Positions 1-64,000 of a stretch of DNA of 64,000 nt are shown here, one piece after another. Location of the stretch: assembly GCA_951406725.2 (NCBI GenBank), contig OX597831.1, positions 7,440,001 to 7,504,000 of the forward strand, given 5' to 3'. Numbering within the stretch: position 1 is the stretch's first letter; each line of letters opens with the position of its first letter. The DNA comes from Octopus vulgaris (Eukaryota). The notes below the pieces were generated by a model, which made no database searches, was not told where the DNA came from, and saw nothing but the letters and a program-made list of their open reading frames with translations. The position numbers were made by a program, and so were the translations under genes.

Positions 1-30
1 GAATCTTCGCCGCAGCGCCTGTGTAGTGTC

Positions 31-50
31 TGACGACACGTGTGACGTCA
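31..50 (+). promoter_or_regulatory. Candidate CRE half-site, E-box and full CRE cluster upstream of the CCAP start codon
   Basis: TGACG (31-35), CACGTG (37-42) and TGACGTCA (43-50) lie within 20 bp, about 430 bp before the ATG at 480. Function is inferred only. Confidence 0.4.
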
Positions 51-479
51 TTTGATGATTGACATACGGATATGAGAGAGGGTGGAGCAAGATATAAAAA
101 AAAAAATGGAGAATCCCGTAGACAATATGGGAGAAAGAAAGGAAAAATAAAAGAAAGAGAGAGAGAAAATGATAAAAATAAAGGGAGACAGAAAAATAAA
201 AGCGGAGGTGGAGTAATTTCTTTCTCCGCCTACGTTTTTCAATCTGCTTTGATATATAGGCAACACTTTTATTCTTCCCTAAGATAGTTCCAAGGAACAT
301 TGCTGTGTGAAGGAGACAGCATATATAACAAGAGCAATACTTGTAATAATAACAATAATAATAATAACTACTTGTAATAATAATAATAATAACAACAACA
401 GTAATAATAATAAATTTCTGTATAGTACTTAAAATATATTTCTCCCCACTCAAAGTTACATCTTTCAAGAAAGAAAACA

Positions 480-584
480 ATGGCACCCGGGTCGCGAGCT
501 GTTTGCCTGCTCGGTGTTTGTTACATTATTTTCATGTCCATGATAAGCCTCATAGCCAGTCAACCACAGTACGACCTAGACAAG
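480..584 (+). CDS. CCAP: CCAP precursor, first coding exon (signal peptide)
   Basis: aacaATGG start context; MAPGSRAVCLLGVCYIIFMSMISLIAS-QPQYDLDK has a hydrophobic signal-peptide core; strong phase-0 donor AAG|GTAGGT at 584/585. The link to the CCAP exon is inferred from strand and phase. Confidence 0.7.
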
Positions 585-810
585 GTAGGTAAAAAAATAC
601 CTTTACTATTTTCCACGATTTCAATGAAAGAATCTTTTTTGCAATCCCACGGTTTCTTTGCTGCTCGCGTCAAATCACATTTTCTTTCTTTTTTCTTTTT
701 TTTTTTTTTTTGTTACGTTTTAATTAGGGTGGGAGGAAAAGACAGGGCACACCTTCCCCCGTGACCCCTTTTTCCAGGGCCTCCGAGACTTGTGAGAGGG
801 AGGAGAATAT

Positions 811-1042
811 CTATTTCTTTACTACCTACAACGAGCTAAACACAGAGGGGACAAACAAGAACAGACAAATGGATTAAGTCGATTACATCGACCCCAGTGC
901 GTAACTGGTACTTAATTTATCGACCCCGAAAGGATGAAAGGCAAAGTCGACCTCGGTGGAATTTGAACTCAGAACGTAACGGCAGACGAAATACGGTTAC
1001 GCATTTCGCCCGGCATGCTAACGATTCTGCCAGCTCGCCGCC
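811..1042 (-). mobile_element. tRNA-derived SINE family A (Deu/Nin-like domain)
   Basis: Minus strand reads GGCGGCGAGCTGGCAGAATCG (A box) ... GAGTTCAAATTCC (B box) ... GCCTTTCATCCTTTCGGGGTCGATAAA; flanked by AGGAGAATATC/AGGAGATTATC TSD. Confidence 0.9.
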
Positions 1043-2025
1043 AAGGCAGGAGATTATCTTTAAACTGGAGACTGGGTCCCTATTGCCTGTACCAGAGACT
1101 GAACTCCGCTTCAGTCATACAAGGACCAAATGGTGGTGGTGGTGGTAATAAACCGTACAGCGGATTAAGTCTCCCACTGAAGTAAGAACTCTTCCACTAT
1201 TCTTGGACCGGTATTTATTTTATCGACTCCCAAAAAGATGAAAGGCAAAGTTGGCCACGGTGGAATTTGAACTCAAAGCAGAGACAGATAGAATAAGTAC
1301 CGCACGGCACTTTTGTCCTGCGCTCAAACGACGATCCTCCATCAAGTGGTTGGTGAGGAGAAATGGGACTCTCTTTAAAGTCCAATCATTTCTGAGACAG
1401 CACTTCGATGAAGAGGTCAAATGACCACCCATTAAGAGAGGAGTGTCCAGTCTTTTGATCGCCAAACTTTTGCCTGATTGGTTTGTTGAATTTTACGTTT
1501 TTTTCCTAAAAAAACTATTTTCTCATTAAAATAAAATTCAATCGTTTAAAAAAACAAAAGCTTATTTTCATTGCCTCTATTTTCATTTACGCTGTAAATT
1601 TAAACGATAAATTTCTGTAACTTAACGATGAAATGTCCGACAACGAAACATCCGGCTACGAAGATCCAGGACTACTAAATTGGACCGACGTCCGTCTGTC
1701 TTACACTTCTGGCAGCACCGTTCCACTCGCACTATTTTCTATATCATCATTGATTTCTAAATAATTAATCCGCTCTTATTAATGCAAACTTTGATTAGTT
1801 TGTCTCAGACGTCTTCTTTCCTTTTCTTGTCGGCTTTGGACTGGCGCTTGTTGCTGAAAGTCTCTTTACTTTTAACATCTGTGCATGTGCGCACTTACAT
1901 ACATCCACCCATACATACATACATACATACATACATGCACACATACATACACACGCATACATAGATACATACATACATACATACATACATACCCACACGC
2001 ATACATATACACATAGATGCAGACT

Positions 2026-2136
2026 AATTATTATTATTATTATTACTATTATTATTATTATTACTATTATTATTATTACTATTACTATTATTACTATTAT
2101 TACTATTACTATTATTATTATTATTATTACTATTAC

Positions 2137-2172
<36 letters not shown>

Positions 2173-2283
2173 TACTATTATTACTATTACTATTATTACT
2201 ATTACTATTATTACTATTATTACTATTACTATTATTACTATTATTACTATTACTATTATTATTATTATTATTATTACTATTAC

Positions 2284-2319
<36 letters not shown>

Positions 2320-2417
2320 TACTATTATTACTATTACTATTATTACTATTACTATTATTACTATTATTACTATTACTATTATTACTATTATTACTATTAC
2401 TATTATTATTATTATTA

Positions 2418-2461
<44 letters not shown>

Positions 2462-2488
2462 TATTATTATTATTATTATTACTATTAC

Positions 2489-2524
<36 letters not shown>

Positions 2525-2529
2525 TACTA

Positions 2530-2560
<31 letters not shown>

Positions 2561-2613
2561 TACTATTATTACTATTATTACTATTACTATTATTATTATT
2601 ATTACTATTACTA

Positions 2614-2644
<31 letters not shown>

Positions 2645-2668
2645 TATTATTATTATTATTATTATTAC

Positions 2669-2704
<36 letters not shown>

Positions 2705-2707
2705 TAC

Positions 2708-2755
<48 letters not shown>

Positions 2756-2793
2756 TATTATTATTATTACTATTACTATTATTGTTGTTGTTG
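2026..2793. repeat. About 770 bp (TAT/TAC)n trinucleotide array at the 3' end of a Dong-like LINE
   Basis: Seen directly; source of the poly-Y, poly-L and poly-N ORFs. Confidence 0.98.
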
Positions 2794-3358
2794 AATGAAA
2801 ACTCGCAGCTTATTTTGCTGGGTATGATGGAAAGTGTCAACTGTCCACAGCCAACAGACTAAGGTGACACTTGTTTACTGGTCATGCTTCAAAAACCCTG
2901 CGAAGAATTCTAGCAGTTCCAAACAATGCTGATTTTTGTAGGTGTTCCACCTTGACACTTGCACCAATCTTTCTCAGCCATGTTAATAGTTGAGTGCTGA
3001 TACTTCAAATAGTACCAATTACTATTGGTATCACGTCTACTCTCTTCATTGAGCACAACCTTCGTATTTCCCACTTCAAATCGTCATAGTTGTTCATTTT
3101 GTCTTTCACATTGATCCTGTTGTCACCGGGGCATGCTGGTCGATTATAATACATGTTCTTCCTTTTTTATTCACCACAACAATGTCCGGTTTCCGATGTC
3201 TGGTCAGGTGATCGCACTGGATCATTGCATCCTACAGGATTTTGCAATTCTCATTTTCGGTGACTCCTTCTGGAGTTTGCTCGTGCCTCTTCTTTGCTCT
3301 TTGTAGGCCATGATTTCTACAGAGCTCCCAAGGGATCATTCTTGCCACATTGTCATGT
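2794..3358 (-). mobile_element. R4/Dong-like non-LTR retrotransposon 3' fragment (restriction-like endonuclease)
   Basis: Minus-strand translation HDNVAR...ENENCKIL*D...RKPDIVVV...IID...KWEIRRL...VIPIVIG...LQKSALFGTARILRRVF*; bounded by (TAA)n and (TGA)n. Confidence 0.85.
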
Positions 3359-3399
3359 TATCATCATCATCATCATCATTATTTTTGTTATTATCATAC

Positions 3400-3660
3400 T
3401 TATACCAAAAATAATCGGCATGCATGGTTCTGTGAGTAAATGCCAAAATGACAATCTGGATAAGCTTCTGTTTTCAGTAAAGGAAGCCAATCCGCTGATT
3501 CACACATTACAAATGCAATCAGTAAGCGGAACAGTAAAAATATGTAAGACTTTTTAAAAGTTTAAAATGTGAAATCGTTTTCGTTGTTTACATTCTTCCA
3601 ACGATGGACCCTTACTTCTTTTTTAGAAACCAGCTTCTTCCTTCAAATAATTAAAACAGT
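3400..3660 (+). repeat. Old unclassified interspersed repeat (inverted copy at 49580-49840)
   Basis: GTAAGCGGAACAGTAAAAATATG-AAGACTTTTTAAAAGTTTAAAATG-GAAATCGTTTT and its flanks recur as the reverse complement at 49.6-49.8 kb. Confidence 0.75.
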
Positions 3661-3969
3661 AGGGAACATTACACACCTACATACTTTTACACGCACACGC
3701 ATACACAAGTTTCCTATTCTTTTATATGTTTTATTTATTGGGGGTGGGGGCTGAAACCTTGATATGGCACAACTGCCAGTGGCGCTTGGTTGACCGTTTC
3801 GACCCCAGTAATTAATAAAGCTTGGTATTTATTTTGTCGACACTGTTTACCGAACCGTTAAGTAATGCATGCGATATAAAGGGACGCATCTTGACAAGTT
3901 GCAAAAGTGTGCATGCAAAAACATACACACATACACAGACACACACATACACAGACACGCACAGACACA

Positions 3970-4012
<43 letters not shown>

Positions 4013-4355
4013 AGACACAGACACACATATACACACACATACACAGACACACATATACACACACACGCATACACACACGCATACACATACGCATACATGT
4101 ATGTATATATTGTTGTCATATTTTAGGAGAGTCATTCTACTAATTAATACACTCATTGATTGACCTTTACTCCTTTACTGTAATTTACTAATTAGTTAAT
4201 TAACAACAAAGAAATGAACTTCACACAAACAGTGTTCTTGTCTTTATTGGCAGACTGACCCTTCAAAAGTACAGCCATGTCTGTATCGACTGCAAGAAAC
4301 TTACGAAACAAACTAAAAAACCACATGCATGCATCCCCAACCCGCTACACGCACA

Positions 4356-4357
<2 letters not shown>

Positions 4358-4397
<40 letters not shown>

Positions 4398-4600
4398 TGT
4401 GTGTGTGTGAATGGTTATATAGATGTGTGTGAATGTGTTTATATAGATGCGTGTGTGTGTGTGAATGTGTTTATATAAATGTGTGTGTGTGAATGTGTTT
4501 ATATAGATGTGTGTGTGTGTGTGAATGTTTATACAGATGTGGGTGTGTGTGAATGTGTTTATATAGATGTATGCGTGTCTGTGTGTATGTGTGTGTACTT
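4358..4600. repeat. (TG)n-derived minisatellite, unit about GTGTGTGAATGTGTTTATATAGAT
   Basis: About 6 tandem units visible. Confidence 0.85.
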
Positions 4601-4701
4601 GTGCCTGTTCATGTGCTTATATATGTATACACATGTCAAATTCTAACATGCTAACTCGACGGTCATTGTAACTTCAACTGATCAAGGCTATTCTTGTATC
4701 T

Positions 4702-5135
4702 TCTTCTTACTCAAGCCCTTTTTCACTCCATGCGGAACAGAAGCCATTGACAACTTTTCTCCACTCTTCTCGACTCTGGGTTGTCTTTTCTATTTCTCTC
4801 CTGTTAGGGCCCTGTCTTTCCCATCCCCATGGTTTCATAATTCGTTTCAATGTTGCACGATGTTTTCCAAAGGGACGGCCTTCCTCTCCCAGGTCCTGTT
4901 GGTTTTTTAATTGCCATTGATGTTTCTGTAGCTTTGCATTTTTGCAAGTAGGGACATTGGTCCCACGCAAAACTTAAATCCATTTTTACCTCTGGGAGGC
5001 GGTAATCTATGTTAATCTAGTCTCTATCATTTGACCTGCCCAGCATGGAAGGCCGTAGCAGGAGCTTATGATCCGCTGGCATAGCTCTCAGGATCATTCA
5101 GGCACTCTAGCCACCACACCACAGCAAGGACTGGA
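4702..5135 (-). mobile_element. Internally deleted (bipartite) RTE-type element: 5' UTR-like segment joined to the 3' end
   Basis: Minus strand CCTTGCTGTGGTG...AATGATCCTGAGAGCTATGCC resembles RTE 5' UTRs; followed by GRP...W...QSREEWRKVVNGFC* and a (GAA)n tail. Confidence 0.6.
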
Positions 5136-5327
5136 CCTGGTTGATATCTGTATCAGGGTGAGGTAAACATTGTTGAACAATCTGTAACAAAATCAAAGGC
5201 ACGTCTAATAACTGAAGATCAAAAAGAAAAAAATAATTAATCTTAATTGGTATACGAGTGGGTATATATTTATAAAAAAGAAGTTTGAAAACGCCACTAT
5301 ATAAGATAAATTTTAATTTTCTTAGAA

Positions 5328-5375
5328 ATTTTACATGTTTCGGTTCTTCTTGAAAAAACGAACCTTATCAAAAAT
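5328..5375 (-). ncRNA. Degenerate type-I hammerhead ribozyme motif
   Basis: ATTT-TTGATAA-GGTTC..GAACC-GAAA-CATG-TA-AAAT: stems I, II and palindromic stem III present; two substitutions in the CUGAUGA core. Confidence 0.5.
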
Positions 5376-5601
5376 ATTTTAAAAAGTTAAGTGTAATAAA
5401 AAAATTTCATAATTGTTTCTTACTGGTCTCAACAGAATCCACGTGGTGGTTTTTTGCGGGGAGGAAGCATAATAGCTGTCTTATGTGTTGAATAAATTAA
5501 AGAAATGACCAGTGGCCGAAATAGCAGTAGCAGCAGTGACTGTTGGTCGTAGTAGTAGTAACCGTGGTGATGGTGGTGGGGGGTTGGAGTTGCAGCAGTT
5601 C

Positions 5602-5635
<34 letters not shown>

Positions 5636-6014
5636 TACTTGAGTGCTACCCGTCACACGACAGGCATCTTTGAAAGTATACTTTTGTCTCCATAGGGTAA
5701 TATTAGGAAATATGGCATTCATACAATAATTAAAATTTCACTTTTTTCAGATTTCTTTGTTTATACAAAATGATGAAATGAATATAATTTTCGAAGAAAA
5801 ATATTTTCTACTTTAAAATAAATTTAAATAAAGCAAATCTTTCATTTGCATAACTCCACCCACAACAACTTTGTCACTATTTACTCCTCCTCCCCCATTT
5901 TTATGAGTCTTTCTCTCTTACTCTGTATGTCTGATGTGTGTGTGCGTGTGTGTGTGTGTGTCTAGTGTGTGTGTGTGTCTGTTTGTCTGTCTGTATAAGC
6001 GTTCCTTTACTCAT

Positions 6015-6215
6015 TGACATACATGCATGCTAGATATGCAACTATATGCATGAGAATACATAAAGCAAAACATACAAGTCTGTCCACATACATACAAACA
6101 AACAAAAATACCCTGTTGTTGATGCTGAAATTCCAATGAAAGAGCCTTGGATCTAGGTTAGAAACCGACCCTTTCGCTATTGGCAAGAAATCTTGAAATA
6201 AAACTGAACAAAGAC
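6015..6215 (+). repeat. Interspersed repeat (inverted longer copy at 20755-21105), possibly Penelope-derived
   Basis: AAAAATACCCTGTTGTT...GAGCCTTGGATCTAGGTT-GAAACCGACCCTTTC...TTGAAATAAAACTGAA shared; contains a hammerhead-like CCAATGA...GAAACCGA remnant. Confidence 0.65.
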
Positions 6216-7624
6216 AAGCATACATATATTTGTGTTAGAAGACAACAGAAATAAACACAAGGAGAAAGGAACCAAACCTAAACGAGTAATCCTTTCTTTC
6301 TGTGTCTTCCTTCTCGCTTTTTCTTATTCTTTTAAAGATATCCAAGGTTCAAGGAAACTAAAAATCACTATAACAAAGGGAATTCTTACCCGAAATATTA
6401 GTTCTATTAGATATTTTAAGGTCATAATTCGATATCTTTGCTATTTTGATATTTAACCTCCTCACAACAATACTGTGGCCTTCTAAAACTGTTGTTTAAA
6501 AAGCAACAAATATATTGTAAATGATGTCACATTTATTTCTTGAATCAAACATATAAAATTGTTCGTCTCTGTTGGAAGATTTTTACAAGGCAGCCCCATG
6601 GATTACGAATCATCTAGAAGTTTGCAACAGACTTAGCTAATACAATAAAGAATAAGAAGAGCTCAAACTCTAACCTTAATCCTATTATTTAAAATGAAAT
6701 GAAAATAAAGAACATAAAAATGCCTGAAATGCATATGAGATGGTCACGGCTGAAGCATCTATGATTATAGGTCTGCTCAATAATAATTGACCTGGGATTA
6801 AACATTAACAAAAATGAAATAATTGAGATAGAGTCAACAGCCGTCAAGTTTCCCTCATTTAACATTCTGCCATTAAAAAAAAGAAAGATCACATTGTATG
6901 TAGTCCTAGATACACTGTTAAAGAATAAGAAAAAGTAGACGGGAAAGTCACGGCTGGAGCGCCTTTAAATGTCTTCTCAATAGGAATCGATTTTTAGAAT
7001 AAACAACAAGAACTTTAGTCAAAAAGAGAGATCACTCATGAGGGAGGTACTTTATAGTAGCTTGACTTGCTAAGAATAGCAAGTAAATATTCAATCCTGC
7101 TTCATAAAAATTGAAGGACACATTTTATAATATAATCCAGGGAACGATGGCCCCAAATGGAGCTCGTTGATTCATAGGTCTGCACAATCAACACTCTGTG
7201 TTACGACGAGGCAACGACAATACAAGAATCACTAAGACAACCAACGAAAGAACCTTAACGTGGTCGCTCGGCTGCTGGAAATAGCAACCAAATGTCCATC
7301 GGATCCATACATAGTGAATGCTTATTTGTCGAAAGCATACTCGTGAAAGAAAACAAAAAACCGTGAAGATATCGTGAGATTTGTGTTCCGGTTGATATCT
7401 GAGTGTTAAAACCGTTCGTATGTCTTTGACGGAAGGGTTCTTCCGTCGAAACATCAAGATTACTAGAACACCGACGTTAGCATCAAAATACTGCAAGACC
7501 GACATTTTTTTCATAGCTTGTTTTGAATTGCAGCAAATGCCCAGTTTTTTTTTTTTATATCGTTTGTAAGTTTTTCGCCTGTAACTATCGTCCGTGTACT
7601 TTCGCTAAGAATCTATTTATTCTT

Positions 7625-8109
<485 letters not shown>

Positions 8110-8292
8110 ATCAAGGAACAGAGAATGTATACTTATATCTTTTAGAAAATATCTGAATACCAACACATTGACTCTGTGTGTGTGTGTGCGCGCGTGCCTT
8201 TTGAATTTTCGTAAATGCCTAGTTTACAATGTAATTCGTTTGATTGACATCGATTCAGTTAGTTTGTGATGTCTTCCTTATTCAATAAAGGG

Positions 8293-8410
8293 AAGATGCG
8301 CTACCAAGTTGATGGACGACCTCTGGCGACTTCTTTGACAAGTGTTCTATGCTTGTCATGGAATTTCCCAGGGAGAATACGAAGATGGTTTCCGCTTTGC
8401 CTTCCTCTAA
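8293..8410 (-). mobile_element. RTE-derived SINE-type tail remnant
   Basis: Minus strand GGAAGGCAAAGCGGAAACCATCTTCGTATTCT...GTCGCCAGAGGTCG resembles the bipartite RTE (Bov-A-like) motif. Confidence 0.45.
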
Positions 8411-8674
8411 CTATAATATATTAGCGAAAGAATTAGAGTATTGATGCCTGTTACCTTACTTAACCGTAAACACGATTGTATTTAAACATTTTCTGTTGAT
8501 TTATTTAGTAGAAAACGTTGCTGTTTGTTTTAACAACAAAAAGACTTTGCTGGAAATAAATGAAAAAATTTCGTGGCGAACTTAAAAGCAAAAGGATATA
8601 ACTTAGATCTAAATCTGTTTGTGTTTCTTTTTGAATGTCATTCTGCTGTACTCCCATGCATGTGTGTGTGTGCA

Positions 8675-8838
<164 letters not shown>

Positions 8839-9016
8839 GCTGGTCGAAATTTCGAAGGTGTAAAATCGTTTTTATTATTACATAAAAACAAACATTAATA
8901 TATATATATTGTTTCGGTAGAGTCAACAACATTTTATTACTTTACGGAAATTTAACCCAGAACGTAAAGACGGACGAAATGCTGCTATGCATTTCATCCG
9001 GAGTGTTAATTTTGCC

Positions 9017-9082
<66 letters not shown>

Positions 9083-9083
<1 letters not shown>

Positions 9084-9382
9084 GACCTGGAAATAGAGGT
9101 AACTCGAATGTGGAGTCTGAAAACAGTAACAATTCCTGTCATAGTAGGCGCATTAGGTATGATAAAAAAATATTCACACAAATACATAACAAAAACACCA
9201 GGTCTAACAAACACATATAGCATACAGAAAATTGCACTACTAGGCACTGCACACATCCTACGTAGGACACTTTCAATACATCAAAAATAAGAGCACCACA
9301 ACAAAGCACAGCACATAGCCACGGCACACAGAGCTGCGCTCGGTAGTGCAGTGAAAGCACCTGATAAAAATAAGACTACTGA
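9083..9382 (+). mobile_element. R4/Dong-like LINE 3' end inside (TAA)n
   Basis: DLEIEVTRMWSLKTVTIPVIVGALG...IQKIALLGTAHILRRTL* plus 3' UTR, with (TAA)n on both sides. Confidence 0.88.
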
Positions 9383-9403
9383 ATAATAATGATGATGATG
9401 ATG

Positions 9404-9449
<46 letters not shown>

Positions 9450-9466
9450 GAAGAATAATAATAATA

Positions 9467-9910
9467 TACCACTGTTTTGTTTGTCAGTTGTTTGACCTTA
9501 ACCAGTTGAGCATGTCCCTTAGTGACTGACGATATGTGCATCTCTGATCACAAGCAGAAGTAGTTGGGGAGCATCATAGCCATGTGTTAAAAGGAATTCT
9601 TTGGGGGTTTGGATAATTCACATCTGGAAACATGGGTGTTTCGTTCAATATCTTTACACAACCCTTATTCGAGGACCTTTTGAGCGGGATGGGGTACTCG
9701 ACCTGAAGAAAATTCTAAACTGGGCCCCACCTGCAAGGTCATGCGCTGTTAATATTGATATGAGATCACCATGTCGGGCACATGTGGTTGTGATGCATGT
9801 TCCTGGTGTGCCCTTATCAGGCGGGTGATCATGATGGGTATATTGGGCTTCACATATTTTACCCCAGTGTCACTTTGATGGCAAGCACTGCTTTCTCACT
9901 CAATTGTAAT
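9467..9910 (+). mobile_element. Unclassified retroposon-like segment between (TAA)n and (TGA)n arrays
   Basis: Complex 440-bp block ending CTCACTCAATTGTAATAATGATGAT, embedded in trinucleotide arrays like the neighbouring Dong-like fragments. Confidence 0.4.
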
Positions 9911-9911
9911 A

Positions 9912-10027
<116 letters not shown>

Positions 10028-10030
10028 GAA

Positions 10031-10065
<35 letters not shown>

Positions 10066-10333
10066 GGATGATGATGATGATGATGATGATTTCAAACCAT
10101 CTAGAAAGTAACACTCTACATCCAGAAGAACAGAAAAGATGCAGGAAATCAATTAGGGCAACACAAGATCACCTATTAATTAATAAATGATAATTAAAAA
10201 TTGTAGACGCAGAATAATGGGACTGAATGTTGCATGGCTAGATTACAAAAACACATACGACATGGTATCACACAGTTGGATAAGTAAGAGAATGAGCAAA
10301 TTTGGAATAGGAAAAGACATTGAGAAAATGGTT

Positions 10334-10694
10334 GGAAGCACTCCGTCGGTTACGAATCAACGGAACAGCCTGCTGGTGACATTAACGTGTAAGTGGCTGA
10401 GCACTCCACAGACACGTGTACCCTTAACGTAGTTCTCGGGGATATTCAGCGTGACACAGAGAGTGACAAGGCCGGCCCCTTGAAATACAGGTACAACAGA
10501 AACAGGAAGTAAGAGTGAGAGAAAGTTGTGGTGAAAGAGTACAGCAGGGATCACCACCATCCCCTGCCGGAGCGTCGTGGAGCTTTTAGGTGTTTTCGCT
10601 CAATAAACACTCATAACGCCCGGTCTGGGAATCGAAACCGCGATCCTATGACCGCGAGTCCGCTGCCCTAACCACTGGGTCATTGCGCCTCCAC
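10334..10694 (-). mobile_element. SINE family B, body type 1
   Basis: tRNA-like head GGAGGCGCAATGACCCAGTGGTTAGG...GGTTTCGATTCCC; exact 13-bp TSD TGAGAAAATGGTT (10321-10333 and 10695-10707). Confidence 0.93.
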
Positions 10695-11122
10695 TGAGAA
10701 AATGGTTAATGAAAGCATGAAACATCGGAATACTGAATTGATCGGAGGAAAACAAAAACTCCATAAAGTAAACATCAGACATGGAATATTCCGAGGTGAT
10801 AGCTTATCTCCATTGCAATTCGTATTGGCCATGAAACCGTTCACTATGATACTACGAAAAGTTAAAATTGCTTAAAGGAAATGGTCAGATAAATCATCTA
10901 CTTTTCATGGGTGATATAAAGGTTTATGCGAAATATGAGAAACTGCTTGAAAGTCTTGTACATACTATCTACATTTTCTCAAATGGCCTAGGTATGGAAT
11001 GTGGGAATGCAAAGTACACTATATTGAAAATGAAACGAGAAAGATTTGAAAGAAGCCAAGGAACTGTGATGCCAAATGGGCAAACAAAGAGAGCGGTTGA
11101 GAAAGGACAGTGGTATAAGCAA

Positions 11123-11353
11123 GGCGGCAAGCTGGCAGAAACGTTAGCACGCCGGGCGAAATGCTTAGCGGTATTTCGTCTGCTGCAACGTTCTGAGTTC
11201 AAATTCCACCGAGGTCGACTTTGCCTTTCATCCCTTCGGGGTCGATTAAATAAGTACCAGTTACGCACTGGGGTCGATATAATCGACTTAATCCGTGTGT
11301 CTGTCCTTGTTTGTCCCCTCTGTGTTTAGCCTCTTGTGGGTAGTAAAGAAAAA
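11123..11353 (+). mobile_element. SINE family A
   Basis: Full-length copy; TSD GGTATAAGCA/GGTGTAAGTA. Confidence 0.9.
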
Positions 11354-12025
11354 GGTGTAAGTACTTTGGAATACAGGAAATAGATTAGATAAAAAATGAA
11401 GAGATGAAGCAAATTACCAGTGGTGAGTTCACAAGGAGAATCAGAAAATTATTGCAGGCAAAAATCTTCTTGAAGCAATAAATTGAGGAGCAGCACCTTT
11501 TATCAGATATGAAGCTGATATAATAGACTGGAACAGAATCGAAGTAAAGAAACTTGAGAGAAAACCTAGGAAGTTGTTGACGATGTAGGGAGCCTACCAT
11601 CCCAAAACACTACAAGTTGTGACGACACGACATGATCAGGCAGTGAAAGTACTACATGAGAAACTGCGAAAAGTGGGAGCTAGAGAGAGGCAAGGCGTGG
11701 TGTGAGCACAAACCGCAGAGAGTGGCGGAGTCGAAGACTAGCAAAATCCTCTGGGATTTCCCTATCCAAACAGATTAGGTGCTGGAGCATAACTGACCGA
11801 ACCTAGTGGTGGTGGACAAGGTGCACTACATGTGCTATATAGTTGATGTTGCATGCCACTCCCTTTGATACGCGGATAGTCAAGAAGGAAGGCGTAAAGA
11901 TAGATACAACCCTCTTAAGAATGAAATAGCCAGGTTATGGAAAATGAAGAAGGTGAAAACAGTGCCAATTACTGTTGGGTCCTTGGGGACCGTATCAGAA
12001 GGCATCAAGAGGAATATAAAGAAAA

Positions 12026-12027
<2 letters not shown>

Positions 12028-12058
<31 letters not shown>

Positions 12059-12305
12059 TGGGTGGTGGTGGTGGTGGTGGTGGTGGTGGTGGTGGTGGTG
12101 GTGGTGGTGGTGGTGGTGGTGGTGGTGGTGGTGATGATGATGAAGAAGAAGAAGAAGAAGAAGAAGAAGAAGAAGAAGAAGAAGAAGAAGAAGAAGAAGA
12201 AGAAGAAGAAGAAGAAGAAGAAGAAGAAGAAGAAGAAGAAGAAGAAGAAGAAGAAGAAGAAGGCGATAATGCTGATGATGATGGTGGTGGTGATGATGAA
12301 GATGG
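12028..12305. repeat. Compound (GAT)n(GGT)n(GAA)n microsatellite
   Basis: Seen directly. Confidence 0.97.
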
Positions 12306-12860
12306 TATAGACTTCTTTTATTTGCCAGCAAGGCAATGGACGAATGGGAGATACATAGTCATAATGGCATTTATTTATTCCACAGACACAAGCAGAATAA
12401 CGGTCTCCTAATTAAATTCACGCTTCCGAGACAAACAGCATGAGATGATATTTTGTCTACAATGACACGGCAGCGAAAAAATACAACGTGTAAAGTTTAA
12501 ATTCGTGTTGGTCACCATTTGCATTCAGCCGAGAAGTAGGTTTGCATTTGTTCTACTTTTCTTTGAATAACCTGTTTAGTCTCATCGGAAAAGTTTCTTC
12601 TAGAAACTGATTTTCCAAGTTAAAATAATAGAAATATCGAAATGCCGCTTCAGTAATTCGATCATCTTTCAGAAAGAAAACAGATACCGTTTGCTGCAGA
12701 TCACGCGGGATTTGGTTTAAACGTGACTTGCGACTAATTCTTCTTTGCTGTAATGATATAAAGTCACTGATTTCTCCTGGCTTGATGTCGAAACTGACAT
12801 TTCTTAACCGCAAATCATAAATGCACGGTTAAAGAATATCGCTAAGGAAGATTGAAGTAT

Positions 12861-12920
<60 letters not shown>

Positions 12921-13364
12921 CGCACGCACGCACACACGCATGTAGAAGGCAATTTATGAGTGAGAAAAGAAAAAAGAATGAAAGAAAAACAATAAAAATG
13001 ATTGTACAGCCAATGTACTTAGACTGTGAAGGGAAGGAAGAGATATCGACGCTTCGGACAATTGCTTCTATGTAAAAGAAGAAACAAATTGTGGAGTAGA
13101 AAACTATGCTAGAGAAACAACATAATAATAAAATGTAGTTGACAATATAAGAACAAAAAACAAAGACAAAAAGAAGACTGTTCAGTGTATCTTCATATGT
13201 GTGTCTACGTAGTTGTTGTTGTTATTGTTCGTGTTAGTCGCCATTTGCATTCAGCTCAAATACGTTCGAATTTGTTCAACTTTTCTTTAAACAACGGTTT
13301 GAATAATTGTTGTTGATATTGTTGTGGTTATTGTTATTGTTATCAATGCCGTTGTTGTTGTTGT

Positions 13365-13730
13365 TTTTATTCTTGTTCTTTATCCCCTGGTTGGTCCGGG
13401 ACAGACTTATGAACGAAGACGTTCCAGCCATACCCATACCATATTTTATTACAGAGAACATGATCCAATGTTTTCTTTCCTTGAGTGCAATTTTGGAGGA
13501 GATTTGGCTCCTATTTCTTGTAGGTCGGATGCCTACACAGTGACTCTCGCGTTGGTTCAAATACCACCGTTTCAAGCCAAATTTAACTGAGCAAACCTAC
13601 GCCCGAAGACATATCAACCATCACCATCCCGTTTTACTTAATATAATGTCCCTCTCTAAGACTTGATTATTATAATTTAAGCTATGATTCGAGGGAGAGC
13701 GGGGCGTTATTTCTAACAGATCAAGGCTCC
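13365..13730 (+). repeat. Old repeat family D (also about 6735-6960 -, 7020-7190 -, 51105-51300 +, 51655-51750 -)
   Basis: Shared motif GCAGACCTATGATCAAA..TTCCAGCCGTGACCA-CCCGT and GATTTGG.TG.TATTT. Confidence 0.6.
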
Positions 13731-14125
13731 CTTGTTGTTGCTGTCCTCTTCAAGTAAGTTCCGAACAATGGATCAAAGATAGTCTTGTCTTTTGTACATC
13801 TAAGGCTAAACCATTTACTGTATTACTTCTTGAGAGCATAGAGTGTCATTTTAAGGGGATTTTGTTACCATTTAGAGCAGGTTGAGGGACCATGTAGAGG
13901 ACAATTCTATCAAGCAATCAGATCAAAGTTTCGGATCATTACAATGCCAGAGTAACTTCGGAAAATGAAAACGAACGCTGCTGTACCAAACACTACGTTC
14001 AATTGTTTTCCTTCTTTTATTCCAATTTACAATCATTTCACTTCTGTCCCCTATCTTCTCCGGAAAGGCATTAATGTACCATTATCTCACCACAACCATT
14101 AATCTATGGTTATTTATTTGTATTA

Positions 14126-14266
14126 TAAGATTATCCCAAAAGTTCGTAGAAAGTCTTGGAAAATAATGGTCTTTATTTTGAGGAATAATTTCTGTTGTTT
14201 TTGTTAGTACTTGGCGAGTAAAAATTCAATTTTCGCAACTGTTTACGAACTTTTGGGACAACCTAA
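14126..14266. mobile_element. Mariner-type MITE
   Basis: TIRs TAAGATTATCCCAAAAGTTCGTA / TACGAACTTTTGGGACAACCTAA with TA on both sides. Confidence 0.75.
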
Positions 14267-14533
14267 TAAAACAATGTATGTTCTACCTTGGAATTCGGGA
14301 ATTCTCTCCCTCTTTGTATTGTTCCATCAAATTGTGATTTACAACAGACAGTTCCAACACCCAATAATAACCAAATGCTAATTGCAGTTGTTGTTACAAG
14401 GTTTGCCGCCGTGCCAAACTTATTAGTCTGACATAAGTATTACACAAAAATAAATATAAAAACTTTAGGTTATTTCTATGTATAATATGATTGGAACATG
14501 AGACAATCCTTGTTTCTGGATGTGTATTATTAG

Positions 14534-14611
14534 ATTTGCAAGCGAATTGGCGAAGCAGCTTACATTATGACTCTTCAAGAAAAGAGTTTAGAGAAAGATT
14601 TACCATCCTCG
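14534..14611 (+). CDS. CCAP: CCAP precursor, probable second coding exon
   Basis: ttattag| acceptor, TCG|GTGTGT donor, 78 nt, phase 0-0, open frame [26 protein letters not shown], in unique sequence between the other two exons. Confidence 0.55.
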
Positions 14612-14775
14612 GTGTGTTGTGTGCATATAGCACAGCTAGAATATACGCCACTTTTACGCTATACATACACACGTACGTACATGCTTACGTTTGTGTTTGT
14701 GTGTGCATATATATATGTGTATACATACATACATACATACATACATACATACATACATACATACATACATACATG

Positions 14776-14960
<185 letters not shown>

Positions 14961-15110
14961 CTCAGTGTGTTGTGTGCATAGAGCACAGCTAGAATATACG
15001 CCACTTTTACGCAATACATACGTACGTACATGCATACAATGTGTGTTTGTGTGTGCATATATATATGTGTATATATATGTATGAATATATGTATATACAT
15101 ATATACATAC

Positions 15111-15145
<35 letters not shown>

Positions 15146-15177
15146 AAACATATGTGCATATATATATATATATATAT

Positions 15178-15385
15178 GTAGGCGCAATGACCTAGTGGTT
15201 AGGGCAGCGGACTCGCGGTTTCGATTCCCAGACCGGGCGTTGTGTGTGGTGTGTTTATTGAGCGAAAACACCTAAAAGCTCCACGAGGCTCCGGCAGGGG
15301 GTGGTGATCCCGCTGTACTCTTTCACCACTCTTTCTCCCAATCTTTCTTCTGTTGGCCTGCTCGCTTAGCCAGCGGGGTGGCGTG
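15178..15385 (+). mobile_element. SINE family B, body type 3 (3' truncated)
   Basis: Family B head followed by CCAGCGGGGTGGCGT, as at 39142. Confidence 0.8.
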
Positions 15386-15410
15386 CTCCTATATATATAT
15401 AAAACATATG

Positions 15411-15453
<43 letters not shown>

Positions 15454-15499
15454 GATTAATAGAGAAGACAGAATGTACCAAAACAAAAAGAATTTATTA

Positions 15500-15593
15500 C
15501 CACAACAATTGTTTCATCATGAATGTGCAGTGCCCCCTTGTGGGCGTGAAACGACGCAATAATACCAGATGCAACGCACAGTGCATCAGGTGG
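15500..15593 (-). ncRNA. Variant or degenerate type-I hammerhead motif
   Basis: CCAC-CTGATGC-(long stem II with TGTGC/GCACA)-GAAA-CAATTG-TT-GTGG. Confidence 0.45.
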
Positions 15594-15926
15594 GATAATA
15601 TGGTTTTAAGCCGGGAGATTTACATTGCGATTCCGCTGTATTAAGAGATTTTATCAGTTAGACAGACGCACAGACAAACAGACGCGCACATTCATACTTT
15701 TAAATCAATGCAAAGACAGACAGACAGACGCGCACATTAATAAGCTTTTCCATGGGTACATGTCAGGGTGTGTCACATGTATGTGTGTCAACCAAGTACA
15801 TACGCGCACAGGTGTACACATATATACATTTGACACTCACACACATATATCCTACGGGACACAAACATCCATTTGCTCATATACATATAAACATCATATC
15901 GACACTGTCATCATGGAGCATATGCA

Positions 15927-15971
<45 letters not shown>

Positions 15972-16101
15972 TTACTCACATGCACTTTTACACCCACGTC
16001 ATAAGACATATACATCTAAATGTACATTGATACCCGCACTTCGAAATGTTTGTAGGCAAGTATACATACATACATACATACATACATACGCACCTACATA
16101 C

Positions 16102-16166
<65 letters not shown>

Positions 16167-16207
16167 TAAATGAAAGAATGGAGTCGAACGAAGATGTTAA
16201 CAAAATT

Positions 16208-16300
16208 CCTTTACTTTCGACATATGTTTCGAAGACCACATGGTTTCATTCCAAAGGAATAAAGGGTGTATGATGCAATCTTCTCATCAGGAAAGAAAGG
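16208..16300 (-). ncRNA. Complete type-I hammerhead ribozyme motif (Penelope/retrozyme-type)
   Basis: Minus strand CCTTTCTTTC-CTGATGA-GAAGATTGCAT..loop..ATGTGGTCTTC-GAAA-CATATG-TC^GAAAG(T)AAAGG: perfect core, 10-bp stem I with one bulge, 11-bp stem II, palindromic stem III, GUC cleavage triplet. Confidence 0.85.
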
Positions 16301-17058
16301 GAGCCTCTCTCATTCACCTATTGATATAAATAAATATATATATATATATATATATACTCACCCAATTATATACATATACGTTTATATACATAGATATACT
16401 TATACTTACAGGTTAGCACATACTAAAGATTTCCACTCAGTACTTTTATGCACTCATAGGCATATACAAACACGTCCACCCGGCAATATGTATGCACACA
16501 CAGATTGTATACACGTATGGCATTATTCGCACGCATATGTAGGCACAGAACAATAAATGGTACATGGGTAAAGCCTCATACATTTGTCCATGGGTATATA
16601 GACGTGTATAGCAATTTATGAAAGCCATTTAAATATTGAAAAACAGTTAGCTCTATCATGATGATTCGCACGGGGACGAAACTGCTGCTCATTGATCTGT
16701 GAAGACAGTAACGGAGACAGCGACGCCGTGACAAGCAGGAAGGGACACGGCAGGCGTTCTAACTGCGTCCACATGTCGGAATTCATCCAAAAACCAGAAG
16801 ACACAACAGGCTTAATTCAGATGGCCATGTGAAGTTTCTGGAAACTGATCAAATCCTCGTTGGAAGGCCATATATGTAGCTGCAAGATTCAGCTCTTTGC
16901 TACACCTCCACCATCAACGCACTATGCTAAACAAGTAAACCATTTCGAGCAAAATGTATCGGAAATGGAAATGGTTAACAAGGGAGGTAACTGAGTAAAA
17001 CACAAACAATTGAAAGAAAAGTAGACTTGATAAAAAGATACAACATTATGCACTCTAA

Positions 17059-17427
17059 GTGGCACTCCGTCGCTTACGACGACGAGGGTTCCAGTTGATC
17101 CGATCAACGGAACAGTCCTGCTCGTGAAATTAACGTGCAAGTGGCTGAGCACTTTAGAGACACGTGTACCCTTAACGTAGTTCTCGGGGGAGATTCAGTG
17201 TGGCACAGAGTGTGACAAGGCTGGCCCCTTTGAAATTACAGGTACAACAGAAACAGGAAGAAAGGATGAGAGAACGTTGTGGTGGGTTCGCCACCACCCA
17301 CTGTTGGAGCCTCGTGGAGCTTTAGGCGCTTTCGCTCAATAAATACAATCCTCGGTCTGGGAATCGAAACCGCGATCCTATGACCGCGAGTTCGCTGCCC
17401 TAACCACTGGGCCATTGTGCCACCACT
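17059..17427 (-). mobile_element. SINE family B, body type 1
   Basis: Full copy; TSD ATTATGCACTCTAA/ATTATGCGCTCTAA. Confidence 0.9.
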
Positions 17428-17772
17428 ATTATGCGCTCTAATAACAGGATGACGGGACGTACGTTACAAAAGAGTGGCAAGAAACTTTGCGACATTGCTG
17501 GCGATGGCGTCCGGCCTTGCTCGTGACGGGAGAAAGCAATATGTGCGTGAACAACCTACCCCAAGCTTTTCTATTAGAGTTCTCTATCTCCTGGGTTATT
17601 TGATGCTTTCGCCACGTTTGACTTACCCTTACAGGCTACATGTGCGCCTGGGCACCAATCAGACATCTCTACGTCGTCACGCATACAGACATAGTTTTAT
17701 GTATCACGTGATTGGATGGCGTTGACTCTCCTTACATCAATTGCCTTTTGACGTATTTATATCAACCAGTCT

Positions 17773-18260
17773 AGAGAGAGAGTGAGAGAGAGTGAGAGAG
17801 AGAGAGAGAGAGAGCGAGGGGGAAGAGAGAGGGAGAGACTGTGATAAAGAGAAAGGCAAACAGAGAGACAGAGAGACACACACACAAAGGTGGGGAGGGA
17901 TTGTAAGAGAGAGAGAGAGAGAGCGAGGGGGGGAAGAGAGAGGGAGAGACTGTGATAAAGAGGAAGGCAAACAGAGAGACAGAGAGACACACACACAAAG
18001 GTGGGGAGGGATTGTAAGAGAGAGAGAGAGAGCGAGGGGGGAAGAGAGAGGGAGAGACTGTGATAAAGAGAAAGGCAAACAGAGAGACAGAGAGACACAC
18101 ACACAAAGGTGGGGAGGGATTGTAAGAGAGAGAGAGAGAGAGCGGGGGGGAAGAGAGAGGGAGAGACTGTGATAAAGAGGAAGGCAAACAGAGAGACAGA
18201 GAGACACACACACAGAGGTGGGGAGGGATTGTAAGAGAGAGAGAGAGAGGGTAGGGGGAT
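17773..18260. repeat. Purine-rich minisatellite, about 110-bp unit, 4 copies
   Basis: GGGAGAGACTGTGATAAAGAG-AAGGCAAACAGAGAGACAG...GGTGGGGAGGGATTGTAA repeated four times. Confidence 0.95.
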
Positions 18261-18893
18261 TGTGATAAAGAGAGAGAGACAGAAAGACAGATAGTCAGAC
18301 AGATAAGGAAAAGAGCAAGATATATGAGAAAGAAGGAGAGTGCATGAATGTGCGTGTTCCTGTGTTATGAATAACTTTTCTCTATCTCTGAGTCGTATGG
18401 ATGTGCGTGTGCGCGCGCGTGTCTGTTCTTTCGTTAGATTCTGTGCATTCTTTTCTTGTCTTTTTTGTCGTCAGAAACGGCAACAATTTTTCTGTTCTGA
18501 GTTGGAATAATAATGAACGAAATTCTTCTATTTCGAGGCTTCTGGGGTCGAGATTCACTTCATTTTTTTTCCAGCGCAGCGAGTTATGTCTCAGAGTTCA
18601 TATCTTGAGGCATTTTATTACGACAAAGCATCGTTTTTGCTTAAAACCGAAGAACAAACAAACAAACAGGCAAAACTGAGATTTTAGTATTATTTGGATT
18701 TCAGACTATAAATTGCCAGAGATGCTATTTGTTCCCATGGTGATCAAATTTGCCATTCATCCTTTCAAGGTTGATTTTAAAAAAAACGAACAATCCAGAA
18801 CGGTGGACTGCCGAACTGTAAGAATATCGGAGTGGATGCCTTGCGTCGTAACGGTTCTTTGCATTCTGAGTTCAAATCCTGTAATGGCCAACT

Positions 18894-19074
18894 CAATGGC
18901 GTAGCTTTAGAAAGCGCTGCCCCGAGGCGGCCCCTAAGTTGTCTGCACTTTCCCCCCACCCATCTGCGCCCCTACATAGGCATATACAGTAGACCCAGAA
19001 GTGCCGCCCCCATAAAAGCTTCAAACGAGGCGAATCGCCCCTCTCGCCATCGCCTATCCTTCGCTACCCCCCTG
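18894..19074. mobile_element. hAT-like MITE
   Basis: Ends CAATGGCGTAGC / GCTACCCCCCTG; degenerate 8-bp TSD GGCCAACT/GGCCTACA. Confidence 0.6.
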
Positions 19075-19308
19075 GGCCTACATTGGTTGTAGACTTAATT
19101 TGTAGCCAAGTTTAACACCACCACCGCCAGGAACTATGGGTGACTTTAACGCAATCCACTCTGTTACAAGCATTCGTGCCTGGTCTGTGGTTTAAGGATA
19201 TCCTCTTCTGGTTTGAGGATATCTTCATCTTTCCCTCACGGTCTTCTATCTTGACTAAAATACATTTTTAAAATTCCAGTTTCGAAATGAGAATAAATAT
19301 TTACTATT

Positions 19309-19380
19309 GAAATATCGGTTTCGGGAATGCTCTATTTAACCATCTTGCCTGCTTTCATCTTCTATGACTCATCAGATTTT
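19309..19380 (-). ncRNA. Degenerate hammerhead motif
   Basis: AAAT-CTGATGA-G...C-GAAA-CCGAT-ATTT; core intact, stems II and III eroded. Confidence 0.35.
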
Positions 19381-19553
19381 CTGCTAAAAAGTTATTTATT
19401 TATTTTCTTATCTTTACCCTACATTCACTAAAAGTTCTATTTCTTGAACAAACATCGACAATGGCTACTTATTACGACGACGGTTATTTGATCTTGTCTT
19501 GTTTATCTAACTTAATTCCTCTTTCAACGATTTTAATATATCTATTCTTTTAA

Positions 19554-19745
19554 GGCGGCGAACTGGCAGAATTGTTTGCAGACTGTACAAAAATTCTTAG
19601 CAGCATTTCGCCCGTCTTTACTCCAAGGTCAACTTTGCCTTTCATCCTTTTGGGAGTCGATAAAATAAGTACCAGTTGAATACTGGGGTCGATGTAATTG
19701 CTCTATCTCCCACCGCCACGAAATTTCTGGCCTTGTACTAAAATT
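19554..19745 (+). mobile_element. SINE family A, older degenerate variant
   Basis: GGCGGCGAACTGGCAGAA head and ACTTTGCCTTTCATCCTTTTGGGAGTCGATAAAATAAGTACCAG. Confidence 0.75.
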
Positions 19746-19779
19746 TGTCAATGATAGTTCTGTCTTTTTTTTTCCAACA

Positions 19780-20032
<253 letters not shown>

Positions 20033-20050
20033 ATTATTATTATTATCATG

Positions 20051-20110
<60 letters not shown>

Positions 20111-20286
20111 TCTAGCATTAACACAAGGTCAAGTATTTGGGAGAAGGGTCAAATATATTGAAGCTATTAGTTGGTAAGCATTTTATTTTAACAATACCGG
20201 AAGGACGGATGACAATGCTCCTCACTTGAACACCTCTTTTAATATAATCTTACTTCGTAACCAACCCCTGTATATATACATACATA

Positions 20287-20373
<87 letters not shown>

Positions 20374-20424
20374 TTTTCGTATTGAAATTAATATATTTTT
20401 TATTGACTCTTTCCTACTTTACAG

Positions 20425-20619
20425 CCTCAGGATTCCGAGTACTTGAGTATGAAATTGCAAAATCTACTACGCAGATCAGAGTTATCGGACTCAGCTGTTA
20501 AAGGCTTGCTTGATCACAGGACAAAAAGAGTTTTCTGCAATACTTTTGGAGGTTGTACAAGTCTCTTGCGCTCCGTCGCTTTGAAAAACAGAAGAGCTTC
20601 CGTGCTTTCGTCTCACTGA
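20425..20619 (+). CDS. CCAP: CCAP precursor, peptide-bearing last coding exon
   Basis: Strong acceptor ctctttcctactttacag|; phase 0 gives PQDSEYLSMKLQNLLRRSELSDSAVKGLLDHRT-KR-VFCNTFGGCTSLLRSVALKNRRASVLSSH*. VFCNTFGGC (20530-20556) matches the CCAP motif xFCNxFxGC after a dibasic site. Confidence 0.9.
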   Translation, partial: PQDSEYLSMKLQNLLRRSELSDSAVKGLLDHRTKRVFCNTFGGCTSLLRSVALKNRRASVLSSH

Positions 20620-21181
20620 AATCGTCGACTTTAAAATAAATTAAGGTAAAATTAAATTAAAGGATAAAATCTTAAAACTTTTCCCAAGTTAATATAATCG
20701 ATTCATTTCCAGCGAAACACGTTATAAATCTGTATGTATGTCTAAATTTATGTATGTCATTATTCAGTTTTATTTCAAGGTGTCTTGCCAATAGAGAAAG
20801 GGTCGGTTTCCAACCTAGATCCAAGGCTCTTTCATTGAAATTTCAACATGAACAACAGGGTATTTTTGTTTGTATGTATGTATATGTGCAGATTTGTATG
20901 CTTTGTTTTATGTATGTATTCTCATGCATATACTTGCATATCTCGATATGCTCATAGATATACTTAAATGATAAACTTCTGGAAAGTTTTATAGATTTTT
21001 ACAGTTCCAGTGATGGATTGGATCTGTAATCTTCGAATCAGCTTTCACCTTTCTGGTTTTGAGAAGACTAATTTTACAAGATTGGTATTTAGGCAGTGTT
21101 TTACATATGTATGTATTATGTATGTATGTATGTATGTATGTATGTATGTATGTATGTATGTATGTATGTATGTATGTATGT

Positions 21182-21287
<106 letters not shown>

Positions 21288-21327
21288 CAGTCGCCACGAC
21301 TGATCGCTAAATCCTTTCTGCATACTC

Positions 21328-21365
21328 CTTTCTGCTGAAGAGCATAGGCTCGAAACGTAAAATAT
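21328..21365 (+). ncRNA. Minimal hammerhead-like motif in a Penelope-type repeat (about 21288-21434)
   Basis: CTGAAGA-G(CATAGGCT)C-GAAA-CG-TA; stem I poorly formed. Confidence 0.4.
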
Positions 21366-21511
21366 TTTTTCCCTTTCTCGAGCGTCAAACTGATACACCT
21401 GCTTGTTGTTCATATACCTGTCTTCGTCTTTTGTATTTCAGCAAAATTGCCATTACTCTGATAATGTCGGAGGAAATCAAACGAAATTTATACTGAATAA
21501 AATATATTATA

Positions 21512-21736
21512 TTTTGTGTTGGTGCATAATTATTGCGGCTTTTTTCCCCCAAACAATAACAACATGTAACAAAAACATCTTTAAATGATTATTACGTAGC
21601 ATATTCACAATCTACTTCAATTTGCTTGGCAGACGGTCAGACCGTCATTTAAAGATGTCTTTTGTTAAATATTGTTATTGTTTTTGTTGAATAAAATTTG
21701 TTGAAAAAAAGCCACTATAATTATGGACCAACCCAA
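21512..21736. mobile_element. Mariner-type MITE nested in the left Tc1 inverted repeat
   Basis: TIRs TTGTGTTGGTGCATAATTATTGCGGC / GCCACTATAATTATGGACCAACCCAA; TA duplication confirmed by the uninterrupted right IR. Confidence 0.9.
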
Positions 21737-22018
21737 TACATGGAAACATTATATAAATTTGGAACGCAATACAGTAAACATTTTCAAAGATATGAACGAA
21801 ATATTAATTTTCAAACGAGACAAAAACATGTCCACTTTAAAGGATTACTTGCTACATTCAATATTTTATCCGCTTTTTTTTTACTAACTTCAGATATTGC
21901 TGATAATTTCAATTCTAATAAATTATTTCTCTTGGCATTTTTCACCTGTCATCGTTATTGCATCTGCAGGAATTCTGATTTGTGTTCCGCGGAGAAAATC
22001 TTCTTCATCCTGATTAAA

Positions 22019-23247
22019 GTGGCACGAAAAGGAAAAGAATTCTCTGAAGATTTGAAGAACATTATCTTTAATTTGCACAAGAATGGTTTAGGATCCAAGT
22101 TAATTAGCAAACGAATACATATTAGCGAAAACGAAGTTGCCAAACTAATTCAGTAGCACAAAGCTACTGTGGACGGCTAAGCAATAGACATCGCCCAGGT
22201 CGTCTTTCTATTTTAACTGTGCGTGATATTTGCCACATCCAACGTTGCATGATGGACGACAGGCGTCGTGCCGCTTCATCTTTGGCTCAAGAAGTGTCGT
22301 CTGTTAGTGGAAAGAGTGTATCCGCCCAAACGGTTCGCCGAAGTTTGAAGCAGTGTGGTCTTCACGGACGCATTCCTCGTAGGAAGCTTCTCCTCAGGCA
22401 TAAATCAAGTCGTCTTTCTTTTGCCGAAACCTATGTCAGTAAGGGGAAGGTTTTTTTCAATAAAATTTTTTTCATCTGACGAGACTAAAATCGACTTGTT
22501 TGGGTCAGGTGATATTAAACGAGTATGGGGACGACCAGGTGAAGATAATAGCGACAAATGCACCGTACCCAGTGTAAAATACGGCGGCAGAAGTGTTATA
22601 CTTTGGGGATGCTTGAGTGCGGCTGGTGTGGGAGGACTCACCTTTATTGAGATAACAACGTTACGTTCTGAGTTCAAATTACGCCAAGGTCGACTTTGCC
22701 TTTCATCCTTTCAGGGTCGATTAAATAAGTACCAGTTACGCACTGGAGTCGATGTAATCGACTTAATCCGTTTGTCTGTCCTTGTTTGTCCTATCTGTGT
22801 TTAGCCTCTTGTGGGTAGTAAAGAAATAGGTATTTCTTCTGTCGTTACGTTCTGAGTTCAAATTACGCCGAGGTCGACTTTGCCTTTCATCCTTTCGGGG
22901 TCGATTAAATAAGTACCAGTTACGCACTGGGGTCGATGTAATCGACTTAATCCGTTTGTCTGTCGTCCTTGTTTGTCCCCTCTATGTTTAGCCCCTTGTG
23001 GGTAATAAAGAAACAGATATTGCCATGGCCTACCATGTCACCTGATTTAAGCCCAATAAAACATCTGTTGGGTGTTTTGAAAAGGAAGGTTGAGGAGAAA
23101 AAACCCTGCAATCTAACACAGTTGAAAGACATCATTCATGATAAATGGAGGTTGATTTAATCGGTTGTATGCGGAACTTTAGTCAATTCTATGCCCAGAA
23201 GACTTTATGTAGTCATTAAAAGCAAGGATGGTTACAACAAATATTGA
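22019..23247 (+). pseudogene. Tc1 transposase pseudogene
   Basis: ARKGKEFSEDLK, RPGR, VSAQTVRR, FSDETKIDLFG, VKYGGRSVILWGC, WPTMSPDLSPIK, LVNSMPRR; stops, frameshifts, and the second-D region replaced by a SINE dimer. Confidence 0.92.
22659..23016 (+). mobile_element. SINE family A tandem dimer (both units 5' truncated)
   Basis: Two units joined at AAAGAAATAG|GTATTTC (about 22829). Confidence 0.9.
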
Positions 23248-23487
23248 ATGTAGCAAGTAATACTTTAAGGTGTACATATTTTTGTATCGTTTGAAAATTA
23301 ATATTTCGTTCATATCTTTGAAAATGTTTATAGTTTTGTGTTACAAAATTGTATAATGTTTGCATGTATAATATATTTTATTCAGTATAAATTTCGATTG
23401 ATTTCCTTTGATATTATCAGAGTAATGGCAGTTTTGCTGAAATTTTTAGGGGTGTACATCCTTCTGTGAGATACTGTATATATATAT

Positions 23488-23689
23488 ATAAATGAAAGAA
23501 TGGAGTCGAACGACGACTTTAACAAAATTCCTTTACTCTCGACATATGTTTCGAAGACTGCATATTCTCAATTCCAAAGGAATAGAGGGTGTTATTCCTT
23601 CGGAATTGAAAATATGCAGTCTTCGAAACATGTGTCGAGAGTAAAGGAATTTTGTTAAAGTCGTCGTTCGACTCCATTCTTTCATTTAT
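23488..23689. repeat. Near-perfect 202-bp palindrome of two inverted, 5'-truncated hammerhead-family copies
   Basis: 97-bp arms around the loop GAGGGTGT (23585-23592); homologous to 16167-16270. Confidence 0.92.
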
Positions 23690-23839
23690 TCATAGTTAAG
23701 AAAAACACACAAATTTCCACACGAGAACACGGGATTTCTGCCCTTGGCATGTAGCTTCAACCGTGTTTTCTGACGTGAATTTGCTACCCAGGTATCGGTT
23801 AACCGAATTATCCATACTAGGATAATTCATTCACCTACT

Positions 23840-23906
<67 letters not shown>

Positions 23907-24280
23907 GAGAGAGAGAGAGAAGAGGAGAAAGAGAGGGAGAGAGAGAAATATGGGTGTGTGCGCGCACGTGTCTATAAAGACACGCCTGCGAGTCTTTATT
24001 GAAAATTTTGTACTTGATATTTCCAAACCAATCAACTATTTCTTATTCACGGATTGTCTGCCCATATGTTATTATAAGGAATTATTAAAAGCATCGCTAT
24101 AAATTAATTATGAAAGATTTACGAATAGTGAATCACAAGCCAAAAGTCAAAATATCGACGCTCTATACGTGAAATAAATCAAGAAATCTACCAAGAGACA
24201 GCCTTTACTTAAACAATTTTAGATCTGGCAATGGTGATTTTATCTCTTGTTATATTATTCCCATAACATTTTGCTACCTT

Positions 24281-24692
24281 CAGCTGTGTGGTAAGTAGCT
24301 TTCTAACCAACCACATGGTTCCGGGTTCAGTCCCACTGCGTGGCATCTTGGGCAAGTGTCTTCTGCTATAGCCCCGGGCCGACCAATGCCTTGTGTGAGT
24401 GGATTTGGTAGGCGGAAACTGAAAGAAGCCCGTCGTATATATGTATATATATGTGTGTGTGTGCGTGTATGTGTTAGTGTGTCTGTGTTTGTCCCACTGG
24501 CATTGCTTGACAACCGTTGCTGGTGTGTTTACGTCCCCGTCACTTAGCGGTTCGGCAAAAGAGACCGATAGAATAAGTACTGGGCTTACAAATGAATAAG
24601 TCCCGGGGTCGAGTTGCTCGATTAAAGGCGGTGCTCCAGCATGGCCGCTGTCAAATGACTGAAACAAGTAAAAGAGTAAAAGAGTAAAGAGT
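24281..24692 (+). mobile_element. SINE family C
   Basis: Same architecture as 7625-8109. Confidence 0.9.
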
Positions 24693-25645
24693 AACAGAAC
24701 GCCGTTACTGCTGTCCTTTCATTCAGATGGCGTCACTGATAACTCATAACGTTAATGGACTTTGCAAAGCTGTTGTTTCTAACTAAGTATAAAGAACTAA
24801 TAAAGGTCCTAATGTTGGTACAATTCCAGCAACTTTAGAAGGAGGACCAGTCGATTCCATCGACATCGGTGTTCGACTAGTTCTTATTTTATCGACGCCG
24901 AATGGCCGACAGGCAAAATTGGCCTCGGCGAATTTTTAACTCAGAATGTAAAGAGCTGCTAAGCATTTTATAAGACGTCGGAACGATTCTCCTTGCCGAC
25001 TTATAAAGGACAAACGTTGAAATATAAAAGAAATCTCTACCAAAATCAGATCAAATTTGAACATGGCTGTGTCTTTGACATAGCCCCCCGCCCTATGGTG
25101 TGATTAAATTCTTTTATTCTTTTATTTGTTCCAGTTATTCGACTGGAGTACCGCTTTATTTTTATTATTGTTAAGACCTACTTTACGTATCACAAATGAG
25201 ATTTCTTCCATTGAGTTGTTTTTATGAAACAATTCCTCGCTCTTCCGATCAGAATCGCCATATTTGGATAAAAGATTCTGGGTAAAAGATTCTGTGAGGA
25301 ATTTTTTTCTTTTAGTTGTTTTAGTCATTCGACTGCGGCCATGCTGGGGTACCGCCTTGGTGGGTTTTAATCGAACAAATCGACCCCCCTCCCCGTGTGC
25401 TTATTTTAAAACCCTGGTACTTATTTTCTCTATCACTTTTGTCTTATCGCTAAGTTGCCTGAACGTAAACAAACCAATAGTGGTTAAGTGGTGGGGGAAC
25501 AAACACACACATACATACATGCATACATACACATGTATGTATAAACATGTATGCATATGTATGTGTTTATATATATACATATATATATAAATGGCGGTGC
25601 CCCAGCATGGCCACAGCTCGTGAGCTGAAACTAGATAAAATATAA

Positions 25646-25676
<31 letters not shown>

Positions 25677-25814
25677 GTTGAAAAAAGATTAGAGATGTAT
25701 ACAAATTAAATTTTTATATATAAAAGAGAGAGGTGGAAATAGCACAGAAGTAAGTGTGACATTTCAATTTAAGAGGGAATTTAATAAAATAATTATATAA
25801 AGAAAATAAAGAAA

Positions 25815-25847
25815 ATATTACCGGTTTCGATGTATCTCATCAAATAT
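25815..25847 (-). ncRNA. Minimal type-I hammerhead motif with one core substitution
   Basis: ATAT-TTGATGA-GATACATC-GAAA-CCGG-TA-ATAT (C3 to U). Confidence 0.6.
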
Positions 25848-27000
25848 CAGTAAAAATTTATAAAAAATTGAATTTGAAGTAAAAACAGTTTATCTTCTGT
25901 CTGGGGGTCAAGAACATGTCTGGGGATTTTTCGTTGAAGTCTTCGTTAGATATAGTTTGGTATAAAGTTCAAAGTATCAGAGAGTGAGAGAAAGGGATAT
26001 ATAAATATATATATGGCGAGCTTTCCGTGTACTAAATTCATTCACAATAAATTAATCGGCCCGGGGCTATAGTAGAAGTGGTACTGAACTCGAAGCCAGG
26101 TGTTTACATAGCGAGATTTTTTAACCATACAGTCATTCCTTGTGTCGTCTGCCGTTTGTGGATACGCTGTTTCTGAATATTCTGAAATCGTGAACTCCAG
26201 AAATATCCTGTTTATCGGCTGCTTTTGTTTAGCTTTTAGTCCTAGTAAAGAAACTCATTGACTGCCGCTTTTATTCAGATCTATTGTAATTAGAACTGAT
26301 TGGGTTTATTTGAAATTCAGGCTAAGGTTGTCCTGCCGTTTGTGGTTTCTGAATATTTGGTACAACACAATGTATCATGTTTTTGAGTACATTAAAATGA
26401 AGGGAGCAGAGCTACAGTGAATAAGAATGACTATGTTTATGAGTGTTTTTTAATGTGCATTCTTACTAAATCGATTCCACAAACGTATTTCCTACAAAAA
26501 GAAATCTGTTTTTTGCCTCTAGCAGCCAAACTTTGCTTTACCCTTATATTTTCATTTATATTTTATTTCCCATAATCTTTGTTTATCGCTTCTATATGTG
26601 TGCGTGTGTTCTCTACTTCTAAAAACAATTGTATATTTGAAGACAGTTGGCTTTTTTTTACCATAAACATGCATCCTTGCGCTACTCTAATAATCACTAG
26701 TTTTATAATAATCATTATTTTCACGGGATTTCTTGTTGTCGTCATGCAGTTATGTTCTTTGGGAGGCGGGGGTCTTAGTATTCTAATCAATTTTAATGGG
26801 AGAAAGAGGATCCCAGTCCTTTATCGATTTTGAAAGAATGAAACCCAAAGTTCACCTCGACAAAAACTTGACATCAAAGCACAGAAAGTTGCAACACAAG
26901 ACATACTATTCGATGCTCTGTCGCTTATGCTAATGTACAACAATATAATGAATGCATACATATAAGTTTAGATGAATGGTACTTAGTTATATCAATATAA

Positions 27001-27231
27001 GGCGGCGAGCTGGCAGAAACGTTAGCACGCCAGGCGAAATGCGTAGCCGTATTTCGTCTGCCGTTACGTTCTGAGTTCAAATTCCGCCGAGGTCGACTTT
27101 ACCTTTCATCCTTTCGGGGTCGATAAATTAGGTACCAGTTACGCACTGGGGTCGATATAATCGACTTAATCCGTTTGTTTGTCCTTGTTTGTCCCCGCTG
27201 TGTTTAGCCCCTTGTGGATAGTAAAGAAATA
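27001..27231 (+). mobile_element. SINE family A, full length
   Basis: 23-bp TSD GGTACTTAGTTATAT(C/T)AATATAA at 26978-27000 and 27232-27254. Confidence 0.95.
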
Positions 27232-27679
27232 GGTACTTAGTTATATTAATATAATGCACAAAACAAATAAGTCAGGCTTTTGCTTTTTTGTTTTGCTTTG
27301 TTCTGTTTTGTTTTTTTGTTTTTGGTGGGGTTTTTTTTTTGTTTTTTCGAGACTAACACCATTCTTTTTCTTTTTCTTTTTTCTGTTTACAGATGGAAGA
27401 ATTATTGCAAATTATGGAATCGATTGTACACATTACCGCCATCCGAAATAAATTTTCATGTATTTCACTGAATTAAAATAGTTTTTCCCTAAAAAGGAAT
27501 TTAAATGCTGTATTCTTCAATCGTTTGTGTTCGTGTTTCTTTTCGTTTCTGTTTTGTTTTCCTTATCACTGGGCTTCGATTTCAAACTGCTCGCGGATCG
27601 ATTACTTGTCAAAATGAATTTACACACCGCACACACACATACAACAGATACAATAATACAACATTCATACATACATAAA

Positions 27680-27738
<59 letters not shown>

Positions 27739-28022
27739 AAGGCCAAAAGAAAAACATTCTAATGCCATATATGCCGAAAATAGACAAATTGTCAATAACC
27801 ATATAATTTATCACTACAAGCACGCGTCTCGAAGTAAGCCGACAGAAATTTCAAAAAATTCCGTTATTATCGTATCGGTCCCAATTTCAGAGTTAATTCA
27901 TAAGAATTTTCTCCTCGACAGCGATAAATACGGTAAGAAATAAATGAAATACCTACCCATGGAAGAATTTTGGATATATTTGGGGTACTTAGGTGTGCTC
28001 ATGACTTAGTGTTTGCTTCTTA

Positions 28023-28060
<38 letters not shown>

Positions 28061-28475
28061 CATTACACACACAATATATTCTATTCTATTCTATTATAAA
28101 AAAGCTAACATACATATGCGGTCCGGTAGAATAAGTAGGACAAATAGAAGTATATAAATATATATATACATTATATATAAATATATATACATATACATGA
28201 GTGCTTTTCTTAAAATGTTCAGTCGACAGAAAGCTGCAGAAGTGGCTCAATTTCGTACATAGGAACAATCAAACTGAGTTTAACATTTTCTAGAATAATC
28301 TATGATAAAAAATATCGAAGAGTCACTTGAATTTAGTGAGTTTTTAAATATATTCTGGATAGGTTTGAAAGAAAATAAATCGTAGGCTTGCTTTGTCTTT
28401 GTTTTCCATCTCAAAGATGTTTCGGACAGGTTAATTGAAAATGCACAATTTTCACGTGACTGTAATCGAACATTC

Positions 28476-28858
28476 GGTGGAGGCGCAATGGCCCAGTGGT
28501 TAGGGCAGCGGACTCGCGGTCGGAGGATCGCGGTTTCGATTCCCAGACCGGGCGTTGTGAGTGTTTATTGAGCGAAAACACCTAAAGCTCCACGAGGCTC
28601 CGGCGGGGGATGGTGGTGAACCCTTCTGTACTCTTTCACCACAACTTTCTCTCGCTCTTTCTTCCTGTTTTTCTTGTACCTGTATTTCAAAGGGCCAGCC
28701 TTGTCACACTTTGTGTCACGCTGAATCTCCTCGAGAACTACGTTAAGGGTACACGTGTCTGTGGAGTGCTCAGCCACTTGCACGTTAATATCACGAGCAA
28801 GCTGTTCCGTTGATCGTATCAGCTGGGACCCTCATCGTCGCAACCGACGGAGTGCTCC
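28476..28858 (+). mobile_element. SINE family B, body type 1
   Basis: Full copy; TSD TAATCGAACATTC/TAATCAAACATTC. Confidence 0.93.
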
Positions 28859-29083
28859 TAATCAAACATTCCAAAAAGAACTATTTTCACCCAATAAAAG
28901 CAACGAACTCTCAAATTTGAAGTCAGTTTGTAAATGACAAGCACGAAACTCTAACTACTTGAGTCACTTTTATAACTTTCTACCGATTAAAAAAATAACG
29001 GGAATATATAATGCTTCGTTTTTGGTTTGTTTTGCAAGATTCTTTATATGAGTTCGTGTGTTGAAGCATATTCTATCGTATCT

Positions 29084-29466
29084 GGAGGTGCAATGGCCCA
29101 GTGGTTAGGGCAGCGGACTCGCGGTCGGAGGATCGCGGTTTCGATTCCCAGACTGGGCGTTGTGTGTATTTATTGAGCGAAAACACCTAAAGCTCCACGA
29201 GGATCCGGCAGCGGGTGGCGGTGACCCCTGTTGTACTCTTTCGCTCCAACTTTCTCTCACTCTTTCTTCCTGTTTCTTGTCCCCGACTTCCTACGCAACC
29301 GCTGAGCCTGGATGCGCATTCATCCATCCGTCGATGCTCTCGGTATCGGGGGTTGACCTGCTTTCTCTTCTGCGGGTCTTACGAATAGCAAAGGACCACG
29401 TTTCGGACTTCTCCCACAACAGAGGCGCGATCTTGCGAGCTCTGGGACGAAGGCCGCTTCGCTCGA
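29084..29466 (+). mobile_element. SINE family B, body type 2
   Basis: Family B head, then CCCCGACTTCCTACGCAACCGCTGAGCC...GGACCACGTTTCGGACT. Confidence 0.88.
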
Positions 29467-29485
29467 CAGCAACAGCAATAGCAAC

Positions 29486-29790
29486 AACAATAGAAATTAT
29501 ATTAGACAATGTATAGAAACACCCCAAAATAAAGTCACCTCTTAAACAAGCAAACTTATTTCATTTATTAATAAATTGCACAACGGAAGTACCTTTTCGT
29601 TACTCATAAAGTTGGAGTAGCTATGGGTTCTCTTGAACTCCCTACATTCCTAACTGTACTACAAAACAAATAATACCTAAACACAAACTCAAGATACGCA
29701 GACGATATAGGATTTGTAATGGCCATAATCGGAAAACGTTAAGAAATTTCAGATTTAGTCAACTACTCAGTTCTAAAACTTAACTTCCCC
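29486..29790 (+). pseudogene. Penelope-like element reverse transcriptase fragment
   Basis: TIEIILDNV, CTTEVPF, GVAMGS..PTF and RYADDI in the expected order, with deletions and frameshifts. Confidence 0.75.
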
Positions 29791-30736
29791 AAACAATACT
29801 AATGCAATTCCATTTCAGATGAAATATACGATAGATACATTGCGCCAGTTTACATAAAATACCCACAAACAAATACATACACCTGCGTGGAGATTGTGGA
29901 TATCCGCATAACTACAGAATGTCAGTGGTAACATCACTACGTAAAAGAGGATTTAGAGATTTTTCGACAAATGAAACATAAAATAAAGAAACGCACACAT
30001 TAAAACAAATGGAACAAAACAGAATGACGGGAAACCGTTCATTGTCTCTTTCGAAACGACTCTATTGTTCACTGGTTGCACAATTATATGAATAAATAAA
30101 TATGTTCTAGTTTATATATTGAGCTGCATCTTGGCAGACGACACATAACATTTCGCTGTCTTGGTTTCACTAGTTCTCATTGAAAGCTTTTCGTAGGTGC
30201 AGCTTACAGTTCTTGACAACGGGATTACAGAATAATTAGATTATTCGCTAGCATGATGTACTTTGTTCAAATCTTCTGGCAGAAGAATTAAAATAACGAC
30301 TCAGCATAATCAGTTTATCCATGCACAACGGTGTGGTCGCAATATGAAGGATCAGAAATAAAATTACATCTTGACAGCATGCAACGAACGCATTTCGGCC
30401 AACGTTATGTGGAGGCCTCTACAAAAATAACAGCCAATGTTCCTTTAAGTCAATCTTTATCTCCTTGAAAGAGGAACATTTTACTGGGTGTACGCTGAAA
30501 AATAAGATCGGGTGGTTACGGTGTTATCGGGTAGAAAAATAAAACGAGGTATTGCACTTTATTGATTTCACTATTTTCGCCAGAAAAAAATTGTCTTTTT
30601 TGGTTATTTTTGGTATAGCCATTATTGTGACATTTTTTCGCCTGTTGCCTTCTTTTCTTTCTTCTTGTAACGAATCACTGGAGACCAAAGAATTAATAAC
30701 TATATTGTAGGACAAAGCGAAAGTAGTACGTTAGCA

Positions 30737-30795
<59 letters not shown>

Positions 30796-30870
30796 TGTGT
30801 GTGTGTGTGTATGTATGTATGTATCTATCCACCTGTCTTATATCTACACACACACACACACACACATACA

Positions 30871-31250
30871 TATATATATAACTGAGAATGTGTGTGTGTG
30901 TCTGTCTGTGTGTTTCCCTAAAACTACACAACCAATTTCATTCAAATTTTATACATGCCTTACTTAGGACGGGCCTACAACAATATCATATCTTCTCCAC
31001 TATTTCAGTATTACGTGTCAAAAGTAAAACAAAAACATCTCTCTATTGTAACGTCAGGTACTTTCACTTTAATACCGAAACTATTAAAGTCAAACTATTA
31101 TATAAGAGGGATGAACCATTAACAGTGGACATCCATTTTGCTAAAAGAAGATCCGCTATGGTCTTGTATGCTACACCACAGGTTTTCAATTCAAATCAAT
31201 CAAATTAATATTCAATTTCTCACCCTTATTATTTTAAATTTAAATTTAAA
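30871..31250 (+). mobile_element. Non-autonomous Helitron-like element, 5' part
   Basis: TATATATAACTGAGAATG, TG/TCTG microsatellite, then ACAACCAATTTCATTCAAATTTT; typical Helitron-N 5' layout. Confidence 0.5.
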
Positions 31251-31405
31251 CCCAGAACCATGTATTTTGGAACGAAGTTTGTTACCACACAGCCACACCT
31301 GCACCTATGTATGTGTGTATATATGTATGTGTGTATAGCTGTATATGCATACATTTATTTCTATACATAAAGATGTATATGTATACATGTATATGAATTG
31401 ATGTT

Positions 31406-31478
<73 letters not shown>

Positions 31479-31642
31479 GAAATGAAGAAAATGCTGACAA
31501 AATAATTTAAGTAAGGGGGAGTGTATTTAATTAGGTGCCCACACAATTTATCTTTGTGTGTGTGTGTGTGTGCGTGTGTGTACATATCAAAAGATATTTT
31601 GAGTGAGATAGAGTTCCTTTCTGATTGATTTTTTTCTCTTAT

Positions 31643-31682
<40 letters not shown>

Positions 31683-31751
31683 TGTACACATATATATTCA
31701 CATATATACATGTATACATATATACACCTATACACACATACGCACACACAG

Positions 31752-32060
31752 GTGCAGGTGTAGGTGTGTGGTAACAAACTTCGTTCCAAAACACATGGTC
31801 CTCAGTTTAGTCCTACTGTGTAGTGACTTGGCGTGTGTCTTCTGCTATAGCCTCAGACCAACCAAAGCCTTGTCAGTGGATTTTGTAGACAGAAACTGAA
31901 AGAAATCAGTCGTATATATATGTATGTATATATGTAAGTCTGTGTGTGTGTCTTTGTGTTTCTCCCAAATCACTGCCTCACAACTGGTGTTCGTTTATTT
32001 ACATCCCCATAACTTACTGGTTTCACAAGAAGAAACTGATAGAAGAAGTACCAGGCTTAT
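31752..32060 (+). mobile_element. SINE family C, degenerate
   Basis: CCAAAGCCTTGTCAGTGGATTTTGTAGACAGAAACTGAAAGAAA and GATAGAAGAAGTACCAGGCTT. Confidence 0.75.
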
Positions 32061-32142
32061 CAAAATTAAAAAAAAACCCACTAGGCAGTATCTCATATTT
32101 TTGTTTGCCCGCACAATTTATGTGTGTGTGTGAGAGAATGTG

Positions 32143-32450
32143 TGTCGGTCCGGTCCGGTCCGGTGATCTAACTCACGGCACTAGACATCATCTCGGCGGT
32201 CGTCGATTCCAGTCATGTCCGTTCCCCCGTCCGGATTCAGCACCCCTCGGGCGGCATCATTGGTGTGGCACCAGGTTCCCGTTTTTGCCGCACCTAGCGC
32301 TGTGTGGTAGCAGCGCCAGAGAGAGGCATCAGGGTCCGGTCGCTCACACTTGACGCTCATCGGACGGGCACGGATCTATATTTCTGCCAGGTAAACTCCC
32401 GGATCACCTTGGGAGTAGCGTCGATTCCGGTGGTGTCCCCGCAGGAGCAA
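32143..32450 (-). mobile_element. GC-rich probable LINE 3' end with (CCGGA)n tail
   Basis: Minus strand ends GTTAGATCACCGGACCGGACCGGACCGA; decayed Cys/His/Trp pattern reminiscent of an I-group C-terminal zinc knuckle. Confidence 0.4.
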
Positions 32451-32454
32451 AATC

Positions 32455-32690
32455 TTTTTAACAGGTTCAATAAAACTGGAATTTTGGAATATGCGCATAA
32501 AAATCAGTAATATGGGATATATGTGGCACGATTAGAATTTTTGTTAGGGTGTGTAAAGAGGGAAATAACCCTCATCTGCAATTTTGATGAAATTCGAAAC
32601 ATAGATATTCCAGTTCATTAGAGAAAATATAACAGAAAAGTCTAATTCTTCAATTGTATGTAACACGGGCAACGCCGGGTATCTCTGCTA

Positions 32691-32691
<1 letters not shown>
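32455..32691 (+). mobile_element. Helitron-like 3' end
   Basis: GC hairpin CACGGGCAACGCCGGGT followed by CTAG|T (32688-32692). Confidence 0.7.
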
Positions 32692-32761
<70 letters not shown>

Positions 32762-32791
32762 TAATATCGTTTTATCTATCTGTCTATGTAA

Positions 32792-32828
<37 letters not shown>

Positions 32829-33771
32829 AACATACACACACAAACATACACAAACACACATTCACATAATACACACACACATACATACATACATACATAC
32901 ATACATACATACATACATACATACATACATACATACATACATACATAGCCCTTTTACAAGGACAGGGGTGACAGTAATTTCAAAGTTTTGACCTAGTAGT
33001 CTTCGTCGGAGGCCGAAACTTCGAAATCACTGTCAAAATAGTATAGAGTAATTATACAGTTTAATGTTAATTTTTTATTCTATTTTAAGAATCCATAATT
33101 CAGGAAAAAATAAGCATTCGTATATTTGTCAATAAATTGAGTACATTAATCGAAGTACACAGTATTATATATCCATTAGGGTCGATCTCATCAGTCGGCT
33201 TCGCACCGGAAGTTCAACGGGATGCTAGATAATAACACGATTATGTAGTCCTGCGCTCTTCAGAGTTGGCAGTTATGGAAGAAAATATGACACCATATTA
33301 TCTACCATCATCATCATCATCATGGTCATTAACATCATCAGAACCATTACCACTACTATTACCATTCCCTCTCCCCTTTCTTTATTACCGTAATGTTTCC
33401 GCTTCTTCCGATTTACCTCTGTTGTTATCGTTCGGCACTTAGCGAATTTCAGTCGACGATTTCATCCCCAAACGAAGTTCTTCAATGACGAATTCAATCT
33501 TCTAATTTATCCAAGAAAACTTAAAAAGCAATATTAGGTCACCCGTTATTATGGTTGTACTAGTTATTGCCTCTTGGAGCAAAGCCAGAAGTTTTACATA
33601 GCAGCCGTGTCTCAGATTATAATAGCGCCAACGTTGATTTTATGTGGGTTTTTTTTACAGAATATAACACCATATCCTGCTCTAGTTCAGACCAGTTGTT
33701 TCCTGTTGGGGCAAAGGAAGAAAATACGCCGCTCTACTTAAATTTTCCTTCAAATTAATGTTGAAATTAAT

Positions 33772-33937
33772 GTTCAGGTTTTGCCGTAACGTTTGGAACT
33801 AATTCTGTAATAGAATAGTTTAAAAGTTTGTTTTTACAATCAAGAGGTCTTAGGTTCGATAGCACTACGGGGCATATTAGGCCAGCATATTGCACCATAG
33901 CTTCAGGTTGATGTAAAGACTATGTGAGCGAAATTGG
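33772..33937 (+). repeat. 166-bp direct duplication (second copy 39916-40081)
   Basis: GTTCAGGTTTTGCCGTAACGTTTGGAACT...ATGTGAGCGAAATTGG, with few mismatches. Confidence 0.95.
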
Positions 33938-35141
33938 CCAATGTTTCTTTATCTTGGCGAGTTGTATTATTCTTTTTGCATGCATCGAGTTGAATGCAGC
34001 GAATTGGGCGCAACATCACCAGCATACTCAATTAGAACATGGAAACGTGATTAATAACATAGATGTCAAGATACTATCAACACATAGAACAGACATGACA
34101 CTTAGATTACAGAGGCCACACACATATTAATAGACAGACTAAGCCGCAACAGAAAACATGAATGGAATAATAACACCCCTCCACTCCACCACTCCATCAC
34201 ACTACGCAGCCTGATGACTAAAGACAGAATGAGAAGGAAAAACAGACGCAGATACAAACAATATTCTACATAAACCCATATACACACATACACACGAGAC
34301 ACACATACATATACTAAAGACGGAATAAGAGAAACGAATAAGTAAATAAATGAATAAAAAATAACTAAGCAAAAAATACGGGTACAAACAGTGTAGTAAG
34401 CAAACCGAAATACATGCTCATAAAACACACATACTCAACATATACACAGGCATATACGCATACGCACACAGACTGTCTCACACACACACACACTCATACA
34501 GATGCATGCGCAGATAAGGATACACGCCACAGAAAGATAGAAAGGACTGAACAAAACAGGTGGCGACGCGTTGAATGGAGAATTGTTGAAGAGGTCACAG
34601 GATGTGTGACGAAAGATTTCAGACAAAGAATAATAATGATAATAATAAAGCTGAAAGGAAGACCAAATATAGACCAAATCTCCAAATATAGCAATATACA
34701 TACATACATACATACATACATACATACATACATACATACATACATACATACATACATACACACACATACATACATACATACACATACACACATACATACA
34801 TACATACACACATACATACATACATACATACATACATACATACATACACACATCATACATACATACACACATACATACATACATACACACATCATACATA
34901 CACACACATACATACATACAAACACACATAGATACATACATACACACATACATACATATATACGTACATACATACACACACAGATACTTACATACATACA
35001 CACACATACATACATACATACACACACACAGATACTAACATACATACACACACACATACATACATACACACACACATACATACATACATACATACATACA
35101 TACATACATACATACATACATACATACATACATACATACAT

Positions 35142-36897
35142 AACGATGGCCGTCCACTCGTGACCGAAGAACACCATTGCTGACCTTTAAGAACATTGTA
35201 CGCTCTAGAACTAACTTATATTCTGCATTTGCAGCTCCGTTGGTGGCTAATGAGTCCTACTTTTGACAAGCAGACACGACTGCAAACATTGCAAACCAAG
35301 CTTTCCCCATTCACAACACATTAGCAGTGCGCTTTCGAGCAGCACGCTTAAGTTCTTCATGCAGAATACGTGCTCTTTCAAAGGTGTCTACCCACTCCTT
35401 AACCTGCTTCCTTTATCTGTGGTGATGACAGGCATTGCTCTCCCAGTCAGTCTCCTGCATATCACAGGCCTTTAATGAGGACTTGACACAGTCCTTAAAT
35501 TGAAGCCTTTGTTTCTGCCGGTGTTTCTTTCCACTAACAAGTTCCCCATATAGAATCTGCTTAGGGATCCTGACGTCCTTCATTCCAATAAGGTATCCAG
35601 TCCAACGTAACTGGTGCTTGTGCACCATCGCCTCAATACTCAAGATATCAGCTTTCCTCAGGATTTGTGTGTCTGGAGTTCTTATGGTCCAGCCAACGTT
35701 CAGGATGTGTCTTAGACATCGCTGATGAAAGCGTTCAAGAACTTTTACATGACGTTTGTAAAGGGTCCATGTCTCACATGAGTAAAGGAGCGATGTCAGT
35801 ACACATGCACGGTACACATCAATTTTTGTTTGCTTTGTGATGCCTTGCGGGGACCAGACACAAAACCGAAGAGACCGGAAGGAATCAGTTGCTCTCTGCA
35901 GCCTGAAAGATAATTCATCATCCAGGGAGCAAGAACGGCTGAGTGTGCTGCCCAAGTAGACAAACTTGTCTACCACATCCAGTATTGTTCCTTCAACCAT
36001 GATAGCTGGTTCCACAGAGATTTTTTTCCTGGTACAGGCTGGAAGACTACTTGTCCAGGCTAAAGCTGAGTCCAAATGCCCTGCAAGAAGCAGAAATACG
36101 ATTCATAAGTATTTGCATGTCATCCACTGTGTGAATGACTAAGTCATAGTCATCTGCATAAAGGAGGTCACGACTAAGAGACTGGAAAACTTTTGAATTG
36201 GCAGCAAATGGAAGCAGATTAAAGAGGCGACCAGAAGATCGATAACTGACATATATTCCCAGAGAGCTAACTTTAGCAAAAGCATGAGTAAAAGCAGCAG
36301 CAGCAGTGGAGGCGCAATGGCCCAGTGGTTAGGGTAGCGGACTCGCGTGCGTAGGATCGCGATTTCGATTCCCCGGCCGAGCGTTGTGTGCATTTTTTGA
36401 GCGAAAACGCCTAAAGTTCCACGAGACTTCGGCAGTGGGTGGTGGCGATCCCTGTTGTACACTTTCGCTCCAACTTTCTCTCATTCTTTCTTCCTGTTTC
36501 TTGTCCACGACTTCCTTCGCAACCGATGAGCCAGGATACGCATTCATCCATCCGTCGATGCTCTCGTGTCGGGGGTTGACCTGTTTTCTCTTCTGCGGGT
36601 CTTACGAATAGCAAAAGACCACGTTGCGGACTGCAGTCTGGCCTGAGACATTCAACAAACAAACAAAGAAACAAAGCAGCAGTAGCAAAGTACAAAGAAA
36701 AAAGAGTTGGAGCATTTACGAGACACTCATTCAATCGGGTAAGAAGAATATTTGCCAGAACCCTGCCAGAAGCTGATATTAGAGCAATGCCTCGGTAGTT
36801 GTCACACATTATTCTGGCCCTTTTTCCTTTATAGAGAGGAAGAAAAATTGCATCTTTCCAGTCCTTAGGCATTGCACCATCCCTCCAGACTCCAAAC
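35142..36897 (-). pseudogene. RTE-clade LINE, 5' truncated and internally deleted, with (TATG)n tail
   Basis: WKDAIFLPLYKGK, CDNYRGIALIS, APTLFSLYF, LLYADD, FVYLGS, LLYSCETW, RIPKQILYGEL; interrupted by a SINE at 36308. Confidence 0.93.
36308..36676 (+). mobile_element. SINE family B, body type 2
   Basis: Head plus type-2 body, (AAAC)n tail, AGCAGCAGT on both sides. Confidence 0.88.
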
Positions 36898-36945
<48 letters not shown>

Positions 36946-37417
36946 ACACACATACATACATACATACATGCATGCATACATACATACATACATACACACC
37001 ACATACATGCATGCATACATACATACATACATACATACATGCATGCATACATACATACATACATACATACATACATACATACATACATACATACATACAT
37101 ACATACATACATACATACATACATGGAAATAAGTAAAAGTGTAAAGAAGAGAAAAGTTGAGAAAAGTAAATGAAAATTTATATAGAGATTACTTAAACGG
37201 TCTCACAATTTCTTTTTATCTTCAAAAGTTACGGAATAGGGTGAGTTTCGTCGTAGCTGTTATCTGTGGCAGTTCTTCACTTGAAGATTTCTTAACAACG
37301 CATTACGTTTTCAAATTTTAATAGTATTATTACGATGATGTCAAATGGCCCGTTAGTTCTTCTGCCCAAAGCAAGTTGCTAGTTAAGCCATTGATGACGT
37401 CAGTACTTCGAGAATAT

Positions 37418-37803
37418 GGAGGCGCAATGGCCCAGTGGTTAGGGCAGCGGACTCGCGGTCATAGGATCGCGGTTTCGATTCCCAGACCGGGCGTTGTGAG
37501 TGTTTATTGAGCGAGAACACCTAAAAGCTTCACGAGGCTCCGGCAGGGGATGGTGGTGATCCCTGCTGTACTCATTCACCACAACTTTCTCTCACTCTTA
37601 CTTCCTGTTTCTGTTGTACCTGTATTTCAAAGGGCCGGCCTTGTCACTCTCTGTGTCACGCTGAATATCCCCAAGAACTACGTTAAGGGTACACGTGTCT
37701 GTGGAGTGCTCAGCCACTTGCACGTTAATTTCACGAGCAGGCTGTTCCGTTGATTCGGATCAACCGGAACCCTCGTCGTCGTAACCGACGGAGTGCTTCC
37801 ACC
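37418..37803 (+). mobile_element. SINE family B, body type 1
   Basis: Exact TSD ACTTCGAGAATA. Confidence 0.93.
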
Positions 37804-37976
37804 ACTTCGAGAATAACGTGTAATAAATTATGCGGAAGGCTCTGCCTTAATCATCACATCTTTCCTCTTCCTCACAGCAGAGAAATATATAAAAATTATT
37901 GTCAGGGCTTCATCTGAAAACTGTGCTTTTGTTTGTTTTTAGCTTTTGATGCGATTATTATTATTTTATTTATTCA

Positions 37977-38379
37977 TACTCTTTACTTGTTTCAGTCATG
38001 TGACTGTGGTCATGCTGGAGCACCGCCTTTAGTCGAGCAAATCTTCCCCAGGACTTATTCTTTGTAAGCCTAGTACTTATTCTATCGGTCTGTTTTGCCG
38101 AACCGCTAAGTTGCGGGGACGGAAACACACCAGCATCGGTTGTCAAGCGATGTTGGGGGATCAAACACAGACACACAAACATATACACACACACATACAT
38201 ATACATATATACATATATACGACGGGCTTCTTTCAGTTTCCGTCTACCAAATCCACTCACAAGGCTTTGGTCGACCCGATGCTATAGTAGAAGACTCTTG
38301 CCCAAGGTACCACGCAGTGGGACTGAACCCAGAACCTTGTGGTTAGTAAGCAAGCTACTTACCACACAGCCACTCCTAC
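37977..38379 (-). mobile_element. SINE family C
   Basis: Full reverse-complement copy. Confidence 0.9.
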
Positions 38380-38541
38380 ACCAATTTCATCTATTTATTA
38401 TTCATTTATTTCTTGGTTGGCAAAGATTTTATTGATGTGAAGATTTCCAAAACAACGCGAAACGGTTTCAAATTTTAATTCAGGGTCCATTACATGTCTC
38501 TACGACTATTTACCTACACGATATATTGTTATGGCTTATTA

Positions 38542-38586
38542 AGGCAGAATCGTTAGCACGCCAGGGTAAATGCTCAGCGGTATTTC

Positions 38587-38619
<33 letters not shown>

Positions 38620-38750
38620 CAAGCAAGTAAGCAAGTAATCAAGTAAGTAAGTAAGCAAGTAAGCAAGTAAGCAAGTAAGCAAGCAAGTAAGCAAGTAAGC
38701 AAGCAAGTAAGCAAGTAAGCAAGTAAGCAAGCAAGCAAGCAAGCAAGCCA
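38542..38750 (+). repeat. SINE A head truncated by a (TAAG/CAAG)n array
   Basis: GGCAGAATCGTTAGCACG...GGTATTTCG runs into (TAAG)n(CAAG)n. Confidence 0.85.
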
Positions 38751-38959
38751 AGATGTTTCAGCTGGGGAAGAAAACATTACACTGAGAATAATTTTAGCTA
38801 GTTAGACTAGAGCAGCGTGAAAAGAAGTGCCTCACTCAAGGACACAAAGCGCCACCTGGCTCAGGAATCGAACCCATGGCTTTATGAGATGAGCCCAACA
38901 ACATGACTACCAGGTCAAACTCGTTCTTCCTGGTGTATTTCATATGTATATCTGTATAT

Positions 38960-39250
38960 TGGAGGCGCAATGGCCCAGTGGTTAGGGCAGCGAACTCGCG
39001 GTTATAGGATCGCTGTTTCGATTCCCAGACTGGGCGTTGTGAGTGTTTATTGAGCGAAGACACGTAAAAGCTCCACGATCTCCGGCTGAGGGTGGTGGCG
39101 ATCTCTGCTGTACTCTTTCGCCACTACCTTCTCTCACTCTTTCCAGCGGGGTGGCGTCGTTTGAAGGCTAACACAATGCGAATCGAATTGTGACCAGCGA
39201 TGTGTAGCAACATCTGATAGCCTGGTCGGTCACGTTGATCACGGTGATAT
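38960..39250 (+). mobile_element. SINE family B, body type 3
   Basis: Head plus CCAGCGGGGTGGCGTCGTTTGAAGGCTAA...GGTCGGTCACGTTGATCACG; the tail recurs reversed at 47487-47590. Confidence 0.85.
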
Positions 39251-41142
39251 TTATTAGATTATCTTAATTCTACTTCAAAGAATTGAGCACGTTATGACTA
39301 TTACATAAAACTATGTATATACATTTGTATGTACATGTACGTGTGTGTGTGTGTGTGTGCGTGCGTGCGTGTCCAATTACAGATTGTCTGCTATTTAGAG
39401 ACTGTGTTTATGATTTGACATATCTTCGAGACACGTTGTAATGGTCGATATGATGAGCATCATAAATACATTGAAGAACATTTACAGTCCATGTCTCGTC
39501 TATGTCTATGGCATCGATAATCTGTGGCAGAAGAACAATTAGCGTTCCGTTTGAAAATAATGCCATTTATTCGCTATTTCTACAGATCATTTAACCAATT
39601 TATCTCACCGAATCAGTTTTGATGGCTTTATATAATCTAATTGTCGCATCAAGTGCTGACAGCCATTCCATTCTACTGTTCCCTATCGACACAATTCTGT
39701 TGCTAGTTTACACTGCTTCGATAATATTAAACTTTCAGGTTAAATTAATTTTCTTGTAGATTTCACAATGTTTTTCTTGTGAAATATCTCATAAAAAGGA
39801 GTTCGGTTATGTCAGCTCTTCAAAAACTTTTATTATTGCTAGAGGCTGCCATGTTAAATCGCACCGTAAATTCGCAAACGTATAAGTTCAGAGTTTATAG
39901 TTTTTGAGTGGGAACGTTCAGGTTTTGCCGTAACGTTTGGAACTAATTCTGTAATAGAATAATTTAAAAGTTTGTTTTTACAATCAAGAGGTCTTATGTT
40001 CGATCGCACTACGCGGCATATTAGGCAAGTATATTGCACCATAGCTTCAGGTTGATGTAAAGACGATGTGAGCGAAATTGGGCAGACAGAAACTCTTCGG
40101 AAGCCCTTCAGATGAGCTGGAACTGTAAATTCAAAGGGACAACTTTGATGCAAACTGTGAGACACTGATTCTGTCGGGTAATGTATTTGAGGCTGTAGCA
40201 TGGCCGAATGTTTAAAGAGTTCCCTTTGCAAACATCAATATGTATACGTATGTTGCCTGTGGGTTTATGTTTATATGTTGTCAGAGTGTTTTCAATATGG
40301 CAGCTATTAAAGACGACCTTGTAACCAAGACAGATGAGAATATCGAAACATTAAAATTAAACAATGGCGTTCTTTTCTTGGGCTTATTAGCACCACACCA
40401 TCCTCTGATCAAAAGCCTTCGAGCTGTGATTATCCTGCCTTTCAAACATAATGTATCAACTTTATTATGCAATATTCACCCCCACCCCACCCCCTTTTGT
40501 TGAGATATTCAAGTTTGAGAGACATTTGACTGCTATATCTTGCAAACGAAATGGCGGTATACAGAGTCCGTCGCTTGCTCGAGTTTGCAAACGACATCGT
40601 TGCTTTTAGCCCCAGGTCGGGCATATCTTCATTTTTCGTCTTTCACTTGTCTCAGTCATTGGACTGTGATCAAGCTGGAGCACCACCCTGAAGGGTTGGG
40701 TCGGACAAATCAACCCCAATAATTATTGTTTTTTAAAGGCTCCTATTTATCGTTCTTTTTGACCGAACCGCTAAATTTCGGGGGTCACACACACACACAC
40801 ACACACACTCACACACACACACTCACACATACACACACACACGCACACACACAAGCATAAACATGTTCTACATATATATGTGCATATGTGTGCGTATGCA
40901 TGTATGTATGTATGTATGTATGTATGGTATGTATGTATGTATGTATGTATGTATGTATGTATGTATGTATGTATGTATGTATGTATGTATGTATGTATGT
41001 ATGTATGTATGTATGTATGTATGTATGTATGTATTTATGTATGTATGTATGTATGTATGTATGTATGTATGTATGTATGTATGTTTGTATGTATGGATGG
41101 ATGGATGGATGGATGGATGGATGGATGGATGAGTGTTTGTGA

Positions 41143-42198
41143 TTTTCCAGTCTCTTAGTCGTGACCTCCGTTATGCAGATGACTGTGACTTAGTCAATTA
41201 CACAGTGGACGACATGCAAATACTTATGGATCGTGTTTCTGCTTCTTGCAAGGCATTTGGACTCAGCTTTAGCCTGGACAAGACTGTTGTAATGTTCCAG
41301 CCTGCAACAGGAACAAATCTATCTGTGGAACCAGCTATCATGGTTGAAGGAACAATACTGGATGTGGTAGACAAGTTTGTCTACCTGGGCAGCACACTCA
41401 GCCGTTCTTGCTCCCTGGATGATGAAATATCTTTCAGGCTGCCGAGAGCAACTGATTCCTTCCGGTCTCTTCAGTTTTGTGTCTGGTCCCCGCATGGCAT
41501 CACAAGGGAAATGAAAATTGCTGTGTACCGTGCATGTGTACTGACATCGCTCCTTTACTCATGTGAGACATGGACCCTTTACAAACGTCATGTAAAAGTT
41601 CTTGAACGCTTTCATCAGAGATGTCTGAGACAGATTCTGAACGTTGGCTGGACCATAAGAACTCCAGACACACAAGTCCTGAGGAAAGGTGATATCTTGA
41701 GTATTGAGGCGATGGTGCACAAGCACCGGTTACGTTGGACTGGATACCTTATTGGAATGAAGGATAGCAGGATCCCTAAACAGAATCTATTTGGGGAACT
41801 TGTTAATGGAAAGAGACCCCGACAGAAACAAAGGCTGCGATTTAAGGACTGTGTCAAGTCCTCATTAAAGGCCTGTGATATGCAGGAGGTCGATTGGGAG
41901 AGCAATGCCTGTCATCACCACAGATAAAGGAAGCAGGTTAAGGAGTGGGTGGACACCTTTGAAAGAGCACGTATTCTGCATGAAGAAGTTAAGCGTGCTG
42001 CTCGAAAGCGCAATGCTAGTGTGTTGTGAATGGGGAAAGCTTGGTTTGCAATGTTTGCAGTCGTGTCTGCTTGTCAAGAGTAGGACTCATTAGCCAGCAA
42101 CGGAGCTGCAAATGCAAAATATAAGTTAGTTCTAGAGCGTACAATGTTCTTAAAGGTCAGCAATGGTGTTCTTCGGTCACGAGTGGACGGCCATCGTT
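41143..42198 (+). pseudogene. RTE-clade LINE 3' fragment (RT C-terminal half), same family as 35142-36897
   Basis: ORF 41133-41927 with RYADD, FVYLGS, LLYSCETW; ends GGACGGCCATCGT-(TATG)n. Confidence 0.93.
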
Positions 42199-42418
42199 AT
42201 GTATGTATGTATATGGGTGGGGGTGTCCGGAAAGCTTTCACCTATCAATTTAACACTCAGGACATTGGTGTAGCTGAGGTTACTATGTTAAAAGACGGGG
42301 TTGCGAGTGAATTTATTAACCTTACACCCGTGACTGCATCTATTTTTAATAATACATATTATATTAATCGTTATGATAATTTTTGCCAAAGCTGTCTGTA
42401 ACACAACTTCCAATTTGC

Positions 42419-42471
<53 letters not shown>

Positions 42472-42610
42472 TCTCTCTCTCTTTGTCTCTCGCTATATCC
42501 TTCTGTATGCATGTATGTATGTATGTATGTACGTACGCATGTATATATGTACGTACGTACATACAAATATTTGTATGTATGTATGCATGTATGTATGACT
42601 GTATATATGC

Positions 42611-42643
<33 letters not shown>

Positions 42644-42645
42644 TG

Positions 42646-42676
<31 letters not shown>

Positions 42677-42924
42677 TCAGTCACGCATATATATCTCTCA
42701 GCACGATCTTCGAACACATTAAGTTGCTACTTTCGAAAATAATAATTTTCTTCTTTGAAAAAGAAATAAGTTTACTGTTTATTACAAAACGGAAAGAAAA
42801 TTATGAATCTCCGTTCTTGAAATTTCTCTGAAGAAAATTTATGAATAAATATTTGTTTTTTCTCTGTTTTATTTCAATAAGTTACTTTCTTAATAATAAG
42901 AAATGCTATTCATCTATCTATCTG

Positions 42925-42968
<44 letters not shown>

Positions 42969-43367
42969 ACTATCTATCTACCTACCTACCTACCTACCTA
43001 CCCACCTATCAATCTACCTACCTACCTACCTTCCTACCTACCTACTTAACTGTCTCTCTACCAATGTTTTACCATGATCTGTCACCAAATACACAAGTAA
43101 CCCAGACGACTCATGTTTCCTCTTTCCAATCATTTCAGAAAATAATTGGATGATTGTTTTCTTACGGCCATTTTAAAATTCATTTTATTTTTGAACTGTT
43201 TGTCATGAATGAAATTTCTCTAAATCAAGCAAGTGACGCACTGACATCGTTCTATCACTATTTTTACCTGACGTCTTTCTTTTCTTTTACTCAATTCTTT
43301 GTCGAATATATACCTATATATATATATATATATACATAGATGAATAAATAAATAAATGGAGTTGAAC

Positions 43368-43871
43368 GACCATGGAAGATGGCAAAATCTCCAAGGATAT
43401 ACTCTACGGAGAGCTTGCTAGGGGCAAGTGTATGTGTTTTGGTGTTGGCAACATGAATGACATTGGTCAGAGGCTACTTGAATTTTGCACATACCATAAC
43501 CCGTGCATCTATAGCAGAGCTCGCCAAGGCTATTGACTCCCTAGCAGGTAACAAGGTAATTGTTACAATCACCACGGTCACCTTTGTTTTTGTAAAGCGT
43601 AATGATGTTAGCATCCCGCATATCCTGAGGGACAGTACCCTCTTCCCAGCACTGACACAGAAGCTCATGAAGGTGCCGAAGCAGGATGGTGTTTTTGCCG
43701 GTTTTGATGATCTCTAAGGGGATGCCGTCTTTTCCCGGAGCCTTGTTACCTGCTAGGGAGTCAATAGCCTTGGCGCGCTCTGCTATAGATGCACGGGTTA
43801 TGGTATGTGCAAAATTCAAGTAGCCTCTGACCAATGTCATTCATGTTGCCAATACCAAAACACATACACTT
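43368..43871. mobile_element. Rearranged RTE mosaic with a 131-bp fold-back
   Basis: MEDGKISKDILYGEL (+); endonuclease piece GNMNDIGQRLLEFC fused to RT piece KAPGKDGIP...NKGDRGDCNNY (-); inverted arms 43426-43556 and 43741-43871. Confidence 0.88.
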
Positions 43872-43944
43872 ACATATATACATACATATATCATATGATT
43901 GATTTGTTTCAGTTCCTGTCTACGAAATCTACATATATATATAT

Positions 43945-44008
<64 letters not shown>

Positions 44009-44084
44009 AAAGATAAATTGATAGATACAACTGAGTGCGCAAACAAAAATATGAGACACTGCCTAGTGCTTTTTTATATTTTGA

Positions 44085-44410
44085 TAAGCCTGGTACTTAT
44101 TCTATCAGTTTCTTCTTGTGAAACCAGTAAGTTATGGGATGTAAATAAACGAACACCAGTTGTGAAGCAGTGATGAGGGAGAAACACAAAGACACACACA
44201 TAGACTTACATATATACATACATATACAAACAATTGATTTCTTTCAGTTTCTGTCTACAAAATCCACTGACAAGGCTTTGGTTGGTCTGAGGCTTTAACA
44301 GAAGACACGTGCCAAGTTGCCACACAGTGGGACTGAACTGAGGACCATGTGTTTTGGAACCAAGTGGCTGCGAAGTGAATTTTTTAACCATACAACCATG
44401 CCTGCACCTC
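44085..44410 (-). mobile_element. SINE family C, degenerate
   Basis: TTTCTTTCAGTTTCTGTCTACAAAATCCACTGACAAGGCTTTGG and GTGGGACTGAAC. Confidence 0.8.
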
Positions 44411-44549
44411 CACACAACCATACTATTATTTCTTTCTAGTTCCACACACACTCACACACACACACACACACAAGCTCAATTTTGGGGGAGGAAGTGGAGG
44501 TGCCCATCTAATTCTTGTGAACTTCAGTAAATAAAGGGAAGTAGTTTCT

Positions 44550-44958
44550 TATTTCTTTACTGCCCACAAGGGGCTAAATGTAGAGGGGACAAACAAGGAC
44601 AGACAAACGGATTAAGTCGATTACATCGACCCCAGTGTGCAACTGGTACTTAATTCATCGACCCCGAAAGAATGGAAGGCAAAAATCGACCTCGGCGAAA
44701 TTTGAACTCAGAACGTAGCGGCAGACGAAATACCTATTTCTTTATTACCCACAAGGGGCTAAACACAGAGGGGACAAACAAGGACAGACAAACGGATTAA
44801 GTCGATTACATCGACCCCAGTGTGCAACTGGTACTTAATTCATCGACCCCGAAAGAATGGAAGGCAAAAATCGACCTCGGCGAAATTTTAACTCAGAACG
44901 TAGCGGCAGACGAAATATCGATTAACATTTCGACCGACGTGCTAACATTTCTGCCAAC
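44550..44958 (-). mobile_element. SINE family A tandem dimer
   Basis: Junction AAAGAAATAG|GTATTTCGTCTG on the minus strand at about 44733. Confidence 0.9.
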
Positions 44959-46232
44959 CGGAGAGTGTGTACAGTCCAGCTGTACTACTACAGGTCTACC
45001 CCAGATGCAGTGTTGGTTGGCCAGAATCTTATTTCTCAACTCACCGCACTCTCTCCCTCCCTCCATCGTCTCTCCCCTCCTTTTATTATTTTATATTCAC
45101 ATAAAACTTTATTGATTTCTGACTTAAACACAAAGCTACTTACTTCAGAATATGAGAAACAGAGAGAGCGTGTGCGCGCGGTGGAGGCGGGGGTGGTGGT
45201 TATGACGTTGTTTTCTGGATAATATAGTAATGGGTTAATTCCCCTTGTTGGAGCAAGATGAATGCCGAACATTTGTGCTTATTCCTCACGACACAGCTGG
45301 ATAAATTGAATCCGAAAATATTGCCTGCAAGTAATTCCAAAACAAAACGAATAAAATGTAACTGGCTTTTACTATTTTAATGTAAATCTGTTTAGTACAG
45401 TGTTTGGAAAACACGTCACATCACACAAAAGCGGGCGTGCTAAGAAAAATAATCTCACCTTCTCTAATGCAGACAACTTATTTTCTAAAACTTTTCAACA
45501 TTACATGATGGCCGCCAGGAACACGCATATGTCCCCCTCCCACCGCCTCTCTCTCTCTCTCTTTCTTTCTCTCTCTCTCTTTCTTTCTCTCTCTCTCTTT
45601 CTTTCTCTCTCTCTCTCTCTTTCTTTCTCTCTCTCTCTCTCTCGCTCTCTTTCTTTCTCTCTCTCTCTCTCTCTCGCTCTCTCTCTCTCTATTTATATCT
45701 ATATATTTATTTTTTTAGTTATATTTTGCGAGACACTCTTTACATACGAACAAAAGAAGAAAATTATATTAATTTAAAATAAAGTAAGAAACAAAAATGT
45801 CTATTCATTATGAACGAGTTAATTAATTATTTGATTTTATTGTACGAATAGGCACTGAGGCCATTATTGTTTTCTAGAGGAAAGAGTAAAACTGGTTGAC
45901 CTTAAAGACTGTGAGTACCATAAAACAGAGAGTTTGGTACGCAACTGTTTCTGGCAGACCGCCATCGTTTCGGAATTAATATATTGTTTTCCCTAAAAGC
46001 TGAAACTTGCGAATTTAAGTGATAGAAATGGTTAATTATTGTAGATACGACAAATTGCCAATTAATTTCATCTGACTCCATTCTCAGACGGTGATTTGGT
46101 GGAAATGTTAGAGTTTTAGGATACTGACAAGATTTATTCCGATTCTCTGAGTTCGAATGCCTCCGAGGTCAACCTCATCTTTCATCCTTCGGGTGGTGGT
46201 GATGGTTGTGGTGGTGGGGTGGCGGTTAAGGA

Positions 46233-46425
46233 GGCGTAACTTCGGTATAAGTACCGGATACATTTCAAGAAAGTGTTTATTTTTTATATATATGGAGGTT
46301 TAGGGTTAGGGTTTGTGTTAGGGTTACTGTTACGGTTAGGGGTGGGAGAAAAGGATTTCTGTTATCTTCAGAAATGTAAACAAAGCCACTTCCGGTACTT
46401 ACGGTACTTATACCGAAGGATCGCC
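46233..46425. mobile_element. MITE with 8-bp TSD, GG termini and internal TTAGGG-like repeats (Merlin-like)
   Basis: TIR GGCG-..CTTCGGTATAAGTACCG; exact TSD GTTAAGGA (46225-46232 and 46426-46433). Confidence 0.85.
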
Positions 46426-46799
46426 GTTAAGGATAATATAACACTCGTCCAAGGAAGTGGATTCGCAAAACTGTAAGAGAATGGGTCAAAATGCTTTGCG
46501 GTATGTGATCTGATTCTGTGCATTCTGAGTTCAAATCGCATCTCCTGTCTCCAGGGGAAGTGGGGACGGAGGCGAGAGATCTGTCACGAGTTCCGACCGA
46601 CAAATAACATCATCAATGGAAAATATCAATACGAAGATGATTTTCTTGGTTCTGTCAGAGTTTCGTCTGTCATCCATTATCTACATTCTGAGCTCAATCC
46701 TGATTGACGTTGAATATGCATTTCATCCCCCCCCCCCCGGGGTCTGTAATATAAATAGTAGGTATGTTTATGCGTATATACAAAGAAGTTCGATCTGCA

Positions 46800-47130
46800 A
46801 CTACGTGGATTCGATCTCAGTTCCGCCGCACGGCATCTTGGGCAAATGTCTTCTATTATAGCCCTGGGCCAACCAATGCCTTGTGAGTGAATTTGGTTGA
46901 TGAAAACTGTGTGGAAGCCCGTCATATGTGTGTCTGCGTATGTGCGTGCATGCGTGTCTTATGCTTGTCTCCTCTACACCGCTTGACAACCGGTGTTGGT
47001 TTGTTTACGTCTCCACGAATTCACGGTTCGGCAAAAAGAGACTGATAGAATAAGTACCCGACTTGAAAAATATATGAACTGGTGTTGGTTTGTTCGACTA
47101 AACCCTTCAGTGACTGAAACAAGTGAAAGA
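46800..47130 (+). mobile_element. SINE family C followed by a (GATA/GACA)n array to about 47480
   Basis: GGCATCTTGGGCAAATGTCTT...GATAGAATAAGTAC...TGACTGAAACAAGT. Confidence 0.8.
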
Positions 47131-47231
47131 CAGACAGATAGATAGATATAGGCAGATAGATAGATATAGACAGACAGACAGATAGATAGATATAGACAGA
47201 CAGACAGATAGATATAGAGAGACAGACAGAC

Positions 47232-47308
<77 letters not shown>

Positions 47309-48106
47309 CATACATACATAGATACATACATACATAGATATAGAGAGGCAGATAGATAGATACATAGATATAGAGAGACAGATAGATAGATATAGAGAGA
47401 CAAACAGATAGATAGATACAGATATAGAGAGACAGACAGATAGATACATAGATATAGAGAAACAGATAGATAGATATATAGAGATCGCGTGATCACGTGA
47501 CAGACCAGACTATTAGATGTTGTTGCACATCGCTGACCACAACGCGCTTTGCAACCTTTTAGCCATCGAATGACGCACCCCGCTGGCAGGCAAGGAAGGC
47601 AACATTCCCCCCGATCGACAGGGGTGGGGAGTAGAGGATGGGAAGACTACAGACCACATGGGAATTAATTTTTTTTTCTTTGGATAACCTCCTGAAGATT
47701 ATCAACGGACGAACAGACACTGGGAAAACATGAAAATACGAAACCGATCAAAAAGTGTGTAAGGGACCTTTGCAATGGCCAAAGCAAACTCGAGTCGTTC
47801 CAATCAAGCCATCTTCTCTATTATCCACGGGTGACTTGCTGTCAAGAAGAGAAATAATAATTCAAGCATTATCTCTTGTTCAAAGAATACATTTGCGTGT
47901 ATCCTTTTATCTTTTACTCCTTGTTTCAGTTATTGGACGGCAGCTATGCTGGGACACTGCCTTGAAGGGTTTTGGTAGAACTAAAGGCCCCACCCCTCAC
48001 CACAGTACTTATCTTTTAAAGTCTGAGACTTATTCTATCGATGTTTTCTTTTGCAAAGCTGCGAAATTGCGAGGACGTAAAAAAACCACCACCGGTTATC
48101 AAGTAA

Positions 48107-48337
48107 GGTGGTGAGCTGGCAGAAACGTTAGCACGCCGAGCGAAATGCTGAGCGGTATTTCGTCTGCCGCTACGTTCTGAGTTCAAATTCCGCCGAGGTC
48201 GACTTTGCCTCTTATCCTTTCGGGGTCGATTAAATAAGTACCAGTTACGCACTGGGGTCGATATAATAGGCTTAATCCGTGTGTGTGTCCTTGTTTGTCC
48301 CCTCTGTGTTTAGCCCCTTGTGGGTAGTAAAGAAATA
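48107..48337 (+). mobile_element. SINE family A inserted into a minus-strand SINE C (47905-48540)
   Basis: TSD GGTTATCAAG; SINE C halves on either side. Confidence 0.9.
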
Positions 48338-49037
48338 GGTTATCAAGCGGGCCTGAGGGACAAATATACACACACGCAAACACACACACTGGACTTCCGC
48401 ATAACTTCCGTCTACCAAATTCACTTACAAAGCATTGATCAGCCCAGAGCAATCGTAGAAGACACTTGCCCAAGATGCCGCGCAGTAGGACTGAACCCGA
48501 AACATCGTGGTTACAAAGGGAGCTTCTTAACCACACGTCCAATTGAATATAAACGCAGACATAGTTAAAGAAGCTCTATAACAGCTACAAGCGAACATCA
48601 TCATCTGCGTTTTAGTAGTTCGTGCCTACGATTCTATTAACCGGCACGATTCGCCAATCTGGAATGTTCGCTTTTAAAATCAATGTCACGTTTGTGTTTT
48701 GCTTGTGATTCCACAAAACTCAAATCGACGGCCGTAATTACTTGAAATGGTCTTCGACTGCTTTTAAACAGCGACTCGCCAATATTCTAATTGGCGTATT
48801 CTTCAGACATGGGTTGATCTGGCTAATAACAGCAGTGATCCGGCGAAGACTGGGCAGTCTTTGCTCGACCTAAAGTTGACTAAACATTGTTAATTGATTG
48901 AATTGTGTCCACTTGTTGACAGTGAAGACCGAATCCACTTCAGTTGTGTTCGCTCGAGATTGTTCAGGAAGTTTCGATAAACTGGTCTTATTAGAGTTAT
49001 CTCATTTGCTTGTTGCTTTTAGATTTTAAACAACAGT

Positions 49038-49440
49038 GGGGAGAGAAGAGGGAGAGAGGGAGAGAGAGAGAGAAAGACAGAGGAAGAAAGAGAGAGAGGG
49101 GGCGACAGGGGAAGGGAGAGAGAGAGCGCGACAGGGGAAGGGAGAGAGAGAGAGCGACAGGGGAAGGGAGAGAGCGCGCGCGACAGAGGAAGAGAGAGAA
49201 AGAGAGAGAGAGGGGGAGAGAAAGCGACAGGGGAAGGGAGAGAGAGAGCGCGACAGGGGAAGGGAGAGAGAGCGCGCGACAGAGGAAGAGAGAGAAAGAC
49301 AGTGGGAGAAAGAGAGAGAGAGGGAGAGAGCGCGACAGGGGAAGGGAGAGAGAGAGCGCGCGTCAGGGGAAGGGAGAGAAAGACAGAGGGAGAAAGAGAG
49401 AGAGAGAGAGAGAGAGCGACAGGGGAAGGGAGAGAGAGAG
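49038..49440. repeat. (GA)-rich minisatellite, unit about GCGACAGGGGAAGGGAGAGAGAG
   Basis: Seen directly. Confidence 0.9.
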
Positions 49441-50178
49441 ATTCTATATAAACACACCAGAAACACAAACACACATACACACTCACACACGCACGCATGC
49501 ACACACACACACACATGATTGGATTTGGTCAACAGAAATTGAAAAGGCTCGACGTGTGTGTTCTGTTCTATTTATAATTATTTAAATTCTTCCTCTGAGG
49601 CTGGAGCTGCTTCCTAACAAAGAAACAAAGTTCAATCGTTGGAAGAATATAAATAACAAAAACGATTTCGCATTTTAAACTTTTAAAAAGTCTTGCATAT
49701 TTTTACTGTTCCGCTTACAGATTGTGTATGTAATGGGCAAATTAGTTGATTGGTTTGTTTTCTTGCAAAGCCTGCCTCATCCAGATTGTCGCTGTAGCCA
49801 TTTACTCACAAAACCAAGTGCCCCGATTATTACTGGTATAAATGTAAATTTGTAATCTGGATATAAAGAAGCTGGAGGTTCCAATGCAGTTCTCCATAAT
49901 TATCCTGTTTCTCTTTGATTTTCAAAGAGATATTCAAATCAGCAGGACGGCTTCGGGAAAGGTGGAGAGGGTGAAAGACATAATTGTGACAGATGGGATA
50001 GAGTGCAAATTGGCAGGAGTAGGGGGTGACACAGGGAGGGATGAGAAAAGAAGAGGGGACACCATGAAGTGCGGAGAGGGACAAATGGCGGAAAGAAGAA
50101 AGAGAGTAAAATAGGGAAGAAAATCTCACATGCACACACACTAACACATGCACACACTCGCACAACGCGCGCACATAT

Positions 50179-50231
<53 letters not shown>

Positions 50232-50263
50232 CACACACACATTTATATCAAACGTGTGTCTTT

Positions 50264-50517
50264 GTTGTATTTAGGAATGATCATTTTCCCAGTTTAGCCA
50301 ATAAAAAACACACGCACTATATATTTGGTGTTACTTTGCTTCAGCGTTATTTATTTTTTACATTAATCTTAATCAGGAGTGTGACGAAAGAACTCTGGCC
50401 GAAATAAGATTAAGATTAATGTAAAAAATGAATAACACTGAAGCAAAGTAACATTAAATATATAGTGCGTGTGTCTTTATTGGCTAAACTGGCAAAATGA
50501 CCATTCCGAAATACAAC
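50264..50517. repeat. Fold-back element, about 110-bp arms with a 33-bp spacer
   Basis: 50264-50374 is an imperfect reverse complement of 50408-50517. Confidence 0.88.
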
Positions 50518-50977
50518 TATATCTGTTTCAACACACGATTTCACATAAAAAATCTTGCAAAACAAATATATAAACGTAACAAAGTGTGTCTTGTATTCCA
50601 TCAAATATGGTAATTAGTTAGATTTCTGGCATTCTACTATTTCAATTGGGTGCTGTAATTCTAGACATTGTGTCTGATAAAAGAAAAGAAAAAGATGGTT
50701 GGAGTGGAATTTATTTCATTCTTGGTGGCCTACTCGATCAGAAGTGACCAGGGTCATGTCAGTGACAACACTGCAGTACATCTAATAACCGTTCCTTGCG
50801 AGCGATTATGGCACTTGGTATTATGTACCATGCTTTCGCTGATTGTTTCGTGTGGTTGCGATCAGACACAGATTCCCTTTTGATTCCTTCACTCATGATC
50901 CAGTTGCATATCCAGAATGTCACCGCTGGATTGAGAGAGGGCAGCACCAGATTGTTTTGCAGCGAGAAAGAGAAGTG

Positions 50978-51010
50978 TAACGTTTCGGACAGATATCCTT
51001 CATCAGGGAG
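50978..51010 (-). ncRNA. Hammerhead-like motif
   Basis: CTGATGA-A-GGA(TATCTG)TCC-GAAA-CG-TT; extra A after the core, stem I not preserved. Confidence 0.4.
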
Positions 51011-51344
51011 AAAGAAAGGCGAGGGAAAAGATAGTTGGAGGGAAGATAAGAGAGTAGCAGAGAGGGGGATAGATAAAGAGGGAGGGGGAGAAAGGTCTGT
51101 TATATTGTTGTCGTTTAGCCCCTTGTTAGTCTTGATCGGGCAGACCTATGATCAAAAGTATTCCAGCCGTGATCACCCCGTTTTTTTTTCCTATGCGCAA
51201 AACACCCAGGACCACATTATCCATGATGTCCTTTTCTAATTCTGTGAGGCGTGATTTGAGACAGATTTGGTTGTTATTTTAAGTAAGTCAAGCGACTACA
51301 TAGAGCTCTTTTTATCAAACAACATGGATCGTCCCCGTTCTATA

Positions 51345-51418
<74 letters not shown>

Positions 51419-52260
51419 TCTCTCTAACTTTACTCTTCACTAGAGATCAAGTTTCAAAAAAACACGGCAAACTTTGCATGGAAAATTGTAAAAAAATGTC
51501 CACTTCAAAGTGGAATTTTTTAAAAACTTTTGCCGTCCGGCAAATAGAGACCGATACAAAAATAAGTACTGGGGGGGGTCTATTTGTTTGCTCCAGCATG
51601 ACCGCAGTTCAATTACCGAAACAAGTAAAAGATAAAGGTCGTTTTTTTTTCTTTTCAGCCGTGACGCACTCAGATATTCTCTCGGGTTGGAACGTCTTTG
51701 ATCATAGACTGGCAACACTGGACTAACCTGGGGTTAAACAATAACAACGATAAAAAATACACTGGACAATGGAATCACCGATCTAGAAAACGGAGAGATG
51801 GGCATTTTTGAAAAGTCATGGTTCTGTTCCATCAAGGTTGACCAGGGACTAAACAACATTATCAGAGTTATGCCGAACACCAATCATGTTTGACTTCAAC
51901 TTGGAAAATTAAACGTGGTTTGAGGAATTTGCAGAGTCTCCATTGCCATTTGTGGAGTATAAAATGGATGATCCTTCACTATTTGAAACATCGCGTGGGC
52001 AATCTTCTCCAGGATATTTCCAGTTCAATGGAGCGAGGACATCGCCGCAGAGAAATCAAAAATCTGTTGCCTTCGCGCGTTTTGCTTTGAAATTCTGAAC
52101 TGCGTTTTGGAAATAAGTCACAGTTGATTATTATTTCGTTCGTCTATTGGTTGCAGCCAGAGGCTGTGGTCATGCTGGAGCACCGCCATAATCGAGTAAA
52201 TTTTCTTCTTACTTCATCGTATAGTTGTTCGCTTAAAAACCTGTAGACATTTGTGTAGGT

Positions 52261-52281
52261 TTGTGCGTACGTGCATGTGTA

Positions 52282-52317
<36 letters not shown>

Positions 52318-52382
52318 TGTGTGTGTGTGTATTCGTGTGTCTGTGTGTGTGCGTGTGTGTGTATTCGTGTATGTGTGTATGC

Positions 52383-52418
<36 letters not shown>

Positions 52419-52636
52419 CTGTGTGTGTGCGCGTGTGTGTGTGTGTGCGAGTGTGCGTCTGTGTGTCTGTGTGTGTGCGCGTGTGTGTGTGTGTATTTGT
52501 GTGTGTGTGTATGCGTGTGTGTGTGTGTGCGAGTGTGTGTCTGTGTGTCTGTGTGTGTGCGCGTGTGTGTGTGTGTATTTGTGTGTGTGTGTGTGTATGC
52601 GTGTGTGTGTGTGTGTGCGTGTTCGAGTGTGTGTGT
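52261..52636. repeat. Compound (TG)n array with higher-order units
   Basis: Seen directly. Confidence 0.95.
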
Positions 52637-53467
52637 AAATATATTCAATACTCCATGTGTTGGCATATCTATGTATGTGCGTGTGTATTCACTGTGAACA
52701 TCCTTTGTATTTTTGGTATTTTTTAATGATTTTTTTTATAGTATTTGCTTTTATATATGTATGTGTGTGTGTATATATGCTGTGAAAACAAATAATTCTA
52801 TTACGACTCGAAATATTTACAGTAAATTTCAAAAATTATAAATGAAATCGAAAGACAATAAAATTAACTCCAAAGAATAAAACACTTTTTGTTGTTTTTT
52901 TTTTTCTATTTCAATTTTAAAATTAAATTTCCAAATCAACTTTTCTCGGCAAAAACAACAACAAAAAACTTGTTTTCCATTTTATCTCTTTTTTTTTTCC
53001 TTTTTTTTTTTTTTTCTTAAATTCTTTGAAGACTTCTGGTTCAAACGTAATCGCAATCGTTTTGATTTTGCAATAAACTAAAATATAAAATGAAAACAAT
53101 TTTATTAGGAATAAACCGTCAGCCGCCTGCAGTGTACAATGAGTCGACAAAATAACAGCCAATCCTCCCTTCGGCTGCACCTTACCATCTCAAAAAGAGA
53201 TGAGCAGATTGGATAATATTAAAAAGATAATGAAAAAATTGAAAAAACGAGACACCCATTCGCAAAGGTCAGTTTACTGCTAACCCTAAACACCCAGCAG
53301 TTTAAATAAAATAATGAAATCGATGTAACTAGACATTTCTTGGGCCGTTTCCTTCTGAGGAAGCGGGGCCTTTGCGCCGGAAATATAAAAGGATTTTGTA
53401 AAACTTTCTGCATTGTTAGAAGCTTTCTCTATTTTCCTTTTTTTTATTCTTTCAAGCAAATTCTTGT

Positions 53468-53860
53468 ACATACATACATGATGGCTGTCCCCTCGTTATC
53501 GAGTATGGTCATTGCACGAAGCTTAACTGTTATTGGTGCTGTGATCGAATGTGACTTTTTAGCCCAGCTAAAGATCTACAATATCTTGTACAGAATTGGC
53601 AGCTAAATACCTTTACCGGCAATAGCCGGCTGTAGTTGTAACTGGGTTTCATGTACCTTTGCATGTCGTTTTAGTCCTCCTGCCGAATTACACTCTCTTC
53701 CACATGCCTGGCAGATATGATTAGTATGGTGTGTAACACCACCACCAGTGACCAGGTTGTCACTCATCTGTCTCGCTTTATGACTATGAAGATGGCTCTT
53801 GAGTCTAGCTTTACTGAGGCAGGGTCTTGCACAGACACTGCATGTCAGCATCATAGGAAG
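53468..53860 (-). mobile_element. RTE-like LINE 3' end with two C2H2 zinc fingers and (TATG)n tail
   Basis: CSVC..PCLSKARLKSHLHSH and CQACGRECNSAGGLKRHAKVH; ends CTCGATAACGAGGGGACAGCCATC-ATGTATGT. Confidence 0.75.
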
Positions 53861-53888
53861 ATACATACATACATGCATGCATACATGC

Positions 53889-53919
<31 letters not shown>

Positions 53920-53975
53920 TGTATGTATGTATGTATGTATGTATGTATGTATGTATGTATGTATGTATGTATGTG

Positions 53976-54504
53976 TCAGGTCACTTTCGAGTGCTACTGG
54001 TAACATGTAACCCAGTACAACCTGGTGCATGGTCAGGTCGTCGGCGACTAAACCGGCAACCCCACCAAGCTTGCTTGGTGAGGAGGGTGTTTATTGGATA
54101 CCCTGCGGGATGAAAAACAAAACCTGTCAAAGGGCGGAGGAACTCTTGAGAGTCAACGGCCAGCCGATAAATGTCTTAAGGCTGTATCATGCGCGGGGAC
54201 ATAGAAATAATCGGACTGAATACCCGATCGCACGGTTAAACCATTGGGAGTGAAGGACTCCTAGCTTTTGTTAGGGAATCCTTCTAGGAGAAGGTAACTC
54301 AGGTAACTGGGATAACTCCGACATAAATCTGCGGCTCAGTGGTTACCGATGATGTTGACTTGTTACTTCTTTTCGGATCCCACTCAGTGCACAGCCTTTC
54401 CTCACTTTAAAAATAATCTTCTTGCACAGGCATTGCACGATAACAACATTGATTAAGCTTCGTGCAATGGCCATACTCGATAACGAGGGGGCAACCACCA
54501 TGTA
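53976..54504 (+). mobile_element. Non-coding non-autonomous retroposon sharing the 3' tail of the adjacent LINE
   Basis: Ends TTAAGCTTCGTGCAATGGCCATACTCGATAACGAGGGGGCAACCACCATGTAT, matching the reverse complement of 53475-53526; no tRNA head seen. Confidence 0.75.
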
Positions 54505-54658
54505 TAAATATGTGTTTGTATGCATTAATATTTGTTTTTATGTAAAGTCCACATGTGAAAGCAATTTAAGATTAAATCGAAACCCTTCATTCTAACGAAC
54601 CCGCCAAATTGCTGTCTGAACGCTTTGTTATTGAGGGAAACGGTGATAGACGGGAGAG

Positions 54659-55041
54659 TGGAGGCGCAATGGCCCAGTGGTTAGGGCAGCGGACTCGCGG
54701 TCGTAGGATCGCGGTTTCGATTCCCAGACCGGGCGTTGTGAGTGTTTATTGAGCGAAAACACCTAAAGCTCCACGAAGCTCCGGCAGGGATGGTGGTGAT
54801 CCCTGCTGTACTCTTTCACCACAACTTTCTCTCACTCTTACTTCCTGTTTCTGATGTACCTGTATTTCAAAAGGCCGACCTTGTCACTCTCTGTGTCACG
54901 CTGAATATCCCCGAGAATTACGTTAAGGGTACACGTGTCTGGGGAGTGCTCAGCCACTTACGCGTTAATTTCACGAGCAGGCTGTTCCGTTGATTCGGAT
55001 CAACCGGAACCCTCGTCGTCGTAACCGACGGTGTGCTTCCA
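54659..55041 (+). mobile_element. SINE family B, body type 1
   Basis: Full copy. Confidence 0.92.
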
Positions 55042-55054
55042 CATGTCTGTCACA

Positions 55055-55400
55055 TATATTATTGAACCACCCAGTGATTCTGGGGCCTCATCAAATGATT
55101 GCTTAACGTGTGTTCTTAAGCTTCGTTCTATATGTTAGACCCTAAAATGTGCCCATTAACTCTTCCTGCGCAAGTTTTGGCCGGATTAACAGAATCTGTA
55201 TTCAGAGTTATTATAAGAAAGTGAGGTTTATAATCCTTGAAGTTGGTGAAAGGCGTGGGTGGCAGCAAATATTCAACTCTGTCTTCTATTTGAAGATCGG
55301 TGGCTGCGCCTTTAATCTCTAAATTTATGGAACTGTATACATCGGTGCCTGATGTCTTGGAGTCGTCGTTGGGGATAATGTTGGACAGAAGCTTATTGGA
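55055..55400 (-). pseudogene. Penelope-like element RT-region fragment (second family)
   Basis: KLLSNI...INLEIK..A.DLQIEDRVE...PFTNFKDYKPHF...VNPAK...G.V..HIL, a pattern seen in Penelope ORFs just before the RT core. Confidence 0.65.
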
Positions 55401-55814
55401 AGCAAAACGCGCGCGCGCGCGTGTGTGTGTATGTGCATGTACGAGTGTATGTGTGTGTGTGTGTGCATATGCATGCTTTTGTGTGCATCTGTGTGTAAAC
55501 ATCTATCAATATAGATATATATATATGCGTGTATATATATATATACGTGTATATACATATATGTATATGTATATATGTGGGTGTATATATATATATATAT
55601 ACGTGTGTGTATATGTGTATGTATATATATATATACACACACATACAAATACATATAAATATAGATATAGATGAATATACATACACATACACACACATAA
55701 ATGCATGCATGGACATGTGAATGTATATGCGTGTGTGTATGTATGTATGTATATACACGCACGCACACACACACACAGACAGACACACACACATACATAC
55801 ATACATACATACAT

Positions 55815-55879
<65 letters not shown>

Positions 55880-56329
55880 TATATATATATATAGGGCAGC
55901 AAAAGATGTCGTCGTATCGCAAGCGTGCATGCTTTGTTAGGTTTCCCTTAAACTGATTAGCGCTGGTAAATATCCCAAGAGACCTGGATTTCCTTTTTAA
56001 CGTACACAATAATAGCAGTCGGTGAATGGTGGAACCTTACTGCCAATCACACTGGATGACAAACAACAACAATAGCAACAACAATGACAATATGGCAAGC
56101 ATTTGCGAAGTAGAAAAAACCAAATTTATTATATTCACAATTAAAAAGGAACAAATGAGAAGTTTGGATATTCTTTGAATATTGTTTTGTCAAAATGCTA
56201 AAACGCAACTCGTAATATGTCACAATCTTGCCTTCAACTTCGAAATTTGACAAGGTTTTCTTCCTCCACCTCTCTCGACCCCACCTCTCTCTCTCTTTCA
56301 TAGAAATTGCTTGTATTTTTCTCTTCTAC

Positions 56330-56381
56330 GTACCTACCTATCTGTCTATCTATGTGACTCTTTGTTTATCTTTCTATTTGT

Positions 56382-56457
<76 letters not shown>

Positions 56458-56765
56458 TTATCTGTCTGTCTCTATCTACCTATCTACCTACTTACCTACC
56501 GACTTACCTATCTATCATCTATCTATCTATCAATCTATCTAGCTATGTATCTCTCTATCTCTCTATCCCTGTCTATTTTTCTATCTGTCTATCTATTAAT
56601 ATCTCTATCTATCTATCTGTCTGTCTGTCTGTCTATCTCTCTATCTCTATATATATCCATCCAACCATCCATCCATCTATTCATCTACCTATCTATCTAA
56701 TTCTCTCTCTCTCTTTCTCTCTCCCTCTCTCTCCCTTCCCCCCTCTCTCTCTCTCTCCATCTCTC
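56330..56765. repeat. (TATC/TGTC)n and (TC)n array
   Basis: Seen directly. Confidence 0.95.
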
Positions 56766-57486
56766 AAGCTAACTAAAATGGATTACCTACACATTCAAGA
56801 GAAACCCATGAATAAATTATGAACGATTTAATATTCCTTTCGACTTCTCTTTTTTTGGTTTCCTTTTTATCTTTTCTTCTCCTTCCAATTTTCCTCTACT
56901 TCTAAAGTTCTCTTCTTCGTGTTGCATTGTACACATCATTTTTGTCTCATATTGCCAAAGTCAGCCAATATTACCTGAAGACGGAACACATGTTCGGCTG
57001 CTCCCGACGGATTCCAAGCAATCTATATTAAGTCATTAGATCTACACTCAGGAGACAATGAGAAACTTAACTCTGCTGTTATTATTTTAGTCTTTTCTTT
57101 TCCACGGGATGAAAACGTAAATGGATTTGGACAATAATTAGAAATATTAACAACCTTTAACCATTTCTTAGATCAGAATAATCAAGCGGAATCCCCGTAA
57201 GTGAAGAAAATTATGGCAATTCTAATCGGGGCTAAATCTGAATGCGTACGACAGCTTTCAACTCGAGAATACCGAAGAGACGAAGTTAACGTTGAGATAA
57301 GGTTATAAATGTATTTGTGATCTGTGCGTCTTGATTAGAACATAGTGAAACATCTCTCAATCTATTTAGACTGAATACGGTGACACAAGATTATCAATAA
57401 ATTCAAATTTTAGATCCATGTAATTTATCATAGATGTATGACCTTTGATACTGCGGTAATTTGCAGATGCTATTTCATTGCGGTAA

Positions 57487-57929
57487 GGCGGCGAGCTGGC
57501 AGAACCGTTAGCACGCCGGGCGAAATGTTTAGCAGTATTTCGTCTGTCTTTACGTTCTGAGTTCAAATTCCGCCGAGGTCGACTTTGCCTTTCATCCTTT
57601 CGGGGTCGATAAATTAAGTACCAGTTACGCACTGGGGTCGATGTAATCGACTTAATCCGTTTGTCTGTCCTTGTTTGTCCCTTCTGTGTTTAACCCCTTG
57701 TGGGCAATAAAGAAATAAGAAACGTTAGCACGCCGGGCGAAATGTTTAGCAGTATTTCGTCTGTCTTTACGTTCTGAGTTCAAATTCCGCCGAGGTCGAC
57801 TTTGCCTTTCATCCTTTCGATAAATTAAGTACCAGTTGCGCACTGGGGTCGATGTTATCGACTTAACCCCTTTGCCTGTCCTTGTTTGTCCCCTCTGCGT
57901 TTAGCCCCTTGTGGGTAATAAAGAAATAG
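57487..57929 (+). mobile_element. SINE family A tandem dimer
   Basis: Full unit, then a second unit starting at GAAACGTTAGC (about 57719); TSD-like TATTTCATTGC/TATATCATTGC. Confidence 0.92.
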
Positions 57930-58189
57930 TTATATCATTGCTGTTGTATAGCCCTGGGCTGGCTCTGATTGAGCAGTCGTTATTTGCCACACAGGTCATC
58001 GACCGAGCGATGATACGCTGAGGCACAGATCCTATGACACTGGGGACATGTTGCATTCTTGCTACCGTTCAGTGTGTTTGTGTTCGCCTGTAGATTCTAG
58101 TGATAGCTATATCTGAGGGCTGGGCGACGTGGACTTGGCCAGAGAGAGAGAGAGAGAGAGACAATCGTATTTCTCAGTGCTTCTTGTTG

Positions 58190-58446
58190 GTGCTGTTTGT
58201 TTGTTTGTTTGTTGAGCGAAGCGGTCTTTGTCCCAGACTGGAAGAAGTCCGAAACGTGGTCCTTTGCTACTCGCGAGACCCGCAGAAGAGAAAGCAGGTC
58301 AACCCCCGACACCGAGAACATCGACGGATGGATGAATGCGCATTCAGGCTCAGCGGTTGCGTAGGAAGTCGGGGACAAGAAACAGGAAGAAAGAGTGAGA
58401 GAGAGTTGGGGCGAAAGAGTACAACAGAGGTCGCCGCCACCCCCTG
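58190..58446 (-). mobile_element. SINE family B, body type 2 (5' truncated)
   Basis: Reverse complement of the 29.2-29.4 kb body with an (AAAC)n tail. Confidence 0.85.
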
Positions 58447-58457
58447 TGTGTTTTGTG

Positions 58458-58646
58458 CCCTAGAGTAGCTGGGGGGGGGGGGACGAGCGGGCAGTCCACA
58501 CCGGGCAAGAAGCGGTCTATTCTGACCGACGTTTTTATAGAGACGGCACTTTTGGGTTTGCTGTATAAGTCTGTATAGGGAGGGGTCAAGGGCTACAGAA
58601 AACTGAAGGACTTCCCTGACCGGTATACATTGTAGCTACGCCACTG
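58458..58646. mobile_element. hAT-like MITE
   Basis: Right end AGCTACGCCACTG, eroded left end TAGAGTAGCT; TSD GTTTTGTG/GTTTGGTG. Confidence 0.6.
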
Positions 58647-58659
58647 GTTTGGTGGTGCC

Positions 58660-59560
58660 TTTTAATGTAATGCGAAGGAGTGTGGAGACTAAAGCTTGCA
58701 GCGGCCCAAAACTGTGCTCTTTGTATGCCTTGTTAGTCCTTCGTATCAATATTTTCGTTTCATTGCATGATCTGTGGATGTGGTCAATGTACAGCCTATT
58801 ATGATGCGTAGTGTGCTGGTTGGGACCCTTTGTTGTTTTTTGAGGAAATATCAGGGACCCAGGTTGTCAATGATGGATCCAATGTATTTGTCTGTACACC
58901 GTTGTTGTTACTTTCTTCACTGGCATCAAATATGTTGAATATTTTATGTTGAGTATTTTTCTATGAGTGGATGGCGATGAATGGAATTGAAAGCTTTATC
59001 GATGCCAATGATCGAAGAGTATACGTGGCAGGGTTTTTCGTTGAAACTACCAAATACTTTCTGCTTGTGACTAGTGTGGTGGTTGACTGTGGAGGCCTGA
59101 AATTGTGTTGTGCTCAGGAGAAGCTGTGAGAAATGTCAATGATTAGCCATTCTACAATTTCTTTTTAGGATGTGTGTAAGAGAGTGATTAATCTGTATGA
59201 TAGTACTTCGCTTGGATTTTTCTTGGGTTTTAGAATTGTTCTGGTTTTGCCCAACTTCCAGATTCTGTGAATTTGTGCTAAAGGTTTTTTGTTATGAACG
59301 AGTGATTGAGTATTTGGCTTGTCTTTCAACAAGACAGGCCTGACTCCATCGTAGGATACTCTCGAGATGTCTATTTAAGGAGTCGATGCAGATTTGGGGT
59401 GAGGTGCCCACATTGCATGAAGAATGAAGAGTTGTATTATTTGCGGAGCAGGTGACAGTACTCGGGTTGTTGGGAATAGTGTGAGGAGCAAAACCGATCC
59501 CCGCAGCACACTTGGTCCAAATGATTACAACAGAATTGTCTCTGCTGGAAAAGAAAAAAG
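58660..59560 (-). pseudogene. Highly decayed Jockey/I-group LINE RT fragment
   Basis: IWKLGKTRTILKPKK and QHNFRPPQSTTT motifs in order on the minus strand. Confidence 0.5.
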
Positions 59561-59762
59561 CCAAGAAGCAAATGGCGGTGGGGAGGTGTAAAGCTGTTCG
59601 ATGGATTAACTCTAGCACCCATGTAAGCTACTGCAGGATTTGAACTCAGGACGCAAAGAGCCGGAAAATGTACCGCATGGCTTCCCACCCAACACTCAAA
59701 TGATTCCGCCAGTCCACAACGGCTCAAGCCTAGTGTCTTATTATTTAATAACCCCAGGACTG

Positions 59763-59990
59763 TGAGCTGGCAGAATCGAAGTTGGCAGAATCGTTAGCGC
59801 GTCGGACAGAAATGCTTAGCGGCATTTCTTCTGGCTCTTTACGTTTGGAGTTCAAATTCCGTCGAAGTCGACATTGCTTTTCATCCTTTCGGGGTCAATA
59901 ACATGCGAAGAGTTAAGCACTGAGCTCGATATAATCGATTTATCTCCTCCCCTAAAATGACTGACTTTGTGCTTAAAACTTGAAATAATT
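59763..59990 (+). mobile_element. SINE family A, older variant
   Basis: TGGCAGAATCGTTAGC, GAGTTCAAATTCC, GCTTTTCATCCTTTCGGGGTCAATAA. Confidence 0.75.
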
Positions 59991-60471
59991 ATGTAATGAC
60001 CTCAAGGCAGCGAACCGGCAATAAATATCGCAACGTATTTCAGACGATGTTCGAATAACTTTATACCAGTTCACTGCTTATAATTGTTTGACAAAGAATC
60101 AAAATTTACAGGTTTTTTTTTCAGAGTTTTTTTAGAGTTATATTCAGTTTTAATTGGCTTTCATAGCTTCTGTGCAAGTCGTCGCCGTACATAAGCATAG
60201 ATTCATACAATAGGAAACGTGTGAAGCGGGTCACTTCTAATGCAGAATCTTTTGTGCAACTCACCATTGAATGAATTTATCGAAGTCATGGAGAGCAGTT
60301 TAATGATGAAATAAATTGGAACTGGCTGAGTGTGTATGAGCGTGTGTGTGTGTGTGTGTGTGTGTGTATCTACATACGCACATATTTCAATATATATATA
60401 TATGTGTGTGTGTGTGTGCAGACATATATATGCACGTGTGTGTATTTGTATGCAACACACATGTACAAATA

Positions 60472-60526
<55 letters not shown>

Positions 60527-60533
60527 GTGTATG

Positions 60534-60580
<47 letters not shown>

Positions 60581-60588
<8 letters not shown>

Positions 60589-60990
60589 GACAAAATGTCT
60601 GTCTGTGTGTGTGTGTCCTTTATACAAATCCACAATTTTTCAGTTTGAGGGCTCGCACTTTCTATGGTTATTCAAAACCGTCCAAGAGTAGTCGTGCACA
60701 TCTTTACATTTCCCCAGTCACCATGCAAAGCCATTAAAAATTCAATAGAAGTGACTTTTTTGTGAATTTTCTATCCAAAACCCAATCAAAATGCCCAAAA
60801 CTTGATACGCCAATTGAATGCCAGCTAGATGTATGTGATTGGTTGGAGACTTGGACAGTACTCGCGCGTATGTGCGCATGCACGCAGCTGTATATGCATG
60901 CACTAGCACTATGACCCGGACACCTGATAAGATCGCTATTTTAAATAACGATCTTACAAAATACTTTTATTTTAGGGATATTATGTTTTC
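60581..60990 (+). mobile_element. Second non-autonomous Helitron-like 5' fragment
   Basis: (TA)n-AAACGACAAAATGTCTGTCTGTGTGTG-CCTTTATACAAATCCACA layout; no 3' CTAG end found. Confidence 0.4.
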
Positions 60991-61089
60991 GTTTCCTTTT
61001 ATGCCAAATGTCAAGTTTAGCCTGAACACCCTGTGTGTGCATAAATACATACACGTCAAATAAATATACATACACATTACACACTCATA

Positions 61090-61495
61090 TATATACATAT
61101 ATATATATCGTGGCATTCCGTCGCTTACGACGACGAGGATTCCAGTTGATCCGATCAACGGAACAGCCTGCTCGTGAAATTTACGTGTAATTGGCTGAGG
61201 CTGAGCACTCTACAGATGTGTGTACCCTTAACGTAGTTCTCAGGGAGATCCAGCGTGTCACAGAGTGTGACAAGGCTGGCCCTTCGAAATACAGGTACAA
61301 CAGAAACAGGAAGAAAGAGTGAGAGAAAGTTGTGGTGAAAGAGTACAGCAGGGTTCGCCACCCCTCCCTGCCGGAGCCTCGTGGAGCTTTAGGTGTTTTC
61401 GCTCAATAAACGCTCACAACACCCGGTTTGGGAATCGAAACCGCAATCCTACGACCGCGAGTCTGCTACCCTAACCACCGGGCCATTGCGCCTCC
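61090..61495 (-). mobile_element. SINE family B, body type 1
   Basis: Full reverse-complement copy. Confidence 0.9.
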
Positions 61496-61594
61496 GCCCA
61501 CACTCACATACAACGATATCAACATACATACATATATACATAAATAAGTACATACACACACACACACACATCTATGCATATACACATATATATC

Positions 61595-61652
<58 letters not shown>

Positions 61653-62119
61653 ATATATTATATTATATTTGGAGAGGTTTGAGGGTTTTGTTTGTTTGGC
61701 TTTTGTAAATCGCTCCAAATCGACGCCAACATCGCTGCTTTTGCTACACCCACATTAACTTAAGCATCCCGAATCTAAATCTCTTGAAAATTATTCCACG
61801 CTGCACGCCAATTGCCGCAGCATTGAAAATTATTTATTAAGCTGCATATCCTTAAATTTTTCTCTGTGGGAATTACCATATATTGTCTTTTCACTCCCTT
61901 CTGCCCCTAGCAAATGTGTAGGTGTCTGATAAACTGAGATATATCGAAGTGAAATTCATCTCAGACTTGAAGACTTCTCAAAATTTCGATCTTGTCTTCT
62001 GCTAACAAAATTTTGGTGTATTTTTGATTTGGTTTTGTTATTATAATTTTTCCTATTTATTTTATTTCACGTTATTTTATTTATTGTCATTATTGTTGTA
62101 AAGTTATTCCACGTTACTT

Positions 62120-63150
62120 TAAGGAGTAGGGATGTTGTCTTGCGGAATAGCCAGTCTTTATGGAGGGGATCCCACCGGATCCTGTAATTATTATTCCCCA
62201 TCACAGGCTCAGCTTTGGGATCTTTTCGGTTTGAAGGGCAGTTTTTACCATAGTTTCTAGGTAACTAAAAAATTTGAAACTTCGTATACTGGTAGAATGT
62301 GTTTATAAAACATCTTTTTCTCTTGGCTTTATTGAGAAAATTCTATAGTTTGTAAGATATTTGCTGTTTTGTTTTCTTCAATTTCTGCAATTTCAACCAA
62401 TCAATGACATCCATTAAGGTAATAAAAAAAAACATTCTATGCCGTATGAATATGTCCCTCGTTTAAGAAACAGATTGGGTTTATTTACATTTGTGAAGAA
62501 AAAAAGATACCCTTTCCCCCACCCCTAACCCTAAAACAGATTAAAATGCAATAGATCGATACTAGGGTCATAATTATGGGTGACAATTTCATATGACACC
62601 GCTAGAAAAAAAAAAGATCCCGGCTTTGTACCACTTTTCCATCACTTTGAATCCACACTCTTGGCCGACATCCCAATCCTCTCTTTCATCAACACAGTCA
62701 TGCCTGCGCTTAAACTCTTTTTTGTCCTCGCTCATTTTCTTTTCCCGAGCGGCTATCATTAGCGATTCAGCTTCTCATTTCTGGTTTCCTTCTGTCGGCC
62801 ACAACCAGCATTCTTTACTTCCAGCATCCTAAGTTTGTTGCATGTACTCATCTGTAACTCCTTCCCTTTCCAGCCATATCTCCCGTGGTTCTTCCTTTTG
62901 CTCTTGAGTTCTTTTACTATCCTTCTGTTTCAGTGACTTTTTCTTTCTTCACATTGCATAACAATTTTTCAAATCCAATGTCGCAGTATCCATGAAATAT
63001 TCTGCGACCATCAAACCTCCGTCGTGTTCCTTTTTTAGCAAATGGCGTCTGTCAGTATTACTTTCAGGATGATGTGTATTGTGAGCAACTCCTTGGGTTT
63101 TCTATCGATTTTCTGTACCTCTGTCTTTGTCCATTTCAGAAAAGTGACAG
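62120..63150 (-). pseudogene. Decayed R4/Dong-like LINE fragment split by a MITE
   Basis: LKWTKTEVQKIDRK, HHPESNTDR, and EKWYK|AEPV..NNYRI.WD reading across the MITE. Confidence 0.7.
62218..62620. mobile_element. MITE with 8-bp TSD, GG termini and CCCTAA repeats (Merlin-like)
   Basis: Ends GGATCTTTT / AAAAGATCC; TSD CAGCTTTG/CGGCTTTG. Confidence 0.8.
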
Positions 63151-63152
63151 AA

Positions 63153-63414
63153 TGTAAGGGTAGGATTCATGGCAGACGAACTGTAGGCAGATACTTCGCT
63201 GCGGGCTAACTAGGAAGTTGGTCAGTAGGGAAAAAAGGACTTCCGGACGGGGAACGATAACAAAAGAATGACAACAGCGTGCGCGAAACGAATCTGAGGG
63301 AACTATATAAAAATAACTGACGGCTTAAGACCTATTGTACCTAAAGTAATAAACCTTTGGTAAATGCATACTCGTCTCCACTCGTTTATTTACATATAGC
63401 TTAACAAAGCTATA
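63153..63414 (+). mobile_element. 5' LTR of a Ty3/gypsy retrotransposon
   Basis: Starts TGTAAG; TATATAAAA at 63304; AATAAA at 63348; directly followed by a PBS and gag. Confidence 0.8.
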
Positions 63415-63416
63415 AC

Positions 63417-63434
63417 TGGTGACTCCGATGTGAT
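63417..63434 (+). promoter_or_regulatory. tRNA-Trp primer-binding site
   Basis: TGGTGACTCCGATGTGAT versus canonical TGGTGACCCCGACGTGAT (two C-to-T differences). Confidence 0.88.
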
Positions 63435-63463
63435 AAACCACAGCTTCCGCTACCGAAACAAAC

Positions 63464-63998
63464 ATGGCTGGCAACAAAACACCCCTGAGGCTACCGCAGT
63501 TCTGGTCTAAGAGGGCTGAGCTGTGGTTCGTGCAGGCGGAAGCTCAGTTTGATATAAACAAGATAACGGCCGACCAAACAAAGTACTCGCACGTTGTGGC
63601 GGCACTAGACGAAGACACAGCAACAAGGGTGCTGGACATTTTAATCCCCCCCCCCCCCACCAATAAACAAATACGCCATATTGAAAGATAGGCTAGAGGA
63701 TACATTCCGACGCAGTGAAAGAGAAGCAGCAGCCAAGATACTGGAGGAGGAATTGGGCGATTCCAAGCCTTCGGAACTGATGGACAGGGTGTTGGCATTA
63801 GCTCCCCCCGGTGAGTCACTTTCCATTTTGTTTAAAGAAATATTTCTCCGCAAGCTGCCACCCCAGGTCCAGGCCTTCATAACTCAGACCGAAATCAAGG
63901 ACCTGCGGCAATTAGCAAAGGCAGCCAACATGAATTTTTTTATCCAGTGGTGTCCTGGTCAACGCAATAGGGTCGGCTCCGAGACTAGGTGGGTTTAA
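63464..63998 (+). pseudogene. gag: Ty3/gypsy (CsRN1-like) Gag, frameshifted; element continues beyond the window
   Basis: LRLPQFW...LWFVQAEAQF...ITADQTKYSHVVAAL, then LKDRL...LGDSKPSELMDR...IFLRKLPPQVQ in a second frame. Confidence 0.88.
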
Positions 63999-64000
63999 GC

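Follow-up and report, generated by a model that had tools for sequence, protein, structure and literature searches.

Hammerhead ribozymes in the pseudo-LTRs (pLTRs) of Penelope-like elements (PLEs), the palindromic form of their stems III and the occurrence of Hydra elements in octopus have already been published. The metazoan PLE hammerheads (Cervera and De la Pena, 2014, PMC4209133) are of type I, lie in the pLTRs, carry a palindromic helix III and occur mostly as single dispersed copies or as opposite-strand pairs; they are thought to cut as dimers and are weak in vitro even in that form, and the RNA thought to be set free by this cutting may become circular (PMC4209133; PMC6765202). [quoted passage not shown] The same features were found in the family to which the hammerhead in the window (the whole 64-kb stretch of Octopus vulgaris DNA analyzed here) belongs, along with the G10.1-C11.1 pair and the predicted dimer of the metazoan PLE hammerheads.

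With a probability of about 0.88, this motif is a real hammerhead in the 3' pLTR of a high-copy Hydra-type PLE, of which the window carries a truncated, inverted end-piece that is likely inert. The departures from the Hydra elements described so far are the two-helix domain II of 51–61 nt and the loss of the CxCX5C linker in a family that still ends in (TA)n. Domain II measures 53 nt in the window copy, whereas none of the 26 Hydra rows in supplement S2 of PMC8557442 exceeds 24 nt; the unit of about 3.2 kb and the tail of about 135 nt exceed the sizes given in that paper (generally below 3 kb and 30–40 bp, respectively). In the metazoan hammerheads of PMC4209133, helix II has 6–8 bp and helix I 2–5 bp, whereas the window copy has a two-helix domain II and a 10-bp stem I with a bulge, and is without the additional base that they have between positions 9 and 10.1. 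A long domain II is also found in the PLE hammerheads of the spike-moss elements PLE-X1_sMoe and PLE-X1_sTam (9+35+9 nt in PLE-X1_sMoe), which are marked in supplement S2 of PMC8557442 as departing from the canonical structure. Since these elements belong to another PLE clade (endonuclease-less, rDNA-targeting and from plants) and bear no visible sequence likeness to ours, the long arm appears to have been gained independently. No description of the long-armed form was found in the literature searched, and a term search of the main text of the 2026 O. vulgaris repeat annotation gave no mention of a hammerhead, a ribozyme or Hydra (PMC13282606).

Structure and Detection of the Hammerhead Motif

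The motif and its parts are located as follows:

16208..16300, minus strand: complete type-I hammerhead ribozyme motif (sequence, fold and descriptor scan)
16291..16300, minus strand: 5' strand of stem I, the partner of which is 16218-16208 (pair probabilities 0.93-1.0)
16284..16290, minus strand: core CUGAUGA, C3-A9 (sequence)
16231..16283, minus strand: domain II of 53 nt, comprising helix IIa (11 bp), a 9x3 internal loop, helix IIb (8 bp, 16263-16245) and a 3-nt loop
16219..16230, minus strand: GAA, palindromic stem III (16227-16220) and C17, with the predicted cut at 16219/16218

The CUGANGA, GAAA and NUH cores typical of hammerheads are all present, and the three-way junction is open at stem I, as in type I. 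The complete type-I hammerhead that the initial annotation had placed on the minus strand (16300-16208) was thus recovered with its core, stems I and II and palindromic stem III. The anatomy is as it had been described, with a once-bulged stem I of 10 bp (5+5 bp, the bulged U being at 16213) and a stem II of 11 bp (16283-16273 with 16241-16231) including three G-U pairs; these are followed by GAA at 16230-16228 and the palindrome ACAUAUGU at 16227-16220. C17 lies at 16219, and the cut predicted between 16219 and 16218 agrees with the position given previously. The hairpin noted inside loop II is also present, but with 8 bp instead of 5, which makes "loop II" a second helix, and with its 53 nt and two helices domain II is, as had been stated, longer than the minimal Penelope form. 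An 11-bp stem II without interruption characterizes the subfamily of the window copy; the seventh pair is non-standard in 14 of the 20 aligned relatives.

The presence of this hammerhead is far beyond chance. The descriptor scan, one of the checks suggested along with the annotation, gave one match, on the minus strand, and no other anywhere in the 64-kb window. Among 200 windows of 64 kb obtained by resampling, there were no matches when stem I was required to have at least 5 and stem II at least 8 bp, and 8 matches when at least 4 bp were required in each. RNAfold yielded stems I and II and the inner hairpin of 8 bp; z was -2.4, with 7 of the 200 shuffles equally stable. The pair probabilities were 0.72-0.82 for stem IIa and 0.84-1.0 for stem IIb. 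The Rfam models, suggested as another check, detected no hammerhead at either of two thresholds: there were no matches in the window at the gathering threshold, and the 32 matches obtained between 15200 and 17400 at E<=10 were all microsatellite-driven miRNA-family ones. This is probably due to the 53-nt domain II. The result shows that Rfam overlooks this entire class of hammerhead.

Copy Number and Parent Element

The hammerhead belongs to an inserted end-piece of about 165 bp, which is truncated, inverted and flanked by (TA)n tracts:

16164..16311, minus strand: 5'-truncated arm of the 3' pLTR of the element, terminating at the "short" 3' end of the family (identity and end typing)
16310..16324, plus strand: inverted 15-bp arm corresponding to the "long" (tail) 3' end of the element, with a 2-nt overlap at the inversion junction
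16106..16163, no strand: (TA)n tract at the short end (sequence)
16325..16356, no strand: TA-rich tract at the long end (sequence)

The stretch common to the copies (16157-16311) precedes the 15-bp inverted piece and is 99.4% identical to the nearest ones, from which it differs only by a stem I U-G pair converted into U-A; 29 other loci are 97–99% identical to the window arm over 155 bp. The high identity to dispersed copies indicates that the window copy is young. It has no promoter, ORF or partner hammerhead. The window also contains at least six copies of a different, SINE-like repeat of about 360 bp (17060-17400, 10356, 28503, 37442, 54684, and 61110), with 83–85% identity.

A first-look search of the genome gave 1,822 candidates, 40 of which were scored, yielding 46 matches at 95–100%. 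The genome-wide copy count that had been proposed came to at least 660 close copies with a tight exact-anchor pattern (no matches in the controls) and to 7,829 with a looser pattern consisting of the core, 15–80 nt and the ACAUAUGU stem III, which excludes domain II arms below 15 nt (24 matches in the controls). Among the matches listed to the looser pattern, 95 of 100 had a domain II of 51–61 nt and the other five had one of 15 nt.

The copies form a nested series of 5'-truncated versions of a single element, the unit of which is about 3.2 kb long and contains one ORF. In the longer copies, the ORF terminates about 250–300 nt before the hammerhead. RT motifs, DKT, a GIY-YIG-like core and the pattern CxxC-E-N-CxH were recognized in this ORF, and the single RT plus C-terminal GIY-YIG reading frame was read from separate natural copies, each of which is broken somewhere. 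A tandem of the pLTR-ORF-pLTR type was observed once, at locus L059, where two same-strand hammerheads are 3,205 bp apart and the upstream pLTR has been copied through an intact cut site; inverted pairs are common. The initial annotation had left the choice between a Penelope-like element and a retrozyme. Palindromic-stem-III type-I hammerheads are held to define non-LTR retrozymes (bioRxiv 10.64898/2026.07.22.740005), and many of the copies are short, as would be those of a non-autonomous unit made of tandem hammerhead repeats without any ORF. The continuity of the nested copies with the RT-endonuclease ORF largely refutes this origin, and no short head-to-tail array was present among the 49 loci typed; a retrozyme is thus extremely improbable, while the Penelope-like part of the proposal stands.

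Two fixed 3' ends occur in the family, separated by about 135 nt. Twenty of the 49 typed loci were two-armed: 17 of these carried one long and one short end, in the other three one arm could not be classed, and the long/long and short/short combinations did not occur in any of the 20. The window copy fits this one-long, one-short pattern, which resembles the one-end tail of PLEs described in PMC8557442. TA repeats, as read by eye, adjoin 65 of the 71 ends scored, and these tracts may have grown at the time of insertion or later. In L063 (6470-6632) and other copies of the same lineage (lineage A), the short and the long 3' ends each come after a similar 13-nt pyrimidine-rich motif lying immediately in front of TA. 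A second lineage (lineage B, see below) is also two-ended, and no likeness to this motif was seen there.

Three relatives were found in the databases, namely a mislabelled octopus protein and two unnamed proteins of 714–729 amino acids with the same layout. The former, P0001, is named "myb-like protein I" and comes from Octopus sinensis; it corresponds to a fragment of the lineage A ORF (53% identity).

Probable Affiliation to the Hydra Clade

The amino acid motifs of the family were analyzed in the light of those reported for the Hydra clade. The single ORF comprises an RT and then, at the C-terminus, a GIY-YIG endonuclease, DKG is replaced by DKT in L046, L054, L055 and L059, the endonuclease pattern CxxC-E-N-CxH was found in the translations of lineage A copies, and the (TA)n insertion typical of the clade was observed at the 65 of 71 ends mentioned above. 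The Naiad and Chlamys clades were ruled out since the endonuclease is C-terminal. The N-terminal RWK position reads RWL in L059, RWA in lineage B and RWK in a third lineage (lineage C); the RWL reading is a difference from the clade as described in PMC8557442, as is the missing CxCX5C linker before the endonuclease. In lineage A, 21 of the 22 distinct linker stretches contain fewer than two Cys residues and the 22nd is a stop-filled junction, the linker being replaced by an Asn-rich tract, whereas the CxC..C linker is kept in lineages B and C and in the proteins P0002 and P0003. The family was consequently filed as Hydra-type with a lost linker and not as a textbook member. Since no RT or GIY-YIG domain was recognized by Pfam in the 12 protein queries, the assignment to Hydra is based on motifs and similarity. 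By eye, the protein resembles that of Hydra-1_Obim of Octopus bimaculoides, described in the same paper; the latter is however a different family, with a short hammerhead that has no stems in common with ours.

In PMC8557442, the CxCX5C linker is linked to (TA)n targeting, and a linker-less family ending in TA would be a possible counter-example. The zinc finger of the linker has been proposed to direct this targeting, an idea that becomes testable in a single genome containing sister families with and without the linker.

Conservation of the Structure and Sister Lineages

Twenty of the 82 distinct motifs extracted were aligned, near-duplicates and non-aligning lineages being left out; they represent about six related subfamilies. 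Pairing was observed in 85.8% of the cells across these 20 relatives, as compared with 39–53% for slid partners. Double changes occurred in 19 cells, versus 11.3 in the shuffles (5 of 500 shuffles were as high), and affected stems I, IIa and IIb. Counted by pair, double changes were present in 5 of 31, a figure not above that of the shuffles (299 of 500). Covariation among the genomic copies, which had been put forward as a test of the hammerhead, is therefore moderately in its favor, given this pair count and the relatedness of the rows. A separate comparative run agrees on stems I and IIa, and the proximal pairs of stem I are retained across subfamilies. Stem III is invariant in the alignment, partly because of how the sequences were chosen.

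Searching with the protein led to the identification of two other Hydra-like lineages, B and C, accounting for 26 and 4 of 30 loci, respectively. Lineage B, which was thus found independently of the RNA pattern, has unrelated stems apart from an identical stem III, and its domain II, of 51 nt, is situated about 1.6–2 kb after the ORF; lineage C has a minimal hammerhead. The 51–61-nt two-helix domain II is common to the two related lineages A and B, which are grouped together in an RT tree of eight sequences (99/98) carrying a long-branch warning and built without named references. The loci of lineages B and C (L101, L102, L104, and L105) contain uninterrupted ORFs of 842 and 727 amino acids in near-identical copies, and appear to have been active recently.

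A palindromic stem III, together with a domain II of 31–66 nt, was also seen in three further motifs encountered incidentally. Hammerheads with longer palindromic stems III, of 10–12 nt, are present at L104 (9795 and 9321), L102 (9365) and L105 (6102), all on the minus strand; in L104 and L102, domain II measures 65–66 nt and contains a long AU-rich hairpin. The L104 hammerheads form a same-strand pair 474 bp apart. Further families with the same 8-nt stem III occur at L109, L129, L130 and L131, with a domain II of either 58–59 nt or 15 nt. Since several families have this palindrome in common, cross-family dimers would be possible.

Predicted Dimer Formation and Possible Roles

The folding models favor the dimer-dependent cutting that had been proposed. 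The active dimer is the cofold minimum, at -51.4 kcal/mol versus -44.0 for two monomers: stem III comprises 2 bp in the monomer, with a probability of 0.01, and 8 bp once swapped in the dimer. Between 6 and 8 intermolecular stem III pairs were predicted in the cofold minimum of 9 of the 14 motifs tested, while the inverted pair at L003 folds into a long hairpin burying the core. According to these models, cutting probably depends on two copies.

Contacts between stems II and I are reported to raise hammerhead activity by orders of magnitude (PMC3088659), and the long domain II might likewise reach stem I and make the monomer active at physiological magnesium, so that no dimer would be needed. 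The domain II arm and the interrupted stem I are retained across subfamilies and same-strand tandems are apparently rare, as might be expected on these lines. A monomer is, however, left with the 2-bp stem III, and the palindrome is identical in lineages with entirely different other stems, which a dimer explains; nor was any conserved loop-loop complementarity noticed by eye. An active monomer seems quite unlikely. The thousands of copies, diverged subfamilies, single palindrome and long arm constitute a natural set of variants for comparing monomers and dimers.

The dimer reading would imply the following steps. A transcript of a partial pLTR-ORF-pLTR tandem of the parent element would carry two hammerheads, the palindromic stems III of which would pair as an 8-bp helix, so that each core might cut the GUC site of the other and release a unit-length RNA. 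Because the cut site is intact in the genomic copies, re-ligation of this RNA, or else the copying of RNA that was never cut, would have to follow. The RT and endonuclease of the element would then insert it at TA repeats, a step often accompanied by 5' truncation and inversion. As for the long domain II, it is a two-helix arm conserved in this lineage, most likely compatible with catalysis and retained for a further, non-catalytic function, for instance the binding of a protein.

The main rival to dimer cleavage is that the hammerhead-shaped RNA has been kept for a non-catalytic job in transposition, as promoter DNA, as an RT-binding signal or as a template-jumping signal, and rarely cuts in vivo. 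No excess of breakpoints was detected at the cut site in a test restricted to exact positions and to one subfamily allele (3 junctions, as compared with 4 and 9, the latter in 7 separate places, at two control positions), and copying of the upstream pLTR in L059 ran through a site that was intact; the role of the hammerhead in PLEs, including the endonuclease-bearing (EN+) ones, is moreover still called unclear in PMC8557442. Re-ligated circles would nevertheless leave intact sites too, and the core bases and the U-H cleavage triplet are kept in lineages B and C and in the three incidental motifs, all of them identified without recourse to the RNA pattern. We therefore regard a purely non-catalytic role as unlikely, and dimer cleavage remains the preferred reading. 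It is possible, though doubtful, that this octopus Hydra-type lineage has made domain II a conserved functional module of 51–61 nt, serving in protein binding or docking and present in thousands of copies, with one branch that is linker-less yet (TA)n-targeting. If so, (TA)n targeting by the linker-less branch would overturn the idea of linker-driven microsatellite targeting.

The CCAP-Like Host Gene

The end-piece is located in an intron of 19.8 kb between two coding exons:

480..584, plus strand: coding exon 1, which encodes the N-terminus (signal-peptide-like) of a CCAP-like precursor (mapping of P0004; covered in three of three RNA-like runs)
20425..20619, plus strand: coding exon 2, dibasic-flanked CCAP-like peptide, C-x5-C (mapping of P0004; the X11 contig joins 584 to 20425)

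The protein P0004, the source label of which is Octopus vulgaris, maps to 480-584 and 20425-20550, and a contig of run X11 passes from 584 directly into 20425; this run, along with X2 and X7, is RNA-like, its RNA nature being presumed. A search for an exon between 584 and 20425 gave none, so that the insertion lies in the first coding intron and not, as had been stated, in CCAP intron 2. No reads covered positions 1-272 of the window in the three RNA-like runs, which leaves room for an upstream non-coding exon. The peptide in exon 2 is a KR-flanked C-x5-C resembling the CCAP sequence quoted in PMC6523705, and it is on this likeness that the gene is putatively labelled CCAP; a search with the arthropod CCAP motif gave nothing relevant, and the exon was found with a relaxed motif.

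The hammerhead is indeed antisense to the CCAP-like gene, as annotated, the motif being on the minus strand and the exons on the plus strand. Beyond its position, a tie to this gene is not supported, since hundreds of such truncated copies are dispersed in the genome. Co-option of the window copy for regulating the gene, either by cutting an antisense intron transcript or by pairing with element RNA, might be read from its location within the large intron, its intact core bases and the one substitution that turns the stem I U-G into U-A. The copy is nonetheless young, given its 99.4% identity to dispersed copies, and is one of at least 660; it has no dimer partner, the host pre-mRNA carries the reverse complement only, so that the sense strand is devoid of a hammerhead, and the RNA-like contigs give no strand. 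Co-option is accordingly very improbable, and the element likely landed in this neuropeptide-gene intron by chance: as regards CCAP, the finding is the ordinary one of a transposon fragment in an intron.

The P0004 model leaves the CCAP-like exon in mid-peptide for the remnant of a Tc1/Sleeping Beauty-type transposase (21890-22153 and 22126-22801, plus strand), while the genomic frame of the exon continues to a stop at 20617-20619, giving a precursor of 99 amino acids; the gene model thus looks mis-spliced. Upstream of the gene, positions 1-110 of the window (plus strand) contain the palindrome TGACGTCA, which we take to be CRE-like, and a TATA-like stretch.
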